Shown piece by piece: positions 1 through 64,000 of a stretch of DNA of 64,000 bases. A program made the position numbers and the translations under genes. The DNA is from an uncultured Chlamydiae bacterium. GTDB lineage: Bacteria; Chlamydiota; Chlamydiia; Chlamydiales; JAJFMA01. The stretch is from positions 1,952,001 to 2,016,000 of the forward strand of contig CAVQMM010000001.1 in the NCBI GenBank assembly GCA_963713615.1, in the 5' to 3' direction. Positions within the stretch are counted from its first letter, which is position 1, and each line of letters opens with the position of its first letter. Under the pieces are notes generated by a model. It saw only the letters and a program-made list of their open reading frames with translations. It made no database searches and was not told the origin of the DNA.

Positions 1-439
1 AACATTCCCTGGCATATCCAGAAACATTGCAAAAAGCTGGGGTAGCCCAAGGCGGAATTACCGCCATCACTTCTCCGTCATAGAGCAAGGTCGCACTATC
101 ACCCTCTTCAGCCCAAACGACATCAAGCAACTCTGGTTCCAGTGTCATGGGGTTTTGAGCATGTCTACAATACGAAGCCGGCATCACAGGAGCCCTACCC
201 GCTGCAATGTCCACCAACGCTGCTGTTACGCCGCCGGGCTCTGAAACCGGAACACGATTGCACACCCAACAGCCACGTACTGGAAACCAGTCATCAGGAG
301 TCTCGCCCATCGGAATAATCTCTTCAGGTCCATACAGATAAAAGTATACAGCCTCACCATCATCTTCCACATAGGCAGTAATATTACCCCAAGGCGAGGT
401 TTTTTCAAAAATAACTTCATCAAACATATTCATACTCAT
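1..439 (-). CDS. Suppressor-of-fused (SUFU)-domain family protein, N-terminal part (runs off the window edge; not in ORF track)
   Basis: Hand translation from ATG 439 is open to the window edge: MSMNMFDEVIFEKTSPWGNITAYVEDDGEAVYFYLYG...CWVCNR...APVMPASYCRH...VVWAEEGDSATL...AVIPPW...GYAREC. The YFYL, WVxN, VWxEEGD and GYARxC pattern recalls the N-terminus of bacterial SUFU-domain proteins. Confidence 0.6.
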   Translation of the reverse strand, partial: MSMNMFDEVIFEKTSPWGNITAYVEDDGEAVYFYLYGPEEIIPMGETPDDWFPVRGCWVCNRVPVSEPGGVTAALVDIAAGRAPVMPASYCRHAQNPMTLEPELLDVVWAEEGDSATLLYDGEVMAVIPPWATPAFCNVSGYAREC

Positions 440-642
440 TAACAATCAATCTCATATAATATATTATAATCAACTTTAAATAAATAAAAAATTAAAGATA
501 ACATATTATAATTATTTATATAGTATTTACAAATGCGAGCTAGAATGAACTATACTACACGCAGGTGGGTGTTGCACATTCGATATAATAATTATTTACT
601 TACTTTTCGTTTTCATATATAATGTAGAAAAAATGGCACTAT

Positions 643-1701
643 ATGATTAATTTAGTTAAATACATATCAATTTTGATTACGGTATCTACAGCTATTGTAG
701 GAGCTATTCTCAGCGAAGAGTCTACAAATGAGAAGAGAGAAAGCAGCATGCCCCCTCCAGAACACCCCCATAGTGAACCCAAACTTATCGGCGTAGAACG
801 CATCTGGGACCAAGCCCCGCATAATGCCTTCACCGACCTAATCGAATATAACGGCCGGTTGTTTTGCTGCTTTCGTGAGGGTGATGATCATGGTGGAGGG
901 ATTGATGGCACTATTCGTATCTTAGCCAGCGATGATGGCTTGGCATGGAGCTCTGTAGCTCACCTGAAAGCTAAAGGATTTGATCTACGCGATCCTAAAT
1001 TCTCCATCATGACAGATGGTCGTCTCATGCTAACGGTCGGTGGCTCCATCTTTCAAGGAGATGAATATCTTGGCTGTCGCCCCCATGTGGCCTTCTCGAA
1101 AGATGGAATACATTGGTCAGATTTTGTCGATCTTCAGATGCCTGAGGAATGGATCTGGAGAGTGACATGGCATCAAGGAATAGGCTATGGGGTCTCCTAC
1201 CGCTTTAGCGACCACTCCGACTTGGATCAACCCTGGATTATGACCTTATTCCAAACACAGGATGGCATCAAATACGATGCCGTAACAAACTTAGAAGTAC
1301 CCGATTTTCCCAGTGAAGCGACACTGCGTTTTTTGCCAGACGGTACCATGGTTGCCCTGGCACGACGCTATGGAAATGGATGGATTGGAACGGCTACTGC
1401 ACCTTATACGACATGGTCATGGACCGAAACCCGTTGGCGCCTTGGTGGCCCCAACTTCTTAATATTACCCAATGGCAACATGTGGGCGAGCTCGCGTCTG
1501 ATATCGGAAGGTTTAGAACCCACGACACAAACGGCCATTGGCCCCATGACCACGACATCATACGTTCCATCCTTGGTATTACCTAGCGATGGAGATACCA
1601 GCTATGCCGGTATGGTGTATCGCGCTGGAATTCTCTACGTCAGCTACTATTCGTCACATGAAGGCAAAAGTTGTGTTTATTTAGCGCGAATACAGCCTTG
1701 A
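643..1701 (+). CDS. Exo-alpha-sialidase / BNR-repeat beta-propeller protein, probably exported
   Basis: N-terminal hydrophobic signal, APHNAFTDL, FREG, Asp-box motifs (ASDDGLAW, FSKDGIHW), DLRDPK, GDTSY and YYSSHEG. Confidence 0.75.
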   Translation: MINLVKYISILITVSTAIVGAILSEESTNEKRESSMPPPEHPHSEPKLIGVERIWDQAPHNAFTDLIEYNGRLFCCFREGDDHGGGIDGTIRILASDDGLAWSSVAHLKAKGFDLRDPKFSIMTDGRLMLTVGGSIFQGDEYLGCRPHVAFSKDGIHWSDFVDLQMPEEWIWRVTWHQGIGYGVSYRFSDHSDLDQPWIMTLFQTQDGIKYDAVTNLEVPDFPSEATLRFLPDGTMVALARRYGNGWIGTATAPYTTWSWTETRWRLGGPNFLILPNGNMWASSRLISEGLEPTTQTAIGPMTTTSYVPSLVLPSDGDTSYAGMVYRAGILYVSYYSSHEGKSCVYLARIQP

Positions 1702-1712
1702 AAGGCCTCTGC

Positions 1713-2069
1713 CTAGCCATCCATACTATAGAAGGCATAGTCTTGAACAACCTGGCCACCAACCAAATGCTCCTGGATGATCCTCTCAATAACTTCAGGA
1801 GTACACGAGTGATACCAAACGCCATCCGGATAGACCACCGCGATAGGCCCTTTTTCACAAACACGTAGACAATTGACCTTGGTGCGGAAGATCCCCCCCT
1901 GCTCACTCAGCCCCAATTCACTCAAACGCCTCTTTAGATATTCCCACGCCAATAAGCCCAACTCTTTACTACAGCATTTCGGATGAGTCTGATCGGCACA
2001 TAGGAAGATATGTCGTCTGATTCTATCAATCCCTAGACTTTCCACTTTGCTCCGAATACTGTCAGACAT
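1713..2069 (-). CDS. Thioredoxin-like (2Fe-2S) ferredoxin
   Basis: HIFLC-x6-[22 protein letters not shown] and IIQEHL. Start moved to ATG 2069, which follows an AGGAAAGG RBS. Confidence 0.9.
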
Positions 2070-2204
2070 AGCCTTTCCTGCTCCTGAGACAACCGCACTT
2101 CCCATCAAGTCTATCCTAAATCAAACATTTCTCTCGATATTTGAAAAAAAATATCTCCAAAAATCAAAAATCATTACATAATTACAATTTTACAAGGAGA
2201 TGCT

Positions 2205-3224
2205 ATGACCAAGATGCGCGCAGTACAAATTGGACGTCCCAATGGACCTTTTGAACTTGTCGAACGCGATATTCCCGAACCTTCGCCAGGTGCGGTTCGC
2301 ATTAAAATTCAGGCTTGCGGTGTCTGTCACAGCGATTCTCTGACAAAGGAAGGCACGTTCCCCGGTCTAAGCTATCCTCGGGTTCCGGGTCATGAAGTCG
2401 CTGGTGTTGTCGACGCTGTTGGAGCCGACGTCACAGCCTGGAAGCCAGGTCAGCGCGTAGGCGTGGGCTGGTATGGCGGACACTGCGGTGAATGCCTTTC
2501 CTGCCGACGCGGAGATTTCATCACCTGTGCTAAAATGCCGGTAACCGGTATTGCATACGATGGTGGCTACGCAGAATACATGATTGCCTCTGCCAAAGCT
2601 TTGGCTCTGATCCCTGATGAGCTATCTCCCGTAGACGCCGGACCGCTTATGTGTGCTGGCATCACAACATTCAATGCCCTACGTCACGCCGATGCCCATG
2701 CAGGAGACCTAGTGGCTATCCTGGGTTTGGGGGGTCTTGGACATTTAGCGGTACAATATGCCTCTAAGATGGGTTTTAGAACGGTTGGAATTGCACGAGG
2801 CAAAGACAAAGAAGCCTTAGCTAAACAGCTAGGAGCCCTTCACTACATCGATAGCGAAGCCCAAGATGTCAGCGCGGAACTGTCTAAACTTGGCGGAGCC
2901 AAAGTCATCCTAGCAACTGTCACGAATGCTAAAGCCATGAATTCCGTAATCAATGGCCTCGCAATCAACGGCAAACTTGTGGTTGTAGGTGCCCCACGCG
3001 AACCTTTAGAAGTTCCAGTCTTTACGATTCTCGGTGGCAGACGGTCTGTATCCGGATGGCCATCGGGCACCTCAATAGACTCGCAAGATACCATGGCCTT
3101 CAGCGCTATGAGTGGTATACGCTCCATGAATGAAGTTTTCCCCCTGGAACGTGCAGCAGAGGCCTATGAGCGAATGATGAGCGGCAAGGCACGCTTTCGT
3201 GTCGTCATCACAACCGGCTTGTAG
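2205..3224 (+). CDS. Zinc-dependent alcohol dehydrogenase (MDR family)
   Basis: CGVCHSD, GHE, a structural Zn site C-x2-C-x2-C-x7-C, a GLGGLG Rossmann motif and an AAGGAG RBS. Confidence 0.95.
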   Translation: MTKMRAVQIGRPNGPFELVERDIPEPSPGAVRIKIQACGVCHSDSLTKEGTFPGLSYPRVPGHEVAGVVDAVGADVTAWKPGQRVGVGWYGGHCGECLSCRRGDFITCAKMPVTGIAYDGGYAEYMIASAKALALIPDELSPVDAGPLMCAGITTFNALRHADAHAGDLVAILGLGGLGHLAVQYASKMGFRTVGIARGKDKEALAKQLGALHYIDSEAQDVSAELSKLGGAKVILATVTNAKAMNSVINGLAINGKLVVVGAPREPLEVPVFTILGGRRSVSGWPSGTSIDSQDTMAFSAMSGIRSMNEVFPLERAAEAYERMMSGKARFRVVITTGL

Positions 3225-3226
3225 AG

Positions 3227-4162
3227 CTACAGAAGATTCCAAAAGATACCGATCTCAATAACATACAGCAAAAGGACCACTAGAGTGCCCACAAAGGTCT
3301 TTTGAAAGCGCCTACCGTCTCCAGGAGATAACCACCAGCCCAAAAAGCTGATCAGAATAGGCATCATCGGAAAGGAAATTAAAGTGACACTGATCGCATT
3401 GCCGATGAATGTCCCTAAAGAACTGTTCAACGCCGCAGTCCATGGAGAAAGATACTTCAACTCTAGCATCACAATAGGAAAGAGACCTAACAAAACAATC
3501 ATCGTCTGCTTCCAGACAGATGGAATCTCGCCGGTTTTTGCTATCGAAGCGAACCAACCGGCATAGGGCGACACCACGCGATGAATTTCGAGAGAAGTCA
3601 CTAAAGAAGCCGCTTCTTTTAATACCTCTCGCCGCTCTGAGGATGCTAGCCAACGATCGAGGCTATCCGCACTATCGAATTGCAGTAATGTAATCCAATT
3701 GTGCCCTCCACTGTGACTCGGAGACTGCAGGTAAACGCCCCGAAATCCGGGAAATTTCGCCTCCACCTGATGCATTCTGGCACTCCATTGCCGGAAGGCC
3801 GCTTCATTCTCGGGGCTAATTTGAGAGATAATCAGTTCAGTGACACCTCCCTGCAGGCCTGACTCAGATCCTGTCGTTTCTTCAATGCCATTGCTGACAA
3901 GGGTGTGAAGCTCACGCATGAGCTCCCCATGCTGTACCGAATGACTCCACAAAGAAGCAGCGTTAGAATCGTAAAATCGTTGAACAATCACCCACTTATC
4001 CTGCTGATCCGGAGTCGCCAGAAACTCTAAACTGATGAATCCCGGGAAACCAGCAAGCAAAGTATTTAGCTTTGCTTGCCAATCAACGAAAGGGATTCTA
4101 GCTTCTGGCAGAATTGTTACCTGCAGAGTCGTGATGGCAGGTTTTTGGGTAAATTGAGGCAT
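3227..4162 (-). CDS. Tandem ABM (antibiotic biosynthesis monooxygenase-like) domain membrane protein
   Basis: Two FPGF...W-containing ferredoxin-fold repeats, then WKQTM and three hydrophobic helices. Confidence 0.7.
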   Translation of the reverse strand: MPQFTQKPAITTLQVTILPEARIPFVDWQAKLNTLLAGFPGFISLEFLATPDQQDKWVIVQRFYDSNAASLWSHSVQHGELMRELHTLVSNGIEETTGSESGLQGGVTELIISQISPENEAAFRQWSARMHQVEAKFPGFRGVYLQSPSHSGGHNWITLLQFDSADSLDRWLASSERREVLKEAASLVTSLEIHRVVSPYAGWFASIAKTGEIPSVWKQTMIVLLGLFPIVMLELKYLSPWTAALNSSLGTFIGNAISVTLISFPMMPILISFLGWWLSPGDGRRFQKTFVGTLVVLLLYVIEIGIFWNLL

Positions 4163-4185
4163 AGCCTACCTACCTTTCTCTCCGC

Positions 4186-4671
4186 TTAGTAGCGAGCTCG
4201 ATCGGGCAATTCGGAAAACTCCTTCCAGACCTCAACAGCTTCCGGACGCATCATCTCTGTGAAGGTAATGCGACGATCCGAGGGCTCCTTGGAAATTTCT
4301 GACAGGATGTCAACATCGGCGAAATCCCCATATTTTAAGGAATCTTCTGTTGTAGCCCCATAATAAATGTGTCTGATATGAGCCCAATAAGCTGTTGCTA
4401 AGCACATTGGACAGCACTCCGCGCTGGTATACAAATCGCAACCATCAAGATGCGGTGTCCCCAATTTTTTGCATGCTTCTCGAATGGCTTGCATTTCCGC
4501 ATGCCAAGTAGGGTCATTGTGCTTGATAACTTGATTATATCCCTCTGCGATGATCTTGCCATCCTTCACAACAACAGCACCAAAAACACCGCCAGTTTTC
4601 TCTCTGATGGAAGCGCGTCGGCTAAGCTCAATGGCTTTTTTCATGAAAATTTCATGATTTTTTTTATCCAT
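4186..4671 (-). CDS. Nucleoside deaminase family protein (guanine deaminase-like)
   Basis: FGAVVV, HAE and CCPMC zinc motifs of the cytidine deaminase fold. Confidence 0.85.
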   Translation of the reverse strand: MDKKNHEIFMKKAIELSRRASIREKTGGVFGAVVVKDGKIIAEGYNQVIKHNDPTWHAEMQAIREACKKLGTPHLDGCDLYTSAECCPMCLATAYWAHIRHIYYGATTEDSLKYGDFADVDILSEISKEPSDRRITFTEMMRPEAVEVWKEFSELPDRARY

Positions 4672-5144
4672 AGCACCTCCAAATTTTTGAAAAGCCTTAC
4701 ACCTTGATTTGACAAGCCTTCCCGTTAAATGTCAATAAGGGACGAAAAGGACCTAAAGGACTTAGTTCTGAGTCCTTTAGAGGTAATTGCAGAAGTCCGA
4801 TTCTCCGAAGTCAATTTCCTGAAAATCGGATGCCGGTGAAGAGAGAGTCATTCCCTTCCCAGGCCCGAAGGGTCGATATTGCAACAGGCCATGGCATCGC
4901 CACATAGGCCTCAACCTAAGCCTAACAATCGTATCTCGGCGCGCAGCGCTTTGGAGTGCGGTCGCTTGCGACCGCTTTGGGTTCCTTGCGACGGTCGTGT
5001 GCAACGGCATCACTATAATTCCCTAAGGGTAAAATAGTTAGTACATGCAGCCTTCGACGAATCCATACAATGCCGTTTAGCATTGCCGTCCCAAGGAACG
5101 AAAAGCGGTCGCAAGGTAAGCGTCAATTGAGGCCATCTGGCGAT

Positions 5145-6689
5145 TTATTCGGCAGTGGGGGCTGATGAGGTGGATGAGGCCTTTGCTTGTCGCCTGGCGG
5201 CAGCCCAAGCGTCGGGCAGAAGCTCGTGAAGTTTTTGAGAATTATGGGCTGGCAGGCGCCTCATCACATCCTCTAGGTATTCGTGGGGGTTGACTCCTAT
5301 CGCGCGGCAGGTCTGTACCAGGCTTAGCAGTACGGCGGAAGCTTCCCCACCCTCCTCGCTTCCAATAAACATCCAGTTCTTGCGGCCAATAGCTAGAGGG
5401 CGTATCGCTCGCTCCGCTACATTGTTGTCGAGACGCGCAAATGCATGTTGGGTGTAGTTTTTCAGATGGGGAATTAAGCTGCAATAATAGCCTAGAGCCT
5501 CCCTTAGATTCGATTTGGGAAGAGCCTTGCCATTAACCAGCCGGTCCTTGATGCGTGCAGTCAGCTCATCTATTATTGGAGCTTCTTTCTCTTGTCTTAT
5601 CCGCAGACGTTCCTCTGGAGAACGTTCCCAAGCAACTCTCTCTAACATAAATAGATATTTTATCTTGCGCAGTACCCAGCTAACAAATTTTTTATCGCCA
5701 CCTACAGCGTCGAAAAACTTGCGCCGAATGTGACTCCAGCATGGACACCAAGTGAATTGCTTCTTATTAGCCAGTGCTTCATAGGCTCCATATTTATCCG
5801 AATGGACAACACCTTTATATCCAGCTAGTATTTCCACAGCATGCTTGTGGCAGCGGTCCGTGCGAAAATGATAGACTCGATAAGGCGGATTTTTTTCCTG
5901 CCCTCCAACGATCACCCACATAAAAGCCTGGTGCACCTTTCCCTTACCAGGGACAAGCATGTCCACAGGAGATTCGTCCACAAAAACATTGTTGCTGCTG
6001 AGCACGCGAGCAATCATTTCTTCATATAGCGCCTTTAAGGCATATCCACAGCGCATTACCCACTTGCAAAGTATTTGTCGGCTGATGAGAATGCCCTCGC
6101 GAGCTAAGATTTCCGATTGACGAAATAAAGGAAGGTGATCGGCGAATTTTTTCACGATCACACTGGCTAAAAGACTTTCATCGGCTTGACAGCGAGGAAA
6201 AATGCTATCTGGTAAATCTGCGATAAAAACGCCCTCTTCACTATGTGCTCTACATGCATACTTGGGACGTACTAGCTCCTTGACGTAGTAGCTACCTGGC
6301 GTATGCGCTATTTTGTGAGTGACTTCTTCGCCAATTTTGACGAGGGCTTCACCCGTTGTAGGGCAAACTTTTTGATCCTCTGGCAAATCTAAAATACAGC
6401 GTTGAACGGGAATATTGTCTGGAAGCGTAATTTTATCTTTGCCATTGCGCCCCTGCTTAACCCGTCGATGAGCAGGCACATTTATTGTCTCTTTTTGCTC
6501 TTCGGAACCAAGATTTTCGAAACCTTCCAGGTAGAGTTGTTGACCGCCATCGTCGACTACTTTTTCCGAACGTTTCCCAAAAATCTGACGCCTAAACCAT
6601 TCAAGCTGCTCCTTGAGAAAGCTATTCTCATTTCGCAGGGAATAAATTTCCGATTGAAGCTGTTCTAGTGATAGTGTTGAGGTTTCCAT
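5145..6689 (-). CDS. tnpC: IS66 DDE transposase TnpC
   Basis: FGKRSEK, zinc-binding region, KFADHLPLFRQ, VDES, SDKY, CWSHIRRKF and LDNNVAERAIRPLAIGRKNW. Confidence 0.97.
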   Translation of the reverse strand: METSTLSLEQLQSEIYSLRNENSFLKEQLEWFRRQIFGKRSEKVVDDGGQQLYLEGFENLGSEEQKETINVPAHRRVKQGRNGKDKITLPDNIPVQRCILDLPEDQKVCPTTGEALVKIGEEVTHKIAHTPGSYYVKELVRPKYACRAHSEEGVFIADLPDSIFPRCQADESLLASVIVKKFADHLPLFRQSEILAREGILISRQILCKWVMRCGYALKALYEEMIARVLSSNNVFVDESPVDMLVPGKGKVHQAFMWVIVGGQEKNPPYRVYHFRTDRCHKHAVEILAGYKGVVHSDKYGAYEALANKKQFTWCPCWSHIRRKFFDAVGGDKKFVSWVLRKIKYLFMLERVAWERSPEERLRIRQEKEAPIIDELTARIKDRLVNGKALPKSNLREALGYYCSLIPHLKNYTQHAFARLDNNVAERAIRPLAIGRKNWMFIGSEEGGEASAVLLSLVQTCRAIGVNPHEYLEDVMRRLPAHNSQKLHELLPDAWAAARRQAKASSTSSAPTAE

Positions 6690-6771
6690 ATGCTCTAAAT
6701 CATATCACAGACCCCCTCTATTATCAAGTATTTTATCTAATAAAATGCACATTGTTTTTAGGATTTTAGGC

Positions 6772-7353
6772 TCAATGACTACTCTCCAACAACATTAGAA
6801 ATTCTCGACGATCGATAGCGGAATCTGGAATGCTTCCATTGCGAAAACTTCCTTTTTCAAGTCGCTTGTACCAGACGGCATGACCATTACCATCCCAGTA
6901 AAAGACCTTCACTAGATTTCTACGACGATTTAAAAAAACGAAGTAGGCCCCGCAGGTAAATTCGCCCGAGAACGAACTGTCAACAAGATTGCTCAAGCAC
7001 TCAAATCCCTTTCGCATATCGATCGGCTCTTGATAGAGAAAGACACCCTTGTTTTTCTGATATGACGACCTCAGAGTTTTGCTCGCAGACTTTAGGGTTA
7101 GATAGACGCTCTTCTGATCAAGCGAAAGCTTGAGCTCGGGCAGGGTAATGTCTATCCAACCCGTCGAGGAAATGTGGTCGGGCGGGCTAACTTTAAAGCG
7201 TTGGTACCAGTACAAGAGCTGCTGGTAGCTTATATTGTTCTCTAGGCACCACCTGCGGCCACTCTGACCGCTCGCCATCCATTGGTCTATGCGTCGAGCC
7301 CACTCAGAACGCTTCCTTTTGAAATCCATTAGTATCTCCATGGTTAGGGTCAT
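6772..7353 (-). CDS. IS66 accessory protein, TnpA-TnpB fused in one ORF
   Basis: The N-terminal half is a TnpA-like HTH (W..SGQS...WC....ISY..L.YW). The C-terminal half is TnpB (EPIDMRKGF, FVFLNRRRNLVKVFYWDGNG, KRLEKGSF). Confidence 0.85.
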   Translation of the reverse strand: MTLTMEILMDFKRKRSEWARRIDQWMASGQSGRRWCLENNISYQQLLYWYQRFKVSPPDHISSTGWIDITLPELKLSLDQKSVYLTLKSASKTLRSSYQKNKGVFLYQEPIDMRKGFECLSNLVDSSFSGEFTCGAYFVFLNRRRNLVKVFYWDGNGHAVWYKRLEKGSFRNGSIPDSAIDRREFLMLLESSH

Positions 7354-7858
7354 GGAGAAAACTTAGAACCTCGCGGAATTACGAAAAAGGTGGCTTCAAT
7401 TGACGCTTACGTCGCAAGCGACCGCACTCCAAAGCGCTGCGCGCCGAGATACGATTGTGAAGTCCTAAGTCATTGAGATATAAGCTCAAAAGACCTGTTA
7501 GGTTGAGGCCTATGTGGCATCGCCATGGTATATGCCAAAACGGTTTTAGCAGCCTGTAGGGCTGCCATAAAGCGCATGCATAAATGGTGTTTGTAAACTG
7601 GCGTCTTGTAGCAGTCCTTCAGACTGCGAAATCCCTTCCTGGCATATACCATGGCGATGCCATGGCCTGTTGCAATATCGACCCTTCGGGCCTGGGAAGG
7701 GAGAAAAGCCTGTCTTTCCAGACTGGATAGTGCCATACCACTTAAGCTCTCTAGAATCGCCTTCTCACAAAAAAAGGTAACCTTTTTTCCCGAGAATCGA
7801 TTCTCAAGGGCTCAAATAATTTTGCGATTACCTCTTTAGGTCCTTTTTGTCTCTTAGA

Positions 7859-8869
7859 TTACCTGGACAATTTAGCGATAGCATCCAAGAGAGCCCTGCT
7901 ATGCCGGTCTTCCAAAGGAACCAAGGGAGGACGCAATAGATGCCAGCTAAGTCCCTTCTTTGCCTCTACGAGACTCTTGATAGCTGGAAAGATAGGGTAT
8001 TCGCTTAAGACTTCAACGATACCTTTCAAATCCCCATTGTAGTCAGGCTTACGATGATCTTTGCCATATTTATAGAGAGAACAGATCAACTCAGGATAAA
8101 CATTGACAAGCCCTGAGATAACCCCTACAGCACCTTTTCGAACAGCCTCGGAAATCTGCACTTCCTTCCCTACAAAAACCTTAAATCCTGGAAACTGTGA
8201 AATAACGTCAGAAGCAAAAGCTAAATTCCCGTCACTTTCCTTCAAACCAATAACTTGGTCAGGAAACTCCTCGCGCAATGATCTGATGATATTTAGTGTG
8301 ATGGACACGCCACTGTATTTAGGAATGTGATACAACAAGACTTTTAATTCAGGACGTCCAATTCTAAGAATAACCTCCCGATAGAAAGCCACCACCCCTG
8401 CATCTTCAACATCTTTATAAAAGAAGGGCGGTGCTATCAAAACCCCGGCGCATCCATAATCAACGGCTGTCACAGCTAAGTCTACGGCATCCTTGATCGC
8501 CGAGCAACCAATGCCGACTAACACTTTGTGGGGGCTAACGCCACGCTCAATCAAGGCTCGAATAGCACCTTTTCGCTCCTGTACAGAAAACAGTGTGCCT
8601 TCCCCAGAGGTGCCAAAGAGCAGAACGCCACTGCATCCTCTCTGAATTAGGTCCTGACAATGCGCAGCAAACGCCTCGTAGTCACAACTATAATCGGGAT
8701 GCATAGGCGTAAGCGAAGCCGCATATACACCGCTAAACGAGGGAGCGTCTAGCACTTCTTGCTGTAGCGCCCTTCCTGAGATCTCATAGTCCACGCCTTC
8801 ACCTGATAAGGATTGTTGGTACAAAGCACAATATAAGGCATTGCGGAATGCGGCACCACTAATTTGCAC
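7859..8869 (-). CDS. Dihydrodipicolinate synthase (DapA/NanA) family aldolase; start uncertain
   Basis: GVYAASLTP, GTSGEG, LLYHIP (catalytic Tyr), GLKES (Schiff-base Lys) and RPPL. About 40 N-terminal residues are unexplained. Confidence 0.85.
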   Translation of the reverse strand: MQISGAAFRNALYCALYQQSLSGEGVDYEISGRALQQEVLDAPSFSGVYAASLTPMHPDYSCDYEAFAAHCQDLIQRGCSGVLLFGTSGEGTLFSVQERKGAIRALIERGVSPHKVLVGIGCSAIKDAVDLAVTAVDYGCAGVLIAPPFFYKDVEDAGVVAFYREVILRIGRPELKVLLYHIPKYSGVSITLNIIRSLREEFPDQVIGLKESDGNLAFASDVISQFPGFKVFVGKEVQISEAVRKGAVGVISGLVNVYPELICSLYKYGKDHRKPDYNGDLKGIVEVLSEYPIFPAIKSLVEAKKGLSWHLLRPPLVPLEDRHSRALLDAIAKLSR

Positions 8870-9186
8870 AACACACCTGATATCTCCGCGTGCTATCGCT
8901 AAAATTTGCCAGGACTTATAATTCCAATTCCGTTAAAACTAATTGCTTCATCAACGATAAAGGAACTCGCTAAAAATGAAAGACGAACAAAATAAGTCCA
9001 ACTGGTTGTCTCACATCAGAAACCTAACAATGACCCCAATCATAAGGTCGCTATGCCCTATGTACTTGTCATGACATACAGAACGGAACTGTCGGAAATT
9101 TTACAAGAAGCTGCAGATAGGATGGGACGATTGATCTCTTGCTAAATTGCTTTTCAACGCTATAAGGAAGGGGTTTTAGAAAACAA

Positions 9187-10101
9187 ATGGATTTTGAGAC
9201 GCTTCATCAGATCGAAATTAATCTAATGGGTCATCTGCAAGGCATCAGGGGCCCTATCTTAGATCAAATTATCCTCGCCTTGGACAACTGCGACCGCCTA
9301 CCTTTTTACACGATAGCGATTCTTTTGGTATGGTTCGTCTATCGTCCAAAGCTAGGAATGCAACTTTTTCTCTTGTTTGTCCTTTGTATAGTCACCAATC
9401 AAAATAGCAAAATCTTCTTTGCGCAACCTCGTCCATACCATGTGGATGCTTCTCTAGGACTTCTCTCTGTTGCATCGTTTGGCTTTCCCAGCGGAGCGGC
9501 TCAGGCATGGACAGTATTTTGTGGATGGATTGCCCTGACGGAACAAAGGCGTTGGGTGTGGATACTGGGTGCAAGCTTTTTGCTGTTGGTGAGTTTTTCC
9601 AGAGTCTACCTCGGAGTTCATTTCGCTACCGACATTCTTGGTGGATGGATCATTGGCAGTATGATCCTATGGGGATGTTACAACAATATGCCTCGACTAG
9701 AACGCTATCTAGCAGAGAAATCAAAGACCCAATTAGTACTCCTTAGTGTACTCTCGGCCATTTTTCTGGAGCTATGCTGCTTGGGAACTTCTGGAAAAAT
9801 CATGATCGCGGCAGGGCTTGGAGCATGCATCGGGTATATTTATGCTCCACAACTATTAAATCCCACCTGGAAGCAGAAAGTCCTTCGTGTTATCCTGGCC
9901 CTTGTAGGTGCCATTGTCTTACAACAAATCTCAAATGCCATTCGAAATAACACGGATGCTAACATCCACATATGGACCTCAGCCATTCTTTTCTTCCTCG
10001 TAGGCTTATGGGTTAGCTATGGTGTTCCTTTGATCACTGAAGAGAACAAAAAAGGACAACTACTCGGATCCTGGTCAATAAGAGGAAACACCGTTGAATA
10101 A
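9187..10101 (+). CDS. PAP2-family membrane phosphatase
   Basis: K-x6-RP, FPSG(A) and SRVYLGVHF-x2-D motifs with several TM segments. The usual PSGH His is Ala here. Confidence 0.85.
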   Translation: MDFETLHQIEINLMGHLQGIRGPILDQIILALDNCDRLPFYTIAILLVWFVYRPKLGMQLFLLFVLCIVTNQNSKIFFAQPRPYHVDASLGLLSVASFGFPSGAAQAWTVFCGWIALTEQRRWVWILGASFLLLVSFSRVYLGVHFATDILGGWIIGSMILWGCYNNMPRLERYLAEKSKTQLVLLSVLSAIFLELCCLGTSGKIMIAAGLGACIGYIYAPQLLNPTWKQKVLRVILALVGAIVLQQISNAIRNNTDANIHIWTSAILFFLVGLWVSYGVPLITEENKKGQLLGSWSIRGNTVE

Positions 10102-10490
10102 AAAACCCGTGGTGCTCCTACTCGGATCGACCGGTCAACTGGGCTCACTGATTGCCAGACAACTTAAAGATCAACCCTCAATACACTTAAGGGTCACATC
10201 AAGAAAACAATCACAACTGCACGATCTTTCAAAACAGTATGGCGATGCTGTTTTCCTGGATTTTGATGACTCGAAATCCATTCAGGAGGCCTTTGCAGGC
10301 GTTGATCGTTTGTCTTGCTGACAGGCTATAGTTTTTCTATGGTGATACAATCCAAAATCATTGTGGAGGGACCCGACATTCATCATGGTAAAGACTATTG
10401 GTTTTCTACTGAATCCTTGAACGTATCAAAGCTAGCCGAAATTTTATCCGAGGTCACGGGAAGGAAGTTTACACCCGATCCAAAATCATC
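10094..10490 (+). pseudogene. NmrA-like NAD(P)-binding protein, frameshifted and internally deleted
   Basis: GSTGQLG Rossmann start and GVDRL continue in another frame as LLTGYSFSMVIQSK, then jump straight to the C-terminal EGP..HHGKDYWFSTESL...LSEVTGR. Confidence 0.75.
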
Positions 10491-10558
10491 GGGAATCACA
10501 ATCGTCACTCGGCGTGAAGCGCTTTGGAGCCCCAACCGACTGCGTCGCCAATATCCGA

Positions 10559-10757
10559 AAGTAACAAAGCCTCCTATGTGGCGCAGTCATTCCATGACAT
10601 TCCATGACTGCGGACCAATCCGTTGCAATTGTGGAGACGTGTAAAACAAACGCCCCAGCAAACAGAAGCTGTTTCAACCGTTCTCGCAGTCATGGAATGC
10701 CATGGAATGACTGCGCCACATAGGAAATTGCGCCAGCCAACCTTTTGAGTTACTTGG
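10559..10757. repeat. Palindromic repeat, partial copy of the family at 23067-23359
   Basis: Shares CCTATGTGGCGCAGTCATTCCATG and CACATAGGAAATTGCGCCAGCCAACCTTTTGAGTTACT with 23067-23359. Confidence 0.8.
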
Positions 10758-10826
10758 GTCTGAAATAGTATGTGAACCGTCTAAAATGATAACGGACACT
10801 TCCCTTTAGGGAAAGTGTCCGATAAT

Positions 10827-10910
10827 TGCCGAGGGTCGGACTCGAACCGACACCCTGTTGCCAAGAATAGATTTTGAGTCTATCGCGTCTACCGATTTCG
10901 CCACCTCGGC
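10827..10910 (-). tRNA. tRNA-Leu(CAA)
   Basis: GCCGAGGTGGCGAAATCGGTAGACGCG-ATAGA CTCAAAA TCTAT-long variable arm-GTCGGTTCGAGTCCGAC-CCTCGGCA. The CCA end is not encoded. Confidence 0.95.
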
Positions 10911-11578
10911 GTGGTGATATGCAAGACTATAAAGAAAACGCTCTTTTTCAGCGATGCAAAAATTCGCATCGACAACGCAGATAGCCATTAAACCTCTTAT
11001 AATCGCTTCTCGGGCCGCAGCGTGTCGCTCTTGGATGGACATAAGGACCAAAACGACGAAAAGGACTCAGGAGGCATAATTCTGTACCCTATGATTTGAA
11101 GCAAACGGCAAAAAACATGATAAATGGGATATGTCTGATATACATGATAAAGGAAAAGAGAATCATTTGGTTCTTGGCAGGAATTGGCGAAGATGAGCTG
11201 CGTTGGCAGATGCTAGGTTTCGAGAGTGCAGGAATGCCTTTAGAAATATATAAGAAACAACAGGGAATCCTCCCCTACTATGGTGAAAGGCCGCTTGCCA
11301 TGCTGACTTCTAAGGAACGTGAGGAATGGCATAAGGTTACCTTGAAGGATGGGCACATGACGCGCCATGACAGACCCTATGATTCCTCATATGACAAAAC
11401 GGCCTTGTTCACCTTTACGGTCAGAATTTCGGTCGGACGAAAAAGGTCGGATGTCGTGGTTTGTGACGAGGGCATAGCGCCAGCTATGTCCGAGGAGCAA
11501 AACGCGACAGACGATCCTTTTGCAGTCGACCGAAAACTGACCGCAAAGGTGAATAAGGCCGACAAAACACCCTCCAGA

Positions 11579-12688
11579 TTAGTCGTTAAAAAACGATCGA
11601 AACATCCACTCCAACGATGCGTTCACGACTTGCTGATCAACCGTTGTGCAGTAACTACCTTTAAACGGCAATGACTCGCCAATACCACCAATCATCACAA
11701 ACCGTGGCAGGCTCTTCGTCGATTTCTTATCGAGAATCATGGCATCGCTCGTCGCTAGTGATGTCATCCCTGTAGGCAGTTTCAGAGGCAATTGATACTG
11801 TCGAAGCACATCGTGGATACGTCTAAAAGAAGTTTCATCCAGATAACCCAGCTGCACAGCCATGTGGGCTTCCACCAACAATCCCAAAGCGACTGCTTCG
11901 CCATGCGCCAACGAGTACTCCGATAGCAACTCCAGGGCATGCCCCACAGTATGTCCAAAGTTCAGAAGGCGACGCATCCCTTGCTCTTTCTCATCTTGCT
12001 CAACAATCGTTTTCTTGATGGCACAGCTATCAAAAATGGCCTTAGCTAAAAGTTCTTCATCACCAGCCAAAAGTTCCTCCGCATGCTGTGCCAAAAACTC
12101 AAAGTGCTGGTAATCGGTGATGCATCCGTGCTTGATCATCTCCACAAAGCCGTTTCGAAGCTCGTTAATCGATAGGGTCTTCAAAACGATTGGATCTATC
12201 AACACCTTTCTGGGTTGATAGATGCTTCCCACGAGGTTTTTACCATAGGGAACATCAACACCTACCTTACCACCAATGCTAGCATCCACCATGGCTAGCA
12301 GAGACGTCGGGGCCATAATTAAGGGTACCCCTCGGCAATACGTTGCCGCTATATACCCTCCCATATCGGTCACGACGCCACCACCCAAAGCAATCACACA
12401 GGTATCTCGTCCCAGTCCCTGCTTAAACATCTGATCTTCCAAAAATGCCTTGGTCTCGCGTGTCTTATGTCGTTCTCCACTTGGAAACGTGAATAGCCAC
12501 GCCTGCCAGCCATGGTCAACAAGCATCGCTTGTAGCTGAAGGGCATGTAACGGACCCACTATGCTATCACTAATGATCACAAAGCGGCTGCCGCAATTTT
12601 CAAAACAGGCACGCTCCGACAATACTCCACTACGGATCTCAATATCGTACGCAACAGCAGGTTGCGAAATCTCACACGTCAGCTTCAT
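11579..12688 (-). CDS. aroB: 3-dehydroquinate synthase
   Basis: GGGVVTDMGG, PTSLLAMVDASIGGK, LLNFGHTVGHALE and HGEAVA. ATGA overlap with the aroC stop. Confidence 0.97.
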   Translation of the reverse strand: MKLTCEISQPAVAYDIEIRSGVLSERACFENCGSRFVIISDSIVGPLHALQLQAMLVDHGWQAWLFTFPSGERHKTRETKAFLEDQMFKQGLGRDTCVIALGGGVVTDMGGYIAATYCRGVPLIMAPTSLLAMVDASIGGKVGVDVPYGKNLVGSIYQPRKVLIDPIVLKTLSINELRNGFVEMIKHGCITDYQHFEFLAQHAEELLAGDEELLAKAIFDSCAIKKTIVEQDEKEQGMRRLLNFGHTVGHALELLSEYSLAHGEAVALGLLVEAHMAVQLGYLDETSFRRIHDVLRQYQLPLKLPTGMTSLATSDAMILDKKSTKSLPRFVMIGGIGESLPFKGSYCTTVDQQVVNASLEWMFRSFFND

Positions 12689-13776
12689 AGTCGCACACAT
12701 CGATTGTAAAGGTATGCGTCAACAAGCACCAAAGCAACCATAGCTTCGACAATCGGGACGGCACGTATGGCAACGCAAGGATCATGACGCGAACCTACAG
12801 GCAGCTGAAAGGCTGCAGCTTCTCCCGAAGTGGTGACAGTCTGCTGCTGCTTCATAATGCTGGATGTAGGCTTAAAAGCGACTCGTCCTACCAATGGCAT
12901 TCCTGTCGAAATCCCACCAAGAGTCCCACCAGCATAGTTGGTATGCGTCTTAATTTCCCCACCCTCTTCGGTAAAGACATCGTTGTGCTGAGATCCTGGC
13001 ATGGTCACAGCACGGAAACCAGAGCCCATCTCAAACCCCTTAGTAGCAGGTAGCGACATCATCGCATGGGCTAGGCTGGCTTCCAGCTTGTCGTAGATGG
13101 GGTCTCCGAGGCCCACAGGTAATCCTGCCGCAGAAAACTCGATGACACCACCAAGAGAATCTCCTTCAGCCTTGGCCTTCTCTATCAACGCTGCCATAGC
13201 GGCAGTCCCTTGTTCATCTGGACAAAACAATGGGCTCCGATAGGTAGCGTCTCGGAGGTCGCCAGGCGGAATGTGCTCAACGTTGGCCTCGATGACCCCT
13301 ATTTGCTTAATGTATGCTGTGATCTCAATACCCACGCGGTGCAGTAGCTTGATGGCGATAGCACCAGCAGCCACGCGCCCTACCGTTTCACGTGCCGAAG
13401 AACGTCCACCGCCTCGATAGTCAAAAATGCCATACTTCTCCAAATAGGTAAAGTTGGCATGACCAGGCCTCAAGAGGTCTTTAATCGGCTCATATTTGCT
13501 GGAGTCAGCGTCCTTATTACGCACGACGATGCAAATGGGAGCGCCTGTAGTACGTCCCTCAAAGACGCCTGAAAGGATTTCAGCCTTGTCAGACTCTTGC
13601 CGAGGGGTGGTATACGGATTACGTCCAGGAGCTCGCAGCGCCAAGGCAGCATTGATCTCACTGTCATCGATCTCTAGGCCTGCAGGACAGCCATCGATGA
13701 CCACTCCAACGGCTTTTCCATGAGATTCTCCCCAGGTAGTTATCCTAAAGATCCGTCCAAACGCGTTGCTAGCCAT
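12685..13776 (-). CDS. aroC: Chorismate synthase
   Basis: GESHG, RPGHA, GGGRSSARET and GSRHDPC signatures. Confidence 0.98.
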   Translation of the reverse strand: MASNAFGRIFRITTWGESHGKAVGVVIDGCPAGLEIDDSEINAALALRAPGRNPYTTPRQESDKAEILSGVFEGRTTGAPICIVVRNKDADSSKYEPIKDLLRPGHANFTYLEKYGIFDYRGGGRSSARETVGRVAAGAIAIKLLHRVGIEITAYIKQIGVIEANVEHIPPGDLRDATYRSPLFCPDEQGTAAMAALIEKAKAEGDSLGGVIEFSAAGLPVGLGDPIYDKLEASLAHAMMSLPATKGFEMGSGFRAVTMPGSQHNDVFTEEGGEIKTHTNYAGGTLGGISTGMPLVGRVAFKPTSSIMKQQQTVTTSGEAAAFQLPVGSRHDPCVAIRAVPIVEAMVALVLVDAYLYNRCVRL

Positions 13777-14299
13777 GCTCTAACCTACGTACAATTTCGG
13801 ATACGATTTGCTCCTGGCTTAAATTGCTAACTTCTAAGGTTACATTTGCCACAGATTCATAGGTGGCTTGTCGTTGTTCAGCTAACTCATAAAAGGCCTT
13901 TTCAGGATCCCCAAGATCCAGATCCAGATATGAAGGTGTTTCGCGCTGTTTCACGCGCTCCCAAAGCACCTTAGGGTCAGCCTTGAGGTAGATCAGGCAT
14001 CCTTCTCGTCTTAGCACTGCGAGATTTACGGGATTAAGCAGTGTGCCTCCGCCTACAGCGATGATAGTCGGTGGCTCGAGTTTCAGTTGGAGGATCTGCT
14101 GTTTTTCTAAGATGCGAAAATAGTCAGCTCCTTCCTTCAGGCTAATCTGACGACAGGTGCACGCCAATCCCGTCTTGGCAGTGTAAGCGGCTTCGATGAG
14201 CGCGTCAGTATCGATGAGTTTCCATCCCCACAACTCGGCGATCTTCTTGGCCACGGTGGTCTTACCGCTTCCAGGCATGCCGCATAAAATCAAATTCAT
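13769..14299 (-). CDS. aroK: Shikimate kinase
   Basis: GMPGSGKTT P-loop, DTD and GGG motifs, plus operon context. Confidence 0.93.
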   Translation of the reverse strand: MNLILCGMPGSGKTTVAKKIAELWGWKLIDTDALIEAAYTAKTGLACTCRQISLKEGADYFRILEKQQILQLKLEPPTIIAVGGGTLLNPVNLAVLRREGCLIYLKADPKVLWERVKQRETPSYLDLDLGDPEKAFYELAEQRQATYESVANVTLEVSNLSQEQIVSEIVRRLEHG

Positions 14300-15585
14300 A
14301 GTGTCTCCTTAATATTAGCTCCAAGAGCATTAAAATCGTGCAAAAAGGTCGGAAAGGTCTTTGCCACACACTCGACAGGTCCAATCGTTGTCTGTCCTTG
14401 CGCACCTAGGCCAGCCACGGTCAAAGACATGACCATGCGATGATCATGATAGGAATGTACTTGCGTACCTTTTAAAGCGGACTTCCTGATGCGTAACCCA
14501 TCTTCCAGCTCGACGACATCAGCACCCATTTTGCGCAGTTCGGTGGCTATACATTGAATGCGATTGCACTCCTTTTGCCTGGCCACTGCAGCATTATAAA
14601 TATGTGTCTCGCCTTCCGCATAACAGGCGACTACAGCCAGAATCGTAATGGCATCAACAAAGTCATTGATATCAACGGCAATGCCGCGAAGAACTTGATT
14701 GGCTGGAATATGCAAAGTACGTTGGTTAGCATCAATCTCAATCGATGCTCCCATGCGCTGAAAAACGTTGATGAGTTCCTTGTCACCTTGCGTATCGCTC
14801 ATATCCACATTGCGAAGTGTGAGCGCTGAGCCCGTTACAAGGGCTGCTGCAAGCGGAAAAGCCACTGAGCTGAGGTCGCCAGGAACAGGGTAATCAAACC
14901 CGGCAACGTGGGCATTGCCGCGCATACGATAGTGTCGATAGTCTTGGTGTTCATAGGGGATTCCCAGTCGATCAAACCAATCTAAAGTCAGCGCAACCCA
15001 AGGTTTTTCGCCGGGGTTGGGCACCAAGAGATCAATAGGTCCTTGGGCAAAGGCTGCAGCAATCAATAGTGAAGAGACTGGCTGGGAGTCTTCACCTTCA
15101 ACTTGAGTGCTTCCGGCCTTCAGGGGTCCCTGGATAATAATCGGAGCAAAACCATCGCCACGGGTAGATATGGCTGATACACCCAGTTGAGCGAGGCCAT
15201 CGAGCAAGGGCTTCATCGGCCTTTGATGCCGAATGGAGTAGTCGCCCGTAATCACGATAGGTCGGTCCGCCAAAGCGGCTATAGCCGCACAGAAACGCAA
15301 TACGATACCCGAATTGCCAGCGTTGATGACATCTTCGGCATACTGAATCCGGCCACCTACCCCACCGATGTTAATCTGGTCTGGCAAGACCTCCAAGGTG
15401 GCCCCTAGCAAACGGCAGGCTTCGATCATCGCGCGGGCATCAGGCGAATCCAGGTAGTTGCATATTGTCGTCTTCCCCGTTGCCAAAGCGCCAAAGAGAA
15501 TAGCTCGCAAAGTATGCGACTTGGATGGCGGCACAAGGATGTCCCCATGCAATGTGGCTTTATTGACCAAGTATTGACTCATCAT
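14296..15585 (-). CDS. aroA: EPSP synthase
   Basis: PPSKSHTLR, GNSG, RPM, DSQPVS, RQKECNRI and DHRM. AAGGAG RBS before ATG 15585. Confidence 0.97.
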   Translation of the reverse strand: MMSQYLVNKATLHGDILVPPSKSHTLRAILFGALATGKTTICNYLDSPDARAMIEACRLLGATLEVLPDQINIGGVGGRIQYAEDVINAGNSGIVLRFCAAIAALADRPIVITGDYSIRHQRPMKPLLDGLAQLGVSAISTRGDGFAPIIIQGPLKAGSTQVEGEDSQPVSSLLIAAAFAQGPIDLLVPNPGEKPWVALTLDWFDRLGIPYEHQDYRHYRMRGNAHVAGFDYPVPGDLSSVAFPLAAALVTGSALTLRNVDMSDTQGDKELINVFQRMGASIEIDANQRTLHIPANQVLRGIAVDINDFVDAITILAVVACYAEGETHIYNAAVARQKECNRIQCIATELRKMGADVVELEDGLRIRKSALKGTQVHSYHDHRMVMSLTVAGLGAQGQTTIGPVECVAKTFPTFLHDFNALGANIKETL

Positions 15586-16639
15586 GAAGCTCCTTATCAA
15601 TCGTTAGCTGATCAATTAAACAGTCAAGGTAACTGCGTATGAACTTCTGATTGAACATTTCAATTTCCGCCCGCATCTCCCTATTTCCATGTGCCAAACG
15701 CGTAAACGAATGAAAGCCAGGGCCTGCCATTTCTAGACTGGCTGGATCTGCTGCCTGCACTAACCGCCAAACGCTTTTCGACAGAATGCCAGGAATGTGC
15801 GATACCAGAGCAGCGCGTTGATCGTGTACATCTGCATCGAGATCAAGCGGTTCAGCGCCCAAAAATCGAATAAACGCCTTTGTCTGCTGTAGCGCCTGAA
15901 TACAGTTTTTGCCATGGGGTACGACGACCCAGGGTCTTCCGACAAAAAGCGTCGCCTGGCCATTGGCAAAACCGCGCTTTTCTGTTCCTGCCATCGGATG
16001 CGTCCCCACAAACTCTACGCGAGCGTCCGATAGCTTTTCAAAAGCCTCCACAATGTTTTCCTTCACGCTAGCAATGTCGATCACGAGCAGCTTCCGAGCG
16101 TTGTAGCGATGCCGCTGAATCTCTTCTGCCAGGGGCACCACGGAAGAAATGGGACTAGCCAGGATAATCACCTCAGAGTATTCCATCAGCTCTACAAGAG
16201 TGTCGCAAGACCTGTCTATGCAACCATTCTCGATTGCCAGAACATAATCCTCCGAAGAGTGCACCATAGTGGCTATTTCAATCGTTGGATCCTTCAACTT
16301 AATGGCTTTGCAAATGGATCCTCCCATCAAGCCTAGCCCAATGATGCCTACTCGCCTAAAGGGGCTTGCGGGATATTTGAAAAACTGCTGACTTATTTTG
16401 GACCCTTCTATGATGGCTTGAAAGATTATGCCGATGCTCTCCTTAAGCACAGGATGCTGCACCTGCATCTCTGCACGCTCCACAATCGTTCCTTCGCGTC
16501 CTTTGTCCGTTAAGGGAAGGTTGTGTTGGTATTTGACTTGGCCGATCTGACCCACCATGGTCATTCTTTCATCCAATAACGAGGTAATTTGAGCATCAAT
16601 TTGATCCAGGCGATCACGCAATGACGTTAAGTTTTCCAT
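15560..16639 (-). CDS. tyrA: Bifunctional chorismate mutase (AroQ) / prephenate dehydrogenase
   Basis: N-terminal LRDRLDQIDAQITSLLDERM...IGQVK...D.GRE is the mutase domain. It is followed by GLGLMGGS, DIASVK, HPMAGTE and HDQ...SHIP. Start at 16639 after a GCAGGA RBS. Confidence 0.92.
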   Translation of the reverse strand: MENLTSLRDRLDQIDAQITSLLDERMTMVGQIGQVKYQHNLPLTDKGREGTIVERAEMQVQHPVLKESIGIIFQAIIEGSKISQQFFKYPASPFRRVGIIGLGLMGGSICKAIKLKDPTIEIATMVHSSEDYVLAIENGCIDRSCDTLVELMEYSEVIILASPISSVVPLAEEIQRHRYNARKLLVIDIASVKENIVEAFEKLSDARVEFVGTHPMAGTEKRGFANGQATLFVGRPWVVVPHGKNCIQALQQTKAFIRFLGAEPLDLDADVHDQRAALVSHIPGILSKSVWRLVQAADPASLEMAGPGFHSFTRLAHGNREMRAEIEMFNQKFIRSYLDCLIDQLTIDKELHDESILGQ

Positions 16640-17451
16640 AATATTCCTGCTTTGTAAAGTCCTAATATTCTTATTGTTTGACCAAGAGTAGCCAATTCGG
16701 CATGACCGCACTGGGTCATGTCGTCTGTAAACTCGAAGTCCACGTAAAACACATATTCAAATGGCTGACCGCGTAAGGGGCGCGACTCCATCTTCATGAG
16801 ATTGAAGCCTTGACTGCTAAAGCGGTTCAACACGGCGGCTAGTGCTCCGGGAACATGCTCCAAACGCAAGGATAAGGAACACTTACTGGCGCCAGGAACA
16901 ACGACCCTTTCCTTAGATACGATCACGAACCGCGTATAGTTGCTTGGATCGTCCTCAATCCCTCGCTGCAATCCCGACAGCCCATAGATCTCACCCGCCG
17001 ATGCACTGGCAATAGCGGCATAGGCAGGGTCTCCTGAAGCAGAAACAGATGCTGCCGCCGCGGCAGTATCGCTATGCGCGATACCTTGCATCCAAGGATG
17101 CTTTTCGAAGAATGCTAAGCATTGCTCCAAGGCTTTGGGATGCGAAAACACAGTCTTAACATCCTTTAAAGTGGCATGAGGCATCCCAAGCAGACAGTGG
17201 TCAACCTTAAGAAAATGCTCTTCAACAATAGTGAACTGATGCTGCTCCAGGAGGTCATAATTTTCATAAATTGACCCCACTAAGCTATTTTCAATAGGAA
17301 CAGCAGCATAGTCAGCCTCACCATCCTCAAGCCGCTGAAACACTTCTCGGAATGTCTTGGCGCTCACAAAATGGTTGTCTTGGCCGGAACTTTTCACAGC
17401 AGCTAAATAGCTAAATGAGCCTCTCAGCCCTAGATGTGCGATCGTCTTCAT
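16627..17451 (-). CDS. pheA: Prephenate dehydratase with ACT domain
   Basis: GSFS, VPIENSLVGSI, SHPKALEQC, NYTRF and ESRP. ATGA overlap with the DAHP synthase stop. Confidence 0.95.
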   Translation of the reverse strand: MKTIAHLGLRGSFSYLAAVKSSGQDNHFVSAKTFREVFQRLEDGEADYAAVPIENSLVGSIYENYDLLEQHQFTIVEEHFLKVDHCLLGMPHATLKDVKTVFSHPKALEQCLAFFEKHPWMQGIAHSDTAAAAASVSASGDPAYAAIASASAGEIYGLSGLQRGIEDDPSNYTRFVIVSKERVVVPGASKCSLSLRLEHVPGALAAVLNRFSSQGFNLMKMESRPLRGQPFEYVFYVDFEFTDDMTQCGHAELATLGQTIRILGLYKAGILWKT

Positions 17452-18254
17452 GCGATGTCCCATTGGTATTTGGGTCCCTGAGTAATCCTCAACAGCTCTT
17501 TGAATTGTTCAGGAGAGAGCTGCTGCTTCGCATCCGTCTTAGCCTTCTGGGGCTCGCTATGCATTTCCACCAAGCAACCATCGAAGTCATAAGCCGCTGA
17601 CGCCGCCATCACATCGAGGACATTTTCCGGTGACCCACCAATATGAGAGGGATCCAACAACATGGGGATACCCGTCTGCTGCTTCACTCGCATAGCCATG
17701 TCGAAATCGGGCAGATTGCGAAAGCCCTTAGGGTTCGGCTGTTTGCCCGGGCAGAAACCGCGGTGGCAGGTCATCAGACGTTCCTGCGGGAATCCAGCCG
17801 CCAGAAGGTGCTCGTAGATACCTAGCCAATGCCGCTCATCATCCCACATCTGGTTCTTGAACATCAGAGTGATGCCTTTGGGGCCTGCGGCAAGAATCTG
17901 AGCAATACGCCTCTGTTCGATATGGTTTTGGTTGCGCGATCCCAGCCACACCAGCATGCGCGCATCGCGTCCATAATGTTCCAAAGCTTGCACGATCATG
18001 TGAGCGTGCTCGACGCTGATGATCTCCGTGGCTGGGGTCATGCCATGAGCAAGCGTCTCTTCCAATAAAAGTGGAAGGCTCATCCATCCGAGTCCCTCCC
18101 AACCCGGCTGTGTGCGCGGTTTCCATAAGGAGGCTCGTATCATGGTGACGCCCAGCTGCTTTAAAATTCGCGCACACTCTCTTAGCTGGTGCCGAGATTC
18201 CAAAGCACATGGGCCCGCAATGACCCATTTGCCGATATTTGTCTGTTTAAGCAT
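17448..18254 (-). CDS. DAHP synthase, class I-beta, stand-alone catalytic barrel
   Basis: IAGPCALES, WKPRT, GSRNQN, CHRG, DPSH and KTDAKQQ. It is 268 aa with no N- or C-terminal regulatory domain. AAAGGA RBS. Confidence 0.88.
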   Translation of the reverse strand: MLKQTNIGKWVIAGPCALESRHQLRECARILKQLGVTMIRASLWKPRTQPGWEGLGWMSLPLLLEETLAHGMTPATEIISVEHAHMIVQALEHYGRDARMLVWLGSRNQNHIEQRRIAQILAAGPKGITLMFKNQMWDDERHWLGIYEHLLAAGFPQERLMTCHRGFCPGKQPNPKGFRNLPDFDMAMRVKQQTGIPMLLDPSHIGGSPENVLDVMAASAAYDFDGCLVEMHSEPQKAKTDAKQQLSPEQFKELLRITQGPKYQWDIA

Positions 18255-18289
18255 TTTTCAAATCCTTTCTTTTTTTGATTTTGGACAAT

Positions 18290-18315
18290 AAAAAACCCCG
18301 CCTTAGGCGGGGTTT
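18290..18315 (-). terminator. Attenuator terminator 2, next to the DAHP synthase gene
   Basis: Minus strand AAACCCCGCC-TAA-GGCGGGGTTTTTT, ending about 35 nt before the first start codon of the operon. Confidence 0.9.
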
Positions 18316-18350
18316 GCGTTTGGGTTAGCCTTATTTTTATGCTAACGACA

Positions 18351-18464
18351 TCACAACTCCCGCCATGGGTGTGGAGTAAAAAAGTAATAATAAAAGTAGA
18401 AGCTGCAGCCTTGGACAGAAGCCCTAAACTCGATGGCAGGATTGTGACTGTCTGAATGATACAT
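18351..18464 (-). CDS. Leader peptide 2 of the aro operon (37 aa): MYHSDSHNPAIEFRASVQGCSFYFYYYFFTPHPWREL
   Basis: Eight consecutive Phe/Tyr codons (TTC TAC TTT TAT TAT TAC TTT TTT), then a Trp codon. The stop lies 36 nt before terminator 2. Confidence 0.85.
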   Translation of the reverse strand: MYHSDSHNPAIEFRASVQGCSFYFYYYFFTPHPWREL

Positions 18465-18503
18465 TTTATTTTATTCCACTAAAAACTGGTTCGGATTCGG
18501 ACC

Positions 18504-18536
18504 AAAAAAAAGCCCCGCTTGTGGCGGGGCTTTTTT
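18504..18536 (-). terminator. Attenuator terminator 1, nearer the promoter
   Basis: Minus strand AAAAAAGCCCCGC-CACAA-GCGGGGCTTTTTTTT. Confidence 0.9.
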
Positions 18537-18564
18537 GATCACTTGTTAAAGTTTATTACAAGCG

Positions 18565-18636
18565 TCAGCTAGCCTCACACCACTTAGGTGCCTTCATAAA
18601 GTAATAGAAGTAGGCAAAAGCTAACAAATGACGCAC
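18565..18636 (-). CDS. Leader peptide 1 of the aro operon (23 aa): MRHLLAFAYFYYFMKAPKWCEAS
   Basis: GTG start 9 nt after AAGGA. Six Phe/Tyr codons within seven positions, then a Trp codon. The stop lies 28 nt before terminator 1. Confidence 0.8.
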   Translation of the reverse strand: MRHLLAFAYFYYFMKAPKWCEAS

Positions 18637-18665
18637 TGTAACGCATCCTTTATTTATTTAACCTA

Positions 18666-18695
18666 ATTTTAAATTAATTAGCTATTTTTTTGCAA
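18666..18695 (-). promoter_or_regulatory. Putative sigma66/sigma70 promoter of the aro leader
   Basis: TTGCAA-N18-TAAAAT on the minus strand, about 30 nt upstream of the leader-1 GTG. Confidence 0.55.
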
Positions 18696-18719
18696 GGACT
18701 TTAAGCTTACCCTAGAGGG

Positions 18720-18822
18720 CTTAATGTCCATTTCTGTCCATAGTGTCCATGCTGTCCATTAATGTCCATTCTAGCCCCAGTATAAATGGACTTTATGGAC
18801 AATAATGGACTCCATGGACAGA
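18720..18822. repeat. GTCCAT/ATGGAC micro-repeat palindrome
   Basis: Four TGTCCAT-type units 9 nt apart face ATGGAC units. A near-identical copy lies at about 62351-62460, with remnants at about 21630, 43910 and 44695. Confidence 0.8.
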
Positions 18823-20165
18823 AATGCCAGGGGTCAGTCGTGACTTATTGACTTGTTGCCTTCAGTCAAAGGGCCTGTCCGTAACGAAAAGTCAACAAGT
18901 CACGTCTAGACCCCTAACACGTCTGACCCCTAACATTGTGAGAAGGCGATTCTGGAGAGCTTAAGTGGTATGGCACTATCCAGTCTGGAAAGACAGGCTT
19001 TTTTCCCTTCCCAGGCCCGAAGGGTCGATATTGCAACAGGCCATGGCATCGCCATGGTATATGCCAAAACGGTTTTAGCAGCCTGTAGGGCTGCCATAAA
19101 GCGCATGCATAAATGGTGTTTGTAAACTGGCGTCTTGTAGCAGTCCTTCAGACTGCGAAATCCCTTCCTGGCATATACCATGGCGATGCCATCGGCCTGT
19201 TGCAATATCGACCCTTCGGGCCTGGGAAGGGAGAATGCCAGGGGTCAGTCGTGACTTATTGACTTGTTGCCTTCAGTCAAAGGGCCTGTCCGTAACGAAA
19301 AGTCAACAAGTCACGTCTGACCCCTAACATCTGACCCCTAGCATTGTGAGAAGGCGATTCTGGAGAGCTTAAGTGGTATGGCACTATCCAGTCTGGAAAG
19401 ACAGGCTTTTTTTCCCTTCCCAGGCCCGAAGGGTCGATATTGCAACAGGCCATGGCATCGCCATGGTATATGCCAAAACGGTTTTAGCAGCCTGTAGGGC
19501 TGCCATAAAGCGCATGCATAAATGGTGTTTGTAAACTGGCGTCTTGTAGCAGTCCTTCAGACTGCGAAATCCCTTCCTGGCATATACCATGGCGATGCCA
19601 TGGCCTGTTGCAATATCGACCCTTCGGGCCTGGGAAGGGAGAATGCCAGGGGTCAGTCGTGACTTATTGACTTGTTGCCTTCAGTCAAAGGGCCTGTCCG
19701 TAACGAAAAGTCAACAAGTCACGTCTGACCCCTAACATTGTGAGAAGGCGATTCTGGAGAGCTTAAGTGGTATGGCACTATCCAGTCTGGAAAGACAGGC
19801 TTTTCTCCCTTCCCAGGCCCGAAGGGTCGATATTGCAACAGGCCATGGCATCGCCATGGTATATGCCAAAACGGTTTTAGCAGCCTGTAGGGCTGCCATA
19901 AAGCGCATACATAAATGGTGTTTGTAAACTGGCGTCTTGTAGCAGTCCTTCAGACTGCGAAATCCCTTCCTGGCATATACCATGGCGATGCCATGGCCTG
20001 TTGCAATATCGACCCTTCGGGCCTGGGAAGGGAGAAAAGCCTGTCTTTCCAGACTGGATAGTGCCATACCACTTAAGCTCTCTAGAATCGCCTTCTCACA
20101 AAAAAAGGTAACCTTTTTTCCCGAGAATCGATTCTCAAGGGCTCAAATAATTTTGCAATTACCTC
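18823..20165. repeat. Three tandem units of about 410 bp built from REP-like hairpins and part of the 752-bp element
   Basis: AATGCCAGGGGTCAGTCGTGAC starts at 18823, 19234 and 19642. The last unit ends in the element terminus TGCAATTACCTC. Confidence 0.9.
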
Positions 20166-20169
20166 TATA

Positions 20170-20350
20170 TGGTTCTTGGGGATTGGGGGCGGAACGCATC
20201 ACTTTAGAAATTAATGGATTAAAAAATTTAAAACATATCCAATGCCGCTTCCTCTGCGTCTCAGCGCCTCTGCGTCTCAGCGCCTCTGCGTTAAATTTTC
20301 TAGGCTAATTGCACCTGTATGCAATGTGCCCCCAATTCTTCCCAAGAACC
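20170..20350. repeat. Palindromic element with CTCTGCGTCTCAGCGC internal repeats
   Basis: GGTTCTTGGGGATTGGGGGC pairs with GCCCCCAATTCTTCCCAAGAACC. Confidence 0.6.
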
Positions 20351-20461
20351 TTACAGGTTCGTACGGTACCTAGTTCGCCCAAATCCAAAGTGGTCGCGAG
20401 CGACTGCACAGGTTCCTTGCGACGGCAGTGCTAAGCGGCATCGTATGGATTCGGTTAGGCT

Positions 20462-21520
20462 TCATGTACTAACCCTTCTACCTCTCTCTTTGAGGATGGA
20501 TATTGTTTCTTCAAGCTTCCACCGACCCTTTAGTGCCAAATCATAAACTGATAGTACTGTCTCACTTGTTTGACTATAATTGACCCCTAAGCCGCAATTA
20601 GTTACAAACAGGAAAGCCTCTTCAAAACTAAGCCCATGATATTTAATTAAATAAGCAAGGACTATTACATAATTCCACTCAGCTTCGTTAGTAAAACGGT
20701 AAAGCAAAACCCCGCCATTATGAATGCATCGATAGAGAACGTCTGCATAATAATCTAGCCGAAGATACTGATCAACTGCAGACCCATCCACCTGAACAAG
20801 CGATCCTATCTGATAGCCTTGCAATTCGATACCTTTTTCGTTTAGGTAATTGGCGTTCAAGTTTTGGGTCCATTCCATGGGACATATCAGATGTTTAACG
20901 TCCATGTCGTCTACAAGCTCGTGACACCTGCCGTTACCTACGAACAAGCCAGGCAAAACCTTATAATAATATGGCTTGTCTGACGAATTCAAAGGTAAGT
21001 CTTTTTGCGTTAAGCCTACAGGTAAAGGTAATATTTCTTCTGGTATGCCATCTTCATTTCCAGGTTGTTTCAACAAATTATTTATGTCAGCAAGAGCATT
21101 TTTTACTATTTCTTTTTCACACTCAGTGACAAGACTGTCAAATGGTTGCGACTGTTCAATTAGGTCGTTAATGTTTCCATTACCTGCGCTATGCGACTGG
21201 TCACTCATCTCTTTGTTCGGTTTCGATAACCCAGTTTTGAGGTTCCAGTTGTTTTCATCATCTACCTGCTGCTCTACGACGGTTTCTCCATTAAGTGCTC
21301 GCTTAGCTGCTAGGTAATTTTTTGCAAACATAGCACCTGCAATTAAAAATGCAGTAGTGACACAACCAAAGGCTAGCGTTTGGGTGGAGTTGTTCCGGTC
21401 TTCATTGGACTTATTCAAAGCATTTACTGCTGGAGCTAAAGCACTTAATGTAGTAATAGCAATATATGATGGTCTAACATGCTCTGCTACTGTATTTAAT
21501 AAACTTCTTATTGCTTCCAT
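20462..21520 (-). CDS. Hypothetical effector-like protein with N-terminal hydrophobic segments and a degenerate dual-specificity-phosphatase domain
   Basis: KVLPGLFVGN, VKHLIC, GVLLY and IVLAYLIKYHGLSFEEAFLFV are DSP-like, but there is no HCxxGxxR. GAGGAG RBS before ATG 21520. Confidence 0.6.
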   Translation of the reverse strand: MEAIRSLLNTVAEHVRPSYIAITTLSALAPAVNALNKSNEDRNNSTQTLAFGCVTTAFLIAGAMFAKNYLAAKRALNGETVVEQQVDDENNWNLKTGLSKPNKEMSDQSHSAGNGNINDLIEQSQPFDSLVTECEKEIVKNALADINNLLKQPGNEDGIPEEILPLPVGLTQKDLPLNSSDKPYYYKVLPGLFVGNGRCHELVDDMDVKHLICPMEWTQNLNANYLNEKGIELQGYQIGSLVQVDGSAVDQYLRLDYYADVLYRCIHNGGVLLYRFTNEAEWNYVIVLAYLIKYHGLSFEEAFLFVTNCGLGVNYSQTSETVLSVYDLALKGRWKLEETISILKERGRRVST

Positions 21521-21893
21521 AACTTGTTCTCCTCTTATGAGATTATGATTTTTATGGCGATAATACATAAATTGAATGTTTCACACAAGTTGAATTTCTT
21601 TCCACTGCATTAGTCCAACCTAGTTTAATAGACAATATGGACATGATGGATGTTTGTAAAACAAAGAAAATTCTTTAAAGCAGTTGTAACTCTTAAAGGT
21701 ATTGAAGAATCAGCTCAAGGATCTGTTAGCCCCGGGGAGTTAAGCGCTTATGGAGCATCACTCTAGGTAGATATTTACTAATTACAAGTTATAATGAATA
21801 ACCATTACACACAAAATTAAATAGATTAATATTGACCTATATTACTATAAACATTAAAGTATCAACTTAGTCCTGCAGAAGGTAACTATAAGT

Positions 21894-22997
21894 GTGAATC
21901 GAACAAACAATAAAAGAGTTTTGTTAATGGCACTTCATTTATTATCTCAAAGACCTACAAAAACTTTCCTTGCCTCTCTAGTTATTTTTATTACTTGCTG
22001 TGTGTTAACTACAGAGCAACCTCTTCTTTCCGAAGAGCTTCCCACAAACAGTTCAATTGTGCGACGGGTAGCTTTTGATCTTGGATCCGGTAAAGTGAAG
22101 GTTCAAGTAGCCGATGTCGATGTGACCACTAATACTATCTTCCGAGTGGTTTTTACCAAATCCGTTCCCCTCGAAATGAGTCAAGACCTCGTTAGTGGTG
22201 GTCAAGGTCGTTTTAGTGAAAAGATTCAGACCAAAGCTCTCGAAACAATTGCCAAGTTAAAAAGATTAACTGATGTATTTGCACCAGAGAGTTACCGTGG
22301 CGTTGCCACAGCAGCCTTCCGTAAGGCCAGTAATGGCGGCGATCTCATTCAGCAGATAGACAGTCAACTAGGCATTCCTGTGACCATCATCGATCAAGAC
22401 GAGGAGGGAGCTCTCGGGTTTCTAACCATGATAGCTGAATCTGGCGCAGATCCCGAAGAGGTCATTTGCTGGGACACTGGGGGCGGCAGCTTTCAGATTA
22501 CGGCACAATGTGGGCAAGAAGTCAGTGTTTTGCAGGGAGATTTGGGAATTAATTCTTTCAAGAACTGGATCATCCGCGAACTCGATCACCAAGACCCCAA
22601 TGATACGGCGTCCCCAAATCCTATATGGATCCATGAAATAGGCGAAAGCTTGGAATATGTGGCCTCCAAAATGGGTGAAATCCCCTCTTGCGTGAGGAAA
22701 CGGTTGAATGATTATTATGTGCGCATTGCATTCCTTAGCCATTCGGCTGTTTTGCCAGATCAAGCAGTTGTCACTTCGAATGACTTGTGGAATTTGTTAG
22801 AGGAACGCCTAGGCCTCTCCGATGAAGAGCTTGCTATCAACCTTTCTTTAAGACGCTCGAATACCGATATCGCCGTTGCTTACCCCCTGCTTCTGCTGGG
22901 AATCATGAAATCGTTGGGTATTCATGAGCTACATGTTTATGAAATCGTCTCAGGAAATACCAGTGGTTTGCTGATCTCCGAAAAATACTGGGATTAA
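21894..22997 (+). CDS. Ppx/GppA-family phosphatase with an N-terminal signal or anchor
   Basis: AFDLGSG, ATAAFRKASNG, IIDQDEEG and WDTGGGSFQI (ASKHA fold). Hydrophobic FLASLVIFITCCVL near the N-terminus. Confidence 0.8.
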   Translation: MNRTNNKRVLLMALHLLSQRPTKTFLASLVIFITCCVLTTEQPLLSEELPTNSSIVRRVAFDLGSGKVKVQVADVDVTTNTIFRVVFTKSVPLEMSQDLVSGGQGRFSEKIQTKALETIAKLKRLTDVFAPESYRGVATAAFRKASNGGDLIQQIDSQLGIPVTIIDQDEEGALGFLTMIAESGADPEEVICWDTGGGSFQITAQCGQEVSVLQGDLGINSFKNWIIRELDHQDPNDTASPNPIWIHEIGESLEYVASKMGEIPSCVRKRLNDYYVRIAFLSHSAVLPDQAVVTSNDLWNLLEERLGLSDEELAINLSLRRSNTDIAVAYPLLLLGIMKSLGIHELHVYEIVSGNTSGLLISEKYWD

Positions 22998-23066
22998 AGC
23001 CCTTACTCTGAACTTTTGTAGATAAGAGTCAATACCTTACACATCATCGAATAACACGCGCAGCGC

Positions 23067-23359
23067 TTCCAAGTAACTCAAAAGGTTGGCTGGCGCAATT
23101 TCCTATGTGGCGCAGTCATTCCATGCATTCCAAGACTGCGAGAACGGTTGAAACAGATTCTGTTTGCATCTCATGGAACGTTTGTTTTGCATGTCTCCAC
23201 AATTGCAACGGATTGTTCGCATTCATGGAATGACTGCGCCACAGGGGATTGTTTTCATAAAGTTATGTGGGTAAAGGCCCCCGCAGTCATGGAATGACTG
23301 CGGATGGGCCCTTACCCACATAGGAAATTGCGCCAGCCAACCTTTTGAGTTACTCGGAA
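23067..23359. repeat. MITE-like palindromic element of about 290 bp
   Basis: Terminal inverted repeats of about 40 bp (AGTAACTCAAAAGGTTGGCTGGCGCAATTTCCTATGTGG), with internal GCAGTCATTCCATG inverted repeats. Confidence 0.85.
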
Positions 23360-23438
23360 TCTTCAACTTCAACTAGTTATCGTTTATTAAACTAATTACT
23401 TTCTGTTATAATTCATTTATAAATAGGGAGGGTTAGTT

Positions 23439-25355
23439 GTGGAAGACTATAGACTTGCTCCTGATAAATATACGTTGGGTAATGCTCTAGTTTGGGGAAA
23501 TTGCAACGAACATCGTAAAAAAATATTCGAAGCGGGTCAATCTTGGTCTGGCAGGATAGTCCATAGCCTTATTGCCTTTTTGGAAGCTATACCCGTCCTG
23601 GGTCAAATTGCCTCTCTTGCAGAAATGCGACTCGCCCGCGGTGGCTCAGCAAGCAAAGCGATCAAAAATCCGTCAAAACTTTCAGTTCAAGGAGAACAGG
23701 GAAGAAAAGGCCCTCTATCGGGTGCGGCCGAAAAGGTCGAAATCATTTATATGGTCCCTGCCGACGCCAAGAAAGGTAAAGAGGCGCTTGAACTCGTGAA
23801 AAAGCTCATACAGGATGGAATGACCATCGATAGAGACTACATCATGTTCAACTACCCTAACCTAATAGCAAGGGTAGGAAAAGAAAATGAAGCGGAGGCC
23901 CGCAAACTTATTAACGAAACGTATCTGAGCCAGTTGCAAGAAGGTATTTCAGCAGGTGAGGTCCCCATCCCTCAATCCGTTCTAGCCCTGCTGAAGTATC
24001 ACAACAAAGAAAGTGTCGTTCAATCTCATGAAGCGATCATCAGGCAAGAAATGACAACAATGCTGGCTAATTTACCAAAAGATAAGCTTCAAGAACCCGA
24101 ACCTTCGCAATTGGTTGATCAGCTTCGTAGTATTCTTTTTGAATGCATTTCCAAAAATATAGAAATGGACCAAGACGAAGTTGCACAGTTTAAAGAAGAC
24201 CTTATTCATCTCCATGATTTGGAACTCCACTGGCTAAAAGTCAAAGAAGAGAGTCAAAAACATCTACGTGAAAGGATCTCCGAATGCGATATCGTTATTT
24301 CCGATCTTTGCAAAGGAATAAACGACCAAAAATTTGTCGCCGATTTAAAACAAACAGTGAAAGATGAGTTGTTAAGGGTTCCAATACCTGATTTTACTCA
24401 ATCACAAATTAATGCCGCGTTAAGAGTTAAATCTAAGGATAATACTTTCCGTCTATTACGTGCAATTGCTGTAAGCATCAATCAAGATGATGTAGATAAC
24501 TATAAAAATTATATTAGTCAGTCAACAGAGCATGTTCTAAAACAGATTCTTTCCAGCAATTTTGTTTCTAGTCTTTGGATGAAAAAATTTAATTGTGAAC
24601 AAAAAGTACGCTATTCTCAAATCAGCGGAGGAAATGATGAAGTATTAGGCAAGGGGTGTTGCCTTGCGATTAACTTAAATTGGGGAAAATCTCTAGCTAC
24701 TTTAGGAACAACAAAGATAAAATCAGTAGAACAACTTTATCAAAATCCAGATTCTGAGGGTGAGCAGTCCAAACTATTAATAAAAGCTCTTACTAATACA
24801 AATATTCTTGAAAAAGCAAAAAAATATAGGCCGTCAAAGCATGACTCTTCGGAGGACGAAGACTCTTCCTGGGACGAATTTGAAAGTCCCAGGCCAGATT
24901 TTATTTATGATGACTCCAAAGACAATGTAAAGACAAAGGAACGATTCGTTCAAGCCAAGTTTGCGCATGAATTCAAGTCAGATAATTCAACACACCTCAT
25001 CCAAAACGTTGTCAAAAAGGATGGCTTTGCAGCAAAAAAGGTGCCTATAAACAAGCTACAAACCATAGGAACTAATCTAAAAACAATAAATAGTGATAAT
25101 AAAAAAAATGGAAATGATTTCGATTCACTTGGCTTTATAGCTCTAACAATTAGAGATAACACTGGCGTTGGTCATGCTATTGGTTGCAAAATAGATCATA
25201 ACACCGACCTCTTCCGGTTTTGGGATCCAAATTTTGGTATATTTGAGACAAAGAACTTTGAAGATTTCTGCAACGCATTTGATGCATTTCTCGAGCAACA
25301 CTATAAGGGATGGTTTCCAACTGAGGCAAATGAGATCTTTAAAGTAGCTGCGTAG
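23439..25355 (+). CDS. Candidate secreted effector with a C-terminal YopT/AvrPphB-like (C58) cysteine protease domain
   Basis: GKGCCLAINLNW, GHAIG and FWDPNFG give Cys, His and Asp in the C58 order. AT-rich gene with an AGGGAGG RBS. Confidence 0.75.
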   Translation: MEDYRLAPDKYTLGNALVWGNCNEHRKKIFEAGQSWSGRIVHSLIAFLEAIPVLGQIASLAEMRLARGGSASKAIKNPSKLSVQGEQGRKGPLSGAAEKVEIIYMVPADAKKGKEALELVKKLIQDGMTIDRDYIMFNYPNLIARVGKENEAEARKLINETYLSQLQEGISAGEVPIPQSVLALLKYHNKESVVQSHEAIIRQEMTTMLANLPKDKLQEPEPSQLVDQLRSILFECISKNIEMDQDEVAQFKEDLIHLHDLELHWLKVKEESQKHLRERISECDIVISDLCKGINDQKFVADLKQTVKDELLRVPIPDFTQSQINAALRVKSKDNTFRLLRAIAVSINQDDVDNYKNYISQSTEHVLKQILSSNFVSSLWMKKFNCEQKVRYSQISGGNDEVLGKGCCLAINLNWGKSLATLGTTKIKSVEQLYQNPDSEGEQSKLLIKALTNTNILEKAKKYRPSKHDSSEDEDSSWDEFESPRPDFIYDDSKDNVKTKERFVQAKFAHEFKSDNSTHLIQNVVKKDGFAAKKVPINKLQTIGTNLKTINSDNKKNGNDFDSLGFIALTIRDNTGVGHAIGCKIDHNTDLFRFWDPNFGIFETKNFEDFCNAFDAFLEQHYKGWFPTEANEIFKVAA

Positions 25356-25441
25356 TCCAATTTTCCGTTTTATCGACTTTCTCTTTACCTCTCATCATGC
25401 AATTTCAAAATCGCATTTTGAAATTGCATGATGAGAGCGAT

Positions 25442-25500
25442 ATGTATCTTACACGCGCGATAGAAGCCTCGCTTCTCAGAGCCATTCGGCAGTTTCCTAA
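25442..25500 (+). pseudogene. 5' remnant of an AAA+ ATP-binding (DUF4143-type) gene
   Basis: MYLTRAIEASLLRAIRQFP matches the typical N-terminus but breaks off before the GPRQxGKT P-loop. Preceded by the palindrome ATCATGCAATTTCAAAAT...ATTTTGAAATTGCATGAT. Confidence 0.45.
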
Positions 25501-25786
25501 GCCTCCTGGCCACTCGCGCGGGGCAGCTTCTCAATATCTCAGAAGTCTGAATGTCCATTTCTTGCGCCGTACAAAATCCTGTCTGAGGATTTTGTCGAAG
25601 GATAACCCTACAGAAGTCCTTAGAGTGAATTTTGTCTAAGGCCCCACAAACGGGTTATTCTATCCTCTCTCTCCGATCTCGGCGTCTCTGTGTTCTCTGT
25701 GGTAAAATCCTAAAAAGCCCCACAAGCGGCTCGCAAGGCAAAGCGCCCAAACAAGAATGTGTGCTCTCCTTTGCGTTAAACTCCCG

Positions 25787-26605
25787 CTAGTAGCGAAAGT
25801 AGGTACGGGCATCTTTCCACGTATATTGAACACGTTCTTTGCGGTCCCAATCGTAACGCACTTGTACACTCAGATAAGGGTAGGCGTGATTGTTGTCGAT
25901 ATTACGCCCTTCGTATCGTTGGTATAGCTTCACAAACACTTCTTTATTATACCAAGGCGGTGTCGAAACGTCGGTATCCTTGTCATACCGCTCAAATTCT
26001 GTGTGAGCTTTATCGCCGCGATATTTTGGAGTGTCTCTATAATATTGAAAAATCAGCTCCAAAATACTTTCAGGGCGATTCTCCAGGCCCATAACATAAA
26101 AAGAGGCCTCAGCACCCACAAGGTGTTTACTGCTAGCGTTTGCTGGCGATGGATCTAGGTACTTATTGTGATCCGGACAGCGATGCCCTGAGGTGATCAC
26201 GACACGCTTACCTGTTTTGTCCTGAATGTAATTGGTCAGGTCAATCAGGATGGGATAGATACTCTCTTTGCCATCACGCACGGGAAGACCATGCGTATCG
26301 CCTCCACCGCAATCGCTGTGATGGATGGCAGGCCCCTGCGCTTGAGCTACCACATGTGTGGGATTGGTGGCACAGCCGCGACACCGAAAAAACTCCTTAG
26401 TAATTCGAGGATGCTGACTACGCATTCCTGAATCCCATGGATACTGCTCGGGAGCCTGCCACGAAGGCGGCGTGGCTACAAAGACAGATTCGTCGTGTTG
26501 TCGGTCGATATAAGAAGCTAGTTGGTTATTGCGTCGAGATCCTTCGTCTCCCGACGTACAGGCTACCAACAGGCACAAAAGCAAAAGAGGAAACCATTTC
26601 ATCAT
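25787..26605 (-). CDS. Lipoprotein with a peptidase M15A-like motif
   Basis: Lipobox LVAC, ITSGHRCPDHN and SKHLVG. Confidence 0.6.
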   Translation of the reverse strand: MMKWFPLLLLCLLVACTSGDEGSRRNNQLASYIDRQHDESVFVATPPSWQAPEQYPWDSGMRSQHPRITKEFFRCRGCATNPTHVVAQAQGPAIHHSDCGGGDTHGLPVRDGKESIYPILIDLTNYIQDKTGKRVVITSGHRCPDHNKYLDPSPANASSKHLVGAEASFYVMGLENRPESILELIFQYYRDTPKYRGDKAHTEFERYDKDTDVSTPPWYNKEVFVKLYQRYEGRNIDNNHAYPYLSVQVRYDWDRKERVQYTWKDARTYFRY

Positions 26606-27429
26606 AGCTCGTCAGGATACCGCACTTTCACAAGAAATAAGCCGTGTGATGGGGCCGCCTGTCCCGCTAAGCGTCTGTCACGGGCTTGCAAGAGGCGCGC
26701 TATGTCCTCAACTGGTCTTTTGCCATCGCCAACCTCTACCAAAGTGCCTACAATATTGCGCACCATCTTATACAAAAAACCTTCTCCATCAAACTCTAGC
26801 CTCACTCCCTCGTCATCTGGCACCACGTCAAGTCTCCACAACGTCCGCACGGCATCTTTAGAAGCACTGCCTTTGTGGGTTTCATTGGCAAAGGAGGTAA
26901 AATCGTGCCTCCCAATGAATTGCTGGGCTGCCAGGCGCAGGGCTTCAAGATCCATCCTGTGACGTACATGCCAGCGATAAAGACGGTGAAATGGATTTTG
27001 GGTGCGGTTAAGCGTCAGAAAATAATGGTATTCCTTGCCAATAGCGCTATAGCGAGCATGAAAATGAGCCGGAGCGGGCTCCAGAGTCAATACGCGTATA
27101 GCGTGAGGCAGTATGCCGTTTAGTGCATGAATAATACGAAAAGTGTCCAACGGTTCCCGAGAGTGAAAATGTGCGACCTGCTCCAGAGCATGCACACCAG
27201 AGTCTGTACGTCCCGCCCCTAAAACGGTCACGTGATATTTAAGCAATACGGCAAGGGCTTTTTCGACAAGCTCCTGAATGGTCACGCCATTGGGCTGAAC
27301 CTGCCAACCGCTGAATTCCGTGCCATCATAGGCAAGGTTCATACGGTAGCACAGCTGCGGAAGATCGGGTTCGCTAGTGCCCATAATTATCATTAACTGT
27401 TGGGAGTGTGTGTGCAAAGAGAGCGGCAT
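26602..27429 (-). CDS. truA: tRNA pseudouridine(38-40) synthase; true start probably near 27384
   Basis: YDGTEFSGWQ, AGRTDSGVHA and GFLYKMVRNIVG. Confidence 0.97.
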   Translation of the reverse strand: MPLSLHTHSQQLMIIMGTSEPDLPQLCYRMNLAYDGTEFSGWQVQPNGVTIQELVEKALAVLLKYHVTVLGAGRTDSGVHALEQVAHFHSREPLDTFRIIHALNGILPHAIRVLTLEPAPAHFHARYSAIGKEYHYFLTLNRTQNPFHRLYRWHVRHRMDLEALRLAAQQFIGRHDFTSFANETHKGSASKDAVRTLWRLDVVPDDEGVRLEFDGEGFLYKMVRNIVGTLVEVGDGKRPVEDIARLLQARDRRLAGQAAPSHGLFLVKVRYPDEL

Positions 27430-28108
27430 GCTTGTCTAAGAGGCATTCTGCAAGCACCAAGTCGTCAGGAGTTGTGATTTTGAGGTTTGAATAATCCCCC
27501 TGAACGAGCTTGACGGGCTTTCCTAGAGCCTCAACAAGGGATACATCATCAGTAACGGCGATGTTATGGGCTAATGCATGTTGAAAAGCATCCCTAAGCA
27601 AAGTAGCTCGAATGACCTGAGGCGTCTGAATCTCCCACAAACAAGACCTTTCCAAGGTACTATGGACAAGATTGTCGCCATAGCTTTGCTTGACAGTAGC
27701 TTTGAGGGGAACACCGACGGTGGCGGCGCCATGCTCTGCGGCTCCCTCCAGGGCAGACACAAGCATTTGATGCGTGATCATGGGCCTTGCAGCGTCGTGG
27801 ATACAGATATAATCGGCATCCTGCGAGGCGGCCTGCAGCCCATTGTAGACGGAATCTTGGCGTCTTGGGCCTGGTTCCGCAAAAACTAATGGGATTCTCG
27901 AAAAGGCGCTAGAAAAATAATGGCGGTAGTCAGGATGACAAACAACAATGAGCTCTGATATCGCAGGACTGTTTACAAAGAGGTCAAAGCTGTAATGGGC
28001 AACCGGTTTGCCATCGAGAGGTAGGTACTGCTTAGGTGTGTCTCCCCCCATGCGCGTGCCGGTGCCTCCAGCCAGAAGAATAGCACTCACCCTCCCCCAT
28101 CCTGTCAT
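27374..28108 (-). CDS. ispD: 2-C-methyl-D-erythritol 4-phosphate cytidylyltransferase
   Basis: LAGGTGTRM, PKQY, IHDAARP, QTPQ and NLKITTPDDL. Confidence 0.97.
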   Translation of the reverse strand: MTGWGRVSAILLAGGTGTRMGGDTPKQYLPLDGKPVAHYSFDLFVNSPAISELIVVCHPDYRHYFSSAFSRIPLVFAEPGPRRQDSVYNGLQAASQDADYICIHDAARPMITHQMLVSALEGAAEHGAATVGVPLKATVKQSYGDNLVHSTLERSCLWEIQTPQVIRATLLRDAFQHALAHNIAVTDDVSLVEALGKPVKLVQGDYSNLKITTPDDLVLAECLLDKHAALFAHTLPTVNDNYGH

Positions 28109-29097
28109 ACTGAAGCTCCAGTCTGGGATAAAGTAATTAATGTTAATTCTGGGCTGGCGCGAAAGCGAAAACGTAACGTGCCTCCAAGACCCCGACTAAT
28201 ATGCACCCATTTGTTTCCGTAACGGAATGTGCCTCTGACAAAGTTGGGATTTTCCAAGACAACAAAGCGACCACGCACCCAGGGCAAATTGATCTGCCCG
28301 CCATGTAGATGACCACAGAGGATAACATCGCCTGGAAAGGCCTCCAACCGAGGAAGACAATCGGGGTTATGGGCAAGGACAATGCCGGGAAGCTGTGTGT
28401 CATAGCCGCGAAAAGCTTGGTCAGGATCGAAATGGCTAGCCATGTATTCCCCAACACCCGTGAGGTTAAGAGCTGACTTTTTAACGGGTATTTGAATCGT
28501 GCGGTTATCCAGTAGTTCAAATGGAGTACCAGCCAGCAGAGAGGTGAGCTCAGCATTGGGCTGTAATGCGCCTAGGCGTGGCGAATATACCCCTGTAACC
28601 TTTTGCTTGCTCAAAACACGCCGAAAGCCCTTGCTGATCTCTCCAGGAACACTCTCCACGATGTCATAGTCCCCAGCCGCATTGACGGCAACATAAGACT
28701 GATAGTCGTGATTACCGAAGATGGTATAGCATCCCAAGGGAGCGTTAAAACGGGAGAGAAAGCTTTTTAGCCTGATCGGGTCACTCATTTTAGAGTAACA
28801 AAGGAAGTCACCGGTGAATACAACGAGGTCTGGTTCCCAGTGCTGAATCTTGCGAAATAGTCGGTCTAGGAAGTGATCGGGTACATCTGGTTGGAGATGC
28901 AAATCGCTGAATTGGGCGATTTTTAGACCTTCTAGATCTTCGGGAAGCTTCGCTATTGGCAGCGATAAGCGGGTCGTAAAGAGAAGGTTGGGTTCGATAA
29001 AACGCGGCCAAATGCCAATAATGGACACAACGCATCCAAGATCCCAAAGAATTCTTGTCATTTTTGAGGAGGCAGAAGCAGAAGACGTCGCTGTCAT
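28105..29097 (-). CDS. lpxG: Calcineurin-like metallophosphoesterase, likely UDP-2,3-diacylglucosamine diphosphatase LpxG
   Basis: SDLH, TGD, GNHD, HNPD and GHLHGGQ motifs with an N-terminal anchor. It sits between SWIB and ispD, as lpxG does in Chlamydia. Confidence 0.8.
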   Translation of the reverse strand: MTATSSASASSKMTRILWDLGCVVSIIGIWPRFIEPNLLFTTRLSLPIAKLPEDLEGLKIAQFSDLHLQPDVPDHFLDRLFRKIQHWEPDLVVFTGDFLCYSKMSDPIRLKSFLSRFNAPLGCYTIFGNHDYQSYVAVNAAGDYDIVESVPGEISKGFRRVLSKQKVTGVYSPRLGALQPNAELTSLLAGTPFELLDNRTIQIPVKKSALNLTGVGEYMASHFDPDQAFRGYDTQLPGIVLAHNPDCLPRLEAFPGDVILCGHLHGGQINLPWVRGRFVVLENPNFVRGTFRYGNKWVHISRGLGGTLRFRFRASPELTLITLSQTGASV

Positions 29098-29164
29098 ACA
29101 TTAAGCCAAATGATTTCCTGTGGAAACGCTACCAGACATGAGGTATAAATCGCTAGGATTAACC

Positions 29165-29660
29165 GCCCCCTCTCCCCCTCTTGCCCGTGCCCATATGCGT
29201 TAAGCTAAGAGAATTAGGAATTTTCACCGTCGAGGCGTGCAGAAGTTCGTGGGGCTTTTTTAGGATTTTCACCGCCGAGACACCGAGATAGAAGAGAGGA
29301 TTAGGAGAGAATGTGCCGTTTGTGTGTCCTTGGGCAAAATTCTGCCCAAGGACACACAAACGGCACAGTGCTCAATCTAACTTTTTTGAGGACCTGTTCA
29401 GTTAGTACCGACTCTGGACAAAGTCCTGTCTAAGGGCACTACAGAATCGTTTTCCTGCGGGAACCCTTAGACTGGATTTTGTCCAGAGTCGGTACTAACT
29501 GAACATTCTCTCCTCTCTTTCCTATCTCGGTGTCTCGGCGCCTCGGCGGTAAAAATCCTAAAAAAGCCACACGAGCTTCCATACGCCTCGACAGTGAAAA
29601 TTCCTAATTCTTCTAACTTAACGCGCTTGGGCAGGGGCACGATGGGGAAGGGGGGGCACA
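29165..29660. repeat. Nested palindromic element of about 500 bp
   Basis: Long outer arms (AGAATTAGGAATTTTCAC...CGAGACACCGAGATAG and its inverse) enclose two separate hairpins. Related to 48950-49385 and 25560-25730. Confidence 0.85.
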
Positions 29661-29707
29661 GACGGAATGCAGCCGCTGAGCGGCCACATTCCAAAAATCA
29701 AAAGCTC

Positions 29708-29998
29708 TTAACGAACAGGTGCTGGCTGGTCATCTCGAATGTGCTTATTGATCTTCGCGTTCATTTTGAACATATCGATAGCTGCATTAGAACCAAAAAC
29801 TTTGGCTAATTTAGCGTCTGGCTCAATGTTACGACGATTGTCTTTCGCTTGAAGGTTGTGCTTCTTAATGTAATCCCACAAGCGCTTCGTAACTTCTGTA
29901 CGGGGAAGGGGTCCTGGTCCAACAATTGCTGCCAGTTCATCACTGACATTAACAGGCTTCATGAAAGCCGACGGCTTTTTTGGCTTAGCTGTTGTCAT
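29708..29998 (-). CDS. SWIB/MDM2 domain protein
   Basis: AFMKP..SDELAAIVG.GPLPRTEVTKRLWDYIKKHNLQ...DAKLAKVFG. Confidence 0.95.
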   Translation of the reverse strand: MTTAKPKKPSAFMKPVNVSDELAAIVGPGPLPRTEVTKRLWDYIKKHNLQAKDNRRNIEPDAKLAKVFGSNAAIDMFKMNAKINKHIRDDQPAPVR

Positions 29999-30262
29999 CT
30001 TTATTTGCTCCTTACTTTAGTTTGTGATGTCCTTGATCACCATCCACAGGAAAACTACATCCAGGGGACCTGAAACTAGGGCAGTTTGTATCGTTGTACC
30101 GATTTTCAAGTCAAAGTAAACATTCTACTTCTCCTGGCCTGCAGCTTCATAGCCCGGGGGGAATACTACATAAGGATACTGGTTGCCAGCGTTGTAAGCA
30201 ACTAGTAACATAGGCAGAAAGTTTTTTTGTGTTACGATCCTATCCAATGAAATGCCATGCGC

Positions 30263-30415
30263 TTTATATCAAGCGCGGTTAGATTTGACGCCAAAGCTCC
30301 TGGGTTGAACGATCGCAAGTGGGTGCATATTTCTAATATTGACCCACTTGCGATCGTTCAACCCCGGGGTTTTGGCGCAGTCGAATGTGTCAAATCTAAC
30401 TGTGCGTGGTATAAA
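30263..30415 (+). ncRNA. Putative structured RNA or long hairpin
   Basis: A 27-bp and a 35-bp stem with a one-sided bulge. Five of the seven non-Watson-Crick pairs are G-U on the + strand and none is A-C. Confidence 0.4.
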
Positions 30416-30634
30416 CTTAACGGTTGCCGACAACTGCAAAAGTGGTGAAAGAAAATGCCTTTATTAATTGCGGGCCGATTTATAGAATGGGGTAAGAGAA
30501 GTTCTATTGCTGTTAGGATAGGTTCACAGTGCATCTTCGGGGCAATGGTTACCATTACGACTCTAGAACCTATCCTTCCACTATATGCGACTTCAAACAA
30601 TTCTATCGATCTCGGTCTTAAGGGGGTTTCGCTT

Positions 30635-32845
30635 ATGCCTACTGAAATGCATGCCAGAAACCAAACGACAAGACGCCTGGAAAAAATTGAATCCTTGACA
30701 CGACTAACAGGCAAACTTCTTAAATCACATGACTGGAACGAACGCCTAGCCATTTTGAATGCCGAAGACGAGGTAAAATCTTTTCTTGCCCTTCACCCTA
30801 TCCTCAGTCGTTTCCTAGAACGCGTTTGTTCTGAGCAAGAATATGTTATTAAAGCCATTATAGCCATTGGTCAGGGCCCTATTGTACTCAATTTACCCGA
30901 GGACAATGATTCCTATTTTCCACTCCTACAACGTATTGCCCAAGACCTGGTTCCCGTAGAGACTTTTTATGATGCCATAGGAGGTCTGATCGGCTATCAC
31001 TTGGCCATTCTTCGGCTCATTGGCAGAGAAGATCTTGGCCCCTACGCACAGTCTGGAGCTATTCAATATAGTAAACCGCAGCACATTGACCTGCGACAGC
31101 TCACCCCTGAAGTGAAAAAAGCCATTCGACGCAGTATTGAGAATATGACATGCTTGGCGGAAGTGTATGTCGTCGGTGGTGCAGGCGACCGCCTAGACCT
31201 GCGCGACAGTAATACTAGAGAGCCTTTACCAGCAGCGCGTTTACAATTCCAAGGACGAACTCTTCTGGAAGGATTGGTCCGCGATGTACAGGCACGCGAG
31301 TATCTTCATTACAAACTTTTCCACCAGCAGGTAACCACTCCTATTGCCATGATGACGTCGGAAGAAAAAAATAATTACCAGCATATTCTAGCAATCTGTC
31401 GCGAGAGCAATTGGTTTGGGCGTCCGTCCGAATCCTTCTTCCTGTTCAGCCAACCCGGTACGCCAGTGGTCACAGAGGAGGGTAACTGGTCCCTAAAAGC
31501 ACCCCTAACACTAATGCTTAAGCCAGGCGGCCATGGAATGCTTTGGAAGCTGGCTGAAGACCGTGGAGTCTTTGACTGGCTCCTGCGGCAGCACCGGACC
31601 AAGCTATTGGTACGCCAGGTGAACAATCCAGTCGCTTGTTCGGATTATGGCACAATAGCCTTCTTAGGCTTCGGATTAATGGGCGAAAAGGGCTTTGGGA
31701 TGTCCTCCTGCGACCGTTTGGTAAACATGCCGGAGGGAATGAGTGCTCTAATCGAAACACGCTCTGGCACGGACTTTCAGTACCGCATGAGCAATATCGA
31801 GTATGTCGAATTAGCCAAGCGAGGAATCAAAGATCTACCAGCGACTCCGGGAAGTCAGAGCTCGGCCTTTCCTTCAAACACCAATATCTTGTTTGCAGAT
31901 GTCGACACCGTGCGGAAGACTCTTCCCACCTGTCCCTTTCCCGGCTTGCTCATCAATATGAAAACTGAAGTTCCATTTCTAGATGTCGATTGGTCCCTTA
32001 CAGAAGTCCCAGGCGGCCGGTTAGAAACGACCATGCAAAACATTGCAGACTATATTTTCGATAGCTTTGACCATCCGATTCTTCCAGAAGAGCACGCAAA
32101 ACTGCGCACTTTTGCTACATACAGCACACGCCGTAAGACGATTTCTGTAACCAAGTCCAGCCTTCAGCAAGGACAAAATATTGTCGGTACTCCTGAAGGG
32201 TGCTTCTATGATGTGCTATGCAACTACCATGAATTACTTCAAGACCACTGCCACTGGAAGATGCCTCGACTCCCTAAAGCTGAAGAGAGCGTTAAAAGCC
32301 CTCCCGCCTTTGTCGTGCACCTGCACCCTGCCCTCGGCCCTATCTATGATGTTATTGGCCAAAAAATCCGCGGGGGTTCCATGAAGAAAGGCAGCGAACT
32401 TCAGCTAGAAATCTCCGAAGTAGATATCAGCAATCTCGATTTGGCCGGTAGCCTGTGCGTGTCGGCTGATAATGTCTTTGCCAATCCAGATCAAGCCGGT
32501 CTTAATGTCTACAGTGAAAAAACGGGAAAGTGCTCGCTTCACAACGTCATGGTACGTAACAAAGGAATCGACTTCGACCATAGTGAGCCCTGCTGGAAAA
32601 ATCAGTTCCGCCACCACGAAGTGCTAACCATCATCCTCCATGGTAATGGAGAATTTCATGCCAAGGATGTTGTCTTTTCCGGACAGCACACTTTCGAGGT
32701 TGCAAATGGTGAAAAAATGGTCGCGCGAGCCGGCCCTAGCGGGGAGATTATTCTGGCGAGAACAAAAATTGAGAAGCCCTCCTGGTATTGGTCTTATGGC
32801 TTTGATAGCGAGGATAGAATTGTGCTCTCAAAGACAAGTTCGTAG
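30635..32845 (+). CDS. UTP--glucose-1-phosphate uridylyltransferase family protein (plant UGP3-like)
   Basis: VGGAGDRL, PLPAA, KPGGHG, RQVNNP, NIEY and RLETTMQNIAD. AGGGGG RBS before ATG 30635. Confidence 0.85.
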   Translation: MPTEMHARNQTTRRLEKIESLTRLTGKLLKSHDWNERLAILNAEDEVKSFLALHPILSRFLERVCSEQEYVIKAIIAIGQGPIVLNLPEDNDSYFPLLQRIAQDLVPVETFYDAIGGLIGYHLAILRLIGREDLGPYAQSGAIQYSKPQHIDLRQLTPEVKKAIRRSIENMTCLAEVYVVGGAGDRLDLRDSNTREPLPAARLQFQGRTLLEGLVRDVQAREYLHYKLFHQQVTTPIAMMTSEEKNNYQHILAICRESNWFGRPSESFFLFSQPGTPVVTEEGNWSLKAPLTLMLKPGGHGMLWKLAEDRGVFDWLLRQHRTKLLVRQVNNPVACSDYGTIAFLGFGLMGEKGFGMSSCDRLVNMPEGMSALIETRSGTDFQYRMSNIEYVELAKRGIKDLPATPGSQSSAFPSNTNILFADVDTVRKTLPTCPFPGLLINMKTEVPFLDVDWSLTEVPGGRLETTMQNIADYIFDSFDHPILPEEHAKLRTFATYSTRRKTISVTKSSLQQGQNIVGTPEGCFYDVLCNYHELLQDHCHWKMPRLPKAEESVKSPPAFVVHLHPALGPIYDVIGQKIRGGSMKKGSELQLEISEVDISNLDLAGSLCVSADNVFANPDQAGLNVYSEKTGKCSLHNVMVRNKGIDFDHSEPCWKNQFRHHEVLTIILHGNGEFHAKDVVFSGQHTFEVANGEKMVARAGPSGEIILARTKIEKPSWYWSYGFDSEDRIVLSKTSS

Positions 32846-32990
32846 GGATTTTTTAAACCACAGAGGACACGGAGATTGGGAAGAGGGGATAGAATTTTTT
32901 GTTTTTTGCATTTAACAATTACAAAAAATTCTATCCCCTCTTCCCAATCTCCGTGTCCTCTGTGTTCTCTGTGGTTTAAAAATCCCCAAC
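32845..32990. repeat. Palindromic intergenic element between convergent genes
   Basis: AAACCACAGAGGACACGGAGATTGGGAAGAGGGGATAGAATTTTTTGT and its inverse. Confidence 0.85.
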
Positions 32991-32993
32991 AGT

Positions 32994-33476
32994 CTAGACA
33001 AACTGTGGGATAACACCAGTTTGGCAACCATAGATCAAGAAGAAGCCACCCACCAAGTAGGACAATGTCAACAGAGCTACCTGGGCAGGATGATCATCTA
33101 GCTTCAAAGCTAAAGCCCCTAACAGCAGGGAGGAAGTCACACCAAGGAAGACAACTCCTGTATTAGACTTTACGAAATCAATAGTACGATTGATCCAAGG
33201 TTTGCTAAGCTCCCAGCACGCCTTAACCAAGGTTAACAGCTGGGTTGCCAAGTCTTTAGCCAAGCTAAAGCCCTTGCTGGCTAATACGACGACTTCACGC
33301 CCTATCCAGTTAGACCACTCTTTAACCACTCCAAAAGCGGTACTGATACCGTCGGTAACAGGTGATAAATCCATGGCATGAGTACAAGTGTCCTTGCAGG
33401 CAGCAAAACTTGGAAACTCAAAGCCTGCTGATTCAAAGCCAAATTTTGGCAATGCGAATGACATAGTATTTGACAT
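32994..33476 (-). CDS. Hypothetical membrane protein with a bilobed hydrophobic C-terminus (Inc-like)
   Basis: Two hydrophobic helices separated by the short loop KLDDHP. GGAGG RBS before ATG 33476. Confidence 0.6.
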   Translation of the reverse strand: MSNTMSFALPKFGFESAGFEFPSFAACKDTCTHAMDLSPVTDGISTAFGVVKEWSNWIGREVVVLASKGFSLAKDLATQLLTLVKACWELSKPWINRTIDFVKSNTGVVFLGVTSSLLLGALALKLDDHPAQVALLTLSYLVGGFFLIYGCQTGVIPQFV

Positions 33477-33651
33477 AGTATTTCCTCCCAATATCCACTT
33501 TTTACAAGAATTGAGCAAAAGGCTCAAAACTTGCTTGTAGCTGGGGGAGAGCTATGAATTCCCTCCCCTCATTTCTAGATCAAGCAAACTAGTATAGAGA
33601 TGAAGGCTTTTTTTGCCAACGGAAGAAAAGTTTAGTCATTGATTTCCAGTG

Positions 33652-35121
33652 TCATTGCTTGATTCGTAGTACATCTCGCACCTTTTCAATGAAGGGACAT
33701 CCTTCACAACTTGCTTCATAATGAACGCAGAAATCGCGATGGATTTGAAAGGCCCCTTGCTCGAATACCGACTGTTTTAAAAGAGTTCCTTTTGTGGTTT
33801 CACCAAAAAAACGATGCACCAAATACTTTTGCTTACCACTAGCTGGGGCTCGCACACTTCGATATAGACGATCAAATACGGCAAGTTCTTCCTGATTATT
33901 TCGTTGGAGGATATCCTCATGTAACAATGGAAGTAGGGTGTTAACAAGGATGAGATGACGGAGATCCTGCCCCATTAATGGAATTAATTGAGCGGTAGTT
34001 TCTGAATTAAAAAGAAAATGATAATTCCAAAATGCATCCTCATAAGATGGCAGTACAGATAGCAATATTAATCGCAACTGAGAGGCTTCTCTAGCAGAGT
34101 GACAGCCCTGCCATGCAACTCGCCAATGGCGATGCAGTTGATTCATCAAAGTCTTTCGTCCTGAGTCAGCCACCAGATGGCATAAGAAAACGAGTCTCCG
34201 CACGGGATGATTCAAGGGACGCCACTGCTGAACTGAAATAGGCAACCTAAACGTATTGCCCCCCTCAAACGCAATCCAGCGGCACCTAAGGGCGAGGTAG
34301 AGGTCAGAACTCTGCCACCTAGTGTGATAAGGCTCTTCAAAAAAACCAGTGACGCCAAGAGCCAACGCTAAAATATCATTAAACTGTCGATCAGCATACT
34401 GCTGCAGCCACAGAAAAAGCTGTAAAAAGGTATCGGTATTTGCCTTATATCCCAGAGCCATCGCAATACCAGCAGGGAGGCGAAGGCTGGGATCCTCAAC
34501 GCGAGCTTCCAGAAACGAGCGTTTTTGTTCCAAACGCCAGTAGGTGGCCGAGGAGAACAGGGCTTGTGTCTTGTCTTCAGGTAGATGCCGAAACAGGGCC
34601 TGAGCGCACCGACCGCTACCGATAAACTTTTTGTAAGGATAGAGATCCAGATCAATTAAACGAACGATTCTCTTTAATGGAGTCGTCAATGCGGGATCGA
34701 GATAGGTGCGCATGATGGCAGTGCCACTGCTGGTAACAATCTCTGCCTGTCGCGTTGGCAGCCACAGGGAAACATGTAAAATCACTTTATCGTAGCGAGG
34801 GTCTTTATGATGATGATGTTGATGCCATCCATTATCGCTTAGATGAATCTCTACATCCCCATACAAATCTTTGCCATTGATTCGCAGATGCGCCTTGCAA
34901 AAGTCTGGTCCAGCCTCAGCATTCCAAATCCCCGGAGATACAACCTCAATGGGCTCGCCCAAATGGGTCGTCAACCCTCGAAAATAGCGCTGCTCTAACC
35001 ACATTGCTTGCAGATGTCGCTCGCGTATAAATTGATAATCGCTATCCGACTCGCTACATGAGCGCGTCGGCTGATCCTCAAGCAGCTGCTGATAAGTCTC
35101 CCAGAACATCATCCACCTCAT
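33652..35121 (-). CDS. DUF2851 family protein
   Basis: PGIWNAEAGPDF, GDVEIH, W..H.H..DPRYDKVILHV and RPLNHP.RR, with a C-terminal Cys cluster. Confidence 0.85.
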   Translation of the reverse strand: MRWMMFWETYQQLLEDQPTRSCSESDSDYQFIRERHLQAMWLEQRYFRGLTTHLGEPIEVVSPGIWNAEAGPDFCKAHLRINGKDLYGDVEIHLSDNGWHQHHHHKDPRYDKVILHVSLWLPTRQAEIVTSSGTAIMRTYLDPALTTPLKRIVRLIDLDLYPYKKFIGSGRCAQALFRHLPEDKTQALFSSATYWRLEQKRSFLEARVEDPSLRLPAGIAMALGYKANTDTFLQLFLWLQQYADRQFNDILALALGVTGFFEEPYHTRWQSSDLYLALRCRWIAFEGGNTFRLPISVQQWRPLNHPVRRLVFLCHLVADSGRKTLMNQLHRHWRVAWQGCHSAREASQLRLILLSVLPSYEDAFWNYHFLFNSETTAQLIPLMGQDLRHLILVNTLLPLLHEDILQRNNQEELAVFDRLYRSVRAPASGKQKYLVHRFFGETTKGTLLKQSVFEQGAFQIHRDFCVHYEASCEGCPFIEKVRDVLRIKQ

Positions 35122-35174
35122 TTTAAAAAAAATATGTTAAAGAAGTGGCGCTTAAAACACAAAGTCCGCAAGGA

Positions 35175-35430
35175 ATTTAGGAGGATTTAGGAGGATTGGA
35201 TGGCAAACACGGTTCGTTTAGTTTTTTAGGAGTAACACGGATGCACACGGATCTAGGAGGATTTAGGAGGATTGGATGGCAAACAAGGTTCGTCAATCTA
35301 AAACAATAAAATTGGTTTTTAAGATACAATGAGCACAGTGTAATTCCTAAAAAGCTAAAGCTTACGAAGCGTGTTTGCCATCCTATCCTCCTAGATCCGC
35401 GTGCATCCGTGTTACTCCTCTTTCCTGGAT
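35175..35430. repeat. Palindromic element with an internal direct duplication
   Basis: TAGGAGGATTTAGGAGGATTGGATGGCAAACA occurs twice. Its inverse TGTTTGCCATCCTATCCTCCTAGATCCG follows, and GAGTAACACGGATGCAC pairs with GTGCATCCGTGTTACTC. Confidence 0.75.
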
Positions 35431-35521
35431 CCGTGGCTGATCCCTTATTGACAATATTGTGTGCACGCCCTACCATCGGTGGCGATTAGCTACGAAAAAC
35501 AGTTCAGACGAGGGTATAGAC

Positions 35522-36638
35522 ATGGCACTCAATGCGGAAACACAGCAAAGACTAAAAAATTTCCGCGAAAGAATCCTGCATATGTGGAGGTATCTTTGAC
35601 TTAGCTAACAAAGAAGCTCAGGTCAAAGAATTTGAAGAACGTATGGCTGCTCCCGACTTCTGGGATAACAATGAAGAAGCTCAGAGGGCTATTGCTAGTT
35701 GTAATCAGCTTAAGCTGTGGACTACCCCTGGACAGAGCGTCAAACAACGTTTTGAAGCTGTAGCCGAAATGTTGCCCGAAGCCGCTGATATTGACGATCA
35801 AGCTCTCGTGACAGAATTGCTCAAGGAACTCAACGGTATTGAAGCGGATCTGGAAGAGCTGGAGCTCCGCCGCATGCTTTCGGGAGAACTGGATAACAAA
35901 AACTGCTACCTGAGTATCACCTCAGGCGCTGGTGGTACGGAATCCTGCGATTGGGTCCAGATGCTTTCCCGCATGTACCAACGTTGGGCCGTACGGCGAG
36001 GTTGGCAATGCGATATTGTCGACTTCCTTCCAGGTGATGTCGCTGGTTTCAAACATATCGCCATGAAATTCACTGGTCCCTTTGCTTATGGCTATGCCAA
36101 AGCAGAGAAAGGTGTTCACCGCCTCGTCAGGATCTCCCCCTTTGACGCCAATGCCAAAAGGCATACAAGTTTTGCCTCTGTAGAAATCACGCCTGAGATT
36201 GGCGATGACATCGAGGTTGACGTTCGCCCGGAAGACTTACGCATAGATACTTACCGCGCATCGGGAGCTGGCGGCCAGCACGTCAACAAGACAGATTCCG
36301 CAGTGCGCATCACCCACCTTCCCACTGGGATTGTGGTGTCCTGCCAGGGAGAAAGAAGCCAGCTACAGAACAAGGAAACCTGCTTTAAGATGCTGCGATC
36401 CAAGCTCTACGAGCAGAAGGTCGAAGAACGCGAAGCCGAACTTCAAGCCATTTCCGGAGAAAAGAAAGCCATAGCCTGGGGCAGTCAGATTCGTAACTAC
36501 GTCTTTCAGCCCTACACTCTCGTCAAAGATGCTCGCACCAAAGTGGAATCGGGAAATATTCAAGCCGTCATGGATGGCGATCTGGACCTATTCGTCAACG
36601 CATACCTTAAAGAATTAGGAAGTACTGACAATGGATGA
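35522..36638 (+). CDS. prfB: Peptide chain release factor 2, programmed +1 frameshift
   Basis: The ATG 35522 frame reaches GGAGGTAT CTT TGA C (35586-35600). The +1 frame contains SPF and GGQ. Confidence 0.97.
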
Positions 36639-37149
36639 CCTAGTTGAGCCACAACCCGTCCTCGCCGTGCGCTATACAGAACCTGGCGATGCCAAGTATC
36701 TACGAGAATGGCTGATGCAGCCCAGCACGCAACGCTGGTTTGCCATGTGTGATGAAGTCGAAGTCGACGATTCGGTCAAACGTTGGATAGGTTTTTGCCG
36801 CTACAAATGTAGCCTGACCGTTACCCTAAACGGCGAGCCTGCTGGTTTAGCCACTCTATACCTTCAGCCCTATCGACGACTGGCACATCAAAGCGAATTC
36901 GGCATCGTCGTAGGCAAAGAATACCGTGGCCAAGGACACCGCGTCGGCGAATTTCTCCTGAAACACATGATGGAACTGGCTAAAAACACATTCAAAATCG
37001 AACTGCTCCACCTGACGGTGTATGGCGATAACCCCGCCATTCGCCTTTATCGTCGCTTTGGCTTTCAGGAATTTGGCCGCCAGCCGCGCTGGTTAAAAAA
37101 TTTCGATGGCACTTACAGCCAACGTATTTTTATGGAGCGCCTTTTATGA
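36631..37149 (+). CDS. GNAT-family N-acetyltransferase
   Basis: GIVV...YRGQG and NPAIRLYRRFGF. Confidence 0.9.
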   Translation: MDDLVEPQPVLAVRYTEPGDAKYLREWLMQPSTQRWFAMCDEVEVDDSVKRWIGFCRYKCSLTVTLNGEPAGLATLYLQPYRRLAHQSEFGIVVGKEYRGQGHRVGEFLLKHMMELAKNTFKIELLHLTVYGDNPAIRLYRRFGFQEFGRQPRWLKNFDGTYSQRIFMERLL

Positions 37150-37931
37150 AAATTCGCGAAACGTTAAACCCAATAAAATTTTGTCACAACCGCATGCATA
37201 ACTTAGAACAATACCAATCGGCTACGATCACATTGCCCACGCAAAAAAAACCACAGCCTCTGGAGTCTTTCCAAAGAGCACTGGAAGACGGCGCCGGGCG
37301 CAAGCTTAAAGTACGTATCAATGATAATCGTAGCACCATGCTGAGTGTTCGATGGGAGCCGGACCATACCCGCGTTTCCCTGCATCGCATGTTCTTGCAT
37401 GCCCCACGCAACGTCATGGAGGCATTAGCATGCTACCTTAAAGGGGATAACAAACAGCTTGCTCCAACCATTAAGGCATATATTGAAGAGTGCCGACAGC
37501 AAATGGACTACTCTCATGTGGTCGACCGCCGCGACCTTTGTCACCAAGGAGAGGTCTATCATCTTCGTGAGCTCTATAATGAAATCAATTCGCAGTATTT
37601 CAATGGCGACCTAAACCTTCTCATCACCTGGTTTGGCGAGCCCGTATCGCAAAACACGTCGCGTATTGCCTTCGGTCTATACCACGACACATTGCGGTTA
37701 ATCAAAATTAACAGGATCCTGGACAAGCCTGATGTTCCGCGTTATCTTATTTGTTATGTCATCTACCATGAGATGTTGCATTATGTTTGCCCTCCCCAGG
37801 TAGATGCCAAAGGGACCTATCGCATCCACAACGACGAGTTCAAACAACGCGAACTAGCCTTCAGACAATTTCGCCAGGCTAAAGCTTGGATTAGAGAAAA
37901 TAGAGAACATTTATTTGCGGAAGTCAATTAG
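37146..37931 (+). CDS. SprT/DUF45-like zinc metalloprotease domain protein
   Basis: INSQYF, FGLY, IKINRILD, YVIYHEMLH (HExxH) and a downstream His. Confidence 0.75.
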   Translation: MKIRETLNPIKFCHNRMHNLEQYQSATITLPTQKKPQPLESFQRALEDGAGRKLKVRINDNRSTMLSVRWEPDHTRVSLHRMFLHAPRNVMEALACYLKGDNKQLAPTIKAYIEECRQQMDYSHVVDRRDLCHQGEVYHLRELYNEINSQYFNGDLNLLITWFGEPVSQNTSRIAFGLYHDTLRLIKINRILDKPDVPRYLICYVIYHEMLHYVCPPQVDAKGTYRIHNDEFKQRELAFRQFRQAKAWIRENREHLFAEVN

Positions 37932-37946
37932 ATTTAGAGGTATATC

Positions 37947-38687
37947 ATGGCTGGGCATAGCAAATGGGCTAATATTAAACATCGTAAAGGCCGTGCCGAT
38001 GCGCAAAGAAGCAAGCTCTTTTCACGGGCCTCTAAAGAGATCATCAGCGCCGTCAAACTCGGAGGCTCCGATGTAAAAGGCAATACCCGCCTACGTCTGG
38101 CTATCACTCGAGCTAAAGCCGTTAACTTCCCAAATGATAACATCGATCGTGTCATCAAAAAGGCCAGCAGCGCCGATCAGGCGGATTACGTCGAGATCAC
38201 CTATGAACTGTATGGCCATGGGGGCGTTGGCATTATCGCTGAAGTGATGACTGACAATAAAAACCGTATCGCTTCCGAAATACGCATCGCCACAAATAAG
38301 CGCGGGGGAACCATTGCAACTCCTGGTGCTGTCGCTTTTAATTTTGAGAAAAAAGGCGTTCTGAATATCAACAAGGCAAAGGGTAGTGAAGAAACCCTCT
38401 TCACAGCCACTATAGAAGCCGGTGCTGAGGATTTTGATGCCAGCCAAGATGTGTATATTGTGACGACTGACCCCTCCGACCTATATGCCGTTAAGGATGC
38501 CCTGACAGCCCAAGGCTTCGAATCTGACAGCGCAGACCTGGAAATGTTACCCAAAGTACAGGTCGACTGCGATGTCGAAACTGCTAAGGCGAACATAGCG
38601 CTCATAGAATGGTTAGAAGATCTTGAAGATATCGACGCGGTATATCATAACATGAACTTACCTGATGAATTACTAGACCAAAGCTAG
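37947..38687 (+). CDS. yebC: YebC/PmpR family protein
   Basis: MAGHSKWANIKHRKG, YELYGHGG and TDNKNR. Confidence 0.97.
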   Translation: MAGHSKWANIKHRKGRADAQRSKLFSRASKEIISAVKLGGSDVKGNTRLRLAITRAKAVNFPNDNIDRVIKKASSADQADYVEITYELYGHGGVGIIAEVMTDNKNRIASEIRIATNKRGGTIATPGAVAFNFEKKGVLNINKAKGSEETLFTATIEAGAEDFDASQDVYIVTTDPSDLYAVKDALTAQGFESDSADLEMLPKVQVDCDVETAKANIALIEWLEDLEDIDAVYHNMNLPDELLDQS

Positions 38688-38737
38688 CAGGCGCAAAGTC
38701 CAAAGACGTTGCGCCAACACATAAGATAGGTGCAATC

Positions 38738-41065
38738 ATGGACAACACGCCACCAGTAAGCGATAGGACTCCGCACGTATCCTCGCCCAGCCGGCTTCCT
38801 GGTTCTCCAGACCCGCTAAGGCGCCCACGCATCATTCCTCCCCCGTCCACAGAGGCTGTCATGCTGCTAAATCCCAAGCCGGGTGGTTCATCGCCAAATT
38901 CCAATAGGCTGCCCGCAGCAATGGCCTTGAACACAAATCAAATGGATAACGTTCCTCTGCCCGGTCCAAGACAGCCTCCACCAAGACCTTCGATTACGCC
39001 GCCTAACAAATCACCACAACCTAATTCACCCTCTATAGCCCCTTCTCCAGTGAAAAGTTGGCCTACTATAGTACCCGATATAAAACATCGTTTCCCATCC
39101 CTAGCATCAACTCCCCCCCATCGCCAACCTCCCGCTCCATCACACTTTGTGCCGACCCTTCCCATCGCTATAAAGCGTTCAGATGATGGCAACAGCATAG
39201 CTCTCTTAGAACCCAAAAAAAACAATCTTTCCCCTTCGATGATACCCAAGCTAGACTTTGCACCCTCAAATGATGAACAGAACACCAATATTGTCTCTTC
39301 TCGCAAAAGATCCTTTTCAGGCGGTGTTTCAGCATTGTTGAGTCCACGAGGTAAAGGTCTCGACAAGGTCAAGGCCGATCTTAAAAAGGCCTTCACCGAA
39401 AAACTAGCCAGCGGAATAAGTATCTCGAGTATGCGTGCCCATTATTGGATCTATGAGTGGCTATGTGGAGTACAGACGGACTCGGAAGATGCGTTGTCGC
39501 TCAGTTCTATCAGTGACAAAGATCGCAGTATTCTCATTGACACTTACACCAAGTCCTTTAGCACCGCAGGCGGCGGTCCACAAAAACTCATGATGGCCAT
39601 TCGAAGTCGTTTAGAGGTGCTCATCAAAGAGACAGCCGCATTCAAACAACCCTCACTTGATGAAGATTCACACGCATGGCTGGATGAAGTCCTCATCGCT
39701 TTGAATCGACTTTCTGCTGACTATAGTGAGATTAATAGTTTTCTCCATTGGTGCCAGGAATACAGTGCAACTGCGACTAAGAAAGCGATGATTCTAGAGG
39801 CTGTTGGGGGTCAAGAGATCCTTGATCTGCTAAAAAAAATACAAAGCAATCCTCGCCATTTTATCAAAAATAAAATAACGAGCTACCTAGCAGAGGATAA
39901 AAGCATTGAAAAAACAATCAGCAAGCTCTGTTTAGAGCCATTAGCCTGGAATTCCAATTCTCTGCACTTGTTGGATGATATGGATCTCGAACAGAGCCTT
40001 AGAGGCGTCTGCACAAATAGTGCCGTGGTATTCGATTCCTGGCATATCGTAGATGTTGATTGTCATCGCATCCCTATTGTCCAGCCTAATGGCACCTCAC
40101 AGCCAATACGTCAACCCTTAGATTATGGAATCGCTGACCAGTTTCAAGGTCAAGGGGTTGTTATTCGCGATCTTATCACTAACCTGAAACAAGGGGGGTA
40201 TTGTCCTAGTAGAGAGTTGGACAGCGCTATTCTCCAAATTTTGGATGAATCGCTATCTTCCGTCCCTAAACGGGTTGGACTATTGCCCTCAGATTGCACC
40301 TTTAATACATCTCAACCAGGCCCTCCCTCCGTGAAGCTCTTGGGACCTGGCATTTTTGAAGTAAGAGCTGCGGAAAAAATAGAGATTCAACATGCGTCTG
40401 GTAATGACAAAGCTAAGCCCGATGCCACACAGCTTCTACAGTGGACTATCCTCTATGATCAAAATACGAACCAATTCACCCCTAATCTCGAGAAAACCAT
40501 TAAATTTGAAGACTCAGTACCCGAAGAAGACCGGGCAATACTCGAATTTCAAGCGTCCCAAAATAAAGGGCATGTAGCTCATGCCATTGCTAGGGCACTT
40601 CAAAAGGCAAGTGAGCATCAACCTATCCCCATCAGTATAGAAGCCAATGTGCAGCGCATACTGAAACACAAAATGGCCGGATGTTCGCGTGTGATTTGTG
40701 CCTTATCAAACGGGGGTTTTGGTCCGGGCGGTGTGATGCATGCGCAAGTAATGAATGTTCCTAAAAAATACAAGTTGCAAGCGCTTCAAGGCCGATCCAA
40801 CATTGTACGAATTCTGTCTGCAGAAGCTTTCGAAGTGACCGCTCATCGAAAGGCGGGGATCTTTTTTAAATGCTCTGATGGCACGGATCTTTTAGCCGCC
40901 AGACAAAAAATCAAGTGGCAGCTCACTTGCAATGAAAAGGATGAAACCCTCTCTGGGCTGCTGTTCTTAGACTTAACCTTCGAACCTTGGGTGCCCCAAG
41001 AAGAGCGTGAAAAAATCTTGCAAAAGTGGCAGGAAGGTCTCAACAAATTCCATAATGTAAGATAG
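38738..41065 (+). CDS. Hypothetical protein with a Pro/Ser-rich disordered N-terminus (effector candidate)
   Basis: 775-aa open frame. The first 200 or so residues are dense in PxxP, SP and TP motifs. No domain recognised. Confidence 0.7.
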   Translation: MDNTPPVSDRTPHVSSPSRLPGSPDPLRRPRIIPPPSTEAVMLLNPKPGGSSPNSNRLPAAMALNTNQMDNVPLPGPRQPPPRPSITPPNKSPQPNSPSIAPSPVKSWPTIVPDIKHRFPSLASTPPHRQPPAPSHFVPTLPIAIKRSDDGNSIALLEPKKNNLSPSMIPKLDFAPSNDEQNTNIVSSRKRSFSGGVSALLSPRGKGLDKVKADLKKAFTEKLASGISISSMRAHYWIYEWLCGVQTDSEDALSLSSISDKDRSILIDTYTKSFSTAGGGPQKLMMAIRSRLEVLIKETAAFKQPSLDEDSHAWLDEVLIALNRLSADYSEINSFLHWCQEYSATATKKAMILEAVGGQEILDLLKKIQSNPRHFIKNKITSYLAEDKSIEKTISKLCLEPLAWNSNSLHLLDDMDLEQSLRGVCTNSAVVFDSWHIVDVDCHRIPIVQPNGTSQPIRQPLDYGIADQFQGQGVVIRDLITNLKQGGYCPSRELDSAILQILDESLSSVPKRVGLLPSDCTFNTSQPGPPSVKLLGPGIFEVRAAEKIEIQHASGNDKAKPDATQLLQWTILYDQNTNQFTPNLEKTIKFEDSVPEEDRAILEFQASQNKGHVAHAIARALQKASEHQPIPISIEANVQRILKHKMAGCSRVICALSNGGFGPGGVMHAQVMNVPKKYKLQALQGRSNIVRILSAEAFEVTAHRKAGIFFKCSDGTDLLAARQKIKWQLTCNEKDETLSGLLFLDLTFEPWVPQEEREKILQKWQEGLNKFHNVR

Positions 41066-41115
41066 TTGCTCATCTGTTATAGTTGTGCTTCCAACAAGCT
41101 ATAAGGATGCCCTCT

Positions 41116-42618
41116 ATGACCACACAAACACGGACAGCAATCTCTCCTACTCGCCGCGAAGATTATCCTGAATGGTATCAGCAGGTCTGTAAAGCCGCTG
41201 ACCTCGCAGAGAACTCTCCTGTGCGCGGCTGCATGGTCATCAAACCCTGGGGTTATGGCATCTGGGAAAACTGTCAACGCTATCTCGATGACCGCATCAA
41301 AGAGACCGGCCACGTAAACGCTTACTTCCCGCTTTTTATCCCACTTAGCTTTCTGGAAAAAGAAGCCACCCACGTCGAAGGTTTCGCCAAAGAATGTGCT
41401 GTCGTCACACACCATCGTCTGGAGGAAAAAGATGGCAAGCTAGTCCCTACAGGCGAACTAGAAGAGCCTCTCATCGTACGCCCCACCTCAGAAACGATCA
41501 TCGGCCACTCTTTTGCCAAGTGGGTGGAGTCTTATCGCGACCTACCCCTGCTGATCAACCAGTGGGCCAATGTGGTACGTTGGGAGCTACGTCCACGCAT
41601 CTTCCTGCGTACAACAGAATTTCTGTGGCAAGAAGGACATACTGTTCACGCTACCGCTGAAGAAGCTATCGAAGAAACCCTGACAATGATTGAAGTCTAT
41701 CGAGAATTCATCGAAAACGTGCTCGCTATCCCAGTCATTGTAGGTGAAAAATCTCCTGGAGAGCGTTTCCCAGGCGCTGATAGTACATACACTTGTGAAG
41801 CGATGATGCAGGACTACAAAGCTCTCCAAGCTGTGACCTCGCATTACCTTGGCCAAAACTTTTCTAAAGCCTCCGAAATCCGCTTCACAGATGAGCAAGG
41901 GCAACTTCAATATGGCTACACAACATCCTGGGGATCCACCACGCGGCTAGTGGGAGCGCTCATTATGACGCATGGTGACGACGATGGCCTACGCCTTCCT
42001 CCACGCATTGCACCCCAGCAGGTTGTCATCCTTCCGGTTATTCCTAAGCCGGAGGCTGCCGAAAAAGTCATGGCCTACTGTGAACGCCTGAAGGCAGAGC
42101 TACAGTCGCAAACATTTCACGGACTACGTGTCCGCGTCATCATCGATAAACGCGATCTGCGCGGTGGCGAGAAGAATTGGGAATGGATCAAAAAGGGCAT
42201 TCCCTTGCGTCTAGAAGTCGGACCGCGCGATGTCGACAACAATTGCGCCATGTTGTGTCGCCGCGACAAGCCACACAAGGACAAAGAAAGTCTTCCATTA
42301 GAGGGTGCGGGCCAACGTGTGACGGCTATTTTGGAAGAAATCCAAGCGAATTTGTACAAAGAAGCCACAGCCTACCGCGATGCTCATATCCGTGATGACT
42401 TGTCATCCCTTGAGGAGCTCAAAACCTTCTTTGCTGAGGGTAGCGAAGGTGGTTTTGTACTAGCTAAGTGGTGTGGAGAGGCTGAAACGGAAAAGCTCCT
42501 CGATGACCTCAAGGTAACGATCCGTTGCATTCCCATTAAGCAACGCGGCACCACTGGACGCTGCATCTTCACCGGCAAGGAAGCCACCACGGATATCATT
42601 CTGGCGAAGGCGTACTAG
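41116..42618 (+). CDS. proS: Proline--tRNA ligase, archaeal/eukaryote-like type
   Basis: RPTSET, QWANVVRWE, EFLWQEGHT and TTSWG, with C-terminal IRCIP...AKAY and no insertion editing domain. AAGGA RBS before ATG 41116. Confidence 0.97.
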   Translation: MTTQTRTAISPTRREDYPEWYQQVCKAADLAENSPVRGCMVIKPWGYGIWENCQRYLDDRIKETGHVNAYFPLFIPLSFLEKEATHVEGFAKECAVVTHHRLEEKDGKLVPTGELEEPLIVRPTSETIIGHSFAKWVESYRDLPLLINQWANVVRWELRPRIFLRTTEFLWQEGHTVHATAEEAIEETLTMIEVYREFIENVLAIPVIVGEKSPGERFPGADSTYTCEAMMQDYKALQAVTSHYLGQNFSKASEIRFTDEQGQLQYGYTTSWGSTTRLVGALIMTHGDDDGLRLPPRIAPQQVVILPVIPKPEAAEKVMAYCERLKAELQSQTFHGLRVRVIIDKRDLRGGEKNWEWIKKGIPLRLEVGPRDVDNNCAMLCRRDKPHKDKESLPLEGAGQRVTAILEEIQANLYKEATAYRDAHIRDDLSSLEELKTFFAEGSEGGFVLAKWCGEAETEKLLDDLKVTIRCIPIKQRGTTGRCIFTGKEATTDIILAKAY

Positions 42619-42639
42619 GCTTGTGGTACACACATTATC

Positions 42640-42716
42640 GAATGACACGCGCGAAGCGCCCTGGAGTGCGGTGACAAGCCACCGCACTCCAGGGCTCCAG
42701 GGCGCGCGTGTCATTT
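42640..42716. repeat. REP-like hairpin
   Basis: AATGACACGCGCG..GCCCTGGAGTGCGGTG-ACAAGC-CACCGCACTCCAGGGC..CGCGCGTGTCATT. The GGAGTGCGGT core is shared with the 752-bp element. Confidence 0.75.
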
Positions 42717-42890
42717 AAAAACGTGTGCATCAAAAATGTTTTTATACCTGTAGAGCAAAGCTTACTGCCCCACAGAATTAGCCATTTGCTGCATTGCGCC
42801 TAAATGCCCAATAATTAAGGCCTGTAGCTACAATGAGGTCTTAATTTTGTCAAAGCGTAAGAAATAGTCTACACTTTGCTGAATGAAAGA

Positions 42891-43211
42891 TTAACGAACG
42901 AAGAGCCAGTTACGCTGAATCTCTGAACGCTCTTTGTAAGCGCGACGTATTTTGCTGATATCGCTACCAGCCTGAGCTTTAGCTTCAAACTCGGCCATCT
43001 GACGCTGCAGCTCTTCCCAATCTTTCTCGGAAAAATTTTCTTTGTCGTTGAGGCATTTTTCGATTTGCTCGGGAGTGACTTCAAGCTGTTCAAAAACTTC
43101 AGCTGTCTCGCGGTCTAATTCAGCGATCTTAGCTTGAAGCTCTTTAAATTTTTTCTCGTTGATCTCAATCTTTTTTTCGAGATCATCCTTACCAAACAAA
43201 TCACGAAGCAT
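42891..43211 (-). CDS. Hypothetical coiled-coil protein
   Basis: 106-aa E/K-rich heptad sequence ending in WLFVR. Confidence 0.7.
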   Translation of the reverse strand: MLRDLFGKDDLEKKIEINEKKFKELQAKIAELDRETAEVFEQLEVTPEQIEKCLNDKENFSEKDWEELQRQMAEFEAKAQAGSDISKIRRAYKERSEIQRNWLFVR

Positions 43212-43320
43212 GGAAATACCTTGCTCTACAATTAAAATTCCCTTTTATTATAAAACGATCTCCAATAAAATTCAAGTCAAATTTCAAGTAGTTTGTTTAC
43301 GAAAGACATCGGAGGTCCCT

Positions 43321-43902
43321 TTGATCCTATTATCTTTAACTTCCGCCCTTCTGGGATGGTTGGTTATCACGCTAGCAGTAACACTGATTTTTAAACCCCG
43401 TCAGCCTCTTAAGCTAGGACCTTGGATTCTACAGGGAATTCTTCCACGCTACAGACCCGAACTTCTCGCCTTTGTCAGCGAGTTGGCCTCTAATGAACTC
43501 ATCTCCCCGACAACCATCATCGAAAAAGTTCAACAAGTGAACATCCAGGATGACGTTTCTACGATGCTCGCCAGTCGCATCGATATCGTATTAAACAAAT
43601 TCGCTCAGAAAAACCCTATGATCGGCATGTTTGTTAATGATTCCCTTAAGGCAGAGATAAAAGGACTTGTCGTAGCGGAGATTGTTAGCGAACTGCCAGC
43701 CTTACAAGGTACCCTAGCTCAAAAAATGGTGGGGCAATTTGACATCAAGGCTTTACTGCAAGAAAAGCTCAGCAAGCTAGATTTTACTCATCTTGAAGGG
43801 CAGATTGAGATAGCAGTCCGCAAGAACGTATGTCCCCTTCAATGCGGCGCGGCAGCAGTGGGCTTTCTATTCGGATTGCTACAATGGGCGTTGATAGGCT
43901 AA
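43321..43902 (+). CDS. DUF445 family membrane protein
   Basis: GW....A...IFKPRQP and QGILPR, with a C-terminal GAAVGFLFGLLQ. GGAGG RBS before TTG 43321. Confidence 0.75.
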   Translation: MILLSLTSALLGWLVITLAVTLIFKPRQPLKLGPWILQGILPRYRPELLAFVSELASNELISPTTIIEKVQQVNIQDDVSTMLASRIDIVLNKFAQKNPMIGMFVNDSLKAEIKGLVVAEIVSELPALQGTLAQKMVGQFDIKALLQEKLSKLDFTHLEGQIEIAVRKNVCPLQCGAAAVGFLFGLLQWALIG

Positions 43903-43940
43903 AGCGTAAATGGACAGCATGGACACACGATGGACCTCAT

Positions 43941-44692
43941 GAGGTAATTGCAAAATTATTTGAGCCCTTGAGAATCGATTCTCGGGAAAAAAGGTTACCT
44001 TTTTTTGTGAGAAGGCGATTCTAGAGAGCTTAAGTGGTATGGCACTATCCAGTCTGGAAAGACAGGCTTTTCTCCCTTCCCAGGCCCGAAGGGTCGATAT
44101 TGCAACAGGCCATGGCATCGCCATGGTATATGCCAGGAAGGGATTTCGCAGTCTGAAGGACTGCTACAAGACGCCAGTTTACAAACACCATCTATGCATG
44201 CGCTTTATGGCAGCCCTACAGGCTGCTAAAACCGTTTTGGCATATACCATGGCGATGCCACATAGGCCTCAACCTAACAGGTCTTTTGAGCTTATATCTC
44301 AATGACTTAGGACTTCACAATCGTATCTCGGCGCGCAGCGCTTTGGAGTGCGGTCGCTTGCGACCGCTTTTCGTTCCTTGGGACGGCAATGCTAAACGGC
44401 ATTGTATGGATTCGTCGAAGGCTGTATGTACTAACTATTTTACCCTTAGGGAATTATAGTGATGCCGTTGCACACGACCGTCGCAAGGAACCCAAAGCGG
44501 TCGCAAGCGACCGCACTCCAAAGCGCTGCGCGCCGAGATACGATTGTTAGGCTTAGGTTGAGGCCTATGTGGCGATGCCATGGCCTGTTGCAATATCGAC
44601 CCTTCGGGCCTGGGAAGGGAATGACTCTCTCTTCACCGGCATCCGATTTTCAGGAAATTGACTTCGGAGAATCGGACTTCTGCAATTACCTC
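43941..44692. mobile_element. Intact 752-bp non-coding MITE-like composite palindromic element
   Basis: Perfect 12-bp terminal inverted repeats GAGGTAATTGCA / TGCAATTACCTC enclose several nested inverted repeats. A second copy lies at 4780-7834. Confidence 0.88.
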
Positions 44693-44723
44693 ATCGTGTC
44701 CATTTTTGTCCACCCCGTCCATG

Positions 44724-47678
44724 TCACCTTTGGGCTTCGCGTGTGTCACCACGAAGAAGCAATCCACGCGGCTCGTATTTTAGGTCGCCGCGCAGTTCTT
44801 TGATGCTCTTGATCATCACATACTCGAGGAATTTATCCTGCTCCGAGATGCCCTTTAGGATTACCGCTAGCCTCTTTCGATTATTTGGCGAAAGCACCTG
44901 CTTGCTTTCGTCCACAAACTGTGTGTAGGAAAGCGCATGCATCGCTGTGATACGCTTCTTCATCCAGTCAAAATCGCCATCATAATCTGTGGATAAAACA
45001 CCCAAAATCTGCCCCATACGCTTGAGGTTTTGGGCAGGCTTCTCCAGCTTCCTAAGATAGGCTTCTTTAATACTATCAAATTGCGCTTCCGTTAGTTCAT
45101 CGGTCCCAACATTGCGCACGAAATTCTCCAAAAACAGCTCAAAGCGCGCTAGAAGATCGCGACCGTCGTGTGTGTCCGATTCAACCCCAAAAAAGAGAAA
45201 CAGCCTGCGTTCCAGTTCCTGGTCCCAGTTGCCTACGGCATAGCCTGTCTGTTGCTGCGTGCGTAGTGTATCAAAGAATGAGGCCGACAGGCCCTCAGAA
45301 AGAATATTTTGGATGGCTTGGGTCGTCGCCGAATAGGGAGGATTTTGAATCGCTAGGATCACAGCATTGCCAGAGGTTTTGGACCTCTGTATTACATAAT
45401 AAGGGGTGCCTTTAACCACCAAATCCGCTATCTCGTCCAGTTTATGCTCAGCCAATGGATAGGGACGTCCACCCAATCCGTTGCGGATGATCGTACCCAT
45501 ATGGAGGGCCTCATCTTCGGTGAGGTTGCCGTAAAAAATTCCCTGAACGTATTGCTTGTCCCACAACTTGGCGATGTAGTCCAAAAGGTCTTGGGCCGTC
45601 ATTCGTTGAATAGCCTGAGCTTTGTCTCTATGGGTCGAGAAGTCCTTATGCAGGACAGAAGAAAGGGCCTCTGAAGCTTGAGTTAGGGGAGCTTCCTTGC
45701 TAAAGTTTCGATAATCTTCCGACAAAGATTCCTTATATTTGGCAAACTCCTGTGGTGTCGGGTGTAGGGTTTTAAGCCTTGTCACAACGTCTTGAAGCAG
45801 CTGAGCAGCGTGTTCACTGAAGCCACTGATCTCAATCGCCAAAGCATAGCGCTTGGTATCTATTTGGCAATCTAATCCACCCATCAATGCCTGATAGAGC
45901 AACGCATTGAGATTCTCCTGCAACGCTTTAACATACAAATCGGCTAGGACGGCCTTCTTGGCATCACCATCATCGATCTGTGGCGTCAACAAGTTCATAT
46001 AAACATATGTCTGAGGAACCTGATAGTATTCATCACGGGCATAATAAAGATGCCCTGTTTCGTCGTCCAAAAGCGTTTTGACATCTGGCTGTGCCGTAGC
46101 ATCCTTGCGAACAGACCCAATGAGCTGCAGATTCTGCGGCATAAAAGGGTTTTTTGGGGGGATACTCAGCTTGGCATTAACCTCGAGATTTTTCCATTTT
46201 GCAAGTGTTTCCGGTGAGATAGGCCGTGTAGCAAATTTCGTGCCTGCCCATTTTTCAACTTGATTCAAGTCGGTATCGAGATAGGCTGCCGGAGCGCGAA
46301 TGGTAATATGCGCATTTTGTGGCGACAGCGCATCCAAAAATGCGGCGATCGCCTTAGGATCGTACTTTTCGATTAGAAAACTCTGCTCTGGAAAAGTTGC
46401 CATATCCTCGTCAGCTAAAGCATCGGCCAGCTGAGTGACATAAGTGAACGCATCTTGACGCTCTTGGTATTGATAGGCCAACAAAGCCTTGCGCTGGTCT
46501 TCGTCGAATAGATAACGAACCGCTCCTTTAGCTTTAAAATTGTCTATTGCCTGAAAGATCCGCTCCAATACCAGATCAACATCCTTGAGGCCCTTCTTGG
46601 TCAGCTCCACCTGCAGGTAGGCTAAAAAGTTGTCATCATTGCTGGAATCTGCTCCACAATAGAGGTTTTCAGCATACCCCTCTTCCTTTAACTCAGCCAA
46701 AAGGCTTCCAGCCCCTTCATGACCCAACACAAAACAGATCATTTCTTCAGGCTTACGGTCACGCATAGAGGTAAACTCTGAAGGAAGCTCCCAACGCAAT
46801 GTTACCGTTCTGGCATCCTTCAATGACTCAATCAAACTCATTGTACCACGCATAGCACTGCCATACATAGGCAGATGGAAATGGGAGCGTTGGAGATTTC
46901 TATTGGGAATATTGCGAAAATCTTCCACAACAGTCTTACGAAGAGTATCCAAGTCCATGGATGAATAAACAATCAAACGCATGAGATTGGCGCTGTAATG
47001 CTCATAATACCATTTGAGCAGCACATCCCTAGATACCGGCGTTAGAGTGTCTTTGTTACCCACAGTAAAGCGAGAATTGGGATGCTTAGGGTTATTAAGC
47101 GATTGGATCACAAGCATCGTACGCCCTTCATCAGTCCGTGCAAGGCGCGAAAATTCTTGATCGATGGCCATGACTTCGCGTCCAATTCCAGCCGGATTGA
47201 AGAGTGGCTGAGTGAAAAAATCGGAAAATCGGTCGAGTGCCTGCGGAAAGGCGTCTGAGTTTACGGAAAATTCGTAGACCGTGTGATCCACAGAAGTACT
47301 AGCATTGGTCAGGCCGCCGTGCTGCCCAATAAAACGGTCAAAAGCTGACTCTTCTGGGTATTTCTTAGTACCCAAAAAGCTGGTATGTTCTACAAAGTGC
47401 GCCATCCCAGGATAGGCGTCGGGATCTTGCCAGCTACCTACCATCACAACCATCGCTGCCGCTGACTTCTCCGCCTGAGGGTCAGAGATCAGGTAAGCCT
47501 CCAATCCATTGGAAAGACGGATTTTGTCTGTTTTACGCTGCGAAAGCGCCGGATTGAGAATGGGTGTCGTCGTCCGATCAGGAATCTGCACAAAATCCGA
47601 CTCGGCCATCAAACAGGTCGTCAATGCAACCAAAGGCAGCATCATCCAAAACAGCAGCTTATTAATTGGTGCGAGCAT
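44724..47678 (-). CDS. ptr: Insulinase-family (M16A) protease, exported
   Basis: Signal peptide, HFVEH (HxxEH), LGTKKYP, NAST and FFDTLRTQQQTGY. Confidence 0.92.
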   Translation of the reverse strand: MLAPINKLLFWMMLPLVALTTCLMAESDFVQIPDRTTTPILNPALSQRKTDKIRLSNGLEAYLISDPQAEKSAAAMVVMVGSWQDPDAYPGMAHFVEHTSFLGTKKYPEESAFDRFIGQHGGLTNASTSVDHTVYEFSVNSDAFPQALDRFSDFFTQPLFNPAGIGREVMAIDQEFSRLARTDEGRTMLVIQSLNNPKHPNSRFTVGNKDTLTPVSRDVLLKWYYEHYSANLMRLIVYSSMDLDTLRKTVVEDFRNIPNRNLQRSHFHLPMYGSAMRGTMSLIESLKDARTVTLRWELPSEFTSMRDRKPEEMICFVLGHEGAGSLLAELKEEGYAENLYCGADSSNDDNFLAYLQVELTKKGLKDVDLVLERIFQAIDNFKAKGAVRYLFDEDQRKALLAYQYQERQDAFTYVTQLADALADEDMATFPEQSFLIEKYDPKAIAAFLDALSPQNAHITIRAPAAYLDTDLNQVEKWAGTKFATRPISPETLAKWKNLEVNAKLSIPPKNPFMPQNLQLIGSVRKDATAQPDVKTLLDDETGHLYYARDEYYQVPQTYVYMNLLTPQIDDGDAKKAVLADLYVKALQENLNALLYQALMGGLDCQIDTKRYALAIEISGFSEHAAQLLQDVVTRLKTLHPTPQEFAKYKESLSEDYRNFSKEAPLTQASEALSSVLHKDFSTHRDKAQAIQRMTAQDLLDYIAKLWDKQYVQGIFYGNLTEDEALHMGTIIRNGLGGRPYPLAEHKLDEIADLVVKGTPYYVIQRSKTSGNAVILAIQNPPYSATTQAIQNILSEGLSASFFDTLRTQQQTGYAVGNWDQELERRLFLFFGVESDTHDGRDLLARFELFLENFVRNVGTDELTEAQFDSIKEAYLRKLEKPAQNLKRMGQILGVLSTDYDGDFDWMKKRITAMHALSYTQFVDESKQVLSPNNRKRLAVILKGISEQDKFLEYVMIKSIKELRGDLKYEPRGLLLRGDTREAQR

Positions 47679-48894
47679 GACTCCCTCTCGATGTGGATTG
47701 TCTTTTTGATGGTTTGGTGGTGAGGATGCCCTTAAGAGTCAAACAGACACGTTTAACATCGTCCTCAGTTAGGGTGACATACAGAGGCAGAGACAATGCC
47801 TGACTGTAAAACGTCTCCATACCAGGGAAATATTCCGCCAAGTTTCCGCTGATTTTCTGAAAGAAGGGATGACTATAAATCGGAATGTAGTGTACCTGTG
47901 AGCCAATTCCCTGCTCTTTAAGGCGCCTCATCACTTCCGCCCGCGTGATACCACAAGCCTCGAAGTCGATGCGAACAACCGCGAGGTGCGGCGACACACC
48001 AGGCTGAGAAAGGGAAGGGAGCAATGTAGCCGGTGAATCAGAACCTAGATACTCCTGGTACCAGGAAATCACTTTACGTCGGTGCGCAATGAAGCTGTTG
48101 ATCCTATGAAGCTGCGATAGCCCCAAAGCCGCCTGAAAGTCCGTAAAGTTGTAGTTACCGGCCATGTTAGTGACTTCATAATACCAAGGTCCTGGATTCT
48201 CTGAGAGCCTTTCCGGGTCCTTTTCGATGCCATTGTTTCGATAAGCGCGAAGACGATGATCTAATGCAGCATCGTTCGTGGTTACAAGCCCTCCTTCCCC
48301 GGTGGTAATCAGCTTCGCAGGGTGAAAGCTAAAGACTGTCATATTGCTCCATGCACATGACCCCACACGGTGGCCCTGTTCATATTCGGAACCTAAAGCT
48401 GCAGCCCCATCTTCGATGATCATGGCTTTGGGTTCTCGAATCATCGCATTCATACGGCGAATATCGACAGGGATACCAGCATAATGAACAGGCATCAGAA
48501 TATTACGACCACGCGTGAGACACTCGTCTAGGGTAGCTTTGAGGTGTTGTAGGTCGAGGTTTCCTGTGGTGGGATCGATATCGATAAAAACCGGAATGCC
48601 TCCACAAGAGGTTCCAGAAATAGTTGTGGCAGCAAAAGAATTCGGAGTGGTCAAGAACCGGTCTCCAGCAGATACCTCAGCAGCAAAGCAAGCAGCTCTA
48701 AGAGCCGTCGAGCCACTATTGAAGGATACAGCATAGCGAACATCGCAATAGGAGGCTACGGCCTCTTCAAACTCAGCTACCAAAGGTCCCCGGGTGATAT
48801 GTTCAGCCCTCAGGGCATTGCTCACAGCGGCAATGTCGTCCTCGGTGATTGACTGCTTAGCATATGGCAAAAAAGACATAAGATTTTGATCCAT
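47662..48894 (-). CDS. DegT/DnrJ/EryC1 sugar aminotransferase (PseC-like)
   Basis: LPYAKQSI, PVHYAG, FSFHPAKLITTGEGG and QVHYIP. Confidence 0.9.
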   Translation of the reverse strand: MDQNLMSFLPYAKQSITEDDIAAVSNALRAEHITRGPLVAEFEEAVASYCDVRYAVSFNSGSTALRAACFAAEVSAGDRFLTTPNSFAATTISGTSCGGIPVFIDIDPTTGNLDLQHLKATLDECLTRGRNILMPVHYAGIPVDIRRMNAMIREPKAMIIEDGAAALGSEYEQGHRVGSCAWSNMTVFSFHPAKLITTGEGGLVTTNDAALDHRLRAYRNNGIEKDPERLSENPGPWYYEVTNMAGNYNFTDFQAALGLSQLHRINSFIAHRRKVISWYQEYLGSDSPATLLPSLSQPGVSPHLAVVRIDFEACGITRAEVMRRLKEQGIGSQVHYIPIYSHPFFQKISGNLAEYFPGMETFYSQALSLPLYVTLTEDDVKRVCLTLKGILTTKPSKRQSTSRGSHARTN

Positions 48895-48949
48895 CGTAGA
48901 GATGTTACTAAATGGCTAATAATATCTCTTCTGTCCAAAAAAGAGAAGG

Positions 48950-49385
48950 GGGAGGGGGCAGGGGAGGGGAAGAGGAGTTAGGAATTTTTACCGCCGAGGC
49001 GCCGAGACACCGAGATAGGAGAGAGAGGGGGAGAATGTCGCGTTTGTGGGCCTTAGACAAAATGCCGTCTAAGGAGTCTGTAGGGTTGGCCTTCGATAAA
49101 ATCTTAGACAGCATTTTGTCTAGGGCCCACAAACGCGACAGGTGCTCAATCTAACTTTTTTGTTAAATTGAGGACCGGTCGCGTTACTGGTGTGTACGAA
49201 ATATTGTCTGAGGTACGTCAAGGACCATATTCTCTCACAAAGCCCTCAGACAAGAATTCGGATATACCAGTAACGCGACATTCTCTCCTTCCTAATCCTC
49301 TCTCTCCTATCTCGGTGTCTTGGCGCCTCGGCGGTAAAAATTCTTAACTCCTCTTTCCTCCTTCCTCTCCCCCCTCTTTCTCTCT
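48950..49385. repeat. Nested palindromic element, same family as 29165-29660
   Basis: Outer arms GAGTTA(G/A)GAATTTTTACCGCCGAGGCGCC..GACACCGAGATAGGAGAGAG. Shares the central linker GTGCTCAATCTAACTTTTTTG..GAGGACC. Confidence 0.85.
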
Positions 49386-49476
49386 GCCCGCTCTCTTCCT
49401 TTGCCAGGAAATGGAGCATCCTGTTAATCTCGCAGCCAACCTTATGAAAGATCTGTAGTACCATCAAAAACACGTT

Positions 49477-51264
49477 ATGGGCAGTACCATGTTAGGTCAA
49501 GTTACCTTGGATCGTTATCTTGAAGATGTGCAACGCCTCAGCCAGCAAATCGCATCTGGTGAAAAAGACCTTACCGATCTGCAGGCAATGTTAGATGTAG
49601 CTCTAGAAGAAAGCCAAGATGACCCAACTCGACAGGCCTTTTTTTTAGGCGAACGTGCATTCTATCAGCGCCAGTATAAGCTAGCGCTGAAGCATTATAT
49701 GGATGCTAGAGAGCTTCCGATGTTTCAATTTTTTTGCTACCGCACCTGCGCTTTCCTGTTTGACCTAGAGCAGAAAATTGAAAAGGCTCTCGACTTCGCT
49801 GCCAAAGCCCTGGCATTGATTCCCAACGATTGGACTACGGTAGCCTTGTATTCTGCGCTTTTGGGAAGTTTGGGACGTCATGACGAAGCGCATGTCTGGC
49901 GTAGCAAGCTACAAGAACCCCCTGCGCCACTTCATGAGACGCATTCAACAGATGATGGTGAAACTTCAGCAAGCGTATCACTAGGAGCGGCGGAATTCGA
50001 TGAGTTATCACAACTATTCCAAGAACATGCTGAGAGTATTTCTACAAATATTTCACCCTCTCTGCCAGCTCCTAAACTCTTTGGAGAAGACAGTCGAGGC
50101 ACCGAAATTAGTCGCGGAACAGCTAGCGAAGAAGAAGAATTATTCCTATCGCGACGCCTACATGCCTTCCAGGAAAGCCAAAAGAAAGCTTTAAAAGAAT
50201 ATTTGGTCCATGCTAGCCAAAAAATTGCCCATCAAGACTACCTTTTTCATGTTCTCGATGGCTGGACAGAGCCAATGCCAGAGTCCACATCCCTGCCGCT
50301 ACTCCTAAACCAGAAACCGTTACATACCAGCGGAGGCTATTTTCTAAAATGGCACGGAAAAGGGATTGCGATTAATCCAGGAGGCCATTTCCTCCAAACC
50401 TTGCATCGCCAAGGATTTCATATTCAAGACATCGATTTTGTCATCGTCACCAAGAACACACCAGCCAGCTTTGCTGATGTAAAGGCTATCTATGATCTAA
50501 ACGGCCTGGTCAATGGATCTCAGGAAGATATTCATGTCATCCGCTACTATCTCAACCAGCCTGCCTATCAGCTATTAGCGCGTGTACTAAAACCTCACTT
50601 TAAACAAGAGCGCCATAGCGTTCATTGTCTGGATCTCTACCTGGATTCCTCTGATCTCGAGACGGTTTCTTTGACCGATCATGTCCTGCTCAATTACTTT
50701 CCGACATCCAGCCTATCGCGAGAAACGTCCAAAACGGATGATTCTCTACAGCCCGCTATTGGAATACGCCTAGACCTCACCGGACCCGCACAAGCAGGCC
50801 TGTCAGGGCATCCCGTTAAGGTCGCTTATGTGTCAGGAGCGCCTTGGTCACCCCTCCTAGCAGAGCATTTGGTTGGCTGCGATCTCTTGATTACTGGCAT
50901 AGAAGAAACCAGTCCAGAAGACTGGCGTCGGACACAATACAACCAACAATCACTTGGGTATTTTGGTAGCCTTTCACTACTTGAAGAGATCCAGCCACGT
51001 CTGATGTTAGCTTGTGAATTCAGTGGTCATGGGGGTGATATGCGTATCGAACTCGTCCGCAAGCTTCGCACAGACTATGCCATTCAAAATTCTCGATCGA
51101 CAACGATCCTACCTGGCGATGCGGGACTGAGCATTGATCTAACCACTCTACAAATTCGTTGTGCCGCGTCACATTCTTTTGTGGACCCTAGTTTAGTCCA
51201 TGTTGTAAGAGGCGACAACCAGTTCGGAGCTCTTAACTATCTAGCGCCTCAATGCCTCATCTAA
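49477..51264 (+). CDS. TPR-repeat protein with a C-terminal degenerate metallo-beta-lactamase-like fold
   Basis: N-terminal TPR-like helices. SGGYFLKWHGKGIAINPG and DIDFVIVT are present, but the HxHxDH motif is absent. Confidence 0.6.
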   Translation: MGSTMLGQVTLDRYLEDVQRLSQQIASGEKDLTDLQAMLDVALEESQDDPTRQAFFLGERAFYQRQYKLALKHYMDARELPMFQFFCYRTCAFLFDLEQKIEKALDFAAKALALIPNDWTTVALYSALLGSLGRHDEAHVWRSKLQEPPAPLHETHSTDDGETSASVSLGAAEFDELSQLFQEHAESISTNISPSLPAPKLFGEDSRGTEISRGTASEEEELFLSRRLHAFQESQKKALKEYLVHASQKIAHQDYLFHVLDGWTEPMPESTSLPLLLNQKPLHTSGGYFLKWHGKGIAINPGGHFLQTLHRQGFHIQDIDFVIVTKNTPASFADVKAIYDLNGLVNGSQEDIHVIRYYLNQPAYQLLARVLKPHFKQERHSVHCLDLYLDSSDLETVSLTDHVLLNYFPTSSLSRETSKTDDSLQPAIGIRLDLTGPAQAGLSGHPVKVAYVSGAPWSPLLAEHLVGCDLLITGIEETSPEDWRRTQYNQQSLGYFGSLSLLEEIQPRLMLACEFSGHGGDMRIELVRKLRTDYAIQNSRSTTILPGDAGLSIDLTTLQIRCAASHSFVDPSLVHVVRGDNQFGALNYLAPQCLI

Positions 51265-51649
51265 GCCCTATCGCCTCCTTCACTCGCACCAAAAGCCACC
51301 CGCACAATTCAAATTTGATGTGGAAGGGGGTAATTATTTAAAATGACCTCTAAACTATATTTTAGAGGCTCTTTAAGCTGATTTGCATTCAGCCAACAGA
51401 ATCAAAAATGACAAAAAAGTGCATGCTGTCGATGCCTATCGGTGAAGCCTAATTTCAGTTGCAATAATCTTATGGTAAGTATCTTAAAGACACCTCCACT
51501 CACACTTCTCATGACAAGCAATTCATTTAATCTTCGCGTTTTCCTGATTCTTAGTGGCTTATCATTTTACATCGAATTTATGGTCACAATTTGCTTGCAG
51601 CCATTGAAATGCCGTGCTAGAGTTTGTCACGAAACACCTCCAGACTACC

Positions 51650-51670
51650 CTGTGGAAACGTTGTTCATAA
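51650..51670. promoter_or_regulatory. Possible DnaA boxes just upstream of dnaA
   Basis: TGTGGAAAC and TGTTCATAA differ from TGTGNATAA by 2 and 1 mismatches. Confidence 0.4.
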
Positions 51671-51688
51671 CTTCAAAGGATCGCCGAA

Positions 51689-53047
51689 ATGCAAGTATGT
51701 GATGCTCGTGACGCCTGGACGGACTTTTTGTCATTTGCTAAGAAGCATTGTTCTGCTGCCGCCTATGGAAATTGGCTAGCACCGATAAGAGTCTTGGAAA
51801 CAACGGATGAGGAAATCACCCTTGAAATTCCCAACGTCTTTGTGCAGGAATATTTATTATCGAACTATGCCAATGAGCTGAAATCCTTTTTGCCTGTACG
51901 TCCGAACGGAGACCTAGCTGTTCGCTTTGTCATCGCTAAGAAAGAGCAACGCCAAGGAAATACGGGAGACCGTCCAACACCTGAGCGCGCACCAGCACAG
52001 CCAAAGGATGAGCACCAAACAAAGCTCAACAACAACTATCGCTTTGACACTTTTATCGAAGGACCCAACAATCAGTTTGTAAAATCCGCTGCATTTGGCG
52101 TGGCATCGCGGCCGGGACAGTCGTACAATCCCTTATTTATTCATGGTGGCGTCGGCTTAGGCAAGACACATATCCTGCATAGCATAGGTCATCATATTGC
52201 GCAGCATCATCCCAATCTGTGTATTCAGTGTATCACCACTGAGGCCTTCATCAATGACTTGGTCGACAATCTACGAAATAAGTCCATCGAAAGGATGAAG
52301 CGTTTCTATCGCAGCAATGTGGATGTTCTGCTAGTCGACGACATTCAATTCCTTCAAAATCGCCTGAACTTCGAAGAGGAGTTTTCTAGCACCTTCGAAG
52401 CACTGATCAACCAAAATAAACAGATCGTTATTACGAGCGACAAGCCTCCTTCACAGCTCAATCTCTCCGAACGACTGATTGCACGCATGGAATGGGGTCT
52501 AGTGGCCCATCTAGATATTCCTGATCTTGAAACACGAGTAGCTATTCTGCAGCATAAGGCGGAGCTTAAAGGATTAACGATTCCCAGCCAGGTAGCTTTT
52601 TTCATCGCTGAGCACATCCATAGCAACGTACGTCAGCTCGAAGGTGCCGTAAACCGTCTAAGTGCACATTATCGCCTCTTGCACAGTGAGATCACCGAAG
52701 AGATGGTTGAGAGGACTTTACGTGAGATGATTCAGAATCCGCAACGTGAACGCATTTCCGTCGACGAAATCCTGAAGAGTGTTGCCTCCATCTTCCAAGT
52801 GCGCGTAACCGAGCTTAAAGGCTACAGCAGAGCTAGAGAAGTCGCCCTCCCAAGGCAGGTAGCCATGTATCTAGCAAAGGAAATGATTAAGGAATCACTC
52901 ATTATGTTGGGAGCAGCTTTTGGCAAGACACATTCTACCATCCTACATGCTCATAAGAGCATCGAGAAGCGCCTTGCGACAGACGATACCCTGCGCCGTC
53001 AAGTAGGTATGATCCGTCGTAACATCGGATGCAGAGGCACACCGTAA
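51689..53047 (+). CDS. dnaA: Chromosomal replication initiator DnaA
   Basis: YNPLFIHGGVGLGKTH, LLVDDIQF, NVRQLEGA, RQVAMYL and KTHST. Confidence 0.98.
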   Translation: MQVCDARDAWTDFLSFAKKHCSAAAYGNWLAPIRVLETTDEEITLEIPNVFVQEYLLSNYANELKSFLPVRPNGDLAVRFVIAKKEQRQGNTGDRPTPERAPAQPKDEHQTKLNNNYRFDTFIEGPNNQFVKSAAFGVASRPGQSYNPLFIHGGVGLGKTHILHSIGHHIAQHHPNLCIQCITTEAFINDLVDNLRNKSIERMKRFYRSNVDVLLVDDIQFLQNRLNFEEEFSSTFEALINQNKQIVITSDKPPSQLNLSERLIARMEWGLVAHLDIPDLETRVAILQHKAELKGLTIPSQVAFFIAEHIHSNVRQLEGAVNRLSAHYRLLHSEITEEMVERTLREMIQNPQRERISVDEILKSVASIFQVRVTELKGYSRAREVALPRQVAMYLAKEMIKESLIMLGAAFGKTHSTILHAHKSIEKRLATDDTLRRQVGMIRRNIGCRGTP

Positions 53048-53051
53048 GCAG

Positions 53052-53158
53052 TAAAGGACCAAACGACGAAAGGGACATAAAAGACATAAACGACTTAGGA
53101 AGAAAATTCTTACAAGTCGTTTATGTCCCATTCGTCGTTTTGGTCCTTTAGTCCCTTT
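53052..53158. repeat. GGAC/GTCC micro-repeat palindrome between convergent genes
   Basis: TAAAGGACCAAACGACGAA..GGGACATAAA pairs with TTTATGTCCC..TTCGTCGTTTTGGTCCTTTA. Related sequences lie at about 11043 and at 4738-4779/7835-7856. Confidence 0.8.
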
Positions 53159-53159
53159 A

Positions 53160-54281
53160 TCAAGTACTCGCCAGCACGTCGGCATAGAAAGCCTCATATT
53201 GCGGCAAGATGCGGTCTACCGTAAACAGGTCCTTGGCTCTCTGCCGTCCATTATCCCCCATTGCCTTGGCGAGGGAAGGATCATTCAGAATGTCTAGAAC
53301 CCGATGAGCCATTCCATCAACATCGCCAACGGGCATCAGAAAGCCCGTTTTACCATCATCAACGACTTCCGGCAGCCCACCAACTTTGGAAGCTACGACA
53401 GGAACGCCATAAGCCATTGCCTCCAGGGCCGTCAAACCAAAGCTCTCCTGCGAACTAGGCAACAAACAGACATCAGACGTTGCCATACAAACATCGCTAT
53501 TTACCTGTTTGCCAAGAAAGTAGACATGTTTTTCAAGACCTAGTTCTGCCACGGCATCTCTAGCATCCTCCACACCGATTCCTGAACCAAGCAGCAGCAG
53601 CTTGCACCCAACCTGCTGGCGCACCTGCGCAAATATTTTGATGACATCGACAACCCTTTTGACAGGTCGAAAGTTGGATGCATGAATAAGGAGCTTCTCG
53701 CCTCCAGGGGCATATTGCTCCCGTAGATAGGTATCGTAGCCAAGGTCTGGACAAGGCGTAAAAAAATTGTAAATAACATCGATAGGCCGTCGGATGTGAA
53801 AATACTCGAGGGTATGATGTCGCAAAAAGTGAGATACAGAAGTGACACCATCACTGTGCTCAATGCTAAATTTCACAATCTCAAAATAGGCTGGATCGCG
53901 CCCAACAATAGTGATATCTGTACCGTGTAACGTCGTGACAATAGCAGGTCGATTTTTGCCAAGAAGCTGCCGAGCTAAAAACGCACTAGTCGCATGTGGA
54001 ATGGCATAGTGTACATGTAGAACGTCCAGGTTGTATTCCTGTGCAACTGCAGCCATTTTTACCGCCAGCGCCAGGGCATAGTCAGGGTAACGAATGAGAT
54101 CATATTGATTGATCTCCACTTCATGGAAGAACAAGTTTTCTGTCTCAAGCCGCAAACGAAAGGGCTGTTCATACGTGATAAAGTGCACCGTATGCCCTCG
54201 CGCCGCGAGCTCATGTCCAAGTTCTGTAGCCAAAACACCGCTACCACCCAGACTGGGATAGCAGACAATACCAATAATCAT
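53160..54281 (-). CDS. bshA: N-acetyl-alpha-D-glucosaminyl L-malate synthase (GT4)
   Basis: [46 protein letters not shown] and [11 protein letters not shown]. Confidence 0.9.
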
Positions 54282-54354
54282 ATACCACACTCAGTCATAA
54301 ATTTGGATTTGGGCCCACGCGAAAGCTCCCGCGATTCAACGATCGCAAATGAGT

Positions 54355-55038
54355 CTATAACTCCCTGACAGTGCGAGCAATGGTCATGACGTCATCGACC
54401 TGAATAGGATTTCCCTTCACCAACCCCTGTGCATAAGCCGTGCCTATCATAACGCCAAAACGACTCGAAACTCTTAGGCAACGGTCGAGGTAGTCATACG
54501 TTTTGAACTGACTGCGGTGACAGCTCATCATCATCTTCCAGATGTCCATATGGTTGGATACATCGACAAGAAAATCTACAGCCTCTAGCGCATGACCAGG
54601 ATAATGAAGGATGCCTTCAACCCAATGCACAGGTAGCTCAGGAAGAATTTTTGTAAAGCGAGCATAACGACAGGCAATGCGTGCCATCAGACCCGTGACG
54701 ATATGGTCTGGATGCTGACCAATGCCATTCCAAAGTGGCGCGATGACCAGGCGAGGCTGGTAGCGACGGATAACCTCAACGAGTTTGAGGCGTGAGGCAT
54801 AGCTATCGACAATTTCACAATCTTCAAAATCTAGAAATATCCGCTCGGCCCCAATGACCTTGGCTGCCGCAATTGCTTCTTGCCGTCGTTCTTCCGGCAA
54901 GCCATTGGTACCCTTTTGACCTAGCGTCAAATCAACAATGACAATAGATCGTCCTTGAGCAGCTTCTCGACATAGAATACCACCGCAAGCAAATTCAACA
55001 TCGTCGGGATGAGACCCGATGGCCATTATATCAACCAC
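54355..55038 (-). CDS. bshB1: PIG-L family deacetylase, BshB1-like
   Basis: HPDDVE, GTNG..EERRQEA and HPDH. GGAGG RBS before GTG 55038. Adjacent to bshA. Confidence 0.8.
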   Translation of the reverse strand: MVDIMAIGSHPDDVEFACGGILCREAAQGRSIVIVDLTLGQKGTNGLPEERRQEAIAAAKVIGAERIFLDFEDCEIVDSYASRLKLVEVIRRYQPRLVIAPLWNGIGQHPDHIVTGLMARIACRYARFTKILPELPVHWVEGILHYPGHALEAVDFLVDVSNHMDIWKMMMSCHRSQFKTYDYLDRCLRVSSRFGVMIGTAYAQGLVKGNPIQVDDVMTIARTVREL

Positions 55039-55060
55039 TTTTTTTGCTACCTCCTCTGTC

Positions 55061-55214
55061 TGGACTTTGCACATTTTTTGGACACATCTTCCGAGATTAG
55101 CTTCCTCCAGCCATATGACTTTTGAAAGAGGGGTAGTCCAACCCTATCTTTCAAAAATCATTACGCTGAAGATTGCTTCTCTCGGAACCTGTGTCCAAAA
55201 AATGTGCAAAGTCC
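55061..55214. repeat. Palindromic insert between comF and bshB1
   Basis: GGACTTTGCACATTTTTTGGACACA..TTCCGAGA pairs with TCTCGGAA..TGTGTCCAAAAAATGTGCAAAGTCC. Confidence 0.8.
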
Positions 55215-55226
55215 GGCCTGTGCTTG

Positions 55227-55943
55227 TTATAGCGTAGCACGACAAACGGACAAAGCATAGATATCTTTAGGATATCCAGCCAGAAGAGCCTCCGCACAAC
55301 AACGAAGAGTTGTACCAGTGGTAAAGACATCGTCAACAAGCAGTACCGTATAATCAGCTATTTTTACCTTCTTCTTCAGCGCAAAACGTCCGGAGGACAT
55401 CCTTTGACGCTGTCCAAAGGTCTTCCCAGCCTGAACAAAGTCAGTACCGCCTCTTGACAAAGCCCCCATCACCGTAACCTGCAGCAAACGTCCTAGTTCC
55501 TGTGCTATCAGCTGACTGTGATTATAACCGCGAAGAAAGCGACGCAGAGGTGGCATGGGAACTGGAACGATGACATCTGGCAGTGGCCAATCCAAGCGAT
55601 GCAGCTGTGCTACCAGAAAGGCTGCTGCAGTAAAAGCCAGATGCTGCTGGCCTGCATACTTAAGCCTTTTGACCAAGATAGCTGCTGGTCCCGCATAATC
55701 CAGAGCTGCACCTGCATGACGCCACACAGAAGGCAACTGGCGGCAAGAGCGACATACCTTCAATTTAGCATTACCCAGTTCTATGAAACACTGTGAACAA
55801 CGTCCCTCGACCTCCAAAAGATCCAGCAAAGCTCCACAAGGATCGCAAAAAATGCGCCCACCGGTCGTAGGCCCCTCACATTGAAGACAGCAAGGAGGAT
55901 AAAGAAGGTTTAAGTAAGCCTCTATGAGATTACGCCAGTGCAC
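55227..55943 (-). CDS. comF: ComF family protein (zinc ribbon plus PRT domain)
   Basis: Four CxxC pairs, RGYNHS and VLLVDDVFTTGTT. Confidence 0.9.
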   Translation of the reverse strand: MHWRNLIEAYLNLLYPPCCLQCEGPTTGGRIFCDPCGALLDLLEVEGRCSQCFIELGNAKLKVCRSCRQLPSVWRHAGAALDYAGPAAILVKRLKYAGQQHLAFTAAAFLVAQLHRLDWPLPDVIVPVPMPPLRRFLRGYNHSQLIAQELGRLLQVTVMGALSRGGTDFVQAGKTFGQRQRMSSGRFALKKKVKIADYTVLLVDDVFTTGTTLRCCAEALLAGYPKDIYALSVCRATL

Positions 55944-55949
55944 AATACC

Positions 55950-58900
55950 CTACTGCTCTAAAGCCAGAATGGGTTTTTTGAGATTACCATGAATCGAAAA
56001 CGTCATCTTATCTGTAAGCTTAAGAAGCGGTTGATTGGGCTTCACGCGAATGACGATATCCAGATCCCCATTGAAATCGATAACGGCTGGCTTGCTCTCT
56101 TTCAGCAATGAGAATTTTGCCAGTTTACCCTGCGAATAGACATCCTTCAGACGAGTTAGAACAATTTTACCGTTGTTAATCTGATACTCGATGATGCCAC
56201 TAGCGGGCGTTACAACCTCCACATCAAAGCCAATGTGCGACATCAGCTCTGACGTAAAACCCAGAAGGCCCTTGCCAGCTTTCTTCTTTGTAGCATGGGT
56301 AAAACGTGCACTACCCTCTCCTAAAAACGTTGAGGCCTTCCCGATTTCCCCAGTAAAGTTAGTGAGGGTAAAGGTAGGCAAAACAATATCATGCCGACGC
56401 TTTCTAGGGACTTCCTGAGGCCTATTTAAAGCAACAGGAACGATGTCACTACCGATGACTTCCGGAATCGAAACCTTCCAACGACGGCCGGCCTCCTTAC
56501 TCAAAAGCACCTCAGCAGCACGTAGCGTGCCAGCAGCATCTTCGATCATAACATTCCGCATTTTGATCTGGGTCGCCGTCAACTCTAAAGAAGCCTCAAA
56601 TCTATCAAGAAGATACCCTGCAATTTGCCAACGCTCAGCCTGTGCTTGACCATCGAAAGTCACCCACTCAGGAAGCAGACTGCTAATCTGCCATTTACCA
56701 TCGAGGCGATACTTAGCATGGAGACCTGCACGTTCTAGCCCTTCCCGGAACTCAGCGCCAAGTATAGGAGCTATTTTCTCCACATCTATCCATACTTGCC
56801 CTTTAAGAGTGGGGTATGGAGAGACGTGCTCCACTCCCTTATCGGCCTGCAGGTTAGCTTCTATACCAAAGAGCTTCCCTTCAGCCTTCTGAATACCAAA
56901 ACCTCGGCGACTGTCGTATTCCCAGTAGACCGCGAGTGCATGATCGCGGGATACCTCTTGCCGGTTCAATGAAGTCTCCGAAAGAAACAGCTGACCATAG
57001 GGCGATAGCGGACATTCGTTACGCAGCGTGGCCCACACAGGATGCCCTCGATAATCAAACTGACTAGTGATTCTGAGCTCATAGGGATTATAGGAAGCCA
57101 CAAGCTGCTTAACAGTGTAGGGATGTTGGTTGTAATAATAGGTCCCCTCGTCTAAGGCTAGCTGAACATCTGATATCCCTGGCGCCAACTGAAACGAAAA
57201 TTTGCCATTGATCCCCTCCTTACTCGCAACTTTATCCGCGATATTGCGCAACAGCTGAGATGTCATCGCACCCCATTTGGCTTTTAGCAGGTCCGCCAGC
57301 CAACCTAAAGGGCCTCCACCAGTCTGAAAGTGCCCATTGTGAACAGCCAATTCGCTATGAGCTGTATTATAGGCCACCCTCTCAATCTGAAGATCAACGG
57401 GTTTGTCTGAATTCCTAAGCGGCAACAAGGCAGTACGCAAATCCTGTAAGACTAATCCCCGATTGGAATCGAAATGCGTTGCAATGCGATGCGCATCCTT
57501 AAAACGAAGCCCACCGATTTCGACACCGCGAAATAGAGTTTCGAATTGACCATCAATATGACACCATTCTGGACTTGGACGCATCGTGACAGTCATATTA
57601 CCAGCAGCACGCAGTTCACCCTTCGGCTGGTAGGATTCTGCAAAGCGACGACTGACATTCCAGTTTTTGAGCTGACCCAAGCTGACTTCAAACAGGTTCA
57701 CTCGTCCATCGACAGCTCCGCGATCGGGATAGTAATCGCCTTCAAAACCCATCGTTACAGCATTTGCCGCTCGCATCCCTAGAAAGTTAATCTTCCACCG
57801 ATCTGTGTCTACTTGAATATCCGCAGCAAATGACAAATCATCAATTCTGAGGTTATCCAAGATCCAATTATCGCCTTGAACACTTCCCACCACGAAGGCA
57901 TTATTGATCATATGCTGGTATAACTTAATATCCTTGCCAGTCAGTCGATAAGTAAAAGTGGGTACAGCACGGTCATAGGCTAATGCAACCGAAAAATCCC
58001 CCTCTGCTGATGTCAATCCCTGCAATTCTTCAATAATGCGCTTGGAAAAACCTGTAAGGCCAGTACGGCTCAGACGCTGGAGGTCTCGTAAAGCCGTACT
58101 TAGACTGAAATTAGCTTCTGTGGCAAAGGTCACTACCTGTGACCAATCCCGTAGGGTCAGTTCCAATATTCTCGGATGGACATTGCCGAAGTGGGTATTC
58201 TCTTTATCAAAAGCAAAATGCACTAACGAATGTGTCCCCGCAGACACCGCCCGGGCCTCACCTGTAGCACGAATGACATCACGCGCCTTGTCACCTACCC
58301 ATAAATCAAACTCGATCCATTCACCAGGATATTGGTGAAGAAGAATACGATCTCCAGCAAGGCGATATTCTTCCACTGGACTGCCAGGACGCCCCACAAG
58401 AACAGTACCCTGAAGATCCGTAACGCATAAAGTGTTGGCAGGATACTGATAGGCAAAACGCATCCCTAATTCGTTTAGCGTAACATCCCCAGAATGCTGT
58501 GAAAGACGAGCATCTGTCACCTGACCAGCCAAGGATGCCTCACAGGTCACTGCGCTACCATCTGTGCAGACAATAAAAGTCCCTTCCCGATCGCCTAATG
58601 TAACGCTGCCCTCTAACGGAATGCGGTGAATCAGGCCCTTGCCTTGATCAAAATGCGTGAGAAAACGTCGTAATTGGTTCACACTTCCAGACAGTTGTGC
58701 AATCGCCAATCGAAACTCAGTGGATGTATCACTCTGTAGCGATCCAGAGAACACCAACCCCTCGCTAGCAGCCTCCAAGCCAGTTACGGTTAGCCGGCCT
58801 GCTCGGTATTCTGCTGTTCCTGCAATATCGGAAAACAATAGCTGATGAGTTTTGTCGTAAAATGTAGCTCCAGAAAAGGGCAACCGCAGGGATACTGGCC

Positions 58901-61088
58901 CAGCATCACCTAAGATGGACTTTAAGTCAGTCGGAACCACCTGTGCTGATTTCATCTCAAACCGAAATAAAGGATGGTCTAAGACAGCATCGACGTGATC
59001 TAGGTCTATCATGAGCTGATTCGATGCGAAAAGTCCGCGAATATCCGCGGTCCCAGATAGACTCTGAGCTAATTCCGATGAAATCAGGCTTCGATAACGT
59101 TCTAGAGAAATGCCAAGCGCCTCGAAAGCCCCTTGCTGGACATACGTATAAGAATGTCCCTCTTGATGAGGGAACCGATAGCCTACATCTCTAACAGAAG
59201 TCTGTCGCGACAGCAGCGAACCATGGCTAAAGAAATCGCGAATAGGCTCAGGCCATAAAGTCAATGAAGAACCGGTGATCCAATTCAACGCCTCTGATCC
59301 CAGGTTGCAGGAAAATGTCAGACGATCCGGATCCATCTCTTCAGGCCAAGCAACGGCTAAATCGCCTTGGCAAAATACGCCACCCTGTGCCCTCTTGAAG
59401 ACAATGTTAAGAGCGCACTCAGGAATCCCTAACACCTCCATATAACGCTGCCGCATGTCAGGAGGTAAAAACAGGGCCACACTATCTCCTTGAGCCGCCA
59501 TTTGAAACTGCCAATCCTGACCTCTTCGAAGACCCCAGGAGCCTTTTTTTAAAGGAAACAGTCCTGAAAGATCTGCTTGAAGCAGACCCTGACTGCCAAA
59601 AGTCAATTCCCCGTTGATATCAGTGGATAAACCCAGAGAACCTTCCTGAGCGATATACGAAAGCTCAGCATCATTAAAAAATAGTTCACCACTGATTAAG
59701 TCGCCAGCGCCTTTGCTATCAAAATCCAGGAGGAGGTTCCCATGGGTAAGCGGAGCGGAGGCTGAAAGACCATGGGGAACTTGTTGAATTTCGACATTCC
59801 TAGCCATCAACTCATCGATACTAATACGCCCCTTAGCAAAGGTTAGCATGCCATCGACATGCCCCTTAGGCATGATCCAACCCGACAAGGCCCCTACATT
59901 AGGTGCCAATATCTGTTTAAAAAAGCTAATTTCAGTAGCGTCCAGGCGAGAAACTCTCGCCGTCACTCCAGCAGCGGCGTTGCTTGAAAACTCCACCCTG
60001 CCCTCAGAACCATCAATACCAATAAATGCTAAAATAGCAGTCTCAAAGGCAAAGCTATTCCCTTTACCATCCAAGCGAAAAGCCTTTACCTGTCCCTGGT
60101 GCCACCACTGACCCCGACAGGACAACCCAACGTTTCCATTAGTCTCTAAGGTCAGATGCCCCTTAAAACCGTCCAGATTCCAAATCAATGGGGACCCTAA
60201 TGACGGCCGGGCTGCAATAAGTTGGAGAGAACCTTGAGCATGGATCACTTCCCCTTCAGCTCCAGGAGAAGGCTCGAAAGTTACCTTACCCTCTTTGATC
60301 CGTAGTTGATTTTCGTTTCCAGTTACAGATGCAATGACTTCATCAAGGGTCGCCTGCCCATTTGGCTGCCAGCCATCCGACGACGACGAAGAGACTAAAT
60401 TGACAACTCCACTGATGGAACCCTTATAGACTTCTAGTTGTGGCGTCAGGCCCAAAAAACTCTTGGCCAAGGCACTGACCAGATCCGCAGGAGCCGAATG
60501 CAGCCTAAGCGCCACGGCACTTTTGTGCCCCTGCTCCTCAATGTTCAGGTGAATACCGCGTGTCCCACGACCTGCCACAGCAATGGTAACTGCTCCTCGC
60601 AGCCTATGCTGGCCTGGCTCCAGGTCAGCGGTCACCATGGCGATCGGAACGCCTTTACGGCTCTCCTCCCAAAAGATCTCGCCATCGGTGATTTTGAGCG
60701 CTAGATTCGGACGCCACCAGCCCATGCTTTCGTCATGTCGTGCAGGCACAGGACCGACAACCCCACCCCTGCTCAGCAATAGACGGGGTTTGACAACCTC
60801 GATTTCGGCATCAATGCGACGCTGCCAAAAACTTAGGGCATAGGAAACCTTGATCTGTTCAACTTTTAGAGAATAGGAAGACTGTCCACCTACGGTAACA
60901 TTGGAAAAAACCAGATTGGCGCCTTCAGACGTGACGGATTCTGCAGACACTGGACGGCCTAAAAAGCCTTCGAGTGATGTCAAAAGGTGACGGTGGACAA
61001 TACGTCGCTCTAGAGGGGCATAACCCAAAGCGACCCCTAGAGCCACCAGGACCAGAGGTAGTAACCATAACAGCATCTTACGAGACAT
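55950..61088 (-). CDS. Large N-anchored beta-rich envelope protein (AsmA/TamB-like)
   Basis: 1712 aa with a single N-terminal TM segment, alternating beta-strand pattern and a C-terminal I.G.L..P motif. Confidence 0.6.
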   Translation of the reverse strand: MSRKMLLWLLPLVLVALGVALGYAPLERRIVHRHLLTSLEGFLGRPVSAESVTSEGANLVFSNVTVGGQSSYSLKVEQIKVSYALSFWQRRIDAEIEVVKPRLLLSRGGVVGPVPARHDESMGWWRPNLALKITDGEIFWEESRKGVPIAMVTADLEPGQHRLRGAVTIAVAGRGTRGIHLNIEEQGHKSAVALRLHSAPADLVSALAKSFLGLTPQLEVYKGSISGVVNLVSSSSSDGWQPNGQATLDEVIASVTGNENQLRIKEGKVTFEPSPGAEGEVIHAQGSLQLIAARPSLGSPLIWNLDGFKGHLTLETNGNVGLSCRGQWWHQGQVKAFRLDGKGNSFAFETAILAFIGIDGSEGRVEFSSNAAAGVTARVSRLDATEISFFKQILAPNVGALSGWIMPKGHVDGMLTFAKGRISIDELMARNVEIQQVPHGLSASAPLTHGNLLLDFDSKGAGDLISGELFFNDAELSYIAQEGSLGLSTDINGELTFGSQGLLQADLSGLFPLKKGSWGLRRGQDWQFQMAAQGDSVALFLPPDMRQRYMEVLGIPECALNIVFKRAQGGVFCQGDLAVAWPEEMDPDRLTFSCNLGSEALNWITGSSLTLWPEPIRDFFSHGSLLSRQTSVRDVGYRFPHQEGHSYTYVQQGAFEALGISLERYRSLISSELAQSLSGTADIRGLFASNQLMIDLDHVDAVLDHPLFRFEMKSAQVVPTDLKSILGDAGPVSLRLPFSGATFYDKTHQLLFSDIAGTAEYRAGRLTVTGLEAASEGLVFSGSLQSDTSTEFRLAIAQLSGSVNQLRRFLTHFDQGKGLIHRIPLEGSVTLGDREGTFIVCTDGSAVTCEASLAGQVTDARLSQHSGDVTLNELGMRFAYQYPANTLCVTDLQGTVLVGRPGSPVEEYRLAGDRILLHQYPGEWIEFDLWVGDKARDVIRATGEARAVSAGTHSLVHFAFDKENTHFGNVHPRILELTLRDWSQVVTFATEANFSLSTALRDLQRLSRTGLTGFSKRIIEELQGLTSAEGDFSVALAYDRAVPTFTYRLTGKDIKLYQHMINNAFVVGSVQGDNWILDNLRIDDLSFAADIQVDTDRWKINFLGMRAANAVTMGFEGDYYPDRGAVDGRVNLFEVSLGQLKNWNVSRRFAESYQPKGELRAAGNMTVTMRPSPEWCHIDGQFETLFRGVEIGGLRFKDAHRIATHFDSNRGLVLQDLRTALLPLRNSDKPVDLQIERVAYNTAHSELAVHNGHFQTGGGPLGWLADLLKAKWGAMTSQLLRNIADKVASKEGINGKFSFQLAPGISDVQLALDEGTYYYNQHPYTVKQLVASYNPYELRITSQFDYRGHPVWATLRNECPLSPYGQLFLSETSLNRQEVSRDHALAVYWEYDSRRGFGIQKAEGKLFGIEANLQADKGVEHVSPYPTLKGQVWIDVEKIAPILGAEFREGLERAGLHAKYRLDGKWQISSLLPEWVTFDGQAQAERWQIAGYLLDRFEASLELTATQIKMRNVMIEDAAGTLRAAEVLLSKEAGRRWKVSIPEVIGSDIVPVALNRPQEVPRKRRHDIVLPTFTLTNFTGEIGKASTFLGEGSARFTHATKKKAGKGLLGFTSELMSHIGFDVEVVTPASGIIEYQINNGKIVLTRLKDVYSQGKLAKFSLLKESKPAVIDFNGDLDIVIRVKPNQPLLKLTDKMTFSIHGNLKKPILALEQ

Positions 61089-61438
61089 CTAGGCTCTCCC
61101 GCTCGGTGCATAAGATAGACCGAGCTAGGAAAACGTTATAAAAGATTCTCTAGAACTTGACAAGGCCCATAGAGAGAAACCCATGAAAAAAGCAGATTTG
61201 TTGTTAATCGCACCCACCCAAAGGAGTCCCTTTCATCCTTTCCAGGGGCTGCAAAAGGGAGCCAAAAGATTGCTGAATGGTGATGCGCACGTCATCTTCA
61301 GAACGTGTATTTCCTGCATTTCCATACTCTCAGCCTCAAAGAGATTAAGAAAAAATCAAAACGGAAACACTTGACTTAGGGCCCCTTCTGAGTTAGCTTT
61401 CTAGTCAAATTTGTTGTTCATCTGTCGTGGGGGGAGTT

Positions 61439-62113
61439 ATGAAAAAAGCGATATGCATTCTCTTGTTGTTAGCTTGCAGTATGTTGACAGCTAACCAAGC
61501 CCCTATAGAAATTAAAATTTACCAGAGCGATAGCGGAAGAGACCTCTTGCCCACCGTTCACGAATGGGCAATCTTGCATTACCGCGATTTCCCCTTCCTG
61601 TATGCCTATCAGGGCGAAAAGATTCCTCATAACATCTTTTTAGATGATCCAAATGGCTTCATACTCTCTGCCGAAAGAACCGAAGAAAAGCTAGGACTGC
61701 TATTAGCGTTACCTTTAAATTCTTCGTTCTTAGACATTCAGTATAGCCCATTTGAGAAGATTCATGAGATCGAAGAGAAAGGGTTCGATCCTGACAACAT
61801 CCTCTATATTGCTTCGTTTTTGATCGACAAGCTGGAAAGACATAACAAAGTTTTAATTGCAGACATGTATAACCAAGCTGTCACTCTGGCAAAAAAGATG
61901 GGTAAGAATCAGATTTGCTACTTCACTCCTATCTATACAGACGACCATCCCCTCAAACCGACTCCATTTGTACCACCGGAACCTTGGGACGACCTACCGT
62001 TCCAATTCAAACCTATGGACATTACGCTCAACTTCACCTGGCCTACCTTACAACCTGATGGCACCGTAAGAGATAGCGTCAACCCCCAAGCCCTTTTCTA
62101 CCAAAACATTTAG
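61439..62113 (+). CDS. Exported GNAT-like hypothetical protein
   Basis: Signal peptide MKKAICILLLLACSMLTA, YRDFPFLY, YIASF and DHPLKP. GGGGGAG RBS. Confidence 0.55.
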   Translation: MKKAICILLLLACSMLTANQAPIEIKIYQSDSGRDLLPTVHEWAILHYRDFPFLYAYQGEKIPHNIFLDDPNGFILSAERTEEKLGLLLALPLNSSFLDIQYSPFEKIHEIEEKGFDPDNILYIASFLIDKLERHNKVLIADMYNQAVTLAKKMGKNQICYFTPIYTDDHPLKPTPFVPPEPWDDLPFQFKPMDITLNFTWPTLQPDGTVRDSVNPQALFYQNI

Positions 62114-62350
62114 ACTAGTCAGATAAAATTCTTGCGATGACAATTCTTTTGGAAGAATTTTAGAGAATATCTCATCATTTAATTGTTCAAGCCTCACAAA
62201 TCAGCGATGTCGATGATACGGTAAAAATAGCGGCCGGCGCACCTGACACCAAGGAAGCCATTGCTTATCGTGATTTTTTAACAAAAAGGGGACAAAATGT
62301 AGGTGCAATTCTGTCCAACTCATGGGGTCCACTTAAAAGCCTTTTGGGTC

Positions 62351-62490
62351 TAATGTCCATGCCGTCCATAGTGTCCATGTTGTCCACTAATGTCCATTTT
62401 CGCACTGGCGTGAATGGACTTTATGGACAGTAATGGACAACATGGACATGAATGGACATTTATAAAACAAAGAAAACTCTTTAAAGCAAT
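62351..62490. repeat. GTCCAT/ATGGAC micro-repeat palindrome
   Basis: Near-identical to 18720-18822. The right flank AAAACAAAGAAAA.TCTTTAAAGCA also occurs at about 21660. Confidence 0.8.
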
Positions 62491-62940
62491 TATGAAGCTC
62501 TAATAATAAGAATTTTTTCTGATCCTGGAGCACCTGTTAAAATGCATCTTTTCATGATTCTATCTGATATGAGAGAAGCTTTAGCATCTGGCAAGTACTT
62601 CATCGTTTCACTCCACTTCATTTAAAATCCTATCCTCACAGCAATGATTGCTCTCGTTGCGATAGTCACGTCGCATTTCCAAAAGCATCCGCCGTAAATG
62701 GTCTGCACATGCTGAGCAGTCAAGCTCACGCACATAAGGGATCATGCAGCTCAGCTCCACCAATTGATTATGGTTAAAGAAAAATAAAATGCCCATCAGT
62801 TTGAGAGGAGGAGCCCCTCGGTTCATTTCCTGCGACGGCATTTCCAGAACTGCAAAAAGCATCGCCTCGCTGCTTTGAGGGTTAATGATTTCGCTATGCT
62901 TCAAAGTGGTTCCAGGTCGTTGAATGACCATATCTGGTAA

Positions 62941-64000
62941 CCTCATTTCCCGTGAAAATTGTAACTAGGTCTGGCCCGGCAACGCAATTTTTAGACCCTG
63001 TAAAATTTCCCTCTGTGGTTTTGTAACCTCGGTGAGGATATGGCCGTACTTACCAGAATACTTTATTTTAGTCAGTGTATCCATTTCTTGTAGAAGCTCC
63101 CGAACCGTGTATCGTTTAATAAGACCAGACTGTCTCATTTCTTTGCGCAGAGCGCTCATGTAAATAAGGGCAATGAATTGCACAAAAAGCCTGCCATCAA
63201 CAGTTGCTGAACTATGCATGCGTAAGCGTTTCATATCCAACTGATTTTTCAGGTCATCAAAGCACTTTTCTACCACATCTTTGTCTCGGTAGATTTGCAA
63301 GGACTCCACCGGATCCTTAATACTATTGGTCAACAGCGCTTGGAATCCAGCATAGCGGTTGATGTACTGACTCACAGCTTGATCATTGTACGAGACTCGT
63401 ATGCCTCGCTTGCGGGTGGTCTTTATCACAAAAAATGCGTCGTACGCATCTTGATGCGCGTTAATCAAATCTCCTGATTCCAGTTCCTTCTTATACCCAA
63501 CCAATTCTTCAGTAAACTGATCGACGGCGGTGGCTCGTGCATGAGCATTGTAGTAGAGGTGTAGATAGCAGCGACGCTTGTCATCCCCCCATGGGTACAG
63601 ACGAGAGTGAACATATAGGATCTCATTATCAAGCTTTTGGTATCCCTCAGGCCCATGGATCACCCCATAAATGTCATTTATAGCGAGTTGTACCCACTTG
63701 TTCTTCAGAGGGATTGATAGAGTAAATCTGTCCCTGGCAGCAAGCAGGTGATCAACATTTTTTTTGCTGTAGAACCCTTTGTCCATCACGTAGTGAAGTT
63801 TCTTTATCTCCAGAGCTTTGAAGGTCTTCAAGAGGTTGTGTAATGTAGTCACATCGGTGATGTTGCCCGGAGTCCGTTCGAAATACACTGGCAAACGTCC
63901 CTTCTGGCCGAAGAGTATGGCAAGATTCAGCTGTGGTAACTTATCCAGGTCGCGGTTGTGGCCGTATTTGATGTATTCATTGAGCTCAGAATATGAGGAA
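62941..64000 (-). mobile_element. IS1634-family element, partial (runs off the window)
   Basis: Transposase ORF with a probable terminus CCTCATTTCCCGTGAAAATTGTAAC just beyond its stop codon. Confidence 0.75.
62965..64000 (-). CDS. IS1634-family DDE transposase, C-terminal part
   Basis: YGHNRDLDKLPQLNL at the window edge, GNITDV, VMDKGFYS, YRDKDVVEKCFDDLKN and GRLFVQFIAL. Confidence 0.9.
   Translation of the reverse strand, partial: SSYSELNEYIKYGHNRDLDKLPQLNLAILFGQKGRLPVYFERTPGNITDVTTLHNLLKTFKALEIKKLHYVMDKGFYSKKNVDHLLAARDRFTLSIPLKNKWVQLAINDIYGVIHGPEGYQKLDNEILYVHSRLYPWGDDKRRCYLHLYYNAHARATAVDQFTEELVGYKKELESGDLINAHQDAYDAFFVIKTTRKRGIRVSYNDQAVSQYINRYAGFQALLTNSIKDPVESLQIYRDKDVVEKCFDDLKNQLDMKRLRMHSSATVDGRLFVQFIALIYMSALRKEMRQSGLIKRYTVRELLQEMDTLTKIKYSGKYGHILTEVTKPQREILQGLKIALPGQT

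Follow-up and report, generated by a model that had tools for sequence, protein, structure and literature searches.

The window analysed here is a 64,000-nucleotide stretch of an uncultured Chlamydiae bacterium genome, and coordinates given without a prefix follow its numbering. On its minus strand lies a cluster of aromatic amino acid genes that begins with aroF, encoding a 268-aa, type I-beta-like DAHP synthase that scores below curated cut-offs (17448–18254). It is followed by pheA, encoding prephenate dehydratase (16627–17463), by tyrA, encoding a chorismate mutase–prephenate dehydrogenase fusion whose true start is probably ~25 codons inside the annotated frame (15560–16711), and by aroA, aroK, aroC and aroB, which overlap or abut (11579–15600). 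An initial sequence-only reading of the window had proposed a seven-gene aromatic operon here, and the order aroF-pheA-CM/tyrA-aroA-aroK-aroC-aroB downstream of the leaders confirms it. The shikimate dehydrogenase gene is located elsewhere in the genome, outside the operon, and the trp genes also sit elsewhere, beside the TrpR gene. A search of the 99%-complete genome for a TyrR-type HTH found none. The closest named relatives of the DAHP synthase belong to Parachlamydiaceae and to Chlamydiales genome bins, and the operon is rare, with a close orthologue in 11 of 400 genomes of the phylum. The surroundings include repetitive and mobile DNA. Directly upstream of the candidate promoter, positions 18720–20100 hold a composite array of ~400-nt palindromic repeat units and ATGGAC-rich repeats; a 275-nt unit of this array has 185 near-full-length matches in the genome, occurs beside trpR too, and is MITE- or REP-like. 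Two minus-strand ORFs at 5145–7353 resemble, judging from their translations, an IS66-type transposase and an accessory gene.

Between the array and aroF lies a leader composed of two homologous cassettes, each with an F/Y-rich leader ORF, an antiterminator strand, an inner hairpin and a U-tailed terminator, in that order. The promoter-like site, ORFs, terminators, ribosome-binding site and ATG that the sequence-only reading had placed on the minus strand are all found where it put them. The promoter candidate is of the sigma-70 type, TTGCAA-N18-TAAAAT (18666–18695, with TTGCAA at 18695–18690 and TAAAAT at 18671–18666), and has a predicted start at ~18659. Leader ORF 1 (18565–18636) encodes a 23-aa peptide, VRHLLAFAYFYYFMKAPKWCEAS, and begins with GTG at an aligned position where most relatives have ATG; its Shine–Dalgarno (SD) sequence, AAAGGA (18646–18651), forms a −5.5 kcal/mol duplex with the genome's own anti-SD. 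Its control codons, FAYFYYF (18598–18618), are followed by antiterminator strand 1, GUGGUGUGAGGCU (18571–18583), a G–U variant of the family's GGCGGGAG with a W codon inside it. Inner hairpin 1 (18540–18564; p = 0.01 against shuffles) lies within the antiterminator loop, and intrinsic terminator 1 (18504–18536), recognized by sequence and fold, is a GC hairpin with a U8 tail at −16.9 kcal/mol. Leader ORF 2 (18351–18464) has a weak SD (−3.3 kcal/mol) and encodes a 37-aa peptide, MYHSDSHNPAIEFRASVQGCSFYFYYYFFTPHPWREL, with control codons FYFYYYFF (18378–18401) and antiterminator strand 2, GGCGGGAGUU (18355–18364). It is followed by inner hairpin 2 (18324–18346), whose p = 0.11 is not significant alone, and by intrinsic terminator 2 (18290–18315; −16.2 kcal/mol), again recognized by sequence and fold. 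The DAHP synthase gene then has AAAGGA at 18268–18263 and its ATG at 18254. The antiterminator pairings proposed earlier hold up, with computed duplexes of −14.7 kcal/mol in cassette 1 and −13.7 kcal/mol in cassette 2.

The leader as a whole folds with z = −5.6, and none of 100 shuffles was as stable. A simple terminator scan listed terminator 2 and missed terminator 1, whose hairpin is seen by folding. The scan of the 3.97-Mb genome covered 407 terminator-like sites. These two alone are preceded by a short ORF containing a stretch in which at least 6 of 7 codons are F/Y/W, and the scan yielded no other convincing amino-acid leader. An alternative ATG start for leader 1, at 18646, is improbable: it overlaps the SD, the SD upstream of it is weaker (−3.6 versus −5.5 kcal/mol), and the starts of relatives align with the GTG instead. 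The frame that it opens inside the SD (18646–18584, minus strand) reads MRYSASFVSFCLLLLLYEGT, with five Leu codons, and is probably a by-product of the U-rich run. A sequence 83% identical to the second, 3′ portion of cassette 1 (half of the cassette, comprising the stop codon, inner hairpin and terminator) is found elsewhere in the genome (L072:1500–1570; G000:C1:352962–353030), where it forms the end of a gene for a 485-aa dual-specificity phosphatase.

To assess conservation, the upstream DNA was read at every locus whose product is at least 42% identical to the DAHP synthase. There are 37 of these, one of which (L049) duplicates another (L030), leaving 36 distinct orthologous loci. Fifteen have two cassettes (the present locus, L002, L027–L029, L034, L036–L040, L042, L043, L047 and L051), nine have one (L030, L031, L041, L044, L048 and the four distant loci L033, L035, L045 and L046), nine have none and three cut-off loci are uninformative (L005, L050 and L054); these counts overstate the number of independent cases because several metagenome loci are close kin. 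L043 is counted as a pair, its first leader being lost at the contig end and the terminator of that leader alone being visible. The search upstream of homologous operons suggested by the sequence-only reading recovers paired F/Y-rich short ORFs at 15 of the 36 distinct loci. The cassettes share a common order of F/Y run, short spacer, GGCGGGAG-type strand, stop codon, inner hairpin, CCCCGCC-loop-GCGGGG hairpin and U tract. The inner hairpin reaches p ≤ 0.05 against shuffles in 23 of 34 cassettes. The frame richest in F/Y/W is the ORF frame in all 34, a test that is partly circular because the ORFs had been selected by F/Y/W content. Within four codons past the F/Y run, 27 of the 34 cassettes carry a Pro codon (the spacers of the present leader lie at 18597–18584 and 18377–18365); the C-rich spacer bases are retained out of frame in L041, so they may act at the RNA level.

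A promoter match of at least 9 of 12 positions precedes leader 1 at 10 of the 14 tandem loci and is found between terminator 1 and leader 2 at none of the 14, in windows of unequal length of which the between-cassette one is often the shorter. This bears out the claim that no obvious promoter separates terminator 1 from leader 2. The claim of a promoter before leader 1 fares less simply: the site is present and its placement recurs, but the match by itself is not above chance, with one found against 2.1 expected.

The relationships among cassettes point to the age of the pair. Of 29 cassettes, 27 are closest to the cassette in the same position at another locus; partner cassettes within a locus are 58–73% identical. 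Because same-position cassettes cluster as separate families, an old duplication is indicated, in a tree that is built from short sequences, weakly supported and unsure in its placement of L002, L047 and L051. A single old duplication is the probable origin of the pair, and selection has probably kept both copies. L041 and L048 each have a single first-type cassette and are nested inside a well-supported tandem clade; their single state is probably the loss of a cassette. The pair is nevertheless dispensable, since nine loci have one cassette and nine have none. At L065 and L067, the terminator of a single cassette is followed by a short ORF that lacks an aromatic run and by a 400-nt gap; this may be a decayed second cassette or a gene remnant.

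Whether leader translation could set the fate of the transcript was addressed with a folding model in which pairing is blocked to 13 nt past the start of the A site and the transcript ends at the terminator 5′ arm. Constraining the ribosome-covered segments in this way, as the sequence-only reading had proposed, predicts a position-dependent antiterminator. A ribosome placed on the last aromatic codon is predicted to leave the 5′ arm sequestered (P ≥ 0.5) in all 38 cassettes; when it is moved to the stop codon, P falls below 0.5 in 35 of 38. Median sequestration of the arm is 0.87 stalled, 0.18 at the stop and 0.51 for shuffled spacers. From stalled to stop, the values in the present leader change from 0.98 to 0.06 in cassette 1 and from 0.92 to 0.42 in cassette 2, and in the folding the 5′ arm is released once the ribosome advances 3–4 codons beyond the F/Y run. 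The last aromatic codon lies 10–18 nt from the antiterminator (mode 14) and the stop codon 21–45 nt from the terminator; the modal spacing agrees with the ribosome footprint of 12–15 nt quoted in the available text of PMC3641672. Once the hairpin is completely made, the terminator is favoured at equilibrium even under a stall (P 0.76–1.00), so the choice must fall during transcription and the switch must be kinetic. A toy race between ribosome and polymerase at assumed rates serves as illustration and not as evidence; it gives read-through of 0.16–1.0 for one cassette and 0.027–0.99 for two.

In the antiterminator helix, conservation is more evident than covariation: 93% of cells pair, a value reached in 79 of 500 shuffles, with one double change, and RNAalifold on the cassettes returns the terminator only. 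Across cassettes the antiterminator motif is read in several frames (WRE, RRE, GGS and GGR) and is therefore an RNA element. All 34 early transcripts fold into a 1:2 protector or pause hairpin, but this beats shuffles in only eight of the 34 cassettes; against shuffles, those of the present leader score 2/100 (cassette 1) and 9/100 (cassette 2).

The identity of the putative control codons follows operon gene content across the loci. Control codons number 111 F and 87 Y in the 16 operons that include pheA, whereas the operons without pheA (L031, L044 and L051) have 1 F and 16 Y, amounting to two or three independent cases because L044 and L051 are sister branches. L050, which has pheA and no tyrA, reads FFWFFW in its cut leader. 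Two exceptions are L048, which has F codons only though tyrA is present, and L028, which has both F and Y without tyrA in the operon. First and second leaders are alike in F:Y content (43:45 and 61:54, respectively), and the two cassettes thus appear to be old paralogues tuned to the same F + Y signal. The sequence-only reading had listed F, Y and W as leader codons. The F/Y runs stand, as they match the operon genes, but W as a sensor probably does not. In both leaders here the W codon lies inside the antiterminator; it is not conserved, occurring in 12 of 34 cassette tails, and a ribosome placed on it blocks the antiterminator in folding (P 0.07 and 0.15). The antiterminator sequence most likely brings these W codons with it as by-products. 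Because W sits in the antiterminator, the frame of the motif varies and a ribosome on W blocks pairing, we do not expect Trp sensing by these leaders and reject it.

Related leaders occur elsewhere in the phylum. A covariance model of the cassette finds matches in 6 of 151 genomes and in four of five chosen genomes. In five chlamydial genomes (L067, L068, L069, L070 and L076), a single first-type cassette with a Phe-rich run precedes Trp/Tyr permeases, the identity of which was checked by PF03222 for two of the five. In one genome, a new match lies ~400 nt before an aminotransferase gene. Leaders of an unrelated, Ile/Val-rich type are doubled before the acetolactate synthase gene ilvB at two of ten loci, L081 (G012:C24, ~400–20 nt upstream) and L085 (G002:C66), with a GGTGCGG strand and a CCGCACC terminator in each cassette; the second G012 cassette shows no switch-off in folding (0.68 at the stop). 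A single Ile/Val leader of the same type is present at L084 (G197). The query used did not find ilvB in the genome that carries the present window.

These observations converge on one reading, which we consider likely to be right: the two homologous Phe/Tyr leader cassettes would be serial, same-signal, ribosome-coupled attenuators on one transcript. The original proposal of two attenuators in series behind one promoter, with read-through needed at both, gains support from conservation at 15 loci, the folding switch, promoter placement and the match between codons and genes. What the sequences establish is the anatomy, the conservation, the geometry and the codon–gene match; that the leaders are translated, that the hairpins terminate transcription, that the cassettes act independently and that the pair brings a benefit is inferred. 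When charged tRNA-Phe and tRNA-Tyr are plentiful, the ribosome would cover the GGCGGGAG-type strand on its way to the stop codon and the terminator would fold, ending transcripts near 18504 and those that escape near 18290. When Phe or Tyr is short, the ribosome would stall on the F/Y run, ~14 nt before the antiterminator, which would then lie just outside the footprint. The freed strand could pair across the inner hairpin with the terminator 5′ arm before the 3′ arm exists, and polymerase would read on. At leader 2, a further ribosome would initiate afresh and repeat the starvation test. Because both cassettes read the same signal, their read-through probabilities would multiply, which may lower basal leak and steepen the response in a genome in which no TyrR-type repressor was found; multiplying the leak across two cassettes could be the reason for keeping the pair.

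Other readings of the same leader differ in what they assign to the second cassette. It may be real yet a redundant or leaky duplicate that adds no tightness while one cassette does the work, which we regard as unlikely. In its favour, L041 and L048 retain only a first-type cassette from within the tandem clade, and the SD of leader 2 is weak; against it, second cassettes retain codon run, spacing and pairing despite having diverged so far from their partners, and doubling recurs with the unrelated Ile/Val leader before ilvB in G012 and G002. A division of the signal, with one cassette reading Phe and the other Tyr or Trp as a logic gate, seems very improbable. Both runs in the present leader mix F and Y, the F:Y ratios of first and second leaders are alike, and although each leader here has a W codon, and W falls inside the run in 5 of 34 cassettes elsewhere in the set, a ribosome stalled on the W codons of the present leader would block the very antiterminator in which they lie.

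The cassettes might instead be linked by an RNA relay, in which the 3′ arm of terminator 1, once free, would occupy the 5′ arm of terminator 2, so that one stall opens both. Folding predicts such a relay at L041 and L031, where one leader is followed by two adjacent terminator hairpins before the DAHP synthase gene (P 0.87 and 0.94 stalled versus 0.30 and 0.24 at the stop). In the present leader, by contrast, the state of the first ribosome barely alters terminator 2 (0.48 versus 0.41) and leader 2 has an antiterminator of its own, so we give the relay here scarcely any credence. Equally hard to credit is that leader 2 has its own promoter, or that the ORFs are not translated and the hairpins serve simply as terminators or in RNA processing. 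A TAAAAT does occur at 18473–18468, but it lies 4 nt from the ATG and lacks a −35 match, in keeping with the empty between-cassette windows of the tandem loci, and the codon–gene match and fixed spacing need translation. Serial same-signal attenuation remains our preferred account. Among the features of same-signal serial switches, the one-promoter layout and like codon content are present, and independence is seen in folding only.

A broader proposal, on which we are evenly divided, is that serial duplication is a general, selected design in environmental chlamydiae. Each aromatic or branched-chain operon would have two same-signal checkpoints that multiply read-through and replace a repressor; leader codons would be retuned with gene gain and loss, and collapsed forms would keep double termination by RNA relay. 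If true, such a design would parallel pseudo-cooperative tandem riboswitches, with the ribosome as the sensor. A conserved doubled form would mean that attenuation sensed by ribosomes lends itself to stacking, as tandem riboswitches do, so as to cut leak and steepen the response, and that host-dependent chlamydiae exert active control over their amino-acid synthesis. The series of natural variants, from two cassettes or one through a single leader with two terminators to Tyr-only leaders (L051 and L044) and a Phe-only leader (L048), makes attenuation-sensitivity theory testable, and the unannotated leader family can help to annotate aromatic operons and permeases.

The standard teaching on amino-acid operons presents the leader-peptide attenuator as a single switch. 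The systems compared below are taken from the accessible portions of the cited papers. Escherichia coli pheL-pheA (PMC3082878) resembles the present cassettes in its short leader ORF of cognate codons, alternative antiterminator and U-tailed terminator before Phe-pathway genes, but it is described as single, Phe-only and gammaproteobacterial, whereas here two cassettes with mixed Phe/Tyr codons precede a seven-gene operon. The two cassettes score 31.4 and 31.0 bits against the Rfam Phe_leader family RF01859, below its gathering threshold of 55 bits, and are not members; that family has a Phe-only run directly before pheA, in contrast to the mixed F/Y runs before DAHP synthase. Rfam yielded no family at threshold on the leader, and no T-box or riboswitch among 46 matches at E ≤ 10. 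The nearest functional match, likened by description and not by sequence, is aroR-aroF of Corynebacterium glutamicum, in which a single Phe-Tyr-Phe leader precedes a DAHP-synthase operon and is reported to respond to Phe and not to Tyr (PMC11802643).

Within the phylum, published accounts of Chlamydia trachomatis trp regulation invoke TrpR, a WWW motif in YtgCR and a disputed trpL (PMC7755916, PMC3937554). The likeness lies in aromatic codons serving as a starvation sensor; in those accounts, however, YtgR is trans-acting and trpL lacks validation and is considered a poor attenuator, whereas the present leaders have canonical cis attenuator designs. Almost all predicted chlamydial attenuators are without an assigned function according to the accessible part of PMC2965389. 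A search of openly accessible papers returned no report of the element or of doubled same-signal leader-peptide attenuators, which agrees with the sequence-only reading, which knew of no such layout in chlamydiae. The available portions of PMC4833913 and PMC1262725 hold nothing on tandem leaders.

The further claim that pheL/trpL-type leaders normally occur singly agrees with that search as far as the doubled same-signal form goes, but tandem leader ORFs as such have a precedent. In Salmonella mgtCBR, described by its authors as a singular example, the leader ORFs mgtM and mgtP each control read-through, in response to ATP and proline, with additive effect (PMC3641672). As presented there, that system reads different signals without intrinsic terminators and is not biosynthetic, whereas the present cassettes are homologous, have intrinsic terminators and would read the same signal. 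Two predicted attenuators, one of them internal, are also described for the Streptococcus aromatic supraoperon (PMC1173090). Same-signal tandem switches with two termination decisions, for which a steeper response is expected, are represented by pseudo-cooperative riboswitches and double T-boxes (PMC9481103, PMC9413887). In those cases ligand or tRNA is bound directly by the RNA, whereas in the present leader a translating ribosome would do the sensing. We conclude that the predicted doubled Phe/Tyr leader-peptide attenuator is a real, conserved and new form of classical attenuation.
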